Below are positions 1 to 63,575 of a DNA stretch of 63,575 nt, piece after piece. A program made the position numbers and the translations under genes. How positions within the stretch are numbered: the first letter of the stretch is position 1; each line of letters opens with the position of its first letter. This DNA is from Thecamonas trahens ATCC 50062 (taxonomy: Eukaryota > Protista > Apusomonadida), in contig NW_013657676.1 of NCBI RefSeq assembly GCF_000142905.1, positions 124,426 to 188,000 on the forward strand, given 5' to 3'. The notes under the pieces were generated by a model, which did not search any database, was not told the origin of the DNA, and worked only from the letters and a program-made list of their open reading frames with translations.

Positions 1-167
1 CCCCCCCCCCCCCTTTCCTCCCCCTCTCCTCCTCCCCTCAAGGGCCCAAAAGGGCCGGCCCAGCTCGCGGTGTGGCGTAGTATCCCATGCTCGGTCGGTA
101 GTATCAGCGTCCAAGATTCACGACCTTTTTTCCCCCCTCCCCCCCCCTCCCCACACACACAGGCAGC

Positions 168-1343
168 ATGTCGCAGAAGGAAGCTGGTCGGTGGCAAAGG
201 ACAGGCGTGCGGGAGGCAGGGCGTGCGGCTGAGATGGCCTCGGCTGAATGGAAGTATGCCCTCGTCCGCAAGTGCCTCTCCACCCTTCGCAAGCAACGGG
301 CGGCGGCAAAGGCCTCACGAAGGAGGAAAGCAAGCCCTGCTGCGTCCGCACCTTCTCGTGCAATAGCTTCTGCGAAGTTGAGCTCGCTCGCAGCATCGTC
401 CTCGGCTCCGGCGTCGGCGTCTGCCACGGAGCCGGCCGCGGGCGTGGCGTCTGCGGCAGCTCGCGCAGCTGAGCTCTCAGCAGCCGGAGTTGACGTCGCG
501 TCGCACCTCTTCTCGCCAACTTTTTGCTCAACAAAGCAGGATGACGGCGGGATGGTGGTGACGTGGTCGGACGACGACGACGAGTTTGACAACTACCACC
601 CCACGGGTGGCTTGCATGCGAGCTCGCACGGCTCAACGCGGGCTTTGTCCGGCTTGCCCTCGCCTGCTACCGTTCTCCGTGCCCAGTGGGCTGCGGCGTT
701 GGGAGGCAAACAATCCCACCTTAATCCGCCGTCTTTTGCAGCCGCTGCTGCGCCCGGCGATGCCCTCGGCCTCGGCATGGACACCGGCATGGGCATGAGC
801 ATAGGCATGGGAATGGGCATGCGGGGATACTCGTCCGATGACGACGAGTTTCTCGAGGCGCTTGAGGCGCTTGACCCGACGGTGCCGCCGCCGGGCGTGC
901 CCGACGAAGAGTTTGACGACGTCCTCGCCCTCCTCTACTCGGAGCTCGAGGCCGAGCTCGGCCACCCAGTTGCCGGCGCGGTGTCAGGCGACACCGGTGA
1001 GGTCTTCGACCTGCTCGACGAAGTCGAACACGTCGAGCGCGAGGCCGCGCTGGCCGCGCTCTCGACTGAGCGCTCTGTCATCTGCCCGGTCTGCTGCGCC
1101 GCCTCGCTTGGCCTTGCCCGCGGCGTCCTCTTTTGCCAGTGTGGCCTGCGGGTCAATCTTGCCCGGCTGCCTGGCATCGTGCTGACACTCGATCAGATCC
1201 ACGACATGATCAGTGCTGTTGCTACCGAGCACGCTGCACAGTGTGCCGCACCGCCGGCCTTTGACCTCTCTCGCGGACCCGATGGCGCCCAGTCGGTCAT
1301 CCTCTCATGTCCGCGCTGCAGCCACTATGCTGTTGTGATTTGA
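168..1343 (+). CDS. RPAIN: RPA-interacting protein (RIP/RPAIN)-like
   Basis: N-terminal WK..RKCL..LR motif, acidic middle, C-terminal Zn finger VICPVC..FCQCGL..H...C...LSCPRC...VVI as in the RPA_interact_C domain. Confidence 0.8.
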   Translation: MSQKEAGRWQRTGVREAGRAAEMASAEWKYALVRKCLSTLRKQRAAAKASRRRKASPAASAPSRAIASAKLSSLAASSSAPASASATEPAAGVASAAARAAELSAAGVDVASHLFSPTFCSTKQDDGGMVVTWSDDDDEFDNYHPTGGLHASSHGSTRALSGLPSPATVLRAQWAAALGGKQSHLNPPSFAAAAAPGDALGLGMDTGMGMSIGMGMGMRGYSSDDDEFLEALEALDPTVPPPGVPDEEFDDVLALLYSELEAELGHPVAGAVSGDTGEVFDLLDEVEHVEREAALAALSTERSVICPVCCAASLGLARGVLFCQCGLRVNLARLPGIVLTLDQIHDMISAVATEHAAQCAAPPAFDLSRGPDGAQSVILSCPRCSHYAVVI

Positions 1344-1731
1344 GTCGCCCGCCCCAATCCATGGAGCAGTCCTTGGACGATCTGCTACCGTACGTCTTGC
1401 CCCCTCTTCCTCTCTCTCTCTCTCTCCTTCTCTCTTGTTTTTTACTCGCTCTCTCGTCCGCCCCTGCGCGAGCTCAGCGAGGCTGTTTCGAAGCCGCGTC
1501 GGAGTTATTACTCTCCTTGGTGGTCAAAAACAAGCCCAGATCAAGTGTAGTTGCTTTTTAGGTCGTCGTTGGGGGCAGTCGGACCACCTATCCGACCATC
1601 CACCTCTTTCGGCACACCCAGGCGACGTCCATTTCCTCTATCTTCCGTATCCCCACATCGTCCCCCCCTCCCCCTCTCCCTCTCACTCCCAACCACACAC
1701 ACTCACCGCTCCCCACCTTGTTCTTGCGCAT

Positions 1732-2172
1732 TCAGATCCAGACTCGAGACACCATAAACCACCTCCTCGAAACCTTGACCTTGTCTTTACCTCTTCTACA
1801 GATACATCCCGCCCTCTTCATCCATCTCCGGACCGGTCGCCGTCCCCACCGTCCCCGCCGACCCCGCCGACCCCGCCGCGGCAGCAACCCCCCGTCGCTG
1901 GACTCGGCCGCACCCTGGTCCTTGGCATGGCCCGAGACTCCGATCAGAGCCTCCAATTCTGCGATCTGCGACCTGTACTTTGCGATGACGCCCTCATTCT
2001 CAGCCACAGCCTCTTGAAAGTCGACATCATCCGGCTCAGCCTCGAGCGCCTCGACCAGCGCTTCGTTCGACTCGACCAGCTTGCTCACCGCATTCTCCAG
2101 CCGTCGAATCTCAAACCGCACCACGTCCACCGACCCGCCCAGCACGCCATTGCTGCTGCTGCTGCTGGCCAT
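1732..2172 (-). CDS. Small coiled-coil hypothetical protein (3' end uncertain)
   Basis: ATG at 2172; EIRRLENAVSKLVESNEAL..DDVDFQEAVAENEGVIAKYRSQIAELE looks protein-like and amphipathic; the Arg-rich tail may be intronic. Confidence 0.55.
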   Translation of the reverse strand: MASSSSSNGVLGGSVDVVRFEIRRLENAVSKLVESNEALVEALEAEPDDVDFQEAVAENEGVIAKYRSQIAELEALIGVSGHAKDQGAAESSDGGLLPRRGRRGRRGRWGRRPVRRWMKRAGCICRRGKDKVKVSRRWFMVSRVWI

Positions 2173-2340
2173 TTCGCGTCGTCCGCACCCTCGCCGCGCC
2201 AAGCAAAGCCAAGTGTCGACGCCGTCAGCTCGCCGTCGTCGCCAGCTCGCCGTCGCCGCCAGCTCGCCAAGTCGGCCGAGTCGCGCAAGTCGGCGGCCAC
2301 GGCTAGACATCGATCGATGGCGGCCACCTCATGCTTCGCT

Positions 2341-4052
2341 TTACTTCTTCTTCTGCTTCTTGGCCGATGGCCCGGCGTTTCCGGCGGGAGGACGCTTGTT
2401 CGGGTTGTACTGCCAGGCGTCGACACCCGGGGCAAGGTTGTGCTTGGCCTCGTAGGCGGCGTTGATGTCGGCAGCCCACTGGCGGATGCCGTCCTTAAAC
2501 TTGCGGAGGAGGCCCTTGTCGTTCATGTAGCGAACCGAGCCAAAGATGTCGCGGCGAGTCCAGGGGCGATCGTGGCGGCCAAAGCACCAGGCGACGCCGA
2601 CGTAGCCGTTGGGATCGCGCCCGTCGAGCTCGTACTTGTCGTTGGCGGCGCGGAGCCAGGCGTAGGCGGCCTTGGGCGACTCGGTCCACTCGATGACCTT
2701 TTTGGACCAGTACATCCGGGCATAGCCATGCATGTCGCCGTAGAGCACCATCTCACGCTGGGCTGCGTTCCAGAACGGATCATGGGTGAGCCCGGCGTCG
2801 AGCTCGTCGGCGGTGTAAATCCACTGCCGCGCGTCACCCTCGTGCTCGGCCAGCGTTTTTGCGCCCACTCGGGCACTGCCGTCTCGTACTTGGCATAGCT
2901 CTCGCCTTCCATAAAGTGGCAAAAGTTCATCGAGAGCTCGCGCCGGACCACCATCTCCTCCAAAAAGGCATCCGCCGACTCGCGGGTCGTCGACGAGCTG
3001 CTCGCCTTCTTGGCCGCCACCACCCGCCGCGCCACCGAGACCGGGCCGATGTGCCCGTAGTGAAGGTAGGCCGAGAGGCCCGAGGTCGAGCCCTGCGACG
3101 GCACGTTGCGCTCGGCCGCGTACTGCCGCAGCTTGCCGTCGACAAAGGCGTCGACCGCGTCGCGCCCCGCCCGCCACCCACCGTGCTTACCCGCCACAGG
3201 CGCCACACTGACGTCGGCGTTGATGGCCTCCACTCGCTCCGCGATCCATGCCTGTCCGGCCTTGTTCTCCACTTCTCGGGGAAGCTCATCTGCAGGCACC
3301 GCCCTCGAGAGCTTCAGCTCGCCCAGCGCGTCGGCGACGCCATCGGGCAGCTGCGTAGACGCGGGCGCGCCGCCGGGGCGAGCAACCAGGCTCAGGCCGT
3401 GGTCGCTCGCGTCGTCGTCATCGAGCGGGACGAGATAGTCGTCGCGAAGACGGTTGATCTTGGGCCGGATCGTCCGTGCTGCGTACTCGACCTTGTCGGT
3501 CACCACCTCGACCGGGACGACCACGTTAGCCTCGACCTGGACGAGCGGCACGCCTGCATCGTCAAGCTCGGCGGCGAGCTCGGTCCGCCACTGCTCCTGA
3601 ATGTGGAGGTAGCCAGCATCGGTGACGACCTCGGGCGAGGCAAGGGCGGCGGCGAGCTCGGCCACACGAGCGGGCATGCTCGCATCGGCAGCCTCGCCGT
3701 CGGCCGGCAGCAGGACGCAGCCCCCGATGCCTGCGTCGGCGAGGCCGGCGAACGCGTCCAGCACGCCCTCGAGCAGGAACGAGTACGATCGGGCGTTTGC
3801 GCCCGGAAACGAGGCCGTGAGGGCAAAGGCGACCACGAGTGGCAGCCGCAGCGCCGCCGCCCGGCGCAGAGCGTAGACCAAGGCAAAGTTGTCCGTCGTC
3901 GGCCGCACAGATGCTTGCATCCAATACAGCAGGCCAGTACTGGCCCGTCCTCCACTGCCTCCACCTGCTCCCCCTGCTGCAGTAGTCGTAGTGCCCAGGA
4001 CCTTGACCCGCGCCGCGTGGACGCTGTCGCCAAAGCCACTTGCGTCAGCCAT
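2341..4052 (-). CDS. phr: Class II CPD DNA photolyase, frameshift at 2856-2860
   Basis: [24 protein letters not shown] and EEMVVRREL in one frame; [22 protein letters not shown] and DGRDPNGY in the next; one extra A in an A5 run joins them as PEWAQKTLAEH. Confidence 0.9.
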
Positions 4053-4195
4053 GTTTGGTTGCGTTTGTTCGGTTGCGGAGGAGTGAAGTGGCTCGTCAGA
4101 TCAAGCTGACGGCAGTCGGCTTGCGCCGGCAGGCCGCCAGCTGATGCTCCTCCCCATGAGCTGATAATAATACCCGCGGGGTCACGTCCCGCGCC

Positions 4196-6202
4196 TCACA
4201 CGCCGTGGACGCACGCCTGCAGCTGCTCGGCCTGAAGCGAGGTGTTGAAGGCGGCAGTGAACGAGGTGATGAGCGGGAGGTGCTGGCGCGGGGCCCGCAG
4301 CCCGGCGAGCTGGGGGGAGCTGCAGCCAAACTCGAACCAGTTGGTCACCGGGTAAACGATGGTACATGGCTTGCCGGTGCCGGGCGTCGGGACGCGCTCG
4401 GTGATGATCTTGGAGAACGCGCCGACGTTGGCCGAGACCACAATTGGTGAGGTGACGGCCTCGTCGAGCGAGATGAGCGAGGCAAAGAACGAGGCAAAGC
4501 CGGCCTCGATGGCGGCACGGCCGACGGTGGTAGCGACGCCGGCGGGGACGTTAAACGTGCCGTTAGGAGCAAAGAGGGCGGCGGCGGCTGCCGCGTCGCG
4601 CGCAATCTGAGCCGCCTGGAACGCCGCCATGGCGTCCTTGATGGCGCCGCCGTCGCAGGCGGCGGGTGTGGTGGATTGCGAGGCCGGCGGCGGCGGACAG
4701 TCGCCACCGATTCCCTGCGCAAAGCCAAGCACGCTGTGCGGGTCCCATTCGCAGCGGACAGCAACCAGTCGCGGGTAGTTGCTTCCGTAGTACGCAGCCT
4801 GCCAGTTTGGTAGCGTGGCATCGATGTAGTTGACGTAGCTCGCGCCGCCAGTGAGCGGGGCGAGCTTGGCTGAGAGCGCATCGGCCCATGCAGAGTTGGC
4901 TTGCGTCTCGGCTGGCGAGTTCCACAGCGCCTTGATCTCGTAGATCTGGTTGTAGTCGCGATGGAAAAAGGCGGTGGCAGACTGAGGGACGCGCGCAATC
5001 GCGCCGCCGCCGCAGTGCCAGAGCATGACGGTGTGCTTGGACGGCGACGACGCAAAGGCATCGACGAGGATGTCGGCGGCGAGGCCGACGTGGCTTGGTC
5101 CGGCCAGCACGCCCGACTTGACCAGCAGCAGCCGGCCGTCGACCCCGGTCTCACCGGTGCCTTGCGCCAGCTCCCACGCCGGGAGCGAAATGACATCCAG
5201 CGAGATGTTGGCCGGCTTGGGCAGCGCGGCTAGGATGGCCGGCAGATGCTGGGCGTAGAAGAGGTCGGGATCTTCGTTGGCCATGACCGTAATCTGGAAA
5301 ACCGGACTACCGTCCGGGGTGTGGCGGAAGAGGCCAGGGAGTGAGACGTCGGGCATGGCGGCGAGGAGCGAGCGGAAGGCCGAGCCGTAGGCGCGGAGGA
5401 CGCTGGGCGCGACAGAGAGCGGCCAGACCAAGGCGCCGATGACGCCGTCCGGCGAGCCGGTGGCAGCACACGCCGGCGCGCGCCCGAGCTGAAAGGTGAA
5501 GTTGTAGGCGACGACAAAGTTGCCACCGCCGCCGCCACGGAGCGCCCAGAACAGGTCGGCCTCGGGCGATCCGGGCGGCGAGTCCTCGCCGACGGTCACC
5601 ACCTCGCCATCGACCGAAACAACAGTGGCAGCGACAAGCTGATCGGCGGCGAGGCCCAAGCCGCGCGAAGCAAAGGAGATGCCGCCGCCAAGGGTGTAGC
5701 CGCCGACCCCGACGGTGGGGCAGCCTCCGCCTGCGATCTGCCAGCACGAGCCGTTGAGCCGGGCGTAGACGTCAACCCAGCGGGCGCCTGCCTGGACCAG
5801 ATACTTGCCGCTGCCCGCATCGACAAAGTGCGAGGCGGTCGAGGCCGAGAGATCGATGGTCAGCGATGCGAGCGAGTAGCCGACCGCCGAGTGGCCGCCG
5901 CTCTTGATGGCGACCTTGAGCCCGTGGGCTTTGGCGTACTTGAGCGCCGTGCCGATGTCCTCGGCACAGGCCACTACAGCCACAACCTGCGGCGCCGTGT
6001 AGAACCGCATGTTGTTGATCCGCGTGGCGTTGGCAAAGTCCGGCGAGTCGGGCCACAGCGTCTCTCCGCACGGCAGGACCAGCGGCGGGAGGTCGTGGTC
6101 CCTGGTAGCAGCAGCAGCAGCAGCAGTAGCAGTAGCAGTAGCAGCGAGCACACTGACCATGAGCGCACCCACAAGCATGCCGAGCGAAAGATGCATGACC
6201 AT
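4196..6202 (-). CDS. Secreted FAD-linked oxidase (berberine bridge enzyme-like) with C-terminal SnoaL/NTF2-like domain
   Basis: Signal peptide; KSGGHS and GGCPTVGVGGYTLGGG (His/Cys flavin attachment); LFWALRGGGGGNF; BBE motif SYVNY..YYGSNYPRL...WDP; C-terminal DAAAAAALFAPNG...GRAAI. Confidence 0.88.
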   Translation of the reverse strand: MVMHLSLGMLVGALMVSVLAATATATAAAAAATRDHDLPPLVLPCGETLWPDSPDFANATRINNMRFYTAPQVVAVVACAEDIGTALKYAKAHGLKVAIKSGGHSAVGYSLASLTIDLSASTASHFVDAGSGKYLVQAGARWVDVYARLNGSCWQIAGGGCPTVGVGGYTLGGGISFASRGLGLAADQLVAATVVSVDGEVVTVGEDSPPGSPEADLFWALRGGGGGNFVVAYNFTFQLGRAPACAATGSPDGVIGALVWPLSVAPSVLRAYGSAFRSLLAAMPDVSLPGLFRHTPDGSPVFQITVMANEDPDLFYAQHLPAILAALPKPANISLDVISLPAWELAQGTGETGVDGRLLLVKSGVLAGPSHVGLAADILVDAFASSPSKHTVMLWHCGGGAIARVPQSATAFFHRDYNQIYEIKALWNSPAETQANSAWADALSAKLAPLTGGASYVNYIDATLPNWQAAYYGSNYPRLVAVRCEWDPHSVLGFAQGIGGDCPPPPASQSTTPAACDGGAIKDAMAAFQAAQIARDAAAAAALFAPNGTFNVPAGVATTVGRAAIEAGFASFFASLISLDEAVTSPIVVSANVGAFSKIITERVPTPGTGKPCTIVYPVTNWFEFGCSSPQLAGLRAPRQHLPLITSFTAAFNTSLQAEQLQACVHGV

Positions 6203-6664
6203 GGCGAGTGGGGTGGGCGGATGGGGGGGTGGGAAGCGATACCCGTCCGAGCTATGTTGGGTGGTTGCGGCGAGGTGATGGCGATGATAAAGGTGATGGC
6301 GATGGCGAGGAAGGTGATGGCGATGGCGATTGCAAAGACGTGGGGTAGCCTAGCCTACAAGGAGCGCCTCTTTGAATCGGCCTTGCCTTCCTCCCCCCTC
6401 CCCCCCTCCCCCCCCCCCCCCCCCCCCCCCCTCCCCATACCTTCCCTCTCCCCCTCCCTCATTCCGTCCCCACTTCGNNNNNNNNNNNNNNNNNNNNNNN
6501 NNNNNNNNNNNNNNNNNNNNNNNNNNNNNNNNNNNNNNNNNNNNNNNNNNNNNNNNNNNNNNNNNNNNNNNNNNNNNNNNNNNNNNNNNNNNNNNNNNNN
6601 NNNNNNNNNNNNNNNNNNNNNNNNNNNNNNNNNNNNNNNNNNNNNNNNNNNNNNNNNNNNNNNN

Positions 6665-7702
6665 ACCTCCACATGCGCAGCATGCCACGGACCATTCCCC
6701 ATGGGCTCTTCCTTTGTCTCTGCCCTCGGCAAGTCCTTCCACAACAGGTACACCTTCCCCTTCCCCCCCTCCCTCCCTCCCCCCTCATTCCCCCCGCACA
6801 GGTGCTTTGTCTGCTCGCAGTGCAGGCGGGTGCTTGGATCGTCGACGTTCGTGGAGAAGGACGGGGCGGTGTTCTGCACAGAGTGCAAGAACCCATCGGC
6901 TACCCATCAGGGCCTCTGTGCTGGCTGTGACCTCCCGCTTGGCTCTGGACGCATCCTCACTGCCTGTGGGAGCAAGTATCATCCGCATTGCCTCGTCTGC
7001 GCCCGTTGCAGGGGCCCACTGCCTTCTCTTACCTCTTTCATCATCTTCGACAACAAGCCCCTCTGTGGCGAAGCTTGCGCCATCGCCTTGGCCACCGGCG
7101 ATGTCTCCCGCCCGGTTTCGGTCCTCTCTGCTACTCCCATTGCTGGTGGCGGTGGTGAAGGCCAATCATCGTCTAACGCACTCGACTCGCTTCTCAACGA
7201 TCTCTCGCAGCCGGCTGGCGGCGGAGACACCGGCGGTGCCCCCGCCCAGCAGCCCGCTTCCCAGCAGGGCTCCGAGCTCGACGGCCTGCTGGAGCAGCTC
7301 GACGGGACCGAGAACCGCGATCGCTCCGAGTCGTCTGCTCTTGACATGCTGATGGCTCGGCTCGACGGCGGCACCGGCGATGCACAGTCTGCACCCGCTA
7401 GTCAGCCTGCTGCCGCCGCCCAACCAGCCAGCACCACCTCGGGCAGCGCGCTGGACGATCTGCTGGGTGAACTCGAAACCGAGCCCGCGGCGGGAGCAGC
7501 AGCCCAGCCCCAGCCGGTGGCGGCGCAGCCTCAGCCTGCGCGCAACCACACCGAGTCCGAGGCCTTTGACATGGACGACCTTCTCGCTGAGCTCGAGCCC
7601 GAGGCGGCAGGAGGCGGTCAGTCGCAGGCGGCCGACATCGGCGGCGGCGTCACCCAGAGCGAGTTGGACGATCTCGATGCGCTGCTGACCCAGCTGACGT
7701 GA
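6665..7702 (+). CDS. LIM-domain protein with C-terminal LD motifs (5' end in gap; intron 6748-6801)
   Basis: Two LIM domains (CAAC..H..CFVCSQC..CTEC; CAGC..HPHCLVCARC..CGEAC) followed by six LDxLLxxL-like motifs; GTACAC...CACAG intron. Confidence 0.8.
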   Translation, partial: TSTCAACHGPFPMGSSFVSALGKSFHNRYTFPFPPSLPPPSFPPHRCFVCSQCRRVLGSSTFVEKDGAVFCTECKNPSATHQGLCAGCDLPLGSGRILTACGSKYHPHCLVCARCRGPLPSLTSFIIFDNKPLCGEACAIALATGDVSRPVSVLSATPIAGGGGEGQSSSNALDSLLNDLSQPAGGGDTGGAPAQQPASQQGSELDGLLEQLDGTENRDRSESSALDMLMARLDGGTGDAQSAPASQPAAAAQPASTTSGSALDDLLGELETEPAAGAAAQPQPVAAQPQPARNHTESEAFDMDDLLAELEPEAAGGGQSQAADIGGGVTQSELDDLDALLTQLT

Positions 7703-7740
7703 TAAACAGTGTTCCCTTTCGTTGCTCATGGAACGCACAC

Positions 7741-8910
7741 TTACGCCACAGAGCCGGGTCCATCTGCTTCCGACGCGCCCGGGGCGTCGCCGGCTGAGCC
7801 AGGCTCGGGTGCTGCCCGCTTGTAGGCGATGAGGGCAGTCTCCAGCGCAACACGCTGGGTAAAGAGCTGCCACGGAAACAGCTCGGGCGCGCAAATACGG
7901 GCAACATGGTCAACAGCGCTGGCCGAGACGCCTTCCGGGATCGGCGGCGGTGGCGCGTCGTCGTCGTCGTCGTCGCCGAGCGGTGTTGTCGCCTCGGCGG
8001 CGGCGGCGGCGACCGACCACGCGTAGACAACGAGGCGGAGGTCGAGCGGGAGGCGGGCGAGGGAGGCGAGCTCCGGGTCATCTGAAGTGCCGAGGCGCAG
8101 GCCGGCCTCGGCGGCCGCCAAGTGTGAGACCGCAGCGTGGACCGGATGCGCCATGTACTTGCCGATCATCGAGTCCCAGAGAATCTTCTTGGGCGGGTCT
8201 GCGAGCGGGTTGCCGTTGAAAAGAACCTCGTCTTCGATGGCGGTGGCGGCGGCGTCAAAAGCGGCGTACTCGGTCGGCAGCGAGACGATGCGGTTGCGCT
8301 CGAGGTTGAGGACCGCAAGCTGGGTGAGGCTGAGAATCTCCGGCGGGAAGACAGCGAGCGCGTTGTCGGCCAGATCGAGCGAGGTAAGCGAGGTGAGGCC
8401 CGCGGCCAAGGAGCCAGCGCAAGTTACCAGCGCGTTGTCCGACGCGTCGAGGTGGGTGAGCGAGGCGAGGTGCGCGATGGGCGCCGGAAGGGCGACAAAG
8501 GCGTTCTTGTTGAGGTTGAGCAGCTCGAGCCGGGTGCAAGCCGCGAGCGATGACGGCAGATCGGCCAGCGCGTTACCCTGTACATTGAGCTGGACCAGGG
8601 CGCCGAGCGCACCGATGGCCGGAGGGAGGACCGTGATGGCGTTGTATGATACGTCGAGAAAGGTGAGCGAGGCGAGCGAGCAGACAGCAGCCGGGAGGGC
8701 TGAGAGCCTGTTGAGGGCGACGGTGAGGGCAACAAGGCCCGACATGTTGCCAATGGCCTCGGGGAGGGCAATGAGAAAGTTCTCCCGCAGATCCAGCGCC
8801 ACCACGTCCGATCGCAGCGTCTCCCTCACCGGCAGGACGTGTAGGTTCTTGTTGGCCAGCACCAGCTCCTTGGCCTTGCCGCTCTCGGCGGGTGCTCTGC
8901 TCTTGCGCAT
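7741..8910 (-). CDS. Leucine-rich repeat protein
   Basis: Multiple LxxLxLxxNxLxxLP repeats and an NPL..PP cap; ATG at 8910. Confidence 0.85.
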   Translation of the reverse strand: MRKSRAPAESGKAKELVLANKNLHVLPVRETLRSDVVALDLRENFLIALPEAIGNMSGLVALTVALNRLSALPAAVCSLASLTFLDVSYNAITVLPPAIGALGALVQLNVQGNALADLPSSLAACTRLELLNLNKNAFVALPAPIAHLASLTHLDASDNALVTCAGSLAAGLTSLTSLDLADNALAVFPPEILSLTQLAVLNLERNRIVSLPTEYAAFDAAATAIEDEVLFNGNPLADPPKKILWDSMIGKYMAHPVHAAVSHLAAAEAGLRLGTSDDPELASLARLPLDLRLVVYAWSVAAAAAEATTPLGDDDDDDAPPPPIPEGVSASAVDHVARICAPELFPWQLFTQRVALETALIAYKRAAPEPGSAGDAPGASEADGPGSVA

Positions 8911-9877
8911 GGGCACGAGTGTGGGTGAGGTGAGGGGGGGGGGGGGGGGGGGGCGACGCGGCGTGAGAGAGGTGTGGTGGTGGTGGTGGTTGGTTGGGAC
9001 TGGTGCTGGTGCTGGCGACTGGTGACTGGGGACTGGGGGCAAGGAGTTTGGTGTGGCCACACGCCGACATGGGCATGTCACTGTCCCCCCCCTTCCCCCC
9101 TCCCTCCGCCCCCACCTCTCAATTGACTCTCAATGACATTACCGTTCGCCTCGCCACGATTAATTCTCAATGGAATTATCANNNNNNNNNNNNNNNNNNN
9201 NNNNNNNNNNNNNNNNNNNNNNNNNNNNNNNNNNNNNNNNNNNNNNNNNNNNNNNNNNNNNNNNNNNNNNNNNNNNNNNNNNNNNNNNNNNNNNNNNNNN
9301 NNNNNNNNNNNNNNNNNNNNNNNNNNNNNNNNNNNNNNNNNNNNNNNNNNNNNNNNNNNNNNNNNNNNNNNNNNNNNNNNNNNNNNNNNNNNNNNNNNNN
9401 NNNNNNNNNNNNNNNNNNNNNNNNNNNNNNNNNNNNNNNNNNNNNNNNNNNNNNNNNNNNNNNNNNNNNNNNNNNNNNNNNNNNNNNNNNNNNNNNNNNN
9501 NNNNNNNNNNNNNNNNNNNNNNNNNNNNNNNNNNNNNNNNNNNNNNNNNNNNNNNNNNNNNNNNNNNNNNNNNNNNNNNNNNNNNNNNNNNNNNNNNNNN
9601 NNNNNNNNNNNNNNNNNNNNNNNNNNNNNNNNNNNNNNNNNNNNNNNNNNNNNNNNNNNNNNNNNNNNNNNNNNNNNNNNNNNNNNNNNNNNNNNNNNNN
9701 NNNNNNNNNNNNNNNNNNNNNNNNNNNTGGAATTATCATACCCCCCCCTCCCCCCCCCCCTCCCCCACCGTTGCAGCAGCAACACTCAACTGGGCACCCT
9801 CCGCCAGATGCAGTTTTCATCTCCCACACTGGCATCGCTGTCCAAGCTGCGACCAGCACCTCCTCCGCCCGTCCAGG

Positions 9878-11554
9878 TTGAGGTTACATCGCAGGTGACA
9901 GACCTTCGTAGAGCCGTCAAGGTACGCACCCCTGCCATGCCCCTCCCCCTTCCCACCCAACCCCTCCTCGGCCCGCCCAAATAACGGCCGCTCTCGACTG
10001 ACGCACTCCCGCCCCACCCCGCAGCGGCTTCGCCGAGACGCATCGCAGACGTACGAGCTCGAGTATGAGACGCAAAAGACCTTTGAGCACCTCGCCGGAC
10101 AGGTCGAGACCATCCGCTCCGCGCTGGCCTCGGTGGCCTCGGTCGTCGAGGACGAGTTTACTGCTGTCCGCTCCGAGCTCGACCAGTCGTCGTCCGAGAT
10201 CGGCTCGCACCTCGCCCGCAACGCCGCTGCGCTCAAGAGCATCCAGGTTGCGGCGGCGTCAAACAAGGATACCCAAGGCGCGACAAATGGCCAGATCTTT
10301 GACAAGATCGCCGCCCTTGCTGCCGAGACCGGTCGTGTCGACTCGGCCGTCGCCGCCGTCGCCGCTCGCGTCTCCAACATCGAGGACTCGGCCCGGCTCG
10401 AGTCGCACACCATCCGCGGCCTCATCCGCGACAATCAGACGAGCATCGAGCTCGTGGCGCTGCAAACCAAGGAGGATGCCGAGCGCGCAGCCTCGCTCCG
10501 ATCAGAGATCACCGCCGTCGCCGCCGCGCAGTCGCAGCTGCAGTCGACCGTCGCCAACTCGGCTGCTGCTGTCGCTCGCCTCGAGTCCAACATCTCGTCG
10601 CTCACCTCACAGGTTGCCTCGCTTCAGACCACCCTTGCCTCGGTCGCCCAGTCGGCGTCCGATGCCCAGGCGACAGCCAACGCCAACACCACGGCCATGA
10701 CCCTTGGCACCTCGTCGGCCGGCGGCGTCGACGCCTACCACACCGTCTACGCCCATACCGATGCCTCGTCACCGGTCATGGCCAACGTTCAGTCGGAGCT
10801 CGCCCAGCTCCGCGACATGGTCCAATCCTACCGCGACGAGGCCGCCACCGCATCGTCGGCTCTTGCCCAGGACGTCCACACCCTCGCCGATGAGGCCTCG
10901 TCCATGAAGCTCGGCTTCAACTCGGCCATGGAGACCATGTACGAGCGCCTTCGCTCGTACGTCATGACTGTCGAAAAGTCCGCTGCTACCCAGACCGCAA
11001 AGACCGCGTCGGGTCTCGCTGCCCTCGACGACAAGGTCTCGGCCCTCTCCTCAAAGTCGGCCCGTGACCTCGATCGCGCTCTTGACGCTCTCCGCGAGAC
11101 TCAGTCCGAGTTCAAGGCCACCATCCGCACCGATCTCGATGCTCTCACCTCCGAGTCGCGCAAGCTCCGCTCCTCTGTCCGCCTCGTCGAGTCGGCTGTC
11201 CAGGAGACCGGCGCCAAGGCCACCGCCACCGCCGAGGCCCTTGCCTCGGTCGCCGGCCAGGTCGACCACGTCGAAGCAGAGGCTCGTGCTCTCAAGTCGC
11301 ACTCTCAGCTCCTCGAGTCGCAGATGCTCTCGCACCGCTCCGACGTCCAGCATGCCATCGACTCACAGAAGCGCGAGACCATGGATCGCGTCGCCCGCGC
11401 CTCGCTCCGCGCCTCCGATCGCGACCGCGCTCGCGCCCGTGAGCGCGAGCTCGAGGACCAGTTCATGCTCTCGCTCCGCTCGCCGCTCTCCACAAAGGCC
11501 TCAACTGCCCGCCACTCTATCGTCGACGAGCACGCCTTCCTCGACGACCTGTAG
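9878..11554 (+). CDS. Long coiled-coil protein (intron 9922-10024; 5' end uncertain)
   Basis: Heptad-rich Ala/Ser/Leu ORF; GTACGC donor, ACTGAC branch-like site and GCAG acceptor keep the frame (..RRAVK|RLRRDASQTY..). Confidence 0.7.
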
Positions 11555-11593
11555 TCGTTGCAGCAAACGCTCCCGCCCATACACCTTTTTCCT

Positions 11594-12658
11594 TTACACT
11601 GCATTCTCTTCCATGGCAGCCATCAGCGGGTCTGGCCGCGACGACCGCTCTTCAGGGCTCGACCGCTTCCGCGCCGACGCAAGGCAGACGTTGAGCGCGA
11701 GGCAAAAGCCGCTCACCGAAGCAAGCACAATGATGGCCCGAGTGATCTTGGTCGAGTTAAAGCCAAGCGTCTTGACGTGCCGCGGCGCCGGCTTGGTCAC
11801 CGCGGGCGTCGGATCGTACCGCTTCAGCTCCAGCGCGTCGAGGAGGAGGACTCGCGGGCACGAGTCGGCCGACACGTCGCGCAGCGTGATCGTCGAGCAG
11901 TCACTGCTCCATGTGACGTCGTACGAGCCGGAATCGGTGTAGTTGCACGTCGCAAACGACGAGCCCGGAGTCGGTGCCGCCACATCGCGCACCGTCATGG
12001 TCGACACGTCCGACGAGAACGATGTGTGCATCAGATACAGCCCGTTGGTCGATCCGTTGAGCGTCGTCGCTCCGCCGGGGCCAAGCACCAGTGTCACCGC
12101 CTCGCCAAACGCAGTGCCAACAAACGTGTCTCCCAGCGCCAGCGAGCACGCCGCCCCAGGCGAAGGGCTCGGCGCACTCGCCGTCGGCTTGTTGAACCGC
12201 AGCGTCAGCGCCTCGCCGCGCGCCGCGCACTCGTCCGCAGACAGCACCACCCGGAACCACGAGCAGTCATCACCAGACGAGAGCGTCGAGTAGTTGCCAC
12301 TCGCGCCAACCGCACAATCCATCCCAACTCCGGCAGGCGTAGGTGAGCCACTCGCGCCCTGGATCGCCGCAAGGTGCTCGAGCTCAAAGTCGGCCGGTGC
12401 CGAGGCCGACGGCGTCGCCTTCATAAACGCGACAGAGCCCGTTGTCCCGGCATGCAGCATCCACACATCCATCCCGGCAGTCACAAGCGTCATGGCCTCG
12501 CCTTGGAACACCCCTTGTCCCAGCCCTGTGTACACCGAGCCCAGCACGGCCGTCACCCCGCACACCGGTGGCGACGGCGGCGCATTCTGCCCCACCGCCA
12601 ATGATGCCACCACCGCCACCACCAGCACTGCAGCCGTAGTAAGCTGCCTACTCCACAT
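11594..12658 (-). CDS. Cys-rich single-pass membrane protein of unknown function
   Basis: Signal peptide (AAVLVVAVVASLAVG), Cys-containing ectodomain, TM AIIVLASVSGFCLALNVCL, short tail. Confidence 0.7.
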   Translation of the reverse strand: MWSRQLTTAAVLVVAVVASLAVGQNAPPSPPVCGVTAVLGSVYTGLGQGVFQGEAMTLVTAGMDVWMLHAGTTGSVAFMKATPSASAPADFELEHLAAIQGASGSPTPAGVGMDCAVGASGNYSTLSSGDDCSWFRVVLSADECAARGEALTLRFNKPTASAPSPSPGAACSLALGDTFVGTAFGEAVTLVLGPGGATTLNGSTNGLYLMHTSFSSDVSTMTVRDVAAPTPGSSFATCNYTDSGSYDVTWSSDCSTITLRDVSADSCPRVLLLDALELKRYDPTPAVTKPAPRHVKTLGFNSTKITRAIIVLASVSGFCLALNVCLASARKRSSPEERSSRPDPLMAAMEENAV

Positions 12659-13131
12659 CCTGTTTGGCCTCCTCATCCCCCCCCACAAAAGTAAGTCCCT
12701 GCCTACCCGTCTGCCCTGCTTCTACCACGCCATGCCATGCCTGCTCGTAGGCCGGTGCTGGTGGTTGGTGGTTGGTGGTTGGCGGTGGCACCCGCCCCTC
12801 CCCGCCCGCCCACCCTCCCCCAGCCATGCCTCCTCCACACACTGTCTCCCCCTCCACCCCATCCCCTTGCCCCCATCCCATCACATCCTACACTACCCTC
12901 ATTCCCTTCCCGCCTAAACGAGCCCACTTCCCCAACCCCCGCCCCCCCATGCCCCACGCCGCCACCCGCCCATCGATTCGTACTTGTTGCGCGCCACTGA
13001 AATTTAGTCGTCCAGGGCGAGAGGTGGTGCCAGTTTTAACTACGCTCGCCCTCCCCCTTCCTCTCTGCCCTCAGAGGCTCGCCTGGCATCGCTCACCAAA
13101 AGTCACAGCGATGTGAGCATCTGTCGCTTCA

Positions 13132-16100
13132 CTATTCTGTGCTAGAATTCCTGTCGATGACTTGTATCAGTGCCAGCAGGCGCCGTTGGACAGACGCGAG
13201 GTCTCGCTGGATGGCATGGAGGCCCTCGTGCTTGTCCTTGACCACCACAGGCGTTGCCACGCGCGGAAGATACGAGACCGCCATGGCATGGAGCGATGGC
13301 ACGCCTGAAATTCCACTCCCGCCGCCGACCATCGACCCGACCGGCGACGATATGTCTGCCACGTCCCCTCCGCTGTACGAGTCGCCGTCGACAAGCTCGT
13401 CGTCCTCGTCCGCGGCGTCGTCGAGTGCCATCTCCAGCGGCACCGCCCGCAGCACCGGTGAAGAGCGTTGAACAACCAGGTGGTCATGATTGACAAAGGT
13501 GGCATTGAGCGAGCTACCGATGGAGCCGCGGAGAAGTGACGCCCGCGACGCGCCTTGCTCGATCCCGACCGCGCTCGAAACGAGCTCATCCAAGCCTATT
13601 GGCGCCGCCAAGTCGCTCAGCCGCAGCGTTGGCGACGCGGGCTCGGCCTTGACCGCCAACGCTGGCGCGTCGCTCCCACGGATGACAAGCTCCGCTACGC
13701 CCGGCGTGCCAAGCTCAGACATGGTCGGCGAGAGCAGGAGCGGGCCCGAGCAGCCAAACCGACCGAGCGTCCGCAGCGGATGCATGTCCACAATCGCGCC
13801 CGATGCCGCAGCGTACACCGCCACGTAAGTGGCGTGATAAGCCACAATCACCTCCATCTCCTTGTCATACGCAAGATGCAGCGGCGCAGAGCCAAACTTG
13901 AGTGTGGAGTTCGTGTCGACAACTCCGGTGGCCGAGACAAACAGCGCGTGACTCGAAAACGCCAGCAGAGCCCGGCCCTCGGGTAAACCGCTAAACGCCG
14001 CCACCGCCTGCTCGCCGTCGCGCTGTAGCAGGGTCTTGGGCACAAACTCGCGCTGCGCCAGCTCCCACGACCAGAACGAGAACGTTGCCACATCGTCGCT
14101 GGCACTTGCCTCGGCATCGCAACCCTCGCCGCCTGGCTTGCTCAGCGGCCGCGCCGAGAGGCCAACCAGGACCCCGGATCGTGTGGGCATGAGCGCCGTC
14201 ACCACTCCGTCGACATGCAGTGTCTCCAGCCGGAATATCTCGCCCGACTCGGGTTCACGCGCAAAAATCGAAATGGCGTTGCCCTGCTTCCGCGTCCGTG
14301 CCGCCACAAACACCATGACCACTCCGTCGACCTCGCCGAGCCGCACTAGCGTCGGCGATTGCACAGGCACGTACATGGTCGACGACTGCAGGCCAGCAAG
14401 GAGGTCCACCAGCGGAAACGCAAGCACAGCCGCCCGCCGCCCGCCCGTTCGCACCACAAGCAAGTCAGCCTCTTCCGACACCAGAATCTGCTCGATGAAC
14501 ACAAGGTCCAACACCTTGGTCACCGACCGCGTCCCGAGCACGTTGACAAACAGGCCCTTGGCAGACGCAAACAGCACGCGCTTCACGCGCTCGCCCCTAC
14601 GCCCCACCACGCTTGAGAGGCACCGCACAAAAAACGGAAACTCGGTGAGCAGCGGGTGGGCCTCCACAATCCGGTTGGGAAGCTCTGCCGCCGCCAGCGC
14701 CCCGAGCATCGAGCATGCCACATCGCCCGGCTTCACCACACTCAGTGCATGGGTGGACTGGCCCGACCGCGTCAGCCGCGGCAGCTTGTGGGCCAGCATC
14801 CGCTCGACAAGCGGCCCAGCGTCGTGGTCGGCACGCAACGCATCGAGCATCGAGTCGAGATAGTTGGCCCGTGTCCGCGCCGCCCGGATGGCAAACTCGG
14901 TCGAGACAAACGTCGCTGTCTCGCCGTTGATGGCCTTGGTGAGCAGCAGTGTTGCAAAGTCCTCTGTCTTGGCGTACACCTGCGAGGTAGCGAGCAGCGG
15001 CACAAACGGTTGCACTCCCTTTTTGCGCACCACCGTCAGCCGGTAGCCGTTGCAAGCCACGTCGTGATGGACAACCAAGACCACGTTAGTGTACTGCGAT
15101 GTCATACGGTCGACGTGAAACGGCGTGCTCCCGTCCACAAACACAATGACCACAATGTCGTTGCCTATAAACCGCTTCCGCTGGATGTGCTGCGCATCGG
15201 TTGCATCATACTGCAGCTCCGTCGAGACGTGGAACATTATGTCGTAGCCAGCAAAGCCGGCCCGGTAGTACGAATGCGTGCCCGAGCCATCGTTGGTCGT
15301 GTCCAGCTGCGCTGCATACCCGTCAAAGCCCTTGAGTCGGACTCGCGTGCCCAGGAGCTCGAGGAACTCGCGCTCGGCTGCGGTCGCATCGCAATTGGCG
15401 TACATCTCGTTCTCCAACGTCTGACCCTCGCGCGCAATCAGCACTCCAATCTTCACCCGCTTCGCCGCCGCATCCGACGCCTCCAACGTTTGCAGTGTGG
15501 AGAGGCCGGCAGCCGCCGACGGCGGTACCCGCGCAAAGTACGGTGCAATAGCCGCAAGCTCCGGACGAACTGCTCCAAGCACCGCGTCAAACGGCAGTAC
15601 CTCTGGCGACTCGTCCTCAAACGTGTGGCGCGAGATCTGGGTCTTGGAGAAGACAGCCACCCAGTACACGTGTCCAAACAGCGGCAGCGCCTCCGCTACC
15701 ACCGCCACCGCCAGCACGCCTTCAGTGGCTGACGAGTACACAAAGACATCTGGCGTCCGCGCCGGCGTAGCCCGAACCGCTCCGGTCACCCACCGCATCA
15801 ACTCGTGCGGATTCTCCAGTACATGTAGCAGCTGGCCAGGCTTTTCGCCCGCGTCACTGACCTCAAACCGCGGCTCGGCTTCAAACTCGCGTGGGAGAAC
15901 AACCTCGTCCACGTCCATCTGCCGTGCCGCAAGCAGTGTGTCCAACGTGATGCGGCGGGTGTCGCGGCCCGGAGGAATCGCCGCAAACACCAGCTCGATG
16001 TGGCCCGACACCGCCTCCGAGGCAAAGCCTCGCTGCGCGAGCGCAAGCACTGCGTGCCGCGGCTTGGCGTGCCGCAGTGCCGCAGCTACAGGCAGCATCG

Positions 16101-16677
16101 CCTCGCCCATAAAGTCCGACCGCCCGATCCGGTCCTTGTCAAAGACCCGAAAGACAAGCACGTCGCTGGCGTCGACGAGCGGGAGCTCGAACCGTGCCTG
16201 TCGCCATGTCGGATTCAGATTCCGCCACGCCACGTCAGTGTAGACCGGCTTGCCATACGCGGCCGCATCCAGTGCTGCCGCGTCTGCCGATCGCGAACTT
16301 GGCGCCGTACCAGGCGGCCATGCCCCGGCCGGCACGCACCACACGCCCACAAAAGGATCCGACGTGCCGGTCTTGTCCTTGGGTGCCAGCGCCGTCCCGC
16401 ACAGCAGCTGCACCACAATCGTCCCGTTGGCCACCTCTCCAAGCCGGCTTGCGCTCCCCAGGCACATGCTCTCTCCTCCGAGCCCGCCGAGCCCATCGTC
16501 CGCCCCGCCGCTTGACGACCGTCCTCGACTGCGCCCGCCGGCACCGTTCCCGCCGCTTCCGCCCCCATCGCCGGCAGCATCCACCGGCGACGCCGACCGC
16601 GTCACCACCAGCGTCCGCAGCTGCGACTCGGACACCGCTTTGCGCAGAGACTTGAGCTGTCGCGGGTGCCGCAGCAT
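13132..16677 (-). CDS. C2 + RapGAP + CNH-like domain protein (GARNL3-like with an added C2)
   Basis: C2 (KDKTGTSDPFV, VFDKDRIGRSDFMG); RapGAP (KIGVL, IMFHVST, RKRFIGNDIV); beta-rich C-terminal region; ATG at 16677. Confidence 0.85.
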   Translation of the reverse strand: MLRHPRQLKSLRKAVSESQLRTLVVTRSASPVDAAGDGGGSGGNGAGGRSRGRSSSGGADDGLGGLGGESMCLGSASRLGEVANGTIVVQLLCGTALAPKDKTGTSDPFVGVWCVPAGAWPPGTAPSSRSADAAALDAAAYGKPVYTDVAWRNLNPTWRQARFELPLVDASDVLVFRVFDKDRIGRSDFMGEAMLPVAAALRHAKPRHAVLALAQRGFASEAVSGHIELVFAAIPPGRDTRRITLDTLLAARQMDVDEVVLPREFEAEPRFEVSDAGEKPGQLLHVLENPHELMRWVTGAVRATPARTPDVFVYSSATEGVLAVAVVAEALPLFGHVYWVAVFSKTQISRHTFEDESPEVLPFDAVLGAVRPELAAIAPYFARVPPSAAAGLSTLQTLEASDAAAKRVKIGVLIAREGQTLENEMYANCDATAAEREFLELLGTRVRLKGFDGYAAQLDTTNDGSGTHSYYRAGFAGYDIMFHVSTELQYDATDAQHIQRKRFIGNDIVVIVFVDGSTPFHVDRMTSQYTNVVLVVHHDVACNGYRLTVVRKKGVQPFVPLLATSQVYAKTEDFATLLLTKAINGETATFVSTEFAIRAARTRANYLDSMLDALRADHDAGPLVERMLAHKLPRLTRSGQSTHALSVVKPGDVACSMLGALAAAELPNRIVEAHPLLTEFPFFVRCLSSVVGRRGERVKRVLFASAKGLFVNVLGTRSVTKVLDLVFIEQILVSEEADLLVVRTGGRRAAVLAFPLVDLLAGLQSSTMYVPVQSPTLVRLGEVDGVVMVFVAARTRKQGNAISIFAREPESGEIFRLETLHVDGVVTALMPTRSGVLVGLSARPLSKPGGEGCDAEASASDDVATFSFWSWELAQREFVPKTLLQRDGEQAVAAFSGLPEGRALLAFSSHALFVSATGVVDTNSTLKFGSAPLHLAYDKEMEVIVAYHATYVAVYAAASGAIVDMHPLRTLGRFGCSGPLLLSPTMSELGTPGVAELVIRGSDAPALAVKAEPASPTLRLSDLAAPIGLDELVSSAVGIEQGASRASLLRGSIGSSLNATFVNHDHLVVQRSSPVLRAVPLEMALDDAADEDDELVDGDSYSGGDVADISSPVGSMVGGGSGISGVPSLHAMAVSYLPRVATPVVVKDKHEGLHAIQRDLASVQRRLLALIQVIDRNSSTE

Positions 16678-17050
16678 TACCTCTACAAGCCCAAGTTGAG
16701 TGTGGCGCCCGCGCCCGCACTCCCGGCAAGTGTCCGATCGAGCGCCAGGTGGACTGCTCCCGGCCGGCCGACAGGAAAAGGCCGTCAAACCCGAAGCTTC
16801 CTCCCTTCCAAACAAACGCGGGCAGAGCCACCTCACCTCACCTTGACACACCACCGACCAGGACCCATCCCGACTCCTCCCTTCCTCGGTCTGAAGCCAT
16901 ACACACCTACATTCCGCTCTGTGTAGCCTCCCTATCTCTCCCTCCTCCCTTTCGTTCTCGGTCTCTTCCCCCTCGGACGTGTGAACGTGGCGCTGCGTCA
17001 GGACATTTGGCGCGCCCCAGCAAAAATTCAAGTTTTCGGACAGCACCACC

Positions 17051-20000
17051 ATGGCCGCGTCCGACCTTGAGAGCTCGCTGAGTGCGAGCAAGTGGTCAAC
17101 CCGCCGCGACGCATACGCGGAGCTTGCTAAGGCGTTTGAGGCCGCTGCCGATGACTCGGATCCGGTTTACAGCCAGTTTGCACCCGCGCTGGTCAAGGCT
17201 GTGGCCGACTCGAACGAGATGGCGCGCAAGGAGGGCGTGAACGCCGCAGCCGCCTTCTTCCGTACCGCAGGGCTTGCAGTGGCCCGTGGCTACGCCGCAG
17301 ACATCACTGCAGGCATTGTTTCCACCGCATTCAAGTCGAAGCGCTGTGTCGAGCCTGCCAAGTCTGCTCTCCTCGACGCCCTCACCGCTGGGCCCGAGGT
17401 CCTCGAGGCTGTCGTCGAGATTGTCCTCACCAAGGGCTTTACCCACAAGACACCCAAGGTTGTCGAGGCCGCCGTTATTGCGGTCAAGGACGCCGTGCTC
17501 GCCTTTGGCCGCGTCACCTTTGCCATCGGCGACATCCTCAAGGCCGTTGCGCCGCTCTTCTCGCACGCCGCTCGCCCGGTCCGCAAGGAGGCGCTCGAGC
17601 TCGCGGCCTCGCTCAAGCGGGTCGTCGGCCCTGCCATCCAGCGCGTGCTCAACAACTCGCTTCGCCAGGCTCAGCTCGACGAAGTCGAGGCCTTTCTAGC
17701 CGAGCGCCCTGCCGCAGCTCCGGCGCCTTGCATGTTCTTTCGCGGCCAGGAGCCGCCACCGGCCGCTCTTGCTCCTGCCGCGGCGGCCGTGTCAGCGACA
17801 GCTGGCGCCGCTCCCATTGGCGCCGCTTCCGCTCCCGTGCCTGCTACCGCTGTCACTCCGACGCCGGTCGTTCTGGAAGAGGCCGTCGACATCATGGCCG
17901 CGTTTCCGGCCGATCCTGTGGCGCCGCTCGACGCGCCCAAGTGGAAAGACCGCAAGGACGCCCTCGAGGGCTACATCAAGATCCTCGAGGGCGCCGGCCG
18001 GTACGACGAGTCGGGTCATTACGGCCCGCTGCTCGAAAAATGTGCGAGCCTCGTTGCAGCCGACAAGAACGTGTTTGTTGTCGCCAAGGCTGCCAACGTC
18101 ATAGAGCTTGTCGCTGCTGGCCTGGCTACCACGCCCAATGCCATTCGCTGCTACGCCACTGGGCTCCTCCGCCCGCTCCTTGCTCGCTCCAAGGAGAAGA
18201 AGGCTTCGGTCCGCGCCGCGCTCGACGGCGCGCTCGCCACGCTCGCCGGCTCCCTCACCATCGAGGAGACCGTGCTTGAGATTCTTGTCGAGTCTGCTGG
18301 CGACAAGAACCCCAACGTCGGCATGGCTGTCGCCAAAACTATTGCTGCTGGCATGTCACGAGGAGCCTCGCTCCCGCCTCCGTCGCTTAAGCCGACGCTG
18401 GAGGCTCTTCGCGGCCTGACCGAGGCCCGCGATTCTGCTGTTCGTGACACCGCCAACGCCGCCGTCGCCGCCATTGTTCTGGCTCTCCCTGATCGCGCCA
18501 CCCGCGGCTTCCTCGACTCGCTCAAGCCGGCTCGCAAGGACGCGATCCTTGCTCTCAACGCCGCAGCTTCGGCTCCCGCTCCCGCTCCCGCTCCCGCTCC
18601 CGCAGCTGCTGCAGCTCCAGCGGTGCGGGCCCGCCCTGCAGCTGCAGCCGCGTCGTCAACGGCAGTGCCGGCTGCGGCGCCACGTGTTGCGGCAGCGCCG
18701 GCTGCAGCCCCTGTCGTCGCCCCGTATGAGGTTGTGTCTGTGGAGATGTCGAACCCGCTCCCGCCCGAGCTGGCCATTGCCCGGGCCGAGGGCCTTGTGC
18801 CTGGCGCTATCCTCACCCAGCTCGCGGCCAAGGGATGGAAGGAGCGCAAGGCCGGGATGGAAGCACTCCGCGGCTTTGTTGAAGGTCTCGGCTCGCCGAT
18901 CGACGGCGAGACCGGCGAGGCACTGGTGCGCTTGATGGCAAAGAACCCCTCGTTCTCGGACTCGAACTTCCAGGTTGTGACCGCCATGGCTAACCTCGTC
19001 GGCTACATTGCCACAGAGTGCCTCGCCTTCAACAAGTCTGCAGGCTCGGCGGTGGTCGCTGGCCTCACTTCAAAGCTCGGCGACCGCAAGCTGACCAAGC
19101 CTGCCGAGGACGCGTTGCTCAACCTGGCCGAGGCGCTCTCGCTCGACTTTGTCTTTGCTCTCATGCACAAGGCCATGCCGTCGCTGAAGTCGCCCAAGAT
19201 TCAGGAGGCGGCCTTGGTGTGGATGGCCGCGGCGGTGACCGAGTTTGGCGGAGCGCGGACGATCCGTGTCAAGGACACGGTGGCATTCATCAAGTCAATG
19301 CTCAAGTCCTCGAACGCCAAAGTTCGCGCTGCTGCGGTGGCGCTTATCGGCTCGCTAGCGCCGACCGCCGGGAAGTCGATCGGCCTCATGTTCGCCGATG
19401 TCAAGCCTTCATTGCAGGCGTCGATTGCCGACTCGGTCGCCACCGGTGTCGCAACAACCGCCCCGCTCCCGGTCCGGTTCTACCGGCGTGAGCCGCCGCC
19501 GGTGCCGATGCCAAGTGCGGCCCCGGCTGCGGTTGCGGTTGGCGGTGGTGCTGCTTGCGCTGCTGCGGCTGGCGATTCTGCCCGGGCGAGCAGCCCTCCG
19601 GTGCTGGCTGCAGTGCCGGGCGTGCTTGGCGAGGCGCCGGTCGAAGACGAGTACATGCCGCGAGTCGACATTGCGAGCAAGATCAAGGAGTCTGTCCTCA
19701 AGGCGATGGGCGACAAGTCGTGGAAGACCCGGAAAGAGGCGATGGAGACTGTGGCCAAGGAGGTCAAGGCATCTGGCTCGCACATTGTGGCCAACGTCGA
19801 CTCCATCATGGGCGCCCTCAAGGGCCGCTTCGCCGACGCCAACAAGAACCTCACCATTGTGGCTGCTGATCTCATGGCCGAGCTCTTTGCCGCCATGGGC
19901 CGCAACGGCGGCAAGTACGCGCGGCTGGGGACCGCATGCGCGGCGAAGCTGTTTGCCGACAAGAAGACGACGGTCCGCGCCGCGGCCGGACGGCTCCTGG

Positions 20001-23000
20001 CCGCCATTGTCGAGGTGGCTGGCATCGAGGAGTGCCTGCCGGTTCTCTCTGGCGCACTTGCGGACGCGAACATGACCGCTGCCCTCGAGAGCGCGTCATT
20101 TCTTGTGCAGTACCTGCCTGCGCTGGAGCACCCGTCGGTCGACGCGTGGCCGCTGGCTCCGGGCTTGGTCAAGGCCTGCCTCGCGCGCGATCCCAAGGTT
20201 CGCAAGCACACCGAAGCCATGCTGGCCACGATGGTGCCGCGCTACTCGTTTGGCAAGTTCAAGGGCCTAACCGAGAAGCTCAAGAAGGCTGACAAGATCT
20301 CTGTCATGGCCATGCTTACCCCGTTCCAGGGTGTTAAGCCGAGCTCGAGCGCACCGGCAAGCGCGCCGCCTCCGGCCAAGGCCGCCGCGCCGGCGTCGAG
20401 CCATGGACACAAAAAATCGACCAAGGCTCCCAAGCGCGCCAAGTCGCGCAAGCCGGGAACTCGCAAGAAGAGCATGAAGCGACCGGCGACGTCCGCTGGA
20501 GCCAAGGCCAGCGGCGCGAGTGGAAGCAAGGCCAACTCGGCGCTGTTTGTGGGGACTGCCGGGCGGATGGCAAGCCGCGCCAAGAAGAACCGGTCGCGCA
20601 AGTGGGTGGTCGCCAATCGGTCTGTGCCGGAGCTCGTCGAGCGGCTGCAGGAGGAGTCAATGGATGCTGTGGCGCCTGCGCTGCTGGATCTGTGGCTTGC
20701 TTCGGACTTTAACTCGCACAACAAGGCCTTTGCACTCATGGAGGGCGCGCTGGCCAACGAGTTTGAGGCACTCATGGCTAACCTCGATCTCGCTCTCCGC
20801 TGGGTCTCACTCCGACTCGGTAACTCAAACACCTCGGTGACGCTCAAGGCGCTCTCGTTTGTTGAGGCGCTCTTTGGTAAGCTGGAGACGATTGGCAAGC
20901 GGCTGGACGAGTTTTCCGCCTCAGTCTTTCTCCCTTCGCTCGTCGAAATGCTGGGCGACTCGAAGGATCCGATCCGGGCGACAACGCGCGGTCTCTTCCG
21001 CACACTGCGTCACATCTACCCGGCGTCGCGCATCTTTGCGCTTGTCTTTGCGGGAACCAAGAGCAAGAACTGGCGGCTGCGGGTCGAGGCCATCGACGAG
21101 CTCGGCCGACTCATCTCGGCGAACGGGCTCGACGTTTGCAACGTGAGCAAGGTTTTCCCCGCCCTCGGTGCCCGCCTTGCCGAGTCGGACGCCAACGTTC
21201 GCGAGGCTGCAATCTCTGTCTTTATGGCAACGTACGCCATGGTTGGTGACAAGCTCTTTGCCATGCTCGGCAAGAAGCTCCCGCGGGCCTCGACCGAGCT
21301 GCTCAAGGAGCGGATCAAGCATTCGGGTGTGGCTGCGCCAGAGCCGGAGGTTGTCGAGGCCGAGCCAGTGCTGGTCAAGGCCAAGCCTTCTGTCGCCCCT
21401 GCTGTCGCCCCAGCTGTCGAGCCCGCTGTCGCTCCTGTCGTCGCCCATGCTGACGCCCCTGCTGCCGAGCCCGTGACAAAGCCCGAAGCTGAAGCCACGA
21501 CTGCAGTCACAACCCAGGCTGAAGTCGCGGCTGAGGCTGAGCAGTCGATTGTGGCCAAGGTCGAGGCGGAACTGAAGAAGGGGACCGAAGCTGGCGCCGT
21601 GGCGGCGGTGGAGGCGCTTTTGGATGCGCTGGAGAACTCGGTGGATGTCATTGAGCCCCATATCGACGTTATCGTGGCTAACCTGGTGCTCCAGCTGCAC
21701 TTTGCCATCCAGCCGCTCCAGGTCCGACACGCCAAGCACGTGCTCCATGGCTTGATGCAGGTCTTCTCCAAGTCAAGCCTGGTGCTGCGGCTGTCATCTG
21801 CGACGCTTCAGCAGGTTCTGCACGAGCTGGTGGTGCGGCTCATCGACGAGCCGCTGAAGGCGTCCGAGGAGGGCAAGTCGATCCACCTCGGGCTCAACAT
21901 GCTCATGCTCAACGTCATGTCGTCGTGCGCACGGACGCCGGTGGTGGTGCTTCTGCTCGGGGCGCTCGAGGCGAACCTGTTCCGGACTGCGGCCGGTTCG
22001 TACGCGCCCGACGCCTACGTCGAGCTGGTGTGCAAGTCGCTGCTGCGTCAGGCGCGGTCGCTCAAGGGCGTCGACTGGGCCGAGGTGACCGGCGCCATGG
22101 CGCGGCTCTTCACGACCCATCCGCGCAGCAAGTGGGATGACACCGAGGCGGCAGCGCCGCTGAAAGTGCTCAAGATCATTGTGATGGAACTTGTGCGCGA
22201 GCGCGGAGCGGATGCGGCGCGCGAGTACGTCCACAACGGTTCAACGCTCGCGGGCGCCGACTTTGTGCTCGAGCTCATCGAGTCGATCGCCATGGCGTCT
22301 TCGAGCGCCGCGCCGACGCCGGTGGTCGAAACGCCGCAGGCGGCAGCGCCTGCACTGACGCCGGCGCCCGCGGCGGTGCCGGCGGCGACTGCATCGGCGA
22401 CGTCGCCTGTTCTCGCCTCCCGTGGCCAGGTGGCGTCGTCGAAGAAGAAGTCGTCGTCGGGCTCTCGCCTCCGCAAGTCATTCAAGAAGTCGCTGAAGAA
22501 GAAGTCACTCAAGCGGCCAAGCACGTCGCGAAAGAAGTCGACCAAGTCGGGCCTGCGCGAGCCTAAGGCGCGCTCCTCAATCAAGAAGCCGGCACGGTCG
22601 GTCCGCGCGGAGCCGCAGACGCCGACGTCACCCAAGGCGTCGCGCAAGCGCAACTCGTTCGGATCAACCACGCCTGAGGCTCGCCGCTCGCTCCTCTCGA
22701 TTGTCAAGAAGCTGAGCGGCGATGACGCCGAGACCCGCGAGGCATTCCGCCAGCTCGCCGACTTTCAGGTCAAGTACGCCGACTTTGACCTCGAGCCGTT
22801 CCTTGCGACAAAGTCGGAGACCTTCCGTGCGTTTGTGGCCAACGGACTCGCGCAGGTCGAGCTCGAGCGGAAGAACCCTGAGGTTGCGGCGGCGGCAGTG
22901 GCGGCGGCAGCTGCGCCGGCAGCGGTGCCTGCCCCGGTCGCTCCTCGCGCCAACGTCAGTGCCGAGGCCAAGGCCGCACCCGGTGATGCAGCACCAGCGG

Positions 23001-23272
23001 CTGCGCCCGAGGAGAACGCGTACGTTGCACGGCTGCGGCGGTTGCAGTCCAAGTTCAACATCGAGCCCAAGACCCAGCTCGTCGCGGTGAAGGCCAAGCC
23101 TGTGGCGGCGGCACCAGCTGCGGTCGGGCCGGACGCCAAGGAGAATGTCGCTGTGGCGGCAGGCCGGGCCGAGGCCGAACCGGCGGCCAAGAAGGCGTCG
23201 TCGGAAGAGGCTGCGGCCAAGCTCGACTCGCTCAAGTCGCGCCTGCAGCGGCTGAAGGCGCTGCGCGGGTGA
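17051..23272 (+). CDS. CKAP5: XMAP215/ch-TOG/Dis1 microtubule polymerase
   Basis: Tandem TOG domains with KWSTRRDA, KWKDRKDA, GWKERKAG and SWKTRKEA loops, a fifth TOG (..SKNWRLRVE), HEAT repeats and a basic linker. Confidence 0.93.
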   Translation: MAASDLESSLSASKWSTRRDAYAELAKAFEAAADDSDPVYSQFAPALVKAVADSNEMARKEGVNAAAAFFRTAGLAVARGYAADITAGIVSTAFKSKRCVEPAKSALLDALTAGPEVLEAVVEIVLTKGFTHKTPKVVEAAVIAVKDAVLAFGRVTFAIGDILKAVAPLFSHAARPVRKEALELAASLKRVVGPAIQRVLNNSLRQAQLDEVEAFLAERPAAAPAPCMFFRGQEPPPAALAPAAAAVSATAGAAPIGAASAPVPATAVTPTPVVLEEAVDIMAAFPADPVAPLDAPKWKDRKDALEGYIKILEGAGRYDESGHYGPLLEKCASLVAADKNVFVVAKAANVIELVAAGLATTPNAIRCYATGLLRPLLARSKEKKASVRAALDGALATLAGSLTIEETVLEILVESAGDKNPNVGMAVAKTIAAGMSRGASLPPPSLKPTLEALRGLTEARDSAVRDTANAAVAAIVLALPDRATRGFLDSLKPARKDAILALNAAASAPAPAPAPAPAAAAAPAVRARPAAAAASSTAVPAAAPRVAAAPAAAPVVAPYEVVSVEMSNPLPPELAIARAEGLVPGAILTQLAAKGWKERKAGMEALRGFVEGLGSPIDGETGEALVRLMAKNPSFSDSNFQVVTAMANLVGYIATECLAFNKSAGSAVVAGLTSKLGDRKLTKPAEDALLNLAEALSLDFVFALMHKAMPSLKSPKIQEAALVWMAAAVTEFGGARTIRVKDTVAFIKSMLKSSNAKVRAAAVALIGSLAPTAGKSIGLMFADVKPSLQASIADSVATGVATTAPLPVRFYRREPPPVPMPSAAPAAVAVGGGAACAAAAGDSARASSPPVLAAVPGVLGEAPVEDEYMPRVDIASKIKESVLKAMGDKSWKTRKEAMETVAKEVKASGSHIVANVDSIMGALKGRFADANKNLTIVAADLMAELFAAMGRNGGKYARLGTACAAKLFADKKTTVRAAAGRLLAAIVEVAGIEECLPVLSGALADANMTAALESASFLVQYLPALEHPSVDAWPLAPGLVKACLARDPKVRKHTEAMLATMVPRYSFGKFKGLTEKLKKADKISVMAMLTPFQGVKPSSSAPASAPPPAKAAAPASSHGHKKSTKAPKRAKSRKPGTRKKSMKRPATSAGAKASGASGSKANSALFVGTAGRMASRAKKNRSRKWVVANRSVPELVERLQEESMDAVAPALLDLWLASDFNSHNKAFALMEGALANEFEALMANLDLALRWVSLRLGNSNTSVTLKALSFVEALFGKLETIGKRLDEFSASVFLPSLVEMLGDSKDPIRATTRGLFRTLRHIYPASRIFALVFAGTKSKNWRLRVEAIDELGRLISANGLDVCNVSKVFPALGARLAESDANVREAAISVFMATYAMVGDKLFAMLGKKLPRASTELLKERIKHSGVAAPEPEVVEAEPVLVKAKPSVAPAVAPAVEPAVAPVVAHADAPAAEPVTKPEAEATTAVTTQAEVAAEAEQSIVAKVEAELKKGTEAGAVAAVEALLDALENSVDVIEPHIDVIVANLVLQLHFAIQPLQVRHAKHVLHGLMQVFSKSSLVLRLSSATLQQVLHELVVRLIDEPLKASEEGKSIHLGLNMLMLNVMSSCARTPVVVLLLGALEANLFRTAAGSYAPDAYVELVCKSLLRQARSLKGVDWAEVTGAMARLFTTHPRSKWDDTEAAAPLKVLKIIVMELVRERGADAAREYVHNGSTLAGADFVLELIESIAMASSSAAPTPVVETPQAAAPALTPAPAAVPAATASATSPVLASRGQVASSKKKSSSGSRLRKSFKKSLKKKSLKRPSTSRKKSTKSGLREPKARSSIKKPARSVRAEPQTPTSPKASRKRNSFGSTTPEARRSLLSIVKKLSGDDAETREAFRQLADFQVKYADFDLEPFLATKSETFRAFVANGLAQVELERKNPEVAAAAVAAAAAPAAVPAPVAPRANVSAEAKAAPGDAAPAAAPEENAYVARLRRLQSKFNIEPKTQLVAVKAKPVAAAPAAVGPDAKENVAVAAGRAEAEPAAKKASSEEAAAKLDSLKSRLQRLKALRG

Positions 23273-23362
23273 TCAAGTGAACACAAATTGTAATCTGGAT
23301 GGCTAGCGCGCCCACCTAACTCATAGAGTGTGCTGTTCACTTTCGATGCGCGCAACTACGGG

Positions 23363-24594
23363 TTAGTCAAAGGGTGAGTCTGACACGGTGGTACCGTAGC
23401 CGCCGGCGCGCGGCTTGGATGCTGGTGGACGCGAGGCGGCAAACGGGTTGTCGTCGGGCACCGACGAGTAGCCGGGATCTGCTGCAGAGCTGTTGATGCC
23501 TGCGGGCGGGGCCATCGAGTCTGAGGTGTGCGGGACGTAGCCGCCGCTGCCGCTGCGGTGCGAGCCGCGGGCGAGCATGCCCCAATGGAGGGCGATGAGG
23601 ACCGAGGAGAAGAGCTGGAAGAACGAGCCCATGATCGAGGTGACGTAGTACACTCCCTTTGAGCCCATGGAGCACCGCTCATTGCCGGCGACCAGGGTGG
23701 CAAAGACGACCCAGGCGAGAAAGGAGAAGACCCAAGCACCGACCGAGAACAGAAGCGCATACTTGGAGACCTTCTTGGAGCTCTGATAGCAGCCTGCAAT
23801 GGCCGATGCCGCCAGCAGCGACAAGCCCGCAAACAGCATCGAGATGACATACAGGATCATCGCAAACATGCCCGAGACATTCAGCCGGCTGAGACAGGGG
23901 AACGACTCGAACGAGGTCTTGTGCAGGTTGGCATTCGAGTCACTGATATGGAGAGCAAGTGAGTGGGGGGGGGGGTTGAGGGGGGTTGAGGGGGAGGGCG
24001 GGGAGGGCGGGGGGGGGCTGGCGTACCATGCGCCGCGGTAGCACGACTTGGCCAGACCGGCGTGGAGGAACTGGCCGTCGGGGAAGGAGAACTTGAGCCA
24101 GTCGGAGCCCATGAGGCCAAGTACTGCAGTGGGGGGGGGGGGGGTNNNNNNNNNNNNNNNNNNNNNNNNNNNNNNNNNNNNNNNNNNNNNNNNNNNNNNN
24201 NNNNNNNNNNNNNNNNNNNNNNNNNNNNNNNNNNNNNNNNNNNNNNNNNNNNNNNNNNNNNNNNNNNNNNNNNNNNNNNNNNNNNNNNNNNNNNNNNNNN
24301 NNNNNNNNNNNNNNNNNNNNNNNNNNNNNNNNNNNNNNNNNNNNNNNNNNNNNNNNNNNNNNNNNNNNNNNNNNNNNNNNNNNNNNNNNNNNNNNNNNNN
24401 NNNNNNNNNNNNNNNNNNNNNNNNNNNNNNNNNNNNNNNNNNNNNNNNNNNNNNNNNNNNNNNNNNNNNNNNNNNNNNNNNNNNNNNNNNNNNNAGCAGA
24501 AAGGGGGCGTACGAATGAAGAAGAAGCCAACGATACCGGTGAGGATGCCAATGAACAGGTTCCGGACCGGAGGGTCGGGCTCGTTGGCCATCAT
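23363..24594 (-). CDS. Claudin/PMP22-like four-TM membrane protein (intron 23943-24026; another intron spans the gap)
   Basis: TM1 followed by W..GLAKSC...C..C in the first loop, three more hydrophobic segments and a Pro/Tyr-rich tail. Confidence 0.6.
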
Positions 24595-24839
24595 CGTTGA
24601 GCCGGGGTGAAGGCGTGCAGGTGTGGGCCCGAGTGGCGTGTGCGAGTGGGCAGCGATGTGGTGGGCAGTGGGCGACGGCCGGTGGGCGGCGGTGGGCAGC
24701 GGGGAACGGGCGTGGCGGGGGCTGGTGGTGCCCCCTCTTCCCCTGACCCGACCACGGCCACAACCACCTCACCGGCCGACCCCACGCCTCACCCGTCCCC
24801 CCCCCCCTCTTCCATCCGTACCATACGCCAAAGACACGC

Positions 24840-24935
24840 ACACACACAGACACACACAGACACACACACACACACACACACATACACACATACACGCTCA
24901 CACACGCGCACACACACACACACATACACACACAC
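24840..24935. repeat. (CA)n microsatellite
   Basis: Imperfect CA dinucleotide run. Confidence 0.9.
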
Positions 24936-24938
24936 GCC

Positions 24939-26324
24939 ATGGCGGTAAACTTTGCCAACGACCTCCTGGTACGTGACCCCCCCCTTGTCGACCCTCCCTC
25001 CTCCCCAGCACACATACAGACTCACCCTCCATACACATGATGCCCTTGATGGTGGGGTGTGGGTGTGGGTGTGGGTGTGGGTGGGTGCGCACAGGACCAG
25101 TTCCAGCCGCTGGCAGCCCATGCCGAGGCCGTCCACGAGCTGACCTCGCGGGCGGCGGCGTTTCTGCGGAAGAGGGCAGCCATCGAGGAGGAGTACGCCC
25201 GCAAGCTGCTGAAGCTGGCAGAGGCCGAGAGCAAGAAGATCGCAGACTCGGTCCTGGGCGTTCCGCTCAAGACAGTCAAGGTCTTTGACGTCATGGTCCA
25301 GGACACGCGCCGCCAGGCTGTCCAGGCCGAGTCGCTGGCTGGCCGCCTCGTCTCGCAGGTCGCCAAGCCGCTCTCCAACCTCAAGAAGAAGCTCAAGGCC
25401 TCGCGTGTCGTGGTGGTGGCAGACACTGCTGCAGAGCGGAAGCGCACGGAGGACATCGGGAGTCAAATGATGAAGGAGCGTGATCGGTACCACGAGGCCT
25501 GCCGCCTGGCATTTACCGACATGTCCACCTACCGCAAGTCGGCGTCGGATCCCAACATCAAGCCGTCAGCCTCGATGAAGCAGGGCGACCGCATGAAAAA
25601 GTCCAAGGACGCGGCCCGCAAGCAGGAGATGGAGTACCGTGACGCGCTTGCCAGGTTCAACGATGTCCAGCGCCGGTTCTGGGTCGACACCCTCCCGTTT
25701 GCGCTCGAGCAGATGCAGCTGCTCGAGGAGGAGCGCATCAACGAGACTGACTCGATCTACGACAAGTACCTGGATCTTGTCGCCGAGGCCCGAGACTCGC
25801 TCACCGTCCACCACGAGGCAGTTGCCGCCGTCCACACTCCAAATCCGCCGCCGGCCCACTCCGAGCTGGAGGACATTGCCTGCCGACTGGCCACCGGCAA
25901 CTCGCGCCCGTCGGACATTGAGTTTTGCGAGGGTGTCAACTACCAGGACCGTGACCCGTCGGCGGCAGCGTCGCCGAGCAGACTCCGCGGGGCCACCGTG
26001 TCGTCGTCGTCGGAACCGGGCTCGGGCGGCTCGGCCGCCGCCGCCGCCGCTGCCGCAGGAGCTGTTGTCGTTGGCGGCGGCCTTGCTGTCGCCGTCGCCG
26101 CAGGCGGGACCCAGACCCGATCCACGCGTGCGCTTACCGCCACCGGTGTCAGCTCGGCTCCCCAGGGCTCGGCACGCAACACACCGCGCTCACTCACCCT
26201 CGACCAGTACATCGCCTCCTGCCGCGACGACCTGGGCTCTGACGAGCTCGCCCGCCGCTCCGGCGACATCTCAACCAAGCTGGCGCTGTTTGCCATGCTG
26301 CACGAGTTGTGGAGACCATCATAA
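24939..26324 (+). CDS. F-BAR (FCH) domain protein (intron 24969-25094)
   Basis: Spliced start MAVNFANDLL|DQFQPL; FLRKRAAIEEEYARKLLKLA, Y...L...N and QLLEEERI are F-BAR hallmarks. Confidence 0.85.
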
Positions 26325-26427
26325 ACCGTGAACCTGTTGTTGATACTGGCTGCTCGCTACCCCCTCCCCTGCATGATCCGGCTCCGGCCATGTCTCCGGC
26401 TCGGAGCACCTCTCTTGCCCCGCGGCC

Positions 26428-26963
26428 ATGTCGTCACCTCAAGCCGACTACTCGCACACAGCAGACAGCCCACGAAGGGCCCGAAGGCATCGCCGCAGCG
26501 AGCGCCGCATGTTGTTTTCGTCGCCGAGTGCTGTGCGAGGTACGTGTTATTGTTGTGCGTGGGTGTGGTGTGTGTGGGTGGGGGGGGGGGGGAAGGGGAG
26601 GAAGGGGTGGGTGCGCGCCAAGCGGCGGCGACGGACTCATGGTGATTGATGTGAACGCATGATGGACTGCGGGGCGCAACGACGCAACGACGCAACGACG
26701 CAACGACGCACCAATGTAACGACACAACTTTGTAACGAACGGGATGTGGTACGGGATGTGGTACGGGGGGGGGGAGGGGGGTAGGTCGTGGCGCAAGCGT
26801 CAAACCCAATGTCGAGCTTCTTAACGAGGAGCTGGCGGTCGAGACCGAGCTGGAGACCGCCACAGAGGCATCGTTTGTGGCGCTTGTTGACAGCCTCCGC
26901 AACGAAGCTGACGTGGTGGCTGCCGATGCGTGGCGATTCGAGCATGTCGCGCTCCCGTTCTGA
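26428..26963 (+). CDS. 96-aa APC16-like protein (exons 26428-26539 and 26785-26963)
   Basis: Phase-1 GTACGT...GTAG intron joins ..RRMLFSSPSAVRG|RGASV..LVDSLRNEADVVAADAWRFEHVALPF*; resembles APC16 RKALFTYP and LEADEWRF motifs as recalled. Confidence 0.5.
26676..26710. repeat. Short tandem repeat (GCAACGAC)x~4 inside an intron
   Basis: Direct tandem copies visible in the sequence. Confidence 0.8.
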
Positions 26964-27041
26964 TGCTGGCATGTCGTTGCCTTCTGTTTACCGGCACCGC
27001 GGCCACTTCACCTCGTCCCAACATCGATCACAGCAGCCAGA

Positions 27042-27577
27042 CTACGCCTTGGCCGCGCCCATGAGCTGCGAGAATTGCTCCAGCGAGAGCGAGCCGCCAG
27101 GCGCCACATCGATGTCCTTGATCAGCTCGCCAAACTCCTTGTCGGACAGCGGCTGGCCAAAGGCCGCCAGCAGCTCGCGCAGCCGATCCAGCGGCAGGCC
27201 GTCAGCATCTCCCTTGAACACTACGCCGCCGCCCATCGCCGCACCCATACCCAAGCAAATACGCGTGAGTCGCCCCATCATCACCTCCCGCGTCCCCCTC
27301 CTCCCTCTCCCCTCGGCCCGGCCGTACCTCCGTATGCGTCGCGCAGCATGTCCTCGGGCTCCTTATCGGCCAGAGCATCACCCATCATGCCCATGAACGA
27401 GTCAAAGTCGATGGCGTCTGCCTCTGCCGAGCCTGTGGCCTCTGCCACCATGAGCGAGAGCTCCTCGTCGGTGGCACTCTGTCCCAGCTTGTCCAGCATG
27501 CCCGCCACCTCGTCCTTGCTCACCCGCCCGTCCCCGTCGGTATCCACCAGCCGGAACGTTGTTCGGAACTGCGCCAT
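27042..27577 (-). CDS. Calmodulin-like/myosin light chain-like EF-hand protein (intron 27221-27327; may have an upstream exon)
   Basis: FRLVDTDGDGRVSKDE EF-hand, LGQSATDEEL, IDFDSF, second lobe ..GQPLSDKEF..IDVAPGGSLSLEQF. Confidence 0.8.
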
Positions 27578-27893
27578 GCTCTTTGCCTCCTGCTCTCCAC
27601 GAGTTGAGTGCTCTGTCTTTGTCCCCGTCCCCCTCCCCGGCCCCCTCCCGGCCCGTACGTCCTTCGCGGGAACATGCCATGCCACTCGCCCCTTTACACA
27701 CTCCCAGACGACCAATGGGCACACACCGGCCGCAGCCGTGCGATTCCACCGATACACATGGATGACACTTCCATCGCACTGATATCGGCACGCACGGGTC
27801 GACATCCTTACAGACTGCCTACCCCTACCCCCCCCTCCCCTAGCTGCAGCAGCTGAGCCCTCTCCCTCGCCCTTCAACACACCACTTCACATC

Positions 27894-28481
27894 ATGCTGC
27901 GCATCGCTGGACAGCGCGTGGCTGGCCAAGCGACCACGGCGGCTTCTGCTTGGGTGGCTCGTACATGTAGGGCGAGTGGAGGCAGTGGAGGCGTACGGGC
28001 GAGCTCGAGCTCGAGCGAGAGTGAGAGCGGGCGCGATGTCAAACCCAAGACGGTGCTGGTGACCACTCGCGAGGGCATCAAGGGCCGGGTCATCGAGGAG
28101 GAACTGGGCATTGTGTGCGCAACCGCGACCAAGACCCGCTCGTTTGTGGTCGATCTGGCTGCCAAGTTCCGCGGCCTCTTTGGTGGTGAGATCAAGGGCT
28201 ACTCGTGGCTGATCAACGACGCCACCCAGGAGGCCATGCTCCGCCTCCGCATTGCTGCCGTCGACATGTCCGCCACTTCGGTTCGCAATGTTCGCATTGA
28301 GGTGGCCACCACCGCTGATCGGCCCTTTGGCCTCTACGCCTCGGTCTCGGTCTACGGCACTGCCGTCCGATGCGAGTCGGCCGACCGATCGCCTACCTCG
28401 CGGATCCTCGCCCAGGGCGAGCGCAACATCGTCCACCTTGACAAGGGTAGCGAGCCCGACTTTGCCGTCTCTTCATCCTGA
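27894..28481 (+). CDS. YbjQ/UPF0145 family protein with probable mitochondrial presequence
   Basis: LVTTREGIKGRVIEEELGIV..RGLFGGEIKGY..EAMLRL..YGTAV; Arg/Ala/Ser-rich N-terminus. Confidence 0.85.
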   Translation: MLRIAGQRVAGQATTAASAWVARTCRASGGSGGVRASSSSSESESGRDVKPKTVLVTTREGIKGRVIEEELGIVCATATKTRSFVVDLAAKFRGLFGGEIKGYSWLINDATQEAMLRLRIAAVDMSATSVRNVRIEVATTADRPFGLYASVSVYGTAVRCESADRSPTSRILAQGERNIVHLDKGSEPDFAVSSS

Positions 28482-28734
28482 TCATACTGCCGTGCTCGTA
28501 CGGGTCGGTGGCCAATAGCCTCCCGCCGCACACCCTCGGACCCTCGCACCCCCCGCACCACCCCACCAGACCACATCCACACCCACAACCCCTTCAACAC
28601 GCCACTTCTCTCAATACATCCTCCCCCACCCCACCCCACCCCACCCACACAACCCTCGCACCCCCCCCCCCCCCACTCCCTCCCCCCCCCTCTTTCACAT
28701 CCCTCGTGACTTGTGATACTCTAGTCCTTCACGA

Positions 28735-29119
28735 ATGGTACGCCCCAATTTGACGACTTTTCCCTGCGATCAGGCCAACCTCCCCAGCCCCTGATCACAC
28801 GCACCCTCACCTACGCCCCCCCTCCCACCTCCTCCACACCCAGGTCTGAGTCTCGTGCTACATGGCGGCCTTTGCCGTCGTAGCCCAGATTGTGCATGCT
28901 GTCTTCCGCTGGATCACCGGCCAGACAAAACCCTCCAAGGACACATCGTCGCTGCAGGACGTCACCATGTCGTGTCCCTTTGGTGGCACGGCCTCGTTAT
29001 CGCCGCCGAGCTCCCCAAAGTCAGCGTCCTTCCCCTCTGCCCCGCCGTCTGCGGCTGCATCGTGTCCGGTCTCAGGCGCTACTGTCCCAGCCACCGTTGC
29101 TCCGGTTGCCCCGTCATAG
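28735..29119 (+). CDS. Candidate selenoprotein, C18orf32/UPF0729-like (MVUVSCY..., 92 aa; intron 28738-28843; UGA at 28847-28849)
   Basis: ATG|GTACGC...CCCAG|GTC TGA GTC TCG TGC TAC ATG is in frame with the 28862-29119 ORF; UxxC, hydrophobic helix, CPF motif; SECIS-like element downstream. Confidence 0.72.
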
Positions 29120-29176
29120 CATCGGGCCACGCCTCGTCGCGCTCCTTATCAACTGGCTCTCGCTCAAACCCCAAGT

Positions 29177-29268
29177 GTGTTATCCATGACGCGGTCCGCG
29201 CTCAAGTCTGCCCCTCTGATCCAAGGGTGGGACGCGTGCTCCGCCGAGCCCCTCTCTGCTGCTGACAC
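29177..29268 (+). promoter_or_regulatory. SECIS element (type II-like)
   Basis: ATGAC 29186-90 / CGAG 29245-48 core; GCGG..CGCG pairs with CGCG..CCGC; AA at 29204-05 after a 13-nt arm; apical mini-helix; lower helix GTGTTA/TGACAC. Confidence 0.68.
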
Positions 29269-29386
29269 CGCCAGGCATTCCTTGCATGCCTGCCTGAGCG
29301 GTCGCGCAGAGCTTCCAACACACAGCCACCGTCGAGATAGCCCGGTCCTCTGCGCAATGAACATACCAGAGGCTTCGACGCCGTCC

Positions 29387-29806
29387 TCACCCGCCGCCGG
29401 CTCCGCGCTTGGCCGCCAGCTGGGCCTCTAACTGCGCAAACGCGCTCATGGACGCCACTTGCTGCGCATCCACTGCGTCTGCCTCGGCACCTGTGGAACG
29501 GTCGCTGCCGTCGAGCGCGTCACTCGCCTTGGCCGCCGCCGCGCTCTCGGCCCGCGCCGCCATCTCCACCTGGTACTCGTTGAGCTCCTTAAAGTACTCG
29601 ATCCACACACAGTCGACGCATCCCGAGCCGCAGCAGTTGAGCGGCTCGCTCGGCGGGAGGAGGACATCGACATCATGCCCGCCGTCGCCGCCGTCACCAC
29701 CGTCGCCACCGCCGGCAACGCCGCTCCCCGACACCGCCCGCATCGCCGACCACTTCACGCCGCGTGCTGCCTGGACGAGCCTCCGCCCCACGCCGACTCG
29801 CAGCAT
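29387..29806 (-). CDS. OXLD1: Oxidoreductase-like domain protein (OXLD1-like), probably mitochondrial
   Basis: PPSEPLNCCGSGCVDCVWIEY motif; C-terminal SAFAQLEAQL; Arg-rich presequence. Confidence 0.82.
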   Translation of the reverse strand: MLRVGVGRRLVQAARGVKWSAMRAVSGSGVAGGGDGGDGGDGGHDVDVLLPPSEPLNCCGSGCVDCVWIEYFKELNEYQVEMAARAESAAAAKASDALDGSDRSTGAEADAVDAQQVASMSAFAQLEAQLAAKRGAGGG

Positions 29807-29873
29807 CGTGACCCAAGCCGCAACCGGTCTCCGCCCGTAACGAGCTGTGAGAGAAGTGGCCGTGGGCGGCGGT

Positions 29874-31676
29874 ATGCGATCGCCTACGCCCTGGCTCCGC
29901 CTCGGACCCTCGGCCGCTGCCGCCCTCCGCACCGCGCCGCAAGCCGCGCCGGCCCCTCACGCCGACGCCCACTTTGTGGTCACAGCACCCACACCTGTCG
30001 AGGCCCCGCGCCTTGCCGCACTCTCGCTTCCGGCCTGGCGCGCTGCGGGCGTCGAGCTGCCCGACGATCCGGCGTCGTCACCCGACGTCGTCGACGTTCT
30101 CGCCGGCAACTCACTCCCGCCTGGCGCCAGCCCGGTCGCTCACGTCTATGCCGGCCATCAGTTTGGATCATTCTCTGGCCAACTTGGCGATGGCGCTGCC
30201 ATGCTCCTCGGCACCATTGCCGGTGACGAGAGGCCCCCGATGGAACTGCAGCTCAAGGGCGCCGGCCTCACCCCGTGCTCACGGTCGGGAGACGGGCGCA
30301 AGGTTCTGCGGTCGTCGCTCCGCGAGATGGTCGCGTCCGAGGCCATGGCCGCCCTTTGCGTGCCCACCACTCGTTCGGGCTCGCTTGTTATCTCTGACAC
30401 GACTGTAGTCCGCGACATCAACTACGACGGACGCCCCGCAGCCGAGCCAGCCGCGGTCATCACCCGACTGGCGCCGTCGTTCTTCCGCTTTGGCTCGTTT
30501 GAGCTCTGCCTCCCGCCTGATCCGCGCACCCTCCGCAGTGGGCCATCGCATCGCTCGCCGCACATTCTCACCGAGCTCTTCGACTATGTGGTCGAAACCC
30601 ACTTTGCCGAGTTGGCGGTGCATGAGACCTCCCGCGCCGCCCGAGTCGCCGCCTGGCTCGACCACGTCGCCGCATCAACCGGTGCGCTCGTCGCCCACTG
30701 GCAGGCACTCGGCTTTTGCCACGGCGTCCTCAACACTGACAACATGTCCATCCACGGCATTACCCTCGACTATGGCCCGTTTGCCTTTATGGGCGCCTAC
30801 GATCCCGAGTATGCCTGCAACGCGTCGGATCCCACCGGGCGCTACTCCTACGCCGCCCAGCCTGAGGTCTGCGCCTGGAACTGCATCCGCCTCGCCAACG
30901 CCCTCGATCCGCTGCTCCCCGCCGACAACGGCGAGGATATTGTAAGCAATGCTTTCGAGTCCGCGTACAGCGAGACGCTCGCCTCGCTTGCCCGCCGCAA
31001 ACTCGGCCTCGCGCCGACCGCGCCGCAGCAGGTCGCCCTGGATGCCTTTGAGTCCCTTCGCGCCACCATGGCAGCCACCGCCGCCGACTACACTGCCACT
31101 TTCCGCGCACTTGGTGCCACGTACCGTGCTCCCAACGAGCTAGCGGCGCACCTGGCGGAAACAACCTGTGCCTCCCGCGAGTTTCTTCTCGACCGCGACG
31201 CGCCGACCGTGCCGTCGCACCAGCTCGATGCCCTCCTCGCCTTGCCCAACGTCCAGCTTCCGCCGGGGCTGCTCAACGCCGAGCTCCGCAAGCGTGAGCG
31301 GCGCAAACTCTACGCCGAAGCCTACGCCACTGACGACGACAAAGCCAAGAACGATGAAAGGGTCTGGTACGACTTCCTTACCAACACGCTCGCGCCGCTG
31401 GTGGCGGAGCACGGGCTGGGCGATCCGGCCGCCCGAATGCTCGCCATGAACGCTGCCAATCCGTGGATTGTCCCGCACAACTGGATGCTTGAGGCCGCCA
31501 TCCGTGCTCTCGAGGATAACTCGGACACAGCCCCGCTCGAAGCACTCCTCGGCCTCGACTACTTTGTCGAGAGCGACGAGCACCGCCAAGCGTGCGTCGC
31601 TAGCCTCGGCCTCGCCGACTCGGGCCGGCTGCGCCACCTCGACACAGTCCCGCCGCGGCTCTCATGATCCTCGTAG
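29874..31676 (+). CDS. SELENOO: Selenoprotein O (protein AMPylase) with Sec at UGA 31665-31667 (..RLSUSS*)
   Basis: YAGHQFG..GQLGDGAA, ELQLKGAG.TP.SR.GDGRKVLRSS.RE, GFCHGVLNTDNMSI; TGA TCC TCG TAG gives the conserved U-S-S-stop end. Confidence 0.93.
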
Positions 31677-31737
31677 ATCGATGTCTTTCTCGTCTTTTAA
31701 GCATGCGGCTGATGCCAGCTGAGCTTACGCCTTGCTT

Positions 31738-31831
31738 TGCCTGCTGCCCTGACGGCACGAGGGCCCAACCATGCCGGCGCTGCCGGCGTGGCGCCTTTGC
31801 GCTCGAGCAACTCGACTTACTTTTGCAGGCA
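31738..31831 (+). promoter_or_regulatory. SECIS element of SelO (type II, CUGA core)
   Basis: CTGAC 31749-53 / CGAG 31804-07; GGCACGAGGGC pairs with GCCTTTGCGCT; AA 31767-68; mini-helix CCATGCCGGC/GCCGGCGTGG; lower helix TGCCTGC/GCAGGCA. Confidence 0.85.
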
Positions 31832-31896
31832 CACATGTGAGCTTGCGCGTAGATTTTACTTGAACACGGAAAAGAGACAAGCCAAGCCAGACGCGA

Positions 31897-34800
31897 TCAG
31901 CGGCGTGCCTTTTCGTGCTTGACTGCGCTTAGGGCGGCGGCGAGGGCGGCCTCGGCCTTGGCCAGCTCGCCGTCGGAGAGGAGCGCAGTTTGTGCGGTGG
32001 AGACTTTGGCGAGGGCAGCGATCGAGTCGTCGGTGAGAGCTGGGGCCGACGGCGCGGCATCGTCGTCATCCTTGGACGCTGCCGTCGAGTGGCGGAGCGA
32101 CATAAACTTGTCCATGGTCTTGACGAGGCCCGAGGTCTTTGTGGAGAGGATGGCCTTCTTGGTCTCCTGGTTCTCGCAGTGAACTTTGACCTTGTCGCGC
32201 ATGTCCGGAAAGTCATTAAAGGCTTGCAGGAGAACGTTGCGATGAACACGAGCAACCTCGGTCTTGTCAAGGGTGACGACGTCGGCGGAGATGGGTTCGC
32301 GGCCGGTGCCAAACGAGAGCTCGCCAAACGACTCGTGCTTCTCAAAGAGGGCGCCGGCGGCAGAGCCCGAAGTGAAGCGGACCGAGCCGCGGGTGAGAAA
32401 GTAGAGGTGCAGGTCCGACTCGACCGAGGTGACGACGTGCTCGCCCTTGGCAAACTCGAGGACTTCGGCCGACTCGACAAGCAGGTCAAGGAAAGCATCG
32501 TCGGCGCCGTCGAACATGGGGAGGAGGCCGAGGAACTCGCGCATCTCGCGGAGGGCAATGGCACGGAAGCCGGCCTGCACAATGTCGTACACGTAGTGGA
32601 GGACGTCCGAGGCGACGTCCTTGGTGGTGACGGACGACGAGACACGGCGCCACTGGTCGAGCGAGGCCGTGAGGTCGTCGCGGAGGTAGTCCGAGTTGAG
32701 GCCCGAGAGCAGGCGGTTGATGGCGACCTCGACGTGGCGGCGCGACGAGTTCCATGCCGTCACCTGGGCCGGGATGAGGTTGTTGGAAAAGGCCTTGCCA
32801 AAAATGTCCTCAAAGGTTGACTCGACACGGTCGAGGTCTGAGCGGAAAGGCGCCAGATCAATGTCCTGCAGCCGCTCGGCGAGGCTCTGCTTCTGCTGCG
32901 ACGCCTCGATCCGCTGCAGCCGCTCCATAGCGACCTTGTGGAAGTGCTGCTTGAGGTGCGGGTACTTGGTGAGCGCGTCCTCGAGGACCGAAGCGTCGAG
33001 CTCGTACGTCGTGACGTAGTTGCGTGCCCGGATCGAGGCCGTGCGCGGCCGCTTGAGGAGGACGGCAATCTCGCCAAAGAACGAGCCCTCCTTGAGGTTG
33101 GCCACGCACGCGCCCGACTCGAGGAGGACGTCGACGGCGCCCTTGGTGACAAAGAACATCGACGATCCGGGGTCGCCGCACCGCATGATAAACTTGCCTG
33201 GTGGGTGGACCTGCTCGCGCATTTTGCGGATGAGAAGCGTAAAGAACGCGCCCTGCGAGACACCGCCAAACATGGGAACCTTGGCCATGACCTCGGCGAG
33301 GTCGACCTTGACAGAGAACTTGACACCCTCCTCGAGAGCGAGGTCGACGGTGTCCTCCAGCGTCATGAGCGTGGCGGTGAGCTCCTCGGCCATAGCCTTG
33401 TCGCCCGGGTTCCGCGCGAGATGCGCGGTCTGGCTCTCGAGCTCATCGGTGAGCGAAGCGATGCGCGACGCGAGGTCCTGCAGCTGGACCCGCTTGTCGT
33501 CCTGGAGGTTGGTCTCCATGAGGTCGCGCAGGAGCTTGGAAATGCGTTTGAGCACGTCCTTGGCGAGCATTGACGCCGCGCGCATCTTGAACACGTCGCC
33601 GAGGCCCTCCTTGACCTTGGCGAGCACAATGGTGACGTCCTTGGACGCGTCGCGCATCTTCTGGCGGTAGGTCTTTTCGGCGACGCTGCCGTCAGGCTTG
33701 GCTGGCGGCATGGGCTCAGGCTCGCGCATGGGCTCGGGCTCGGGGGTGCTGACGGAGGCAGCCGTTGCCATCCACTCGCGTGGTGTCTGAGTCTCGACTT
33801 GGATCGATTCCTTGGTCAGCTTGGCCATGAGCTCGGCGAGCTGTGAGTCCTTCGAGTCCGAGTCCGATGCGGCGGCGTTCAGTGCGGCCTGGAGCTCAGA
33901 CTCCTTCGCCGCCGCGTCTCCGAGCTGCGAGCGCAGGCCACGGACCTCGTCCTCAAGACGGCGATTCTCGCGGCGGAGGGACTTGCGGTCTGAGACGACG
34001 CTGTCAAGCCTGGCCTTGAGCGCGACAATCTCGGCCTCGAGCTTGCTCACCAGCTCCTCGTAGTCGGTGGTGGGCTCGGTCTGGCACGGGATCTCAACGG
34101 TCCGCGTTCGGCGCTTGACCTGGACACCCTTGGACCGGAAGCGACCGTCGCCGCCGAGCGAGAGGAACTCGGACTTTGAGCCACAGTACGGACAGGTCTT
34201 GGTGCGGCGAATGGGGACGGCAGCAGGCTTACTGGGCGAGCGGGAGGCTGGTGCAGCGGTGGGGACGAGGAACGACTGCGCACGGAACGGAACCGGGCGC
34301 GAGGGCACGCGAGCACCGCGGGTAGTCGACGTGGTGACAGCCGATGACGAGACGCTCGTCGAGCCGTCGTCACTCAGCGTGTCGGTGCCAACAGCGGCGC
34401 CGCGGACAAACGACCGAGATTGCATGATGGGCATGGGCGAGGGCGGCGTGAGCAACGTCGACTTGTCAAACTTGTTGATCTGCGGCACAAACGAGCACTC
34501 TTGCACTTCGGCGGCGGCAGCAGCAGCAGCCTTGGCCTCGCGGGCAGCCTGCTTCTTGGTCTCGGCCTCGCGGTGCCACTCGTACGTCCGCTCCACAAGG
34601 GGGGCGCTGGGTGAGACGGCCTCAGACTTTTTGTTGATAGCCGGTTCAAAGGGACACTCGGCGGCGAGAGCCTCGACTTGGGCCTGCTCAGCCGCCTTGC
34701 GCCGCTTCTTCAGGTCGAGCGCGTTTTGGTACAGATCGCGGCGCGAGTGGCGGTCACGGTCACGGACGTTGGTAGCCGGGTGAAACGTGAGCTCGGCGTC

Positions 34801-35385
34801 ATGGTCGTGGTGGCAGCGGCCGTGGGTGTTGTGGTACCGCCGCCGCGACTCCTCCTCGGGCACCTTAGGCATCCGCCGCGAGCGCTCGTTGAGCTCGGGC
34901 TCGAACGAGTGATCATGGGTACATCCAAGGTGCGATGCGGCATAAATCGAGATGTCCCCGGCCTGCAGCGCCTTGGACGCGTTGGTCTTGGCCTCCTCGC
35001 CGCGGCCAGAGCCCAAGCCCGAGCCCGAGCCTGCGCCAGGCTCGCGCGAGTGGGCGTGTGCGCCCAGATCAACAACTTCGGCCAAAAATTGCGACTCGGC
35101 CTTTGGCCGCCGCCGCCGCCGCTTCTTCCTCTTTGCTCCTGCGCCAGCCGTATTCCCGCCCGGCGCAGCCGCTGCTGCTGCCGCTGACGTGCCCTCTAGC
35201 GCTGAGAGCGTCGTTCGCGATGGCAGCGCGCCGCCCTCGGAGCCCGAGGTGCTCTTGGTTGCCGATGCCGACACGACAGGAAGAGCCGAGACCAACGGGT
35301 CCAGCACCGCCGAGTTGCGTCGCAGCCACTGGGCGGAACGCTGCTGTGCAGCCACTGCCGAACCTCTCCTCCCAGACCGTGGCAT
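31897..35385 (-). CDS. Cyclic nucleotide-binding domain protein (two CNBDs, coiled coil, N-terminal FxP.IN repeats)
   Basis: GDPGSSMFFVTKG..GSFFGEIAVLLKRPRTASIRA; second degenerate CNBD (LYFLTRG..ESFGEL); no TM segments seen. Confidence 0.8.
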   Translation of the reverse strand: MPRSGRRGSAVAAQQRSAQWLRRNSAVLDPLVSALPVVSASATKSTSGSEGGALPSRTTLSALEGTSAAAAAAAPGGNTAGAGAKRKKRRRRRPKAESQFLAEVVDLGAHAHSREPGAGSGSGLGSGRGEEAKTNASKALQAGDISIYAASHLGCTHDHSFEPELNERSRRMPKVPEEESRRRYHNTHGRCHHDHDAELTFHPATNVRDRDRHSRRDLYQNALDLKKRRKAAEQAQVEALAAECPFEPAINKKSEAVSPSAPLVERTYEWHREAETKKQAAREAKAAAAAAAEVQECSFVPQINKFDKSTLLTPPSPMPIMQSRSFVRGAAVGTDTLSDDGSTSVSSSAVTTSTTRGARVPSRPVPFRAQSFLVPTAAPASRSPSKPAAVPIRRTKTCPYCGSKSEFLSLGGDGRFRSKGVQVKRRTRTVEIPCQTEPTTDYEELVSKLEAEIVALKARLDSVVSDRKSLRRENRRLEDEVRGLRSQLGDAAAKESELQAALNAAASDSDSKDSQLAELMAKLTKESIQVETQTPREWMATAASVSTPEPEPMREPEPMPPAKPDGSVAEKTYRQKMRDASKDVTIVLAKVKEGLGDVFKMRAASMLAKDVLKRISKLLRDLMETNLQDDKRVQLQDLASRIASLTDELESQTAHLARNPGDKAMAEELTATLMTLEDTVDLALEEGVKFSVKVDLAEVMAKVPMFGGVSQGAFFTLLIRKMREQVHPPGKFIMRCGDPGSSMFFVTKGAVDVLLESGACVANLKEGSFFGEIAVLLKRPRTASIRARNYVTTYELDASVLEDALTKYPHLKQHFHKVAMERLQRIEASQQKQSLAERLQDIDLAPFRSDLDRVESTFEDIFGKAFSNNLIPAQVTAWNSSRRHVEVAINRLLSGLNSDYLRDDLTASLDQWRRVSSSVTTKDVASDVLHYVYDIVQAGFRAIALREMREFLGLLPMFDGADDAFLDLLVESAEVLEFAKGEHVVTSVESDLHLYFLTRGSVRFTSGSAAGALFEKHESFGELSFGTGREPISADVVTLDKTEVARVHRNVLLQAFNDFPDMRDKVKVHCENQETKKAILSTKTSGLVKTMDKFMSLRHSTAASKDDDDAAPSAPALTDDSIAALAKVSTAQTALLSDGELAKAEAALAAALSAVKHEKARR

Positions 35386-35717
35386 GGGGAGGTGTGCGTG
35401 GAGGAGGGGGAGGGGGGGAGTGGGGTGGTGGACTTGAGGCTGCGGCTGCGGCTGGCGGTGGTGCTGGTGCACAAGTGGCGGAGAGCCAATTCGTCAGTTG
35501 GCAAGGTTCCCCCCTCCTGCCGGCCACACGTGAATTATGGTTCAATCCCGGCGGGATGTGTAATTTTTACTATTGTGTACCGGGAAACAGTGGGTGCCGG
35601 GTCGTGGTGGTGGGTGAGACGGCTGCCGAGTCGCAGCGAGGCAACACTGCGGCGGGGACGAGTCGGTCGGGGTCGGGGGCGGGGGTGGGGCCAACACACC
35701 TCTCTACCGTGTGAACC

Positions 35718-36449
35718 ATGAATGGGGTTAGCGAGGAGGTGCCTCCTCCACAGGCCGGGAGCGAGCAGGCCGGGCTGGGGGCTACACGCGAGCTGGCTGG
35801 GCCTGCGGCCGCGGACGAGCAGCATGCCGCGGTCGGGCAGGAGGCAGAAGTCCAGCCGATGGTGACAGAGGAAGCTCAGGAGAGCCCCGCTGCAGAGGCA
35901 GACAAGACGGGCGGCGAGGGCGAGGCGGTCGAGGTCCAGGCTGAGGGTGGAAGTAGGAAGCGGGCGCGAGACGACGGTGGTGAGGGCGAGGACGAGGTTG
36001 ATGACGAGCGGTTGGCCAAGGAGCGGCTGGCGTGCCTGGCGTATCTGGACGAGCAGCGACGTGCGCTCGAGGCCGACATCCGCGGTCGGACCGCGGCCGA
36101 GGTGGTGGTGGATGGTGAGCTCAAGCCGCACAGCCTCTTTACCTCGATGCTGGAGGAGATGGTGTTTGGTTTTGGCGACGTCTCGCAGCCGCTGTCGGCT
36201 ACGGTCAACGCCGTTGAAGACATTGTCGTCGACTACATCCGCTCGATGACCCTTGCCGCGCTGCAAGTCGCCGAGCGTCGTGGCAAGCTCATGGCCGAGG
36301 ACTTTCTCTTTCTCATCCGCAATGACGACAAAAAGTACGAGCGCGTTCGCGAGCTCCTCAACATGCGCGAGGTCATCAAGCGCGAGCGTGCCAACTTTGA
36401 GCAAGAGAAGACCATGCTCGAGCCGGCCACAAAGCGCCGCAAGCGATGA
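35718..36449 (+). CDS. TAF13: TFIID subunit 13 (histone fold)
   Basis: LF...LEEMVFGFGD..P...TVNAVEDIVVDYI...EDFLFLIRND.KKYERVRELL.M. Confidence 0.85.
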   Translation: MNGVSEEVPPPQAGSEQAGLGATRELAGPAAADEQHAAVGQEAEVQPMVTEEAQESPAAEADKTGGEGEAVEVQAEGGSRKRARDDGGEGEDEVDDERLAKERLACLAYLDEQRRALEADIRGRTAAEVVVDGELKPHSLFTSMLEEMVFGFGDVSQPLSATVNAVEDIVVDYIRSMTLAALQVAERRGKLMAEDFLFLIRNDDKKYERVRELLNMREVIKRERANFEQEKTMLEPATKRRKR

Positions 36450-36708
36450 TGGCTGCCGGCCAGGCCCGCCCACGTGGTGCCGGTCCCTGTCCACGCCCGC
36501 TGTGTCACGCCCCACTCCCTTCCCTCCACACGCCCCTCTCCCCACTCCCCACCTCCCACTCCCCACCCCAAGGATATATCGCCTGTCAGAAACAATGAAC
36601 TCTGGCCAGCCTGTCAGCCGACGTTCTCTGAAGCAGTGGCTCGTGTGGTAGCAGCCGTAAAGCCGACGGATCGGCGACAGCGGTAGGAGTGACGAGCCGT
36701 CTTTGCAC

Positions 36709-36752
36709 ACCGCCACCACCGCCACCACCGCCACCACCGCCACCACCACCAC
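36709..36752. repeat. CCACCG/CCA low-complexity tandem repeat
   Basis: Direct tandem repeat. Confidence 0.7.
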
Positions 36753-36805
36753 CCCCCCCCTTCTTTCCACCCCACCTCACTCCCACCCCACTCCGCCACA
36801 CAACC

Positions 36806-37453
36806 ATGGAAGGCACATGGGGTGTCCGCTCTCCGTGCGGCCTCCACCCGCAGCCGCCGCTGTACACCCTCGGCGCCGCCACCCGGTCGTCACCGCGTCC
36901 GCCAACCCGCCGTGGGCCGCTTGACACGCAGGCTGGCCCAGACTCGCCGTCTGCACCTCGCGCCAAGGTCGATGTGGACGTGGATGGGTATGGTGATGGC
37001 GCTGGTGCTGGCGCTGGCGTGGAAGCGGTCGACGAGCATGCTGGTCCGTCGGTGCGGTACGGGCCCGGGCGCGGACAGCCGCTGCGGCGGTACGTACCGC
37101 GGGCCACACCGGCACAGATGGTGGCGACGGCGGTGGCCGAGGAGCAGGCCAACGCGGCGGTGGACGAGGCGGCGCTGGTGGCATCGTCGCTCGAAGCTGC
37201 TGCCATCTCGGGCTTCTCATCGCAAGCCGAGCTGGCCGAGACCATCCGCAAACCATCGCGCCCGCTCCGCTCGCCGTACCAGCGCTCGGCCGTCCCGGTC
37301 ACCACCAACGAGCAGTACGGCTGGGAGGAAGCCGATCGCCTCTCGGGCCTCTACGACGACACCTCGCGGTATCCGGTCCGCCGCTCCGACGAGTCCAAGT
37401 TCTTTGACCAGTTCTACGGCCACGGCTTCGGCGCCGTCCTCTGCACCCGGTAG
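36806..37453 (+). CDS. Hypothetical protein with FAM183/CFAP144-like C-terminal motif (possible axonemal protein)
   Basis: SPYQR..PVTTNEQYGW...YPVRRSDESKF resembles the P.T..Q.(Y/I)GW motif of ciliary microtubule inner proteins. Confidence 0.5.
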   Translation: MEGTWGVRSPCGLHPQPPLYTLGAATRSSPRPPTRRGPLDTQAGPDSPSAPRAKVDVDVDGYGDGAGAGAGVEAVDEHAGPSVRYGPGRGQPLRRYVPRATPAQMVATAVAEEQANAAVDEAALVASSLEAAAISGFSSQAELAETIRKPSRPLRSPYQRSAVPVTTNEQYGWEEADRLSGLYDDTSRYPVRRSDESKFFDQFYGHGFGAVLCTR

Positions 37454-37564
37454 TGAGCGATGCCGATGCCGGGCTTGCCGAAAAGCGGCGCGCCAGTAAC
37501 ATGCATGCAGGTCTAGACCCCCGGCTGCGCCGTAGCTTCATTCGCCCGAGGACAGTGCCGCACC

Positions 37565-38909
37565 ATGGGTGCCATGACATCCGCTCACGGCAACACCCGT
37601 CGCCGAATGGCTGACACCGGACAAGTCCGTCGCATACCTCGTCGGGCCAACCGGCCCGACCCTGCCGACTACCGCTTCCGCGGTCTCACCGACACGGTCG
37701 CTGTCAAGCCTCCGGGCAGCATCAACGGCGAGCAGTTTATCATCGATACCTGCAGTGTATGCGACGCACAGAGGGGAGAAGGGGGGGAGAGGGGGGGGGG
37801 GGGGGGGGACCGAACGCTTGGCGCCAACCGGCGACGGCGGAGACTCACTCGGAGCGGACGAGGGGGATGGTGGGCATGCGGGCCAACGGGTGCAGGGATG
37901 CGAGCTGTATGTTCTGGACCACACGGCGACGGTGTCTATCGACGAGTGCACTGACTGTCGCATTGTGCTGGGCCCGTGTGCGTCGTCGGTCTTTGTCCGC
38001 TCCTGCGCCCGCGTCGTCGTCGTCGTCGCCTGTCAGCAGTTCCGTCTCCGCGACACGACGGCATCGACCATTGCGCTGCATGCAGGGACCAAGCCCATCA
38101 TCGAGGACGCCAAGGCCATCAGTCTTGCGCCGTACCCGCTGGCGTATCCAGGCATCGACGCTCACTTTGCCGCTGCCGGTCTTGTTCCGGCCAACTCGGT
38201 CTGGGCCGACATCTACGACTTTACTGCCGTCGAAGCCCACAAGGCCGGTGCCTCGTCGGCGGCGGCGGCGTTCTCGTTTGTCCCGTGGGGCGCCGCGCTC
38301 GGCCGACTGTTTTCCCATCTCACCGGCGACGAGCTCGGCGAGCTCCTGGTCTCGCTTGATCCGGCAACCGGCGTCGTCCCGTGCACGCTCGGGCGGGAGC
38401 CTGATGCAGCAAGCGCCCACGCCTTTGTCGGGCTGTCCGGGCCGGCTGCGGCGCCGCTGGCGGTTGCCGCCTGTCTGGCAAAAGTGTGGGAGGCCGCGCA
38501 GGCTGTGGCAGGCGCGCCTTCTCTCGAGAGTCTCCCGTTCGTCCTGGTCAAGTCCGCCGCCACGCCCGCCCTCGACGCAGCGCTCGCCGACACCATGTTT
38601 GCGCCGGTGGCGTCGGTGGCGTCCACGGTTGCTGCCCGCCTCGCAAACAAGCCGTTTATTGGCCTGTGGTTTGCGGCGCTCCCCGAGAGGTGGCCAGGCG
38701 AGGGCAGCGGCCCAAGCGACGGCCCACCGCCACGCTCGCTGGCGGCGCTGCTGCGGTCTGCTGTTGCGTCGTGGGCAGCGGCAGGTCTCGAGCCAAGCCC
38801 CGACGCGCGCTTTGCCGCGTACGTTGCGCCGGACTCGGCTGCGGCGAGCGAAGCGGCGCAGGCGTTCTTCGCCGAAGCTGCCGACGCATGGCAGGGAAAC
38901 GCGCTATGA
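37565..38909 (+). CDS. RP2: RP2/XRP2 (TBCC-domain ARL3 GAP); intron 37757-37895
   Basis: MG...S myristoylation-type start; DPADYRF..L......PGSINGEQFIIDTC|..LYVLDH; ACQQFRLRD arginine finger; TKPIIE. Confidence 0.9.
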
Positions 38910-38921
38910 CGGGACAGCGGC

Positions 38922-41900
38922 TCAGACCGAAGACTCGGCGGCGCCGGCGCCGGCGTCAGCGCCAGAAGCACCAGAGTCAGAGGCATCGGCCGACGCCGCG
39001 GCGGCGGCCACGGACGCGGTCCGTTCCTCAAGACGAGCGACAAGTTCGACGAGCTCTGCGCGCTTGGGCGAGTCTTCGAAGAATCGCTCCGAGCGCGCCA
39101 CCACCGAGTTGAGGAGGAGGAGGATGGACGGGCGGAGGGTGGCAAAGGCAGCGGACACAGAGGTGTCGCCGGCGCCGACAGCGACCGCCTCGATGTCGTC
39201 GAGCTCAGTGGCGAGCGCGAGCGACGAGTCGGCAACACCCTCGAACAGCGAGGCCTCCTGCTCCCAGTTGGGCTTGCGGGCTGCGCGGGCGCGCTTGAGG
39301 ACCGACTCAACGATGCTGAGTGCCGGCGCGCCCTTGATCTTGAGCAGCTGCGCATGCGCGTCCCACACCTCGGGATTGGTCGTGATGCGCGCCGTGATAA
39401 AGTCGAACAAGTTGGTCAAGGTCGACTCGAAACGGACGGCCTTGCGCTCGAGGGCCTTGGCGTCGGGCGAGGTGTCGCTCGGGTCGAGCTCGCGGACGGC
39501 CTTGAGAAGGTTGTTGAGGTGAGTGACGAGGGCGTAGAGGACGCGAGGATCGGCGTCGTTCTCCTGGGCCTGGGCGTTGTTGTACTGGATCTTGTTGCGG
39601 AGAGCCTGCATGGCCTGCTCTAGCTCGCCGAGCTGCATGCAGATGTACAGAAAGTTCTCCCACATGCGCCAGGCCTCGCGCTTAAACTTGAGCGCCTGCT
39701 CCATAGCGTGGAAGGCCTTGCGTGGCTCGTTGGCTCGCTGGTAGACGCCCGAGAGGTTGGCCCAGCCCTCACCGTGGGTCGGGTCGAGCTGGACAACGCG
39801 CGAAAAGGCGCGCGAGCCAACCTCCCATGCCTGCGCAAACATCGACGCCATGCCCATGGAGAACCAGATCTCGGGGAAAATGGGGTTGATGGCGAGCGCA
39901 AGCTCAAAGTGCTCGATGGCACCGGCGTAGTCCTTGGCCTGGAAGGCGAGCTTGCCCCATGCGCGCTGGGCGCGCGGGAAGCGACCGCCCGACTCGCGCC
40001 ACGCGCGCTCGTAGTACACCGGGTCGCGCATAAGGTCGCCGAGCAGGGCCCAGAGCCGCGGCGACGGGTCGATGTCGAGCCGAGCCCGGACAAGCCGCTC
40101 GGCACGCGAGGTGGCGCGGACCGAGAGATAGCACGTGACGATGTCCTCCCACGCCTCCATTGGCTCATAGCAGTCGAGCGCGGCGCGCGGCAGGCCGTGG
40201 TCCATGTACAGCGAGCCGAGCTCGGAGAGAAGCTTCCACCACGGCGGGAGCGGAAGAGCAAACAGGTATGCCATCCGCTCGGCGGGAGCGGGACCAACCT
40301 GCAGGATGGCCGGGTCGACGCCGGTTGGCCGCTCCGCCGACGGCACGTCAGCAAAGCGGAGCTCGACCAGCCGCTGGAACTGCTTGCACGCCCGCTCGAT
40401 GGTCCGCTTCCCGCGCATCTCGACCCGCGACTTGAGGAGGAGCCCTGCGGCGCGCATCGCCCACGACGCCTGCGTGCTGCCGTTGTCGAGCGCGCGCCGC
40501 GCAAACGGTCGCACTTGCTCGTCGGTCAGCTCCGAGACCGGATGGGTGGCGCGGATGAGCTCGGCGAGCGCAAGGAGGATGGCCGCGTCGTCGAGTGAGA
40601 CCGCAGGCTCGTCGATCGGTGTCTCAAACGTGAGCTCCTCGAGGAGGACAGGCGAGTCGTTCGGGACGATGAAAGGGAGCTCGTGTGGGAGCTCGGTGTA
40701 GTCGGCGCCGGCAATGGGGGGGAGCGAGCCCTGCGCTGAAACGTAAAGATGGGTGGTGGTGAACTTCTGGAACTTGGTCCGCTTGCCCTTGGCACCGCGG
40801 AGCGCGATGACCAGGCCCGACAGCGCTTGGGCATGGAGCAGGTACGCTTGCATCAGGTCGGTGCGGTCGTAGTCGAGCGCGCCGTACGCGGCCTCGAGGG
40901 TGAGCCGCACACCGAGGCGGATGCGCGAGACCGGAACGTCCGGCCCGCCCAGCTCGCTGACGGCGGCAAACGAGGCGAGGACTCCGACGCCCTGCTCGAC
41001 CACGATCGAGTAGAGCGTGTGCGAGCGGGCAAGAAGAGTCGACTGCCGCGCTCGCGCAACACGCGCGCGCCACACCACCGCCGACGGCACCGCACCCGCC
41101 AGCGCGTCGTACACCTTCGGCGCGTCAATAAAGATGAGCGAGGCGACCACAAGGTACCATGGGTAGTAGCACTTGTCAAACGCATCCTCGCCATCCAGGC
41201 CGAGCAGGCGGATGGCGGCGCGGTGCCACTCATCGTTGTAGTACGCGTAGTTGAGTCGCTTGACCGAAGTCGGCATGAACGGCACAGCGCCGGCGTCCTC
41301 GCGTGCCGACTCGCCGTCGGCCGCTTCGCCAGCATCATCGCCATCAGCCTCGTCAGCCTCGTTAGCCTCGTTAGCCTCGTCGGACTCGTCGGCCTCGGCC
41401 TTTCCGGCAGCAGCCTCTGAGATCTCAGTCGGCGCGGTTTGCTCCTCGGCAGCGGCCGTGGCCGAAACGACCACGCCTGCCGGGAGGGCGACGGGATCGA
41501 GGACGGTCGGCGCAGCGGGCGGGGCGACGAGCGGGAGGCGGCGGGTGGCATCGAGATGCGGCGGCGGGCCAGTCCAGTTGGCCTGGACAAAGAGCGTGAG
41601 CGCGGCAACGCCAAGAGCAAGCACGTCTGTGGCACCGCGCGTAGAGCCAGCGGCTGCGGCGACAAGGCGGTCGGCGAGAGCGGCGACAACCGCGTCAGCC
41701 GAGTCCGGAGAAGCGTCTGGAGCCACGGTGAGCACGTCCTGGGCAAATGCTGAAGACAGGACGTCGAGCGGAGCCAAGCAAGGCTCTGGCACCGGCAGAT
41801 CTACTGCAGGAGCGTCGGCAGCAGGAGTAGGAGCGGGAGCAGACGAGGCGTCGGCGGCGGGCAGAGGATCCAGGTCGCCATCCCGGGGCAGAGAACGGGC

Positions 41901-42044
41901 CAGGGCATGGGAGGCATCCACCAGCAGCATGGACTGCTCTAGAGGCTCGAGGACGTCCCAGGAGGTGATGGCTTTACCGGCGACGTCCAGCGGCTCGGCA
42001 CCCAGCATGGGGGAAATCGAGGTCGCAGGCGAGGTTGTTGCCAT
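38922..42044 (-). CDS. TTC27: TPR protein TTC27/Emw1-like
   Basis: FVQANWTGP, LGLDGE, GAKGKRTKFQ, ERACKQFQRLV and C-terminal TPRs (GEGWANLS, WRMWENF). Confidence 0.88.
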   Translation of the reverse strand: MATTSPATSISPMLGAEPLDVAGKAITSWDVLEPLEQSMLLVDASHALARSLPRDGDLDPLPAADASSAPAPTPAADAPAVDLPVPEPCLAPLDVLSSAFAQDVLTVAPDASPDSADAVVAALADRLVAAAAGSTRGATDVLALGVAALTLFVQANWTGPPPHLDATRRLPLVAPPAAPTVLDPVALPAGVVVSATAAAEEQTAPTEISEAAAGKAEADESDEANEANEADEADGDDAGEAADGESAREDAGAVPFMPTSVKRLNYAYYNDEWHRAAIRLLGLDGEDAFDKCYYPWYLVVASLIFIDAPKVYDALAGAVPSAVVWRARVARARQSTLLARSHTLYSIVVEQGVGVLASFAAVSELGGPDVPVSRIRLGVRLTLEAAYGALDYDRTDLMQAYLLHAQALSGLVIALRGAKGKRTKFQKFTTTHLYVSAQGSLPPIAGADYTELPHELPFIVPNDSPVLLEELTFETPIDEPAVSLDDAAILLALAELIRATHPVSELTDEQVRPFARRALDNGSTQASWAMRAAGLLLKSRVEMRGKRTIERACKQFQRLVELRFADVPSAERPTGVDPAILQVGPAPAERMAYLFALPLPPWWKLLSELGSLYMDHGLPRAALDCYEPMEAWEDIVTCYLSVRATSRAERLVRARLDIDPSPRLWALLGDLMRDPVYYERAWRESGGRFPRAQRAWGKLAFQAKDYAGAIEHFELALAINPIFPEIWFSMGMASMFAQAWEVGSRAFSRVVQLDPTHGEGWANLSGVYQRANEPRKAFHAMEQALKFKREAWRMWENFLYICMQLGELEQAMQALRNKIQYNNAQAQENDADPRVLYALVTHLNNLLKAVRELDPSDTSPDAKALERKAVRFESTLTNLFDFITARITTNPEVWDAHAQLLKIKGAPALSIVESVLKRARAARKPNWEQEASLFEGVADSSLALATELDDIEAVAVGAGDTSVSAAFATLRPSILLLLNSVVARSERFFEDSPKRAELVELVARLEERTASVAAAAASADASDSGASGADAGAGAAESSV

Positions 42045-42400
42045 GGCAAAGGGAAGGGAAGTAGGATGTCCCAAAGATGGAGGGAGACGGGTGGGGGTAG
42101 GTGGGAGAGGGGGGGCGGGGGGGGGGGAGGGTTGAAGGAGGGGCACGATTGCGATGGCGGGTGGCATCATGGCGTGGGTCGTGGGGTGGGCGAATAGGGA
42201 AGGGAGGGGAGGGATCGGATCGGGTGCTGTGGTGGCTGGCAAGGGGGGGGGGGAGGGGGGTTGATCGGGAGCTGGTGGTGGTGTGGCCAAGCGGTGGCGC
42301 CTCGGTCACACCGGCTCGGCGACAGCTATAGACACAGCCACAGACACAGACACAGACAAAGACAAAGACAAAGCCACAGACGCCTCTCGAGAAAGAGACA

Positions 42401-43474
42401 ATGGCTGACCCAGGGACCAAGCTCCGGTATCTGGAGAAGAAGCGGGCGGCCGAGGCGGCGCGGGTGGCCGAGGAGCGCCAGACGGTGGCGGCCAAGGTGG
42501 CCAAGGCAACAGCCGTGGCCATGGCTGCCAAGTTCACCGCCGGTGGCACCGATGCCGCCGGCAACAAAGGAGGCGACGATGGCGCTCCGGCAAAGGCATA
42601 CGGTTTGCTCACCGCAGACGAGCTGCGCAAGGAGCGCGAGGCCGCTGAGGCCGCGGCCGCCCGCAAGCGCAAGGCCGGCGAGCCGGCGGCCGGCGAGCCC
42701 AAGAAAAAGAAGAAGCGCAGGAGGAAGAAGGCCGCGGCTGGCGGCGCACCATCTGGACCTCCGGCGAGCTCGGTGTTGCTCTCTTTTGCCGGCGGTGACG
42801 ATGATGACGGCGACGACGATGGGCCAGCAGTGGTGATGGCGGCATCTGTATCTGTCGCGCCGCCGCCGTCGACGGCGGCGGCGGCGAGCGCAAGCAGTGA
42901 GGCGGGCGCAGTGCGGCCCAAGATCCGCAAGAATCCAAACGTCAACACCGAGTTTCTGCCCGACGCCGAGCGCGACGCAGCCGAACAGGTCGAGCGCGAA
43001 CGGATCGCCAAAGAGTGGCTTGCGGAGCAGGACAAGGTGAAGAAGGAGAAGATCTCGATTGTGTACTCGTACTGGGACGGCGCCGGCCATCGTCGCGAGG
43101 TGACGGTGACCAAGGGCACGACCATCCGCAAGTTCCTCACCCTTGTGCGCAACAACTTTGACGCGCTCAAGCTCGCATCACCAGACCAGCTGCTGTACAT
43201 CAAGGAGGATGTCATCATTCCGCACCACTACACCTTCTACGACCTCATTGCTACGCAGGCGCGCGGCAAGTCGGGTCCGCTTTTCCAGTTTGACGTCCAC
43301 GACGATGTGCGGCTTGTCCTCGACGCTCGGGTGGAGAAGGACGAGTCCCACGCCGGCAAGGTTGTGCTCCGCCGGTGGTACGACGCCAACAAGCACACAT
43401 TTCCGGCCTCGCGGTGGGAGGTCTACGATCCGAAGAAGAACTACGGACGGTACACCATCCGCGGCAACCACTGA
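42401..43474 (+). CDS. FAM50: XAP5/FAM50 family nuclear protein
   Basis: [69 protein letters not shown]. Confidence 0.95.
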
Positions 43475-43500
43475 CGGAAGGAAGATTACAGCCCGCGGAT

Positions 43501-45690
43501 TTATGCGCCGTTTCCGAGCGGCGTGTCCGAGACAAAGGTAAAGCCGGCAAAGTTGGACTGCTCGGCTGACGAGATGGCCGACGGCTGGGCCGGCGTGAGC
43601 ATAGCGGGCTCCTGGGTGAAGCACGGGTCAAAGTGCGAGGTGTCGGTATCCGAGGTGAGCTCGGGCTTGAACGGCGGGGTCAACTGCTTGGCCTCGAGTG
43701 CGTCAAAGTCGATGTCGTCAAAGAACGGATGAGCCTTGATCTCTTCGGCGTCGCCCGGGCCCGAGCCGAGCCGCGTCTTGGGGTTGCGGTCAAGAAGGTG
43801 CTCGAGCAGGTCGCGCGCCTGCTCCGAGAGCGAGCGCGGGTAGTAGATGTCTGCCTCGAGAATCTGAATAAAGACCTGCTCCGGGTCCGAAGCCGAGAAC
43901 GGCGAGCGGCCCGAGAGCATCTCATAGATAACGACGCCGGCAGACCACCAGTCGACCGAGGTGCCGTACGACGCGTCTTCGACAACCTCGGGCGCCAGGT
44001 ACTCGGGCGTGCCGCAAAAGGTCGACGTGGTCACCCCATACGAGATGCCCTCCTTGACAAGGCCAAAGTCGGTGATGAGGATGTGCCCGTCCTCGTCGAG
44101 GAGCAGGTTCTCGAGCTTGAGGTCGCGGTAGACAATGCCCTTGCGGTGGAGGTATCCTAGCGCGCATACAATTTCGGCCGCGTAGAACTTTGCCCGCTCC
44201 TCGGAAAACTTGCCCGAGCGCTGCATGTGGTAGAAGAGCTCGCCGCCGCGGACATAGTCCATGACAAAGTACAGGCGGTCGTCGGTCTGGAACGAGTAGT
44301 ACATACGGACCAGGAACGGGTGATCCATGGTCGAGAGGACTCGGCGCTCGGCCTGGGTGTGCTCGACCTCCTCGTGCTCGAGCACGACGTCCTTCTTGAG
44401 GATCTTGATGGCGTACAACTGCTCCTCGCCACGCTTGCGCGCGAGCATGACCTTGCCGAACGAGCCCTTGCCCAGGAGCTGGAGCAGCTCAAAGTCCTTG
44501 ATGGTCACCTTGGACGCCGCAGAGTCGTCGGCGGCGTCGGCCTCCGAGGCCGCCACCGCCGCGCCGGAGCCCTTGGACGATGCTGCAGGCACCGCCGTCC
44601 CGTCCTCGGCTTCAGTCACCGTGTACGCCTGGAGATAGTAGTAGTTGATCCACTCTTGCACAGCCTCCATCCACGAGTTCATCTCCTGCTCCGAGCCGGC
44701 AATGCAAAAGTGCTCCGTCCCGTCGCGCGTGGTGATCTGGAACGAGAACTTTTTCTTGATCTTGGCCGGCGCCACCTGCACTGTCGCCCCCTTGAGCGGA
44801 ATGCATCCTGCAGGCGTTGTGTCCTTGTGCGACCGAAAGTAGAGCGCAAGGCCATTGGCCATCCGGTAGAACCGCCGCTTGTAGTTCTTGACAAAGTGTC
44901 CGCGCTTGACCAGATACCCTTCCTTCAGCGGCGGCGCCTTGATGTTGACTGGCCTCAGCACCAGCTTGCACTCGGCCGCCAAATCTGCCGGCCATCCCTT
45001 TTGCACCACCAGTGGCTTTTCATCTATGCCCAGCTTGCGGACTGTAGCGGGGATGATAGGTAGTGTGTCATGGGGGGAGTGAGACGACGGCCGTGGGTGG
45101 GGGGGAGGGGGGAAAAACCAAGAACACACACATACACACACACACACATACGGGTGGTGATGGAAAGGGGAGGGGGGGGGGGGGGGAGGAGGTCACAGGA
45201 GAGGGGAGGGGGGAGGACGAGGAAGGCGGTGGAGGTAAGGGGGCAGGGGAAGGGCGGGGAAGGCGGTAGGGGGAGGGTGGTCCTTTGGGCTGTGGGCTGG
45301 GGANNNNNNNNNNNNNNNNNNNNNNNNNNNNNNNNNNNNNNNNNNNNNNNNNNNNNNNNNNNNNNNNNNNNNNNNNNNNNNNNNNNNNNNNNNNNNNNNN
45401 NNNGGTAGCCAGGGTGGCAAGGGGGGTGGGGGGTGGGGGGGGTGGGGGACTGGGGGGTGGGGGGGTGGTGGGGGGGTGGTGGGGGGTAAGGGGTGGGGAG
45501 GGTCCGGCAACGTACGCGGCGAGCCCGAGCCGGCTTGCTCGTAGAGGGCGTACTCGTCGTACGAGCCGCAGAGCTTGTTCTTGTCAAAGATCATCTTGGT
45601 CACGGCTGTGACATCAGTCTCTGGCGTGAGGGGGACAGACCGGAAGGAGCCATCCGGAAAGTGGATCCTCACCACCTGGCCGGCCGACAT
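43501..45690 (-). CDS. Akt/PKB-like AGC kinase with N-terminal RA-like and PH domains (intron 45042-45515)
   Basis: RA-like VRIHFPDGSFRSV..YALYE..|LRKL..DEKPL; PH KEGYLVKRG...KRRF...W; GKGSFGKV, YRDLKLEN, TFCGTPEYLAPE; hydrophobic motif FAGFTF. Confidence 0.9.
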
Positions 45691-46200
45691 TGCTGAGAGG
45701 AATACCACCGACTCGCCGCCGCCAATGCCGCTGTGGCCGTCCGCCGGCTGTGCTGGTGGCAGGGCAATTCCACGATTTGGTGGCAGGGACGGGGGGGGGG
45801 GGAGGGGGGAGGGAGGATCTGCAGGGAAAAATTGGGGAAAGAAGTGAAGGACGACGGAGGAGGGGGGGGGGGGGGGTGGATGGACGGAGAGAAGGAAGTG
45901 TGGCACAGGATAGAGGCAGAGGAGGTAGGACGCCTAAAGCCGACGTACTATAGGGGGAGGGAGGGGGGAGGGGGAGGGGGAGGGGGGATCCCACAACTAG
46001 TCGACTTGCAGCAGTGTAGGGCTACAAGTCACGTGGCCGGAACGATGGACACGTGACATTAGACGACATTCCGGGATGGCGTCACACACATCGCCGACAT
46101 GGGAAAACCTCGGCCGGTGCTGAGCCATTCACGCACAAGCGAGTCGCCACACACACAGAAACACACACACGCACACACGCGCACGATCACAGACACCACC

Positions 46201-47889
46201 ATGAACAAGAGAGACAAAGTCGTGGAGCTCGCGCGCTACTTTGCTAACGAGCTCGGGTACCGGGTGCCAACGGCGACGCGGCTCGAGGCTCGGGAAAGCC
46301 TCCGTGCACTACTGACGGTTCGTCCGCCGGGGCCGGTGAACGACGACGAGATGCAGGCGGCGCTGGACGATCTGCTCCGGGCCGAGGTGGAAGCACGCGG
46401 CATTGTGCAGCCACGCGCGGCTGCCGGCAAGACGCAGGTCGGATTAATGGGACTCTGGCGCGGCGACATCCGGCTTGTGGCCGCCGACGTGGTGGTCAAC
46501 CCAGCCAACTCGGCGCTGCTCGGGTGCTTCCGTCCGGAGCACAAGTGCGTGGACAACATCCTACATGCTGCAGGCGGGCCGGCCATCCGTGCCGAGTGTG
46601 CAGAGCGCCGCGCGCATGGCGATGCCGAGCCAGTCGGCTCGGCCCTGCTCACTACCGCCGGCGTGCTGCCGGCGCAGTACATGGCGCACACAGTCGGTCC
46701 GCAGATCAGCGGGCCGGTGACGGCCGCCAACGAGGCCGGCCTTGCCGCGTGCTACACCTCGGTCCTCGACGCTGCTGCAGCCGTTGACGCGGCGTCGGTC
46801 GCCTTTCCCTGCATCTCCACCGGCCTCTTTGCCTTTCCCAAGCGCCGCGCCGCCGAGATCGCGGTCGCCACGGTCTCGGACTGGCTCGCTGCCCGCAAGG
46901 TGCGCGACGCGCCGGACATCTTTGTTCTCTTTGTGGCGTACACTGACGATGACGAGGCCGGGCTTGCTGCTGCGCTTGGGCTCGAGTCTTCGACAACGGA
47001 AGCCGCCGCCGCTGCCCGAACCGAGGCCATCGTCGCGCGAGTCGCCGCCGCGCTCGCCGCCGCCGACGGGGTCCTCGTCACGTGTGGTGCAGGGCTCTCG
47101 GCCGCTGCTGGCGTCGACTACACCTCTGCGGAAGTCCACGCCCGCTTCTTCCCTGACATGGTTGCCCGCGGTTACACCAACATGTACCAGTACATCGGCG
47201 GCGCGCCGCGCGATCCGGCGGTCAAGTGGGGCTACTTGGCGCGTCAGGTCAAGGAAGTTCGGTTTGGCACCGACATGATAGTTCACGACACATACGATCG
47301 CCTGCGTACACTCGTGGGCGACCTTCCGTATTTTTGCCTCACCTCCAACGTCGACGGCCTTCTGCACCGACTCGGCCACTTTGACCCGCGGCGGGTTGTC
47401 GAGCGCCAGGGCAGCTACGCGCTGATGCAGTGTCTCGAGTCTGAGTGCAGCTCCGAGCCGTGGCCATCCGAGCCGGAGCTCGATCGCCTGCGAGCAAGCC
47501 TAGCCGACGACGGCACTACGTCGGCGCCGCCGCCGGTCTGCCCAGTCTGCGGCTCGGAAAACGTCTTCCTCAACGTCCGCGGCGGCGCGTGGTTCGACGA
47601 ACGCCCGCGTGAGGCAGCCGAGGCAGATCTCGCCGCCTTTCTGGACGGCTTTGCCGTTGACGACAATCTGATTGTTCTCGAGATTGGCGTCGGCTACAAC
47701 ACCCCGACCGTCATCCGCCGGCCGAACGAGCAGCTTGTAGCCCGTCAGCGAGGCGCCACCCTCATCCGGATCAACACCGACCACGCGCACGCGCCCGAAG
47801 CCATCGAGTCGCAGACCGTCCTTGTCCCGATGGACGCCAACGCCTTTCTGCGCGCCATTGCCGAGACTACTCAAGCAGCCACCGAGTAA
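46201..47889 (+). CDS. Zn-macrodomain-class M sirtuin (SirTM) fusion
   Basis: WRGDI, VNPANSALLGCFRPEHKCVDN (Zn loop), HTVGP, FPCISTGLF; sirtuin GAGLSAAAG, TSNVDG, ERQG (Gln at the catalytic His position), LEIGVGYNTP. Confidence 0.92.
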   Translation: MNKRDKVVELARYFANELGYRVPTATRLEARESLRALLTVRPPGPVNDDEMQAALDDLLRAEVEARGIVQPRAAAGKTQVGLMGLWRGDIRLVAADVVVNPANSALLGCFRPEHKCVDNILHAAGGPAIRAECAERRAHGDAEPVGSALLTTAGVLPAQYMAHTVGPQISGPVTAANEAGLAACYTSVLDAAAAVDAASVAFPCISTGLFAFPKRRAAEIAVATVSDWLAARKVRDAPDIFVLFVAYTDDDEAGLAAALGLESSTTEAAAAARTEAIVARVAAALAAADGVLVTCGAGLSAAAGVDYTSAEVHARFFPDMVARGYTNMYQYIGGAPRDPAVKWGYLARQVKEVRFGTDMIVHDTYDRLRTLVGDLPYFCLTSNVDGLLHRLGHFDPRRVVERQGSYALMQCLESECSSEPWPSEPELDRLRASLADDGTTSAPPPVCPVCGSENVFLNVRGGAWFDERPREAAEADLAAFLDGFAVDDNLIVLEIGVGYNTPTVIRRPNEQLVARQRGATLIRINTDHAHAPEAIESQTVLVPMDANAFLRAIAETTQAATE

Positions 47890-48155
47890 ATGTGTCACTG
47901 CGCCGCCACGCGACCGCCAGTCGTCATGCCGAACAGCCGGCTCTCACCACTCGACTCGCTCCGACTCGCGCAGGCGCAGCCGACCAAGCAGAAACAGGCC
48001 AGTGCGGGGTTGTCGACGCGGCAAAGGCAGTGAGTGGGACGGTGGACGGTCAGCGTCGAGGAGCTGGCATCTGTGCATCCGCACACTCATCCGCAACTTG
48101 GGAAGGTCGCTGCAGAACAGCACGGTCGGTCTGAGGAGAGCAAGCGACGCGAGCA

Positions 48156-48899
48156 ATGGCGGCGTATCCAGAGAGTGAGGCTGCGCAGCGAGCACTTGTT
48201 GGTGACGGATGGGTGTTCGAGTCAGACTACGCTGAGAAGGCCGGACCCGAGTGGCTGGACGAGTCGCTGGAGCGGTGGGCCGAGCTGGATGCCACCGTCC
48301 GCAGAGTAGGCCCGATGGGCGACGATGGCAGCGAGTGCATCCCCATCAAGGCCTTTGCCAATGCTACGACATGTCTTGTCTCCATCCTCATCCACATCGG
48401 CGCGACGAGGACAAAGTTCATCCGCGACGACCTCAACATGCGGCTCGAGCAGGTGCGGACCAAGTACGCCGAGCGGGGCGAGCAGCCCGAGGATGTGGTG
48501 AGCGCCGTCGATGCCGACTATGCGCTTCGCGACCCAATCATGCACCTCAAGCGCGGAATCTCCTTCATCGCGCTCATGCTCGACAAGTTCTGCTCCACAG
48601 ACTGGTCGCTCCGGGCCGCAGCCAAGGACGCGTACTCGGTCACGCTCGGCATCCACCACGGATGGTCGGTCCGATCCGCCGTCAAGCTCGCCCTTTACGC
48701 GCTTCCATCGCGCGACACGTTCCTGGAGACACTCTCGCCGGGTGACAAGGAGCAGGCCCGCGTCAAGCTCCACAAGCTCTTTGCCTACGTCTGGCCCCGG
48801 GCGCTCTTCCTCAACAGTCTCTACGCCGCCCGCGACTACGACGATCAACTCCCCGGCGACGCATCCGTCTCTGGCACTGCGCCTAGCATCGAGGACTGA
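48156..48899 (+). CDS. Glycolipid transfer protein (GLTP)-fold protein
   Basis: F.RDD...RL, LKRGISF, AYSVTL..HHGW.VR.AV.LA...LPSRD.F. Confidence 0.8.
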   Translation: MAAYPESEAAQRALVGDGWVFESDYAEKAGPEWLDESLERWAELDATVRRVGPMGDDGSECIPIKAFANATTCLVSILIHIGATRTKFIRDDLNMRLEQVRTKYAERGEQPEDVVSAVDADYALRDPIMHLKRGISFIALMLDKFCSTDWSLRAAAKDAYSVTLGIHHGWSVRSAVKLALYALPSRDTFLETLSPGDKEQARVKLHKLFAYVWPRALFLNSLYAARDYDDQLPGDASVSGTAPSIED

Positions 48900-49028
48900 G
48901 AGCCTTGTCCAGACCCCCACCGCAATCTAAATGCGCCCCCGTAACTGGCTTGATCCGTCGCGTACTCCGCTCGCCCTGCTCGCCCTGCTCACCCCTCGCC
49001 CACCTCTCCTCTCCTCAACAGGCAGGTC

Positions 49029-50924
49029 ATGCGCGCCAGCCCGCGACGGCGACGGCGCGACATCGCCGAGGTCATGGCCGAAGAGCGGCGGGTGGCGGCG
49101 TGGCGGCGTGGCGGGCGCGGGACCTCGCGCGGGACGAGGCGCGGGCGCGGGACAGGCCGGCGGCCGCGAGGAGGCGCGACTGGCTCGCCGCAGCTGGCAC
49201 AGACGCTCGACGCCACGCCGGCGCACCGTAGGGCCCACGAAAAGGCAAGGCTACATGCGCTAGCCGCGCGGCGTGGCGTTCTCCTCGCTGACCACGTGTC
49301 GGAGCATAGTCCCGGCGCCCGGCGACAGCCCCGCCTCACTGCCAGGCGTTCACCCTCACCGCCACCGTCAGCCGCCGCCGCCGACTGGCGTTGGGGCGAG
49401 CCGCTGGTATCCGATCCTCCGCCGCCACCGCTTGCCCAGCCCTCAGCAGATGCTCAGCTTGCTGTGGTGCGGAGGCTGGCAGATCTTGCGTTCCTGGACG
49501 CGGTCGTCCGCCGACCTGACGCCAGCGACTCTCTGCTTGCTTCTGGCTCTGGTGCCGGCGCGAGCAGCGGCTGTGGTAGTGACAGTGGCAGTGTCAGCGA
49601 CGACGATCCGTGGGCAGCATGGGAGCTGGCACTACCGGCGCCGTCCCCGCGCCCGCAAGCCGAGTATGAGTACGAGTACGAGTATGAGCTTTTGGATGGC
49701 TCGTCCGAGCAGCAGATGCAGACGCCTGCTCGCCAGCTGCCACTCCCGATGTCTGAGACCCTCTGGCGGGCTGAGCACGAGCACGAGCAAGAGCAGGAGC
49801 AGGAGCAGGCTCCAACGCCGCGACTCGATACGCCGATCCCAGTCCCACCTCCACGCTCGGCGCCTGCATCTCCAGCTGCAACGTCAGTGCGGACTTGCAT
49901 CCAGAACGAGCTAGATGCTGATGTGCAGAACCTCCGTGTGCAAGCCACGGTGCAAGCGGCCAAGGTGACGCCGGCGCGCGAGGTCCAGAGCATCGAGGTG
50001 GATGCCGACAAGCGGCCGTCTGCGCCTGGCTCGCCGTATGTGCAGAACGCGTGGTTTCAGGCGACGCTTCGGTCTGCTGATCCGACAGAGTCGTCCCAGG
50101 TTGAAACGCTCGACGACGCCACTGTCAAGATGTTGCGGGAGCGGCAGGCAGCAGTGGCAGCGGGTACTATTGCGTCTCCGATGAGGACGCCCGCTCGGCG
50201 GGGCCGGCGGCGCGTGCCGCGGGTCGACGACGAAACGCCGATGGAGGCTCAACTGCAGCGGGCGATGGCCGCGGGTGCAGACGCGCTGTTTGTGTTTGAG
50301 CTGGCAAACGGTGAGGCCATGCATGTGCCGGCGCGGCTGGCGCAGGCTTGCCTGGCTCTCCCACGGCTGGCTCGCCACGGCGCCTCGTTTTTCTGGCCAG
50401 GCCTCGCCGCGCACGTTGCTGCCGACGCGCTACGGTTTGTGCAGGGTCCGGTCGAGTGGATGGAGGCGTTTCTCGAGGCCGAGGTTGGTGCCGACGAGAC
50501 CTGGCGCCTGCTCCTTGCGGCCGACCTGCTCCAGATTCCGTCGCTCTTTGTCTTTTTAGCCACCCACGTCCTGCACACTGCTGGCAGCGAGCGGCTGCGC
50601 GCGTTTCTGGCCTCGTCGTTCATCCTTGCGCATTCGGTCGATCAGATTGTCGAGCTGCAGCGGCTGATGTACACGCCCAAGAATGGCCCGCTCTGGGACG
50701 CCATTCATAGCCTCAAGCTGAAAGCGCTCGAGCGCGAGACTCGCCAGCTTGCAGCCGATCATGCTGCATCGCCGGGAGCTGCCACCCTCCACGCCTACCA
50801 GACAGCGGGCTCGCTCGCGGTGGCTTACAGCCCGGTCAACCGCAAGCATCAGCGGATTCCAGTGAGAGTGCCCAAGACGCCGCGACAGCTGCACCACGAT
50901 GCCGGCATGGTGGGCTTGGACTGA
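49029..50924 (+). CDS. Hypothetical protein with possible BTB/SKP1-like domain
   Basis: Long ORF with a disordered N-terminal half; WRLLLAADLLQIPSL resembles the BTB/Skp1 LL.AA.YL motif. Confidence 0.5.
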   Translation: MRASPRRRRRDIAEVMAEERRVAAWRRGGRGTSRGTRRGRGTGRRPRGGATGSPQLAQTLDATPAHRRAHEKARLHALAARRGVLLADHVSEHSPGARRQPRLTARRSPSPPPSAAAADWRWGEPLVSDPPPPPLAQPSADAQLAVVRRLADLAFLDAVVRRPDASDSLLASGSGAGASSGCGSDSGSVSDDDPWAAWELALPAPSPRPQAEYEYEYEYELLDGSSEQQMQTPARQLPLPMSETLWRAEHEHEQEQEQEQAPTPRLDTPIPVPPPRSAPASPAATSVRTCIQNELDADVQNLRVQATVQAAKVTPAREVQSIEVDADKRPSAPGSPYVQNAWFQATLRSADPTESSQVETLDDATVKMLRERQAAVAAGTIASPMRTPARRGRRRVPRVDDETPMEAQLQRAMAAGADALFVFELANGEAMHVPARLAQACLALPRLARHGASFFWPGLAAHVAADALRFVQGPVEWMEAFLEAEVGADETWRLLLAADLLQIPSLFVFLATHVLHTAGSERLRAFLASSFILAHSVDQIVELQRLMYTPKNGPLWDAIHSLKLKALERETRQLAADHAASPGAATLHAYQTAGSLAVAYSPVNRKHQRIPVRVPKTPRQLHHDAGMVGLD

Positions 50925-50955
50925 AAGAGAGGGAAAAAGGGATGTTGTCACTGGG

Positions 50956-52378
50956 TCAGAGAATGACGGCCACAACAAGTGCCGCTGCCACCGCCACCGT
51001 CGCCGCTGCCAGGCCCGGACCGGAGGCACGCGCCGACGAGCATTGCTGCGATGTCGAGCCAGATGTCGTCGTCTTGCGGCGATGGACGGTGATCTCGCCG
51101 GCGCTGACGTCCGATACGGCATACACAAGCTCAAATCCGGTCTGGGTGCCGAACTCCGCGGATGTGGCGCCCGAGACCGAGGTCGAGAGAAGAGACTTGG
51201 TTCCCGAAGTAATGTCGGTGAGCGCGGACGGAGCCTGGAGCGCACGGCAAAGGACGTCCTTGCACTCGGTGGTGATGAGCGGGGCCACGTTGCTGACCGG
51301 CAGCGACCAAACGACGGGGATGGAAGCTGCGCCAAAGAGCGGCGAGTTCGTGGCGAGGCCCCACTGAAGAGTGGCCTTCTGGTCGTCGGAGAGGTCATTG
51401 GCGTAGCTGGACGGGAGCGACGGCGCGACCATGGCGTGCATGACGCTCTGGAACGACGCCTTGCACGTCTCGGTCTTGCAGCGGACAAAGGTCGTCGAGC
51501 CGTCAGCATGGGCCATGAACAAGGCCGGGAGATCAGCAATAAGGCCAATGCTCATCGAGATAAGCGACGCTCCGGGCGCGCACGAGTAGCCCGGCGCTTG
51601 CGGCTGGTACTGCTGGCCGAGCACGAGATCACTCGTCGACGAGCAGGTGATGGTGTTGCAGGTGTAGTAGACGAGCTGAGTCGGCGAACTCGACGGCAAA
51701 GTGCACGACGAGAGCGCAATGGCGATGCCGACACGACCAGATGGGAGGACCACGCTTGCAGTGGCAACTTGCCGCGGAAGTATCATCGATCCAGGCGCTG
51801 GCGGGCGGGTCGGCTGGACGAGCGAGAGCGAGGTGCACTCGATCTGATGGCAGCGCGCAATGACCGTCGACGTCGACGCAATCGACGGCGTAAAAGTAAA
51901 AAGACCGGGCCGCGCTCACCGTTCGGCATGTACGATATCGTCGAGGCGATGTTGATGTCGCGTGGGCCGAAGAACCCGATCGTAGAGTTGGTATGGGTCG
52001 CCACCGTCCGCGTCGCGCACTGGCTGGCGCACACGACCGTGATGATCGTTTCCGCGTCGCCGATGACAACAACTGCATCGCCAGAAATGTCGGCGACGGC
52101 CACCTTGGCCGCACCGGTTGCACTCACATCCTCGTTGAACTTTTCAGTACATGATGAGGTACAGGTGTACACCCGTATCTTGCCTGACGTGCCAGAGCTG
52201 GTGAGAACGGCGATAACCGAGCCGAACCCGGTGCTTGAGGGCGTGACGGCGGTTGCAACAGCAGTGGCTGACGGCAAAGTTGCAATTTTTCAGTTCTGGT
52301 GACCTGAGCAGACGAGGCCGCGACGCAGACGAGGAGGGCAATGAGGGTAGCAGATGCAAACGTGCGGTGCATCCACAT
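50956..52378 (-). CDS. Secreted, possibly GPI-anchored Cys-repeat surface protein with two frameshifts (52286-90 and 51898-902)
   Basis: Signal peptide, repeated C-x3/4-C units and a hydrophobic C-terminus; three ORF pieces join by adding one base at each 5-nt homopolymer. Confidence 0.7.
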
Positions 52379-52504
52379 GGGTATACTTTGATGCTTTGAT
52401 AGAGACGTATGCGAGTGATGTCTCAGGCCAAGTGGACACTATTGCGCAGCACGCGACTGCGGCACGAGTTGATTCAAAGAACCAAACAATTTGAACTCAA
52501 CTCC

Positions 52505-53866
52505 TTAGAGTTGACAGAAGACTGCGGCAGCATGTGGGGCCATTGCAGCGAGGGCCCGGACCGCCACATCGAGTGCGTCATCATCGCAGGCAGCCCAGGC
52601 CGAGGTGGCGGCGACAAGGAGGCAAGCGACTGTCTGGTCGTCAGAGATGGGCGGGGCGTGAGTGCGCAGCAGCGCTGCGGCGCGGACAACGTCGCCCGCA
52701 TCGGCGGCAAGGACAAGGGCGTCGAGCTTGGTGCCACTGGCCAGGGCAAAGTCGACAGCCGCATCGAGCTCGCCCTGAGCTATGGCGGCGTACTTGCCGC
52801 GGAGAGCAGCAGGCGCAGCGGTGGCAGGGTCGCTGCGGCAGAGGGCGACAACAAGAGCAGCGAGGTGGAGGGCAAAGCGCGATCGAAGGAGCGCGTCGTC
52901 ATCACACGCAACGGCGATCTCATCCACAACCGCCACCACAGTGGCGAGCGGCGGGACGGGGCGGCCTGCGGCGGCGGCGGCGGCGAGGTCGCTGACGAGG
53001 GCATCGGCGGCGGCGGCGGCGGCGGCGCTTCCGGGCGCGACGCTCTTTGCGGCGCAAAGGCCGTGCAACGCCACCGAAGCGTCGTCACTCTCAAAGTATG
53101 CCTGCAGGACGAGGACGTAGAAGGACTGAGCGAGGAGGCGATCGTGCGGGTGGAAGAGCCGGGCGAGCCAAAGGTTGACGAGCTTGGGCGAGGGCCAGCC
53201 GGCGCGCGGCTCGCCGGGATCGCCCTTGCGGAGTGCGAGGAAGCAGCTTGCGGCGTCGGCAATGAGCCCTGCATCGGCTAGCGCAAGACCGGCCTCGCAC
53301 AGCTTGCGGAGGTGCTTGCCGCTGGCGACAGCGCCGCTTGCGAGCTTGACCACGATCTTGTACGCCTTCCGGCCAACGTCTGCGATGGCGGGATCGAGCG
53401 GGCGCAAACGCGAGGGGCTGGCGGGTCCGGCCGCCACCGCCCGTAGCTCTGCCACACGCGCCGTGTGCTTGGCCGAGCGCAGATGGGTCTCGAGCGTGTC
53501 TGCCGAGCGGAAGCTCTTGCGGCAGGCGGTGCACCGGGCGCCGCTCGATGGCGACTCGCTCCCACTCCCGCCGCCACTCCCGCCGCTCCCACCACCACCG
53601 GTCACCAGCCGCTTCGGCACCGCGCCGCCAGCCGCCAGCACAGGCAGCGCCGCCGTGCATCGAGCCTCGCTTTGCAGCGCCAGGGCCAGCCGCCGGCGCG
53701 GTGGGAGCCAGCCGGCCGACTCACTCGCGGCCTCAGCCGCCACCAGCCACGCCGCCACCGCCGAGCACACCGCCGACGGGACACGGACGTCAACAGGCTC
53801 TCCCACCGCTGGAAGCACGTTGTCGATCCAGGGCGCAAACTCTCCACGCGGTATTGTGCCAGCCAT
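52505..53866 (-). CDS. C2H2 (matrin/JAZ-type) zinc finger protein with helical C-terminus
   Basis: CTACRKSFRSADTLETHLRSAKH; ATG at 53866. Confidence 0.7.
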   Translation of the reverse strand: MAGTIPRGEFAPWIDNVLPAVGEPVDVRVPSAVCSAVAAWLVAAEAASESAGWLPPRRRLALALQSEARCTAALPVLAAGGAVPKRLVTGGGGSGGSGGGSGSESPSSGARCTACRKSFRSADTLETHLRSAKHTARVAELRAVAAGPASPSRLRPLDPAIADVGRKAYKIVVKLASGAVASGKHLRKLCEAGLALADAGLIADAASCFLALRKGDPGEPRAGWPSPKLVNLWLARLFHPHDRLLAQSFYVLVLQAYFESDDASVALHGLCAAKSVAPGSAAAAAAADALVSDLAAAAAAGRPVPPLATVVAVVDEIAVACDDDALLRSRFALHLAALVVALCRSDPATAAPAALRGKYAAIAQGELDAAVDFALASGTKLDALVLAADAGDVVRAAALLRTHAPPISDDQTVACLLVAATSAWAACDDDALDVAVRALAAMAPHAAAVFCQL

Positions 53867-54747
53867 GGTGAGACAGAGAGAGGCAGAGGGGGGGGGGTGG
53901 GGGGGGGGGGGGGCGGGTGAGGGGGGTGAGGTGCTCGTGCTCGGGATCGGGATCATGATCAGGGGGCGGGATCGAGGGGTGGATAGGGTGGATGCAGGGG
54001 GGGGGGATATCGAGGGCGATGGGGCGGTAGAGGGGGAGTAGGGGGGGGATAAAAGGAAAGAACAGGAGAGGGGGGAGGAAGGAAGGCGGGAAGGGGCAGG
54101 ATGGGGGATGGGAGAGTGGAGATTGAGCTGGAAGCGTGGAGAAGTTGTTTTGGAAGAGCGGGGCCTATCCGGAGTGCGGCTGATCACTGGTTTTCGCTCG
54201 GCAAAGCGGGTCCCCTTTACTATGGCACGGCAATGAGCCTCGGCTGCAGACGCGGATGGCGACAAGGTTGCTGATGGGCTTGATGGGCTTGATGGGCTTG
54301 ATGGCGACAAGGGAGAGGCACACAGGAACTAGCTCAGGGTGGATGGATGGTACATGGCCGACAATGGTTGCTCCTCGTACGGGCACGCTCACTCTGATGA
54401 GGGGGGCAACGACGACATGAGCTCTCCTCGGCGTGCAGGGCTGTAGCCCGGACTATGACGCCCCCGCCCCCCCTTCCCGATGCTCTGATGACGTCGATCT
54501 CGATGGGAGCCATCTGATGATGGGCTGGATGGGCGGGGAGGATGGGGAGGGGGCACCCATGGCGCGACCGGTGACCTCACCACGAACACGGCGTGTCACC
54601 ACCTGTGGCGAGGTCACCACCGAACACCGCCGCAGACGGTGGTTTGGTCCTCATTGCCGACCACGATGATAGTCACTTCTCTCCCCCTCCCCCCCCCCCC
54701 CTCCCCCCATGGTATCCCACAGAACACGCTATGCGCCCCACAGCAGG

Positions 54748-55734
54748 ATGCGGGTGGCCGCCTCGCCCTCGTTCGCCCTCGCTCTCGTCCTCGCCCTCGC
54801 CCTCGCCCTCGCCTTCGTGCAGCCTGCACACGGCAAGGCCACCGATCGTATCCTCCTGGCTGATGTCAACTCGCTGATGTTGCGGGCGGGCGAAATGACA
54901 ACGGGCCGGCGGTCGCCGCCAGTGTCGCAGATCGCGTGCGTTGGCGGGCCATGCCAAGTCTTCAAGCCCGAGGTCATCCTCTGCACTAACATGGGCCCAG
55001 GCGGCTTTGGCGGCAACGACATCTCGTGGAAGTGCGAGGCATCGCTGCCGTCCAACTTGGTCTTTGGCTCGACGACCGTTACCTGCGAGGGCTACGAGTC
55101 GCCGGATGATCCGTACGTGCTCAAGGGCTCGTGCGGCGTCAACTACACCATCAAGCGCGTCGGCAGTGCTTCCCCCACAGGCTACTCGTCGTCCTCTTAC
55201 TCTGGCTTTGGCTTTGGCTCGAGCTCGAGCTCGAGCTCAGACTCGGGCTCGTCGTTCTTCTGGTGGCTTGTCGTCGCTGGCCTCCTCTACGTGGCTTACA
55301 AGTACTTTATCGCGCCCTCGCCGCCGCGCGCGCCCGGATCGGGCGGCAGTGGCGGGCACGGCGGCAGCGGCGGTGGTTACGGCGGTGGCGGCGGCGGCGG
55401 CGGTGGCGATGGATACGGCGGCGGCGGAGGCGGCAACTGCATGCCACCGCCGTACTCGGGCGCGTCGTATGCACCACCGCCTGCTGCGCCTGCTGCCGGC
55501 GGCGGCATGTTTGGCGGCTGGGGCGGATTCCTCGGCGGCATGGGCCTCGGCTACATGATGGGCGGCGGGCGGCGGCGCTACGGCTACGGCGGAGGCTATG
55601 GCTACGGCGGAGGCTATCGCCGGCCGATGTTTGGCGGTGGCGGCGGATGGGGCGGCGGCGGCGGCGGTGGTGGCGGCGGTGGCGCGCCGTCGATGCGAAC
55701 CACCACCGGCTATGGCGGAACCCGTAATCGTTGA
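54748..55734 (+). CDS. SARAF: SARAF/TMEM66 store-operated Ca2+ entry regulator
   Basis: Signal peptide; TTGRRSPPV.Q..CVGG, WKCEA, CEGYESPDDPYVLKGSCG; TM; Gly-rich tail ending TGYGGTRNR. Confidence 0.93.
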   Translation: MRVAASPSFALALVLALALALAFVQPAHGKATDRILLADVNSLMLRAGEMTTGRRSPPVSQIACVGGPCQVFKPEVILCTNMGPGGFGGNDISWKCEASLPSNLVFGSTTVTCEGYESPDDPYVLKGSCGVNYTIKRVGSASPTGYSSSSYSGFGFGSSSSSSSDSGSSFFWWLVVAGLLYVAYKYFIAPSPPRAPGSGGSGGHGGSGGGYGGGGGGGGGDGYGGGGGGNCMPPPYSGASYAPPPAAPAAGGGMFGGWGGFLGGMGLGYMMGGGRRRYGYGGGYGYGGGYRRPMFGGGGGWGGGGGGGGGGGAPSMRTTTGYGGTRNR

Positions 55735-55871
55735 GCTGTGTAAATCCTCCCCCAAGGTGAGACCTTATGCCGATCTCACGATCATCCACTCGTCCCTCTT
55801 CAACCCATCCTCGCTCCGTGCCTCTGTGCCCCGTCGGCAGGTCGGCTCACTCGTCTAAATTTGCGTCGTAT

Positions 55872-57613
55872 ATGGTTCGTTCGTTGCCGGGCAGCGGCAC
55901 CCCCCGCGCGCGCTGCCGCCCCCCCACCTCCCCTCCCCCCCGGGAACTACCCCCTTCCCCCTTCGTCCTCCCGCCCCCTTGCCCCCCCCTTCCCCCTACC
56001 CCTACCTCCCCAGCTCCCCCCCCTTCTCCCCTCACCCCCCCCCCCCTCCCCTGCAGGCTGCACACGGTCACGGTCAGGGCGAGGAGGTGACCATGATCGC
56101 CTCGTCAGACGTTCGGGTGCGACTGTACCACGCGTTGCTGGACGCCGACCCGAGGCGCGAGGGCGTGGTGCCTGTGGAGGCGTTCAATGCCGCGCTGGAG
56201 GCTGTCGGCCTGCGGTATGGGACGGAAGAGTGCGACCGGCTGATGACGCAGGTCAAGCTGGTGTCGGACGAGCGCGGGCAGTTTGTCGACTGCTACCGTT
56301 ACCTGGAGGAGATCGAGGGCATTCTGTCGACGCCTGCGGCGGTGCACCACTCGCTGCGCGGGGCGCGTGTGACGGACAACTTCTCGGTGGTGCAGGAAGA
56401 GTACAAGGAGCGGGCCATCCAGCACCGCGACTACATCATGGGCCAGAAGGACCGCATCTACCGGGCGTTCTGCCAGTTTGAGGCCGGCCTCTGCTCCGAG
56501 GCCGAGTTTCTGGACTTTCTTTACGGGTGCGGCGTCGACGACACCCGCGAGCTGCGCAAGATCCTCAAGGTCAAGCGTACCGAGGGCTACATCCACTTTT
56601 CCGAGCTGATGAAGGTCTGCACCCTGCCGGGGCGGCACCTGACCCAGACCCAGGCCGAGCTCCCGCAGCCGGAGCCGATTGTGTGGGAGACGCAGAAGCG
56701 TTCGACCGACGTTATTTCGTGGCGTGGCGCGGCAAACGAGTTGCGGACCGGCAAGCGGCTTGGCGCCAACACGGTCGGCTACGTGCCAGACGTGCCGAAT
56801 CCCGAGGCCCTCGCCGCCCGCCCCTCGCGCGCCATCGACACCGCCGAGTTGACCGCCTTTGAGCGGGTCTCGCAGGAGCGCCTTTACGCCTGCGTCCGTG
56901 ACTTTATCCAGGGCGACATCGAGGCGCCGGCATTCCGTGCCTTTCTCCACGACATGCGCATTCCCATCAACCGCGACATGGAGATCCTCATCGACCGCCA
57001 ATCGACCTCGCAGGGCTCGGTCGCCTTTGGCGAGCTGCTCAAGACCATGAACATGGATCAGATCTACGGGTTCAAGGCCGTGCCAGCTGTCAACACTTCG
57101 TCGGGCGCCGAGCGTGTCCATGGCGACATCATCGGGTGGACAAAGGTCAAGCACGAGGAGGACTTTGCCGTCAAGACCACTCCGGCCAAGCGGTACGTCG
57201 ACCGCCCCAACTCGGGTAACTTTCTGGTGTGGAACGTCCACAACCCGGGCGCAGCTCCACCGCCGGCTGCTCCCGAGTCGGCCTCGGGCGTGGCACGCCA
57301 CGGCCCCTCCGGCGACCACGACAAGATTCTCGAGTGGTCTTCGTGGCGCGACGGTATTCCGCCGGACCAGCCCGTCAACACCCACCGCTCCGGTGCCACC
57401 TCGCGACTCGCCTACGACTCGGGCGACATCTTCACCTGGTCCTCGCGCCAGACAGAAAACGAGGCCGACTACTGGGTCCAGCGTCGCGGCAAGGCGTCGC
57501 CCACACGCAGGCCCGACACCGCCAACCCGCTCGGCTTTGAGACCCACTCGGACAAGCCGCAGCCGCCGCCGTCTGACTGGCGGCAGCAGCTCCTCTCCAC
57601 CCGCCCGTGGTAA
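55872..57613 (+). CDS. EF-hand-like protein with repeated GDI.xW motifs (ATG followed directly by intron 55875-56056)
   Basis: ATG|GTTCGT...CTGCAG|GCT in frame; degenerate EF-hand pairs (GQFVDC, GYIHFSEL, GSVAFGEL); Trp-containing repeats. Confidence 0.65.
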
Positions 57614-57659
57614 ACACCCACCTGTAACACCGCGACCCTTTCCCTTTGCAGAAGCCACG

Positions 57660-59270
57660 TCAAAGCCTACCCTTGGCCGCCTGCTGCTCCTTGTACAGCC
57701 GATAGTAGTAGGCGTCCTCCTCGGCCTCGGCCTCGTCGGCGTATGCCACCACGTCGGCCGAGTGCGCCACGTCAAACACCAGCCGCTCCCGCTCAGCACG
57801 GGCATCGACGTGGGTCCGCGGCCCGGACTCGCCGCCAAAAGACGCCGACGCGAGCGCTGCAAACGGATCGTCTTCTTCGTGCTCGGAATCGTACAGCTCG
57901 GGATCAACGGCATCCGGCAAGAGGCTTAGCCCGCCGAACCGGGCCATAAACTCATCGGCGTCGCTGACGTGACGGAGGCCTGACGAGCCGCCGTCGTCGC
58001 CGAGGTATGCCTGCGAAAAGCGGTTGAACGCCGCAACTTCGGGCGCCTGGTCAAGCTCAAAGTACGGGTCGACAAACTCGTGGTCGTCGACGTCGTCCGC
58101 CAGGTCGTCGCCGTCGCGCGACTCGTCGTCGCTCACGTCACGCGGCGCCCACGGGTCGAACCGCCTGACGCTCCTGCTGCCGTCACGCGCGTAGCCACCT
58201 TCGTCGCCGTCCGACGAGTCGTGCGACGCCTCGTCCGGGTAGTCGATCTCCTGCCCGTCGAGCGACTCGTCGAGCTCGTCGTGAACACCGACCTCGCCGT
58301 CCGAGTCGTACTCGCCCATGAGCAGCGACGAGATACCGTACGACTCCAGCGCCATGTTGGCTTCGTTCTCGTCGAGCAGTGCCTCGCCCTGGCACACGTA
58401 GTAGTTGCCAATGGCGTTGGCCGTGCCGAGCGACATGCCGCCCCAGTCGTCGTCGTCGTCGGAATCGAGGCCGACGTACGCCTCCGACCCGGCAAGGACC
58501 AGCATCCCAGTCTCGCCGTTCTCGCCCGGAATCCACTCGAGGAGCGTCTCGGTCGACTCGGCCGCGGCCGGCGGAAGGCTGGTGCCCGACGCCGCGGCGA
58601 TTGCCCGTGCCACAGCGAGGGCGTCGCCCTTAGCCATTCCGCGCGCTGTCGCGTTGAGCACCGGCATGAGATGCTTTTGCAGCATAGCCCGTAGCCCGTC
58701 GTCATCATCTTGAAGGGTACCGCTCGATCTGGTCTCGGCTTGATCGTCGTCGTCGTCGTCGTCGTCGACCACATCAACCACGTTGATGTGCTTGCCGCCG
58801 CTTGCCCGCAACGTGCGAACCTTGAGCAGCCGCCTGCGGCGGGCGGACTTGCCCGACGCAGCCGCCAGCACACCGGCGTTCTTCTTGCCCAGGGCGCCCG
58901 GACCCGATCGGACCGAGGAGCGGACAACCGACCGTGGACGGGTCGGGCGAGCGCCGGGCGCCGAAGGGGCAAACAGCATGGGCAGGCGTGTGAGGAGCGA
59001 GGCGGTCTCTGCAGCCGTCCGCGCGCCCGCCCGCTCTGCCTGGCTCACCTCGCGGTCTCCCCCTCTCCCGCTCCCCCGCTGCTTCTGCCGCTTGGCCATG
59101 CGCTCCCCGTATCCGTCGTCGCTCGACGACGATGACGAGGTCGACGAGGTCGAGTCGGCCCGCCCGCGCCCGCGCCCGCTCCGCTGCCCGCGGCGCCGCT
59201 TGTAGCGCACAATGGTCAGTGGCGCACCGCCGTCTTCGTCATCACCCACAAGCACTTGCCTCGCAGACAT
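57660..59270 (-). CDS. Iwr1/SLC7A6OS-like RNA polymerase II nuclear import factor
   Basis: N-terminal IVRYKRRR and an acidic region with DESLDGQEIDYPDE, similar to the Iwr1 D.....DYPDE motif. Confidence 0.65.
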   Translation of the reverse strand: MSARQVLVGDDEDGGAPLTIVRYKRRRGQRSGRGRGRADSTSSTSSSSSSDDGYGERMAKRQKQRGSGRGGDREVSQAERAGARTAAETASLLTRLPMLFAPSAPGARPTRPRSVVRSSVRSGPGALGKKNAGVLAAASGKSARRRRLLKVRTLRASGGKHINVVDVVDDDDDDDDQAETRSSGTLQDDDDGLRAMLQKHLMPVLNATARGMAKGDALAVARAIAAASGTSLPPAAAESTETLLEWIPGENGETGMLVLAGSEAYVGLDSDDDDDWGGMSLGTANAIGNYYVCQGEALLDENEANMALESYGISSLLMGEYDSDGEVGVHDELDESLDGQEIDYPDEASHDSSDGDEGGYARDGSRSVRRFDPWAPRDVSDDESRDGDDLADDVDDHEFVDPYFELDQAPEVAAFNRFSQAYLGDDGGSSGLRHVSDADEFMARFGGLSLLPDAVDPELYDSEHEEDDPFAALASASFGGESGPRTHVDARAERERLVFDVAHSADVVAYADEAEAEEDAYYYRLYKEQQAAKGRL

Positions 59271-59526
59271 GATATGTCGGTGAGGTCGAGTGTGGTGTGC
59301 GGTGTGCGGGTGTGAGTGCGAGGGCTTTGGTGGCGAGTGGCGTGGTGCCGTGGTGGTGGGCTGCCGCCGGTTCGTGGTGGATCCGTCGAGTATGCCCAAT
59401 GTTGGCGCGCTCTCGGACACCTCTGCGCCGATGTGCATGGCATCGACTGCATTATTGGGTGATGGCTTCTCTACGTTGGTGCTTTAGTTGCTCGGGGAGT
59501 TTAGAGCTGTGCTGCGGGAGTGATGC

Positions 59527-60975
59527 TTACGCGGCTGCGCCCATGAGCGGGGCCGCGGCAGCGTCGGCCCGGAGCCGGACGAGCTGGCGGTCTGCTTGCC
59601 GGCGGCGGCGGGAGCGGATGATGGCCACTCCACTGTCGAGCTCCGGCTGGTCGAGCTTGACGGGCTTGCGGTTGGGTGACTGCGGGTCGATGATGGCCTT
59701 GACCGCCGAGTCGAGACGGTGTCGGATGTCGACGACGGCCCGACGTCCGCGCCCGGTGCGCCCCGACGGCACAGGCGTGTAGCGGTACGGCGCTGGGCGC
59801 TTGATGTGGGCGATGGCGAGCGGAAGGACAAGCCGCTCGTCGAAAATGACCCGCCAGCTCCCGTTGACCCGCCGGATACGCGAGCGCGCGTTGGCTGCGC
59901 TCCGCGCGGGTGCGAGATTGACCGAAGAATGCGAGTTCGCATCGCGACGGCGGGCGTGGGGGCTGATGTGGCGCGCCTCGTGCGCCGCCATCCGCCGCAA
60001 CTCCTTCCGCAGCTTGGCACCCTCAAGCAGCGATGCAGAAGCAGAGTCTGTCAGCGGTGGAGCATGAGTGCGCGGCGGCTGGACGCTTCCGACGAGGCCA
60101 GGCACGCGTGCGCAGACCTCCGTCGGCTTGACGACCGGATCAAGGAGGCCACAGACAATGACGCGAGTCGAAGTCTTAGCTGTCGCACACCGCGAATATG
60201 CAAGTGGTGTGCTGAGTTCGGTCGAGGTGTAGATGCCGCGGCCGTACACCGAGCCGTTGGCGACGTTGACTCCGGCACGGCCGGGAATGATGAGGCCGCG
60301 GTCAAAGATCGAGTTGAACTTGCGCAGGCTTGTCCCGTGGCTGACCACCGACGGTAGAACCTTCATCCGCCGCGATGAGGCAATGAAGCGCTCGAGCAGC
60401 GCGCGGTTGATCGGAGCAGGCTCGATCTTCTCCACCTCGTGCGGCTGCTGCCGGAAATGCGCGCGTGCCACGTCGGTGAACGTGGTCTGGAACTCGGATG
60501 CATCCAGGAACGGCGAGAAGACGCCGCACGAGCTATCATTCCCACCCGGCGCCTCGACTTTGTCCTCGGTCTCAGTCTCGGCCTCACCCTCGCCATCAGT
60601 GGCGTTGCGTGGGTCGTTGAGCATCTCGAGCGCGACCACAAGGGTGACGGCGTCGACGCGGTCGACACGTTCGTACTTGCGCCGCCATGAGCTCCGCCGC
60701 CCGCAGTGTGCAAAGTACCGCTCGGCCTTGGTCTCGTAGTACTGCAGCGCAAGCTCGTCAGCGTAGTCAAACACAGCCTCGGTCTCGGCGGGGTATTCGT
60801 CAGCATCAAAGTGAAGGTCGGTCTCTACCGGCCCAGCCGTCGTGCACGCACGCGGTTGCTGGTTGAAAGCGCCCTCGACGTCTGCCAGAGAGGCCGAGAG
60901 TGCCAGCGCCAGCTGCAGATCATCGTCATAGTCTTCAGATCCGCCATGGCCCATCAAACGGGCAAAACTGTCCAT
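59527..60975 (-). CDS. UIM + PARP-like ADP-ribosyltransferase
   Basis: UIM EDYDDDLQLALALS; ART motifs SHGTS..FNSIFDRGL, NGSVYGRGIYTS, AYS, VIVCGLL, RVIFDERLVLP. Confidence 0.8.
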   Translation of the reverse strand: MDSFARLMGHGGSEDYDDDLQLALALSASLADVEGAFNQQPRACTTAGPVETDLHFDADEYPAETEAVFDYADELALQYYETKAERYFAHCGRRSSWRRKYERVDRVDAVTLVVALEMLNDPRNATDGEGEAETETEDKVEAPGGNDSSCGVFSPFLDASEFQTTFTDVARAHFRQQPHEVEKIEPAPINRALLERFIASSRRMKVLPSVVSHGTSLRKFNSIFDRGLIIPGRAGVNVANGSVYGRGIYTSTELSTPLAYSRCATAKTSTRVIVCGLLDPVVKPTEVCARVPGLVGSVQPPRTHAPPLTDSASASLLEGAKLRKELRRMAAHEARHISPHARRRDANSHSSVNLAPARSAANARSRIRRVNGSWRVIFDERLVLPLAIAHIKRPAPYRYTPVPSGRTGRGRRAVVDIRHRLDSAVKAIIDPQSPNRKPVKLDQPELDSGVAIIRSRRRRQADRQLVRLRADAAAAPLMGAAA

Positions 60976-61344
60976 GACTGCGGATGTTGAGCAAGTAGGC
61001 TGGTGGCCAAGAATGCGGCGTTTGCAAGTGTGGTTTTGGGCTGGCGGAATTGAAAAAGCCGCGGCGCACTTCCATTTCCGTCTTGGAACCGATTGGAAGC
61101 TCATTCGGAAGAACAAGACCAAAGCGCTGATAACACAGCCAAAGTAGCCGAGGCTCGCACGCCACCAGCCACGCCACGCCACCACATCGCGCCAACCTTT
61201 CCCACCTTCGCCTCTGCTCCCTTGTGATTGGCACCGATCTTGCGTGGACGATGGCCTCCACCGAGAGCATCAGCAATCCGCTGCTGGAATCCAGGGACGT
61301 TGTAATGAGTACGTCCTGCCGTCACACATAGGCGACTTGTCGAG

Positions 61345-61875
61345 ATGCGCGCGTTCTCACTCACTGATGATGGCGATGACGGCGATCCAGCTGACTCGCT
61401 CGTGCTGTTCTGGAAGGGCTTCCTCTCACAATGGTACCCGTGCGAGTTTGAAGTCGATGGCGTGGTCTACGCCAACGCTGAGCAGTACATGATGGCCGGC
61501 AAGGCGCGCCTGTTCGGCGACGACGAGATGCTCGAGGCTATTCTCGCCGAAACCTCGCCGCGTAAGATCAAAGGTCTTGGCCGCTGCGTGCGCAACTTTG
61601 ACGACAAGGTGTGGAAGGCCGAGTGCCTAGCGATTGTCGAGGCCGGGAATGTGGCCAAGTTCTCACAGAGCGAGGAGCTTGCCGCTGCGCTCCTGGCCAC
61701 GGGCACGCGGACCATTGCCGAGGCCTCTCCCTACGACAAGATCTGGGGCATCGGTCTCGCGCCCAACGACCGCCGCGCGCTCTCGCGTAAGAACTGGCGC
61801 GGCAGCAACTTGCTGGGCAAGGCTCTGATGGCGGTCCGGCGCCAGCTCGCCGTTGCTCGCGGGCTTGAGCTGTAG
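61345..61875 (+). CDS. NADAR (YbiA-like) hydrolase
   Basis: FLSQWYPCEF, AEQYMMAGKARLFGD, IKGLGR.VRNFD..W, KFSQ, LLATG, EASPYDKIWGIG, WRGSNLLGKALMAVR. Confidence 0.95.
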   Translation: MRAFSLTDDGDDGDPADSLVLFWKGFLSQWYPCEFEVDGVVYANAEQYMMAGKARLFGDDEMLEAILAETSPRKIKGLGRCVRNFDDKVWKAECLAIVEAGNVAKFSQSEELAAALLATGTRTIAEASPYDKIWGIGLAPNDRRALSRKNWRGSNLLGKALMAVRRQLAVARGLEL

Positions 61876-61978
61876 TTGGCTGAGCTGTGGACATACACTC
61901 AAAACACGAACGCAGACGGAGCCGGGTGACTTTGATACGCGTCCATGGCGATGGCTGTGGGCTATACACCGTGAGGGC

Positions 61979-62944
61979 TCACCAGAACTGGGGCTGCTGA
62001 CGGATGGCAACGGCAACGACGTGGACAAGACGGTTGTAGGCGAGCTGGACGTGCTTCACGCCAGTGAGCTCGTGCCGGAGGCCGTCGGCGGTGTAAAGAA
62101 CGAGGCCGGTGAGCTTGGAGGAGCACGGCCCACTCGGGTGCGGGAGGCAGATCGGGGCGGCGACCATTGGATCCGGGTTGGCTTCGACCGAGGCACGGGC
62201 AAGGTACTGGACCGAGGCGGCCGGGATGATGTACGGGCGCCCGCCGTCGACCTCGGGATCGGGCTTGCCGCCGATGGCCAACGCAATGTGGCCTTCAAAG
62301 ATGCAGAGGAAGCCCTTGAGCTTCTCGGTGCCCGAGACGATGTAGGTCTTGTGGACGCCAAGCAGCTGGCAGCGGCGGTCGATGGCAAAGAAGTGGTGCT
62401 CGTCGGCATCCGGCGGACGAATCGGGGCCGAAGGCGAGGGAGAGCTGCGGGCCAGGTCCCACATGACGTGCAACCAGTTGGCGAGGGTGACGCCGTCGGA
62501 CGGCTTGATAAAGGTGTGCATGGTGCCGTCAGCGTAGCACATGCGCAGGGTGTTTGGACCCTCGCCCGGCGGCGGCGGGCCGACAGCGAGCGAACCCGAA
62601 GATGACTCGCCGCGAGCGCAGAAGACCCGCTGAATGGCCTGCAGATCGCGATGCGGCAGGGTGAGCCGGACCTCGCGGCCGGCCGAGAAGGTGAGGACAC
62701 AGAGGAAGCGCGGCGTGACATAGACCTGTCCGGACAGGGTGTTAGCGCCCGAAATGAGGGTTGCAGACGAGCCTGCCAGCATGGGCTCTGCCGCCGGCTC
62801 GAGGTGAAACGAGGCCGGCATGTCAGCCGCACTCACCAGTGAGCCAGCCGCCACCTTTGTCTTGGCCGTCGCTTTGCGGCTCGACTCCATCACCGACGCT
62901 GACGCCGTGTTGGCCTTCTCCTTGAGCTTGTTCATGAACCCCAT
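61979..62944 (-). CDS. GRAM-like domain protein (two copies)
   Basis: LSGQVYVTPRFLC...LTLP..DLQAIQ and LKGFLCIFEGHIA...IIP..SVQYL; ATG at 62944. Confidence 0.6.
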   Translation of the reverse strand: MGFMNKLKEKANTASASVMESSRKATAKTKVAAGSLVSAADMPASFHLEPAAEPMLAGSSATLISGANTLSGQVYVTPRFLCVLTFSAGREVRLTLPHRDLQAIQRVFCARGESSSGSLAVGPPPPGEGPNTLRMCYADGTMHTFIKPSDGVTLANWLHVMWDLARSSPSPSAPIRPPDADEHHFFAIDRRCQLLGVHKTYIVSGTEKLKGFLCIFEGHIALAIGGKPDPEVDGGRPYIIPAASVQYLARASVEANPDPMVAAPICLPHPSGPCSSKLTGLVLYTADGLRHELTGVKHVQLAYNRLVHVVAVAIRQQPQFW

Positions 62945-62950
62945 GATGAG

Positions 62951-62953
<3 letters not shown>

Positions 62954-63014
<61 letters not shown>

Positions 63015-63019
63015 TGTGT

Positions 63020-63066
<47 letters not shown>
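62954..63066. repeat. (TG)n microsatellite
   Basis: Long TG run with a few TA interruptions. Confidence 0.95.
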
Positions 63067-63067
<1 letters not shown>

Positions 63068-63450
63068 TGTGGCGGTGAGGTGGGTGTGGCGGTGAGTTGG
63101 GTGTGGTGGTGGTGAGTGTGGTGATGGTGGTATGGTGGTGCTGCTGGGCAAGTGCCTGTCCATGCCGCCATCGGCTGCTCTGTTGCGAACAGCGGCAACG
63201 ATTGGCTACCGACCCGGCGGCACTGCCATGCCGGCTCTGCAACCATGCATGCCGCCGATGCCAGAGATGCCAGTGATGCCTCTCTCTCTCTCTCTCTCCT
63301 CCTCCCCTCCCCCNNNNNNNNNNNNNNNNNNNNNNNNNNNNNNNNNNNNNNNNNNNNNNNNNNNNNNNNNNNNNNNNNNNNNNNNNNNNNNNNNNNNNNN
63401 NNNNNNNNNNNNNCCCCCACACACACACACACACGCACACGCACACTCAC

Positions 63451-63575
63451 CTCCATCGCAGCTTCCTCCACGCCCGCTTTGAGCTCGACACGACGGCTGG
63501 CGTCTTTTCCGTTCACAGAGTTGTCGATGACGATGAGATTGTTGCCGATGACGACGACAGCGGCATCGGCGAGCT
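63451..63575 (-). CDS. Partial internal exon of an unidentified gene
   Basis: Open frame LADAAVVVIGNNLIVIDNSV..EAAME followed by a GTGAGT donor at 63450. Confidence 0.45.

Follow-up and report, generated by a model that had tools for sequence, protein, structure and literature searches.

A candidate selenoprotein microgene with a proposed selenocysteine at its third codon and its own SECIS element in the Thecamonas genome

Proteins of the UPF0729 family presumably begin with M-V-C-x-x-C, a start that would put the selenocysteine (Sec, U) of the candidate described here on the first Cys. The human protein C18orf32, of 76 residues, forms a helix near its N-terminus (residues 4-35), is disordered towards the C-terminus, and is found at the ER and on lipid droplets (PMC12797721). 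It is also known as an ER protein from the same GPI-processing screen that yielded selenoprotein T (SELENOT) (PMC5800811). The candidate is similar in size and layout, with 92 residues, a hydrophobic segment at residues 4-22 and a tail of Ser, Ala and Pro, but many unrelated proteins are built in this way. The aromatic cluster of C18orf32 (Y16/F19/Y23/Y25) has no clear counterpart in the candidate. The likeness comes down to three residues and the architecture.

The candidate lies in a stretch of 63,575 nt, hereafter the window (C4:124426-188000), from the 28.7 Mb assembly (65% GC) of a marine flagellate. In the open literature searched, we found no paper on selenoproteins or SECIS elements in Thecamonas or in apusomonads generally. 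A preliminary description of the locus had assigned the product to C18orf32/UPF0729, with the UGA on a conserved Cys. Two protein queries were used, residues 4-92 (window 28850-29116, leaving off M-V-U) and the 85-residue product of the main open reading frame (ORF). With residues 4-92, hmmscan returned no family at E<=10, PF14975 (DUF4512) included, and a six-frame search of the whole genome gave no match to DUF4512. Among 1.84 billion representative sequences, phmmer found low-complexity matches to long proteins only. No homologue was found by word-indexed search, by a scan of metagenome contigs, by exact-sequence look-up or in the ESM Atlas, and no UPF0729 member turned up in any of the protein searches. 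Two weak matches in the organism's own genome (L002 and L003) were rejected as paralogues, being of low complexity. Since no homologue was found, no Cys or Sec could be aligned to the UGA, which does not in itself contradict a Sec codon. It is unlikely that the microgene is a Sec form of UPF0729/C18orf32 in which U replaces the first Cys of CxxC, and we treat the link, which draws in part on general knowledge of the family, as a lead rather than a finding. If it were true, the unexplained CxxC in human C18orf32, a poorly understood protein of the ER and lipid droplets, would be a redox centre.

What the locus does contain is a SECIS element, a UGA in frame with the main ORF, and splice signals like those of other introns in the genome, which also encodes Sec machinery. 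Judged from these features of the sequence, it is probably a two-exon, unannotated gene encoding a new orphan selenoprotein, here called the microgene (28735-29257, + strand). The start codon, intron boundaries, TGA, ORF and hairpin given in the preliminary description were all found where it had placed them, and they are listed with the neighbouring genes in Table 1.

Table 1. Coordinates of the predicted microgene and its neighbours, numbered from the first letter of the window
Feature	Position	Strand	Remarks
YbjQ-like gene	27894-28481	+	5' neighbour of the microgene
Proposed start codon ATG	28735-28737	+	sole coding triplet of exon 1; GTACGCC directly 3'
Proposed intron	28738-28843	+	106 nt, phase 0; GTACGCC...C-rich...CACCCAG; GT at 28738, AG at 28842-28843
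Exon 2, coding part	28844-29119	+	V-U-V-S-C-Y, 85-codon ORF, TAG
In-frame TGA, proposed Sec codon 3	28847-28849	+	U of U-V-S-C
85-codon ORF	28862-29119	+	own ATG at 28862; stop TAG 29117-29119
Type-2 SECIS (candidate)	29179-29257	+	AUGA 29186-29189; UCAA bulge, AA 29204-29205; mini-stem; 3' GA 29246-29247
OXLD1-like gene	29387-29932	-	convergent; 3' neighbour of the microgene
SelO	29847-31676	+	next + strand gene; ends ...L-S-TGA-S-S-TAG (L-S-U-S-S-stop)
SelO SECIS	31739-31816	+	CUGA core instead of AUGA; 73 nt past stop

Exon 2 would open with GTC TGA GTC TCG TGC TAC ATG, in frame with the 85-codon ORF. The TGA in this series is the nearest in-frame stop upstream of the ORF, five codons 5' of its ATG and 337 nt 5' of the SECIS core. 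Only two ATGs, those at 28735 and 28862, occur between 28482 and 28870. The conceptual spliced product reads M-V-U-V-S-C-Y-M-A-A-F... over a total of 92 residues, and with the UGA in frame it carries a UxxC motif (U3, C6). Residues 4-22 form its most hydrophobic 19-residue window (mean Kyte-Doolittle value 1.88), and Ser, Ala and Pro abound in its C-terminal half.

The hairpin downstream of the ORF is almost certainly a genuine SECIS element, as judged from its build and its scores. Following the AUGA are a C and 13 further nt, then the AA, a two-part mini-stem and a 3' strand of CCGC-C-GA-G (29241-29248). Helix II is GCGG/UC/CGCGC, and helix I is weak. The AUGA starts 67 nt past the TAG that closes the 85-codon ORF; in SelO this spacing is 73 nt. 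Two covariance models were used for scoring, neither of them trained on the candidate: R2, built from seven SECIS elements of other loci with both the candidate and SelO left out, and R3, built from all 16 validated elements, the candidate not being among them. Alignments were fitted to the models, the MAFFT alignment being unusable, and a single-sequence model (R1) was set aside as too specific. In a scan of the window with filters off, R2 gave the candidate 36.8 bits (E 2.1e-5) against 16.9 for the next match, and the held-out SelO element 53.9 bits; R3 scored the candidate at 31.8 bits and the runner-up at 16.2. The claim of a SECIS-like hairpin at this place was thus borne out by both models. 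The noise ceiling of R2 was ~17 bits over 130 kb of other loci. Nine true elements held out of R2 scored 16.7-53.9 bits, a range within which the candidate would rank third among the 9.

The genome-wide use of R2 covered 150 prefiltered sites, which did not include the candidate, its score being that of the window scan. Matches of at least 30.5 bits numbered 11, and every one of them (11/11) lay just 3' of a Sec gene; eight of these elements had already been identified and three were new (3' of two deiodinase (DIO)-like genes and one DsbA-like gene). By interpolation from the E-values of this search, 36.8 bits corresponds to a genome-wide E of ~0.01. A simple descriptor, UGAC...CGA(G/A), applied to both strands of 393 kb, found sites only 3' of gene-family matches and at the candidate. 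The gene-family sites comprised nine with an in-frame TGA or a Sec-family gene and one, uncertain, near an MsrB-like match. In build, the candidate is identical to the 16 elements found 3' of Sec genes, and like them it lies on the coding strand. In common with the SelO element, it has a C.C position within the quartet, and UGA and AA are 14 nt apart. The locus is single-copy, so the element does not come from a duplicated 3'UTR.

Two results from general tools were negative. The hairpin as a whole folds no better than shuffled sequences (z 0.39), and Rfam SECIS_1 (RF00031) gave no match to the candidate at E<=10, its gathering threshold not being reached. However, the same Rfam model had no match at the SelO 3'UTR or anywhere else in the genome and missed all 16 validated elements, so that its negative result at the candidate is uninformative.

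The absence of Sec machinery would have counted against the proposal, but the genome has a tRNA-Sec (74 bits, anticodon TCA), SepSecS and SPS2/SelD. At least 15 other Sec genes with an in-frame TGA are present, among them four GPx-type genes, two SelW-like genes, TR and MsrA. The consensus in this lineage runs from (A/C)UGAC through a helix II of ~12 positions and a bulge of four nucleotides (NNAA) to a mini-stem and CGA(G/A), with C before the UGA in 6 of 16 elements. As a by-product of this work, the lineage consensus and model recover the organism's selenoproteome where Rfam finds nothing. For example, a DsbA-like thioredoxin-fold gene with an in-frame TGA in U-P-W-C, upstream of a SECIS of 30.5 bits (L066, C5:169855-169928, - strand), was detected through the SECIS model alone. 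Two deiodinase-like genes with GS-x-S-U-PP as active site have elements of 39.7 bits (L064, C45:115485-115560) and 33.9 bits (L065, C10:44409-44478).

A few further loci were noted in the genome. The second SelW-like gene (L014, C61, - strand; C-T-S-U) has a SECIS candidate at positions 1201-1276 of its locus with UUGAC and CUAC, which scores 21 bits, against the norm of A/C-UGAC and NNAA; it is perhaps an unusual element or one assigned to the wrong gene. The hairpin near the MsrB-like match mentioned above (L019, C72, - strand, locus positions 163-224) reads UUGAC...CGAG and scores 20 bits, and that match sits inside an open frame of 1900 residues that has no in-frame TGA. At one GPx locus (L008, C40), ~240 nt downstream of the GPx SECIS, a poly-C tract gives way to a run of N, which is either masked or a gap in the assembly.

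The proposed intron has the splice signals of its host. Its donor hexamer, GTACGC, is that of the verified introns in a GPx gene (L011) and a SelW-like gene (L015) of the same genome. With slashes marking exon boundaries, the GPx intron reads AAC/GTACGCATCC and the SelW-like intron TAC TG/GTACGCC...CCCCAG/T; removal of the latter restores I-E-Y-C-T-N-U-G-Y. A C-rich body is common to the SelW-like intron and the candidate intron. Donors of the form GTAYGY occur 92 times in 127 kb (the window on both strands), or at ~7e-4 per position, and one of them lies directly 3' of the sole upstream ATG. Three AG dinucleotides precede the TGA, and the one at 28842-28843 alone keeps the frame. Logan contigs from five public runs are of low depth, colinear with the genome and free of joints, and none spans 28700-28862. 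If the intron were retained, the ATG at 28735 would begin an upstream ORF of 19 codons, out of frame with the 85-codon ORF, leaving the SECIS without a UGA. The preliminary description had pointed to a second ATG with an intron directly after it, at 55872; ATG/GTTCGT is indeed present there, but that intron is itself putative and counts as no evidence. A further ATG/GTACGCC at window position 24029 on the - strand may be another codon with an intron directly after it.

Codon usage favors the frame of the 85-codon ORF, with log-odds of +14.4 against -39 and -10 for the other two frames. In a split-sample test the ORF scored 10.4; 15% of true in-frame windows scored lower, and 18% of off-frame windows scored as high or higher. 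The C-terminal half of the ORF has a negative codon score. Codon statistics thus back the ORF weakly and barely discriminate at such a length.

Another possible explanation is that the SECIS is a fossil, or idle, and that the protein is simply the 85-residue product initiated at 28862, with the TGA lying in the 5'UTR or ending a tiny uORF. In the fossil version, an ancestral Sec codon, for example at the Cys of an S-C-P motif, would have changed to a Cys codon. The Ser/Pro/Ala-rich tail does contain two such S-C-P repeats, in both of which the Cys codon is TGT, one base from TGA; the ORF has an ATG of its own, and the intron is a predicted one. However, unused elements should decay, and this one is intact and outscores most of the active ones. 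An idle element would also require three coincidences, namely a GTACGCC directly after the sole upstream ATG, an acceptor that keeps the frame, and TGA from among the stop codons at the position in question. We therefore regard this explanation as unlikely.

It is less probable again that the SECIS is real and serves a different gene model, in which either the TGA of the YbjQ-like gene (28479-28481) or the TGA at 28792 in the unspliced frame is recoded. The YbjQ-like ORF ends in a TGA followed by S-Y-C, which would give U-x-x-C, and the unspliced frame from the ATG at 28735 is open until 29265. However, the extension of the YbjQ-like ORF is low-complexity sequence of the poly-C/CCCA kind with negative codon scores, 707 nt from the SECIS, so that its TGA-S-Y-C is most likely a coincidence. 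The unspliced frame, with a codon score of -10, would pass through the SECIS, which lies at the usual distance past the TAG of the 85-codon ORF. The possibility that the YbjQ-like gene is fused to exon 2 was likewise considered and rejected, there being no good phase-compatible donor; the sole phase-0 GT is the GTCTCT at 28467. Finally, a chance arrangement of a SECIS look-alike and an ORF that is not a gene would agree with the weak coding statistics, the failure of phmmer and the metagenome scan to find homologues and the unremarkable folding energy, but it is very improbable, given a hairpin 15-20 bits above any background match in ~390 kb, a genome-wide expectation of ~0.01 at that score, and a position and strand that fit a 3'UTR between convergent genes.

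For the selenoprotein microgene, the favored reading, a mode of expression can be proposed. Exon 1 would supply the ATG only, and the 106-nt intron would be removed. The SECIS in the 3'UTR would then recruit the Sec-insertion machinery, such that the UGA is read as selenocysteine. The resulting protein would consist of M-V-U-V-S-C-Y, a hydrophobic helix and the Ser/Pro/Ala-rich tail. The N-terminal helix could anchor it, while the U3-x-x-C6 pair might form a selenenylsulfide at the membrane surface; a membrane-anchored redox microprotein is the most likely of the roles that can be predicted. By the usual exon-junction rule, the transcript should escape nonsense-mediated decay, since the UGA is 3' of the sole exon junction. 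The mechanism is ordinary, and it is the placement that is unusual, with Sec as residue 3 and the start codon split by an intron from the rest of the gene. We know of no precedent for Sec as codon 3, and to our knowledge no Sec codon lies nearer to a start codon.

An in-frame AUG is found 13 nt 3' of the UGA, and one may speculate about a selenium switch. With selenium available, the full U-x-x-C protein would be made; in its absence, translation would stop after M-V and re-initiate, giving the 85-residue form, which would have neither U3 nor C6.

If the gene is what it appears to be, it would represent a new selenoprotein family beyond the reach of homology-based tools, and it would offer a test of how soon after elongation begins the SECIS machinery can act. 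It would also mean that gene callers overlook selenoprotein microgenes in which an intron separates the start codon from the remaining coding sequence.

Among known selenoproteins, SelK (PF10961) and SelS are like the candidate in being short membrane proteins with a single helix, a disordered tail, one Sec and a type-2 SECIS, and the SelK gene of the same genome (L021) has a SECIS of the same build. However, neither has sequence similarity to the candidate, and their Sec is near the C-terminus, within the disordered tail, whereas that of the candidate would be residue 3, ahead of the helix and in a UxxC motif. The selenoproteins of the thioredoxin fold, SelW, SelT, SelU and the DsbA-like protein, have a redox motif of the UxxC type and, 3' of their genes, SECIS elements of the lineage consensus. 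Their motif is part of a folded domain, whereas that of the candidate would sit at a free N-terminus beside a hydrophobic helix. As for the SECIS itself, the candidate has the features of Rfam SECIS_1, being a type-2 element built of an NUGA/GA quartet, a helix II that spans ~12 positions, a bulge with AA and a mini-stem at the apex; the difference lies in the lineage consensus, (A/C)UGAC...NNAA...CGAG, in which a C before the UGA is common.
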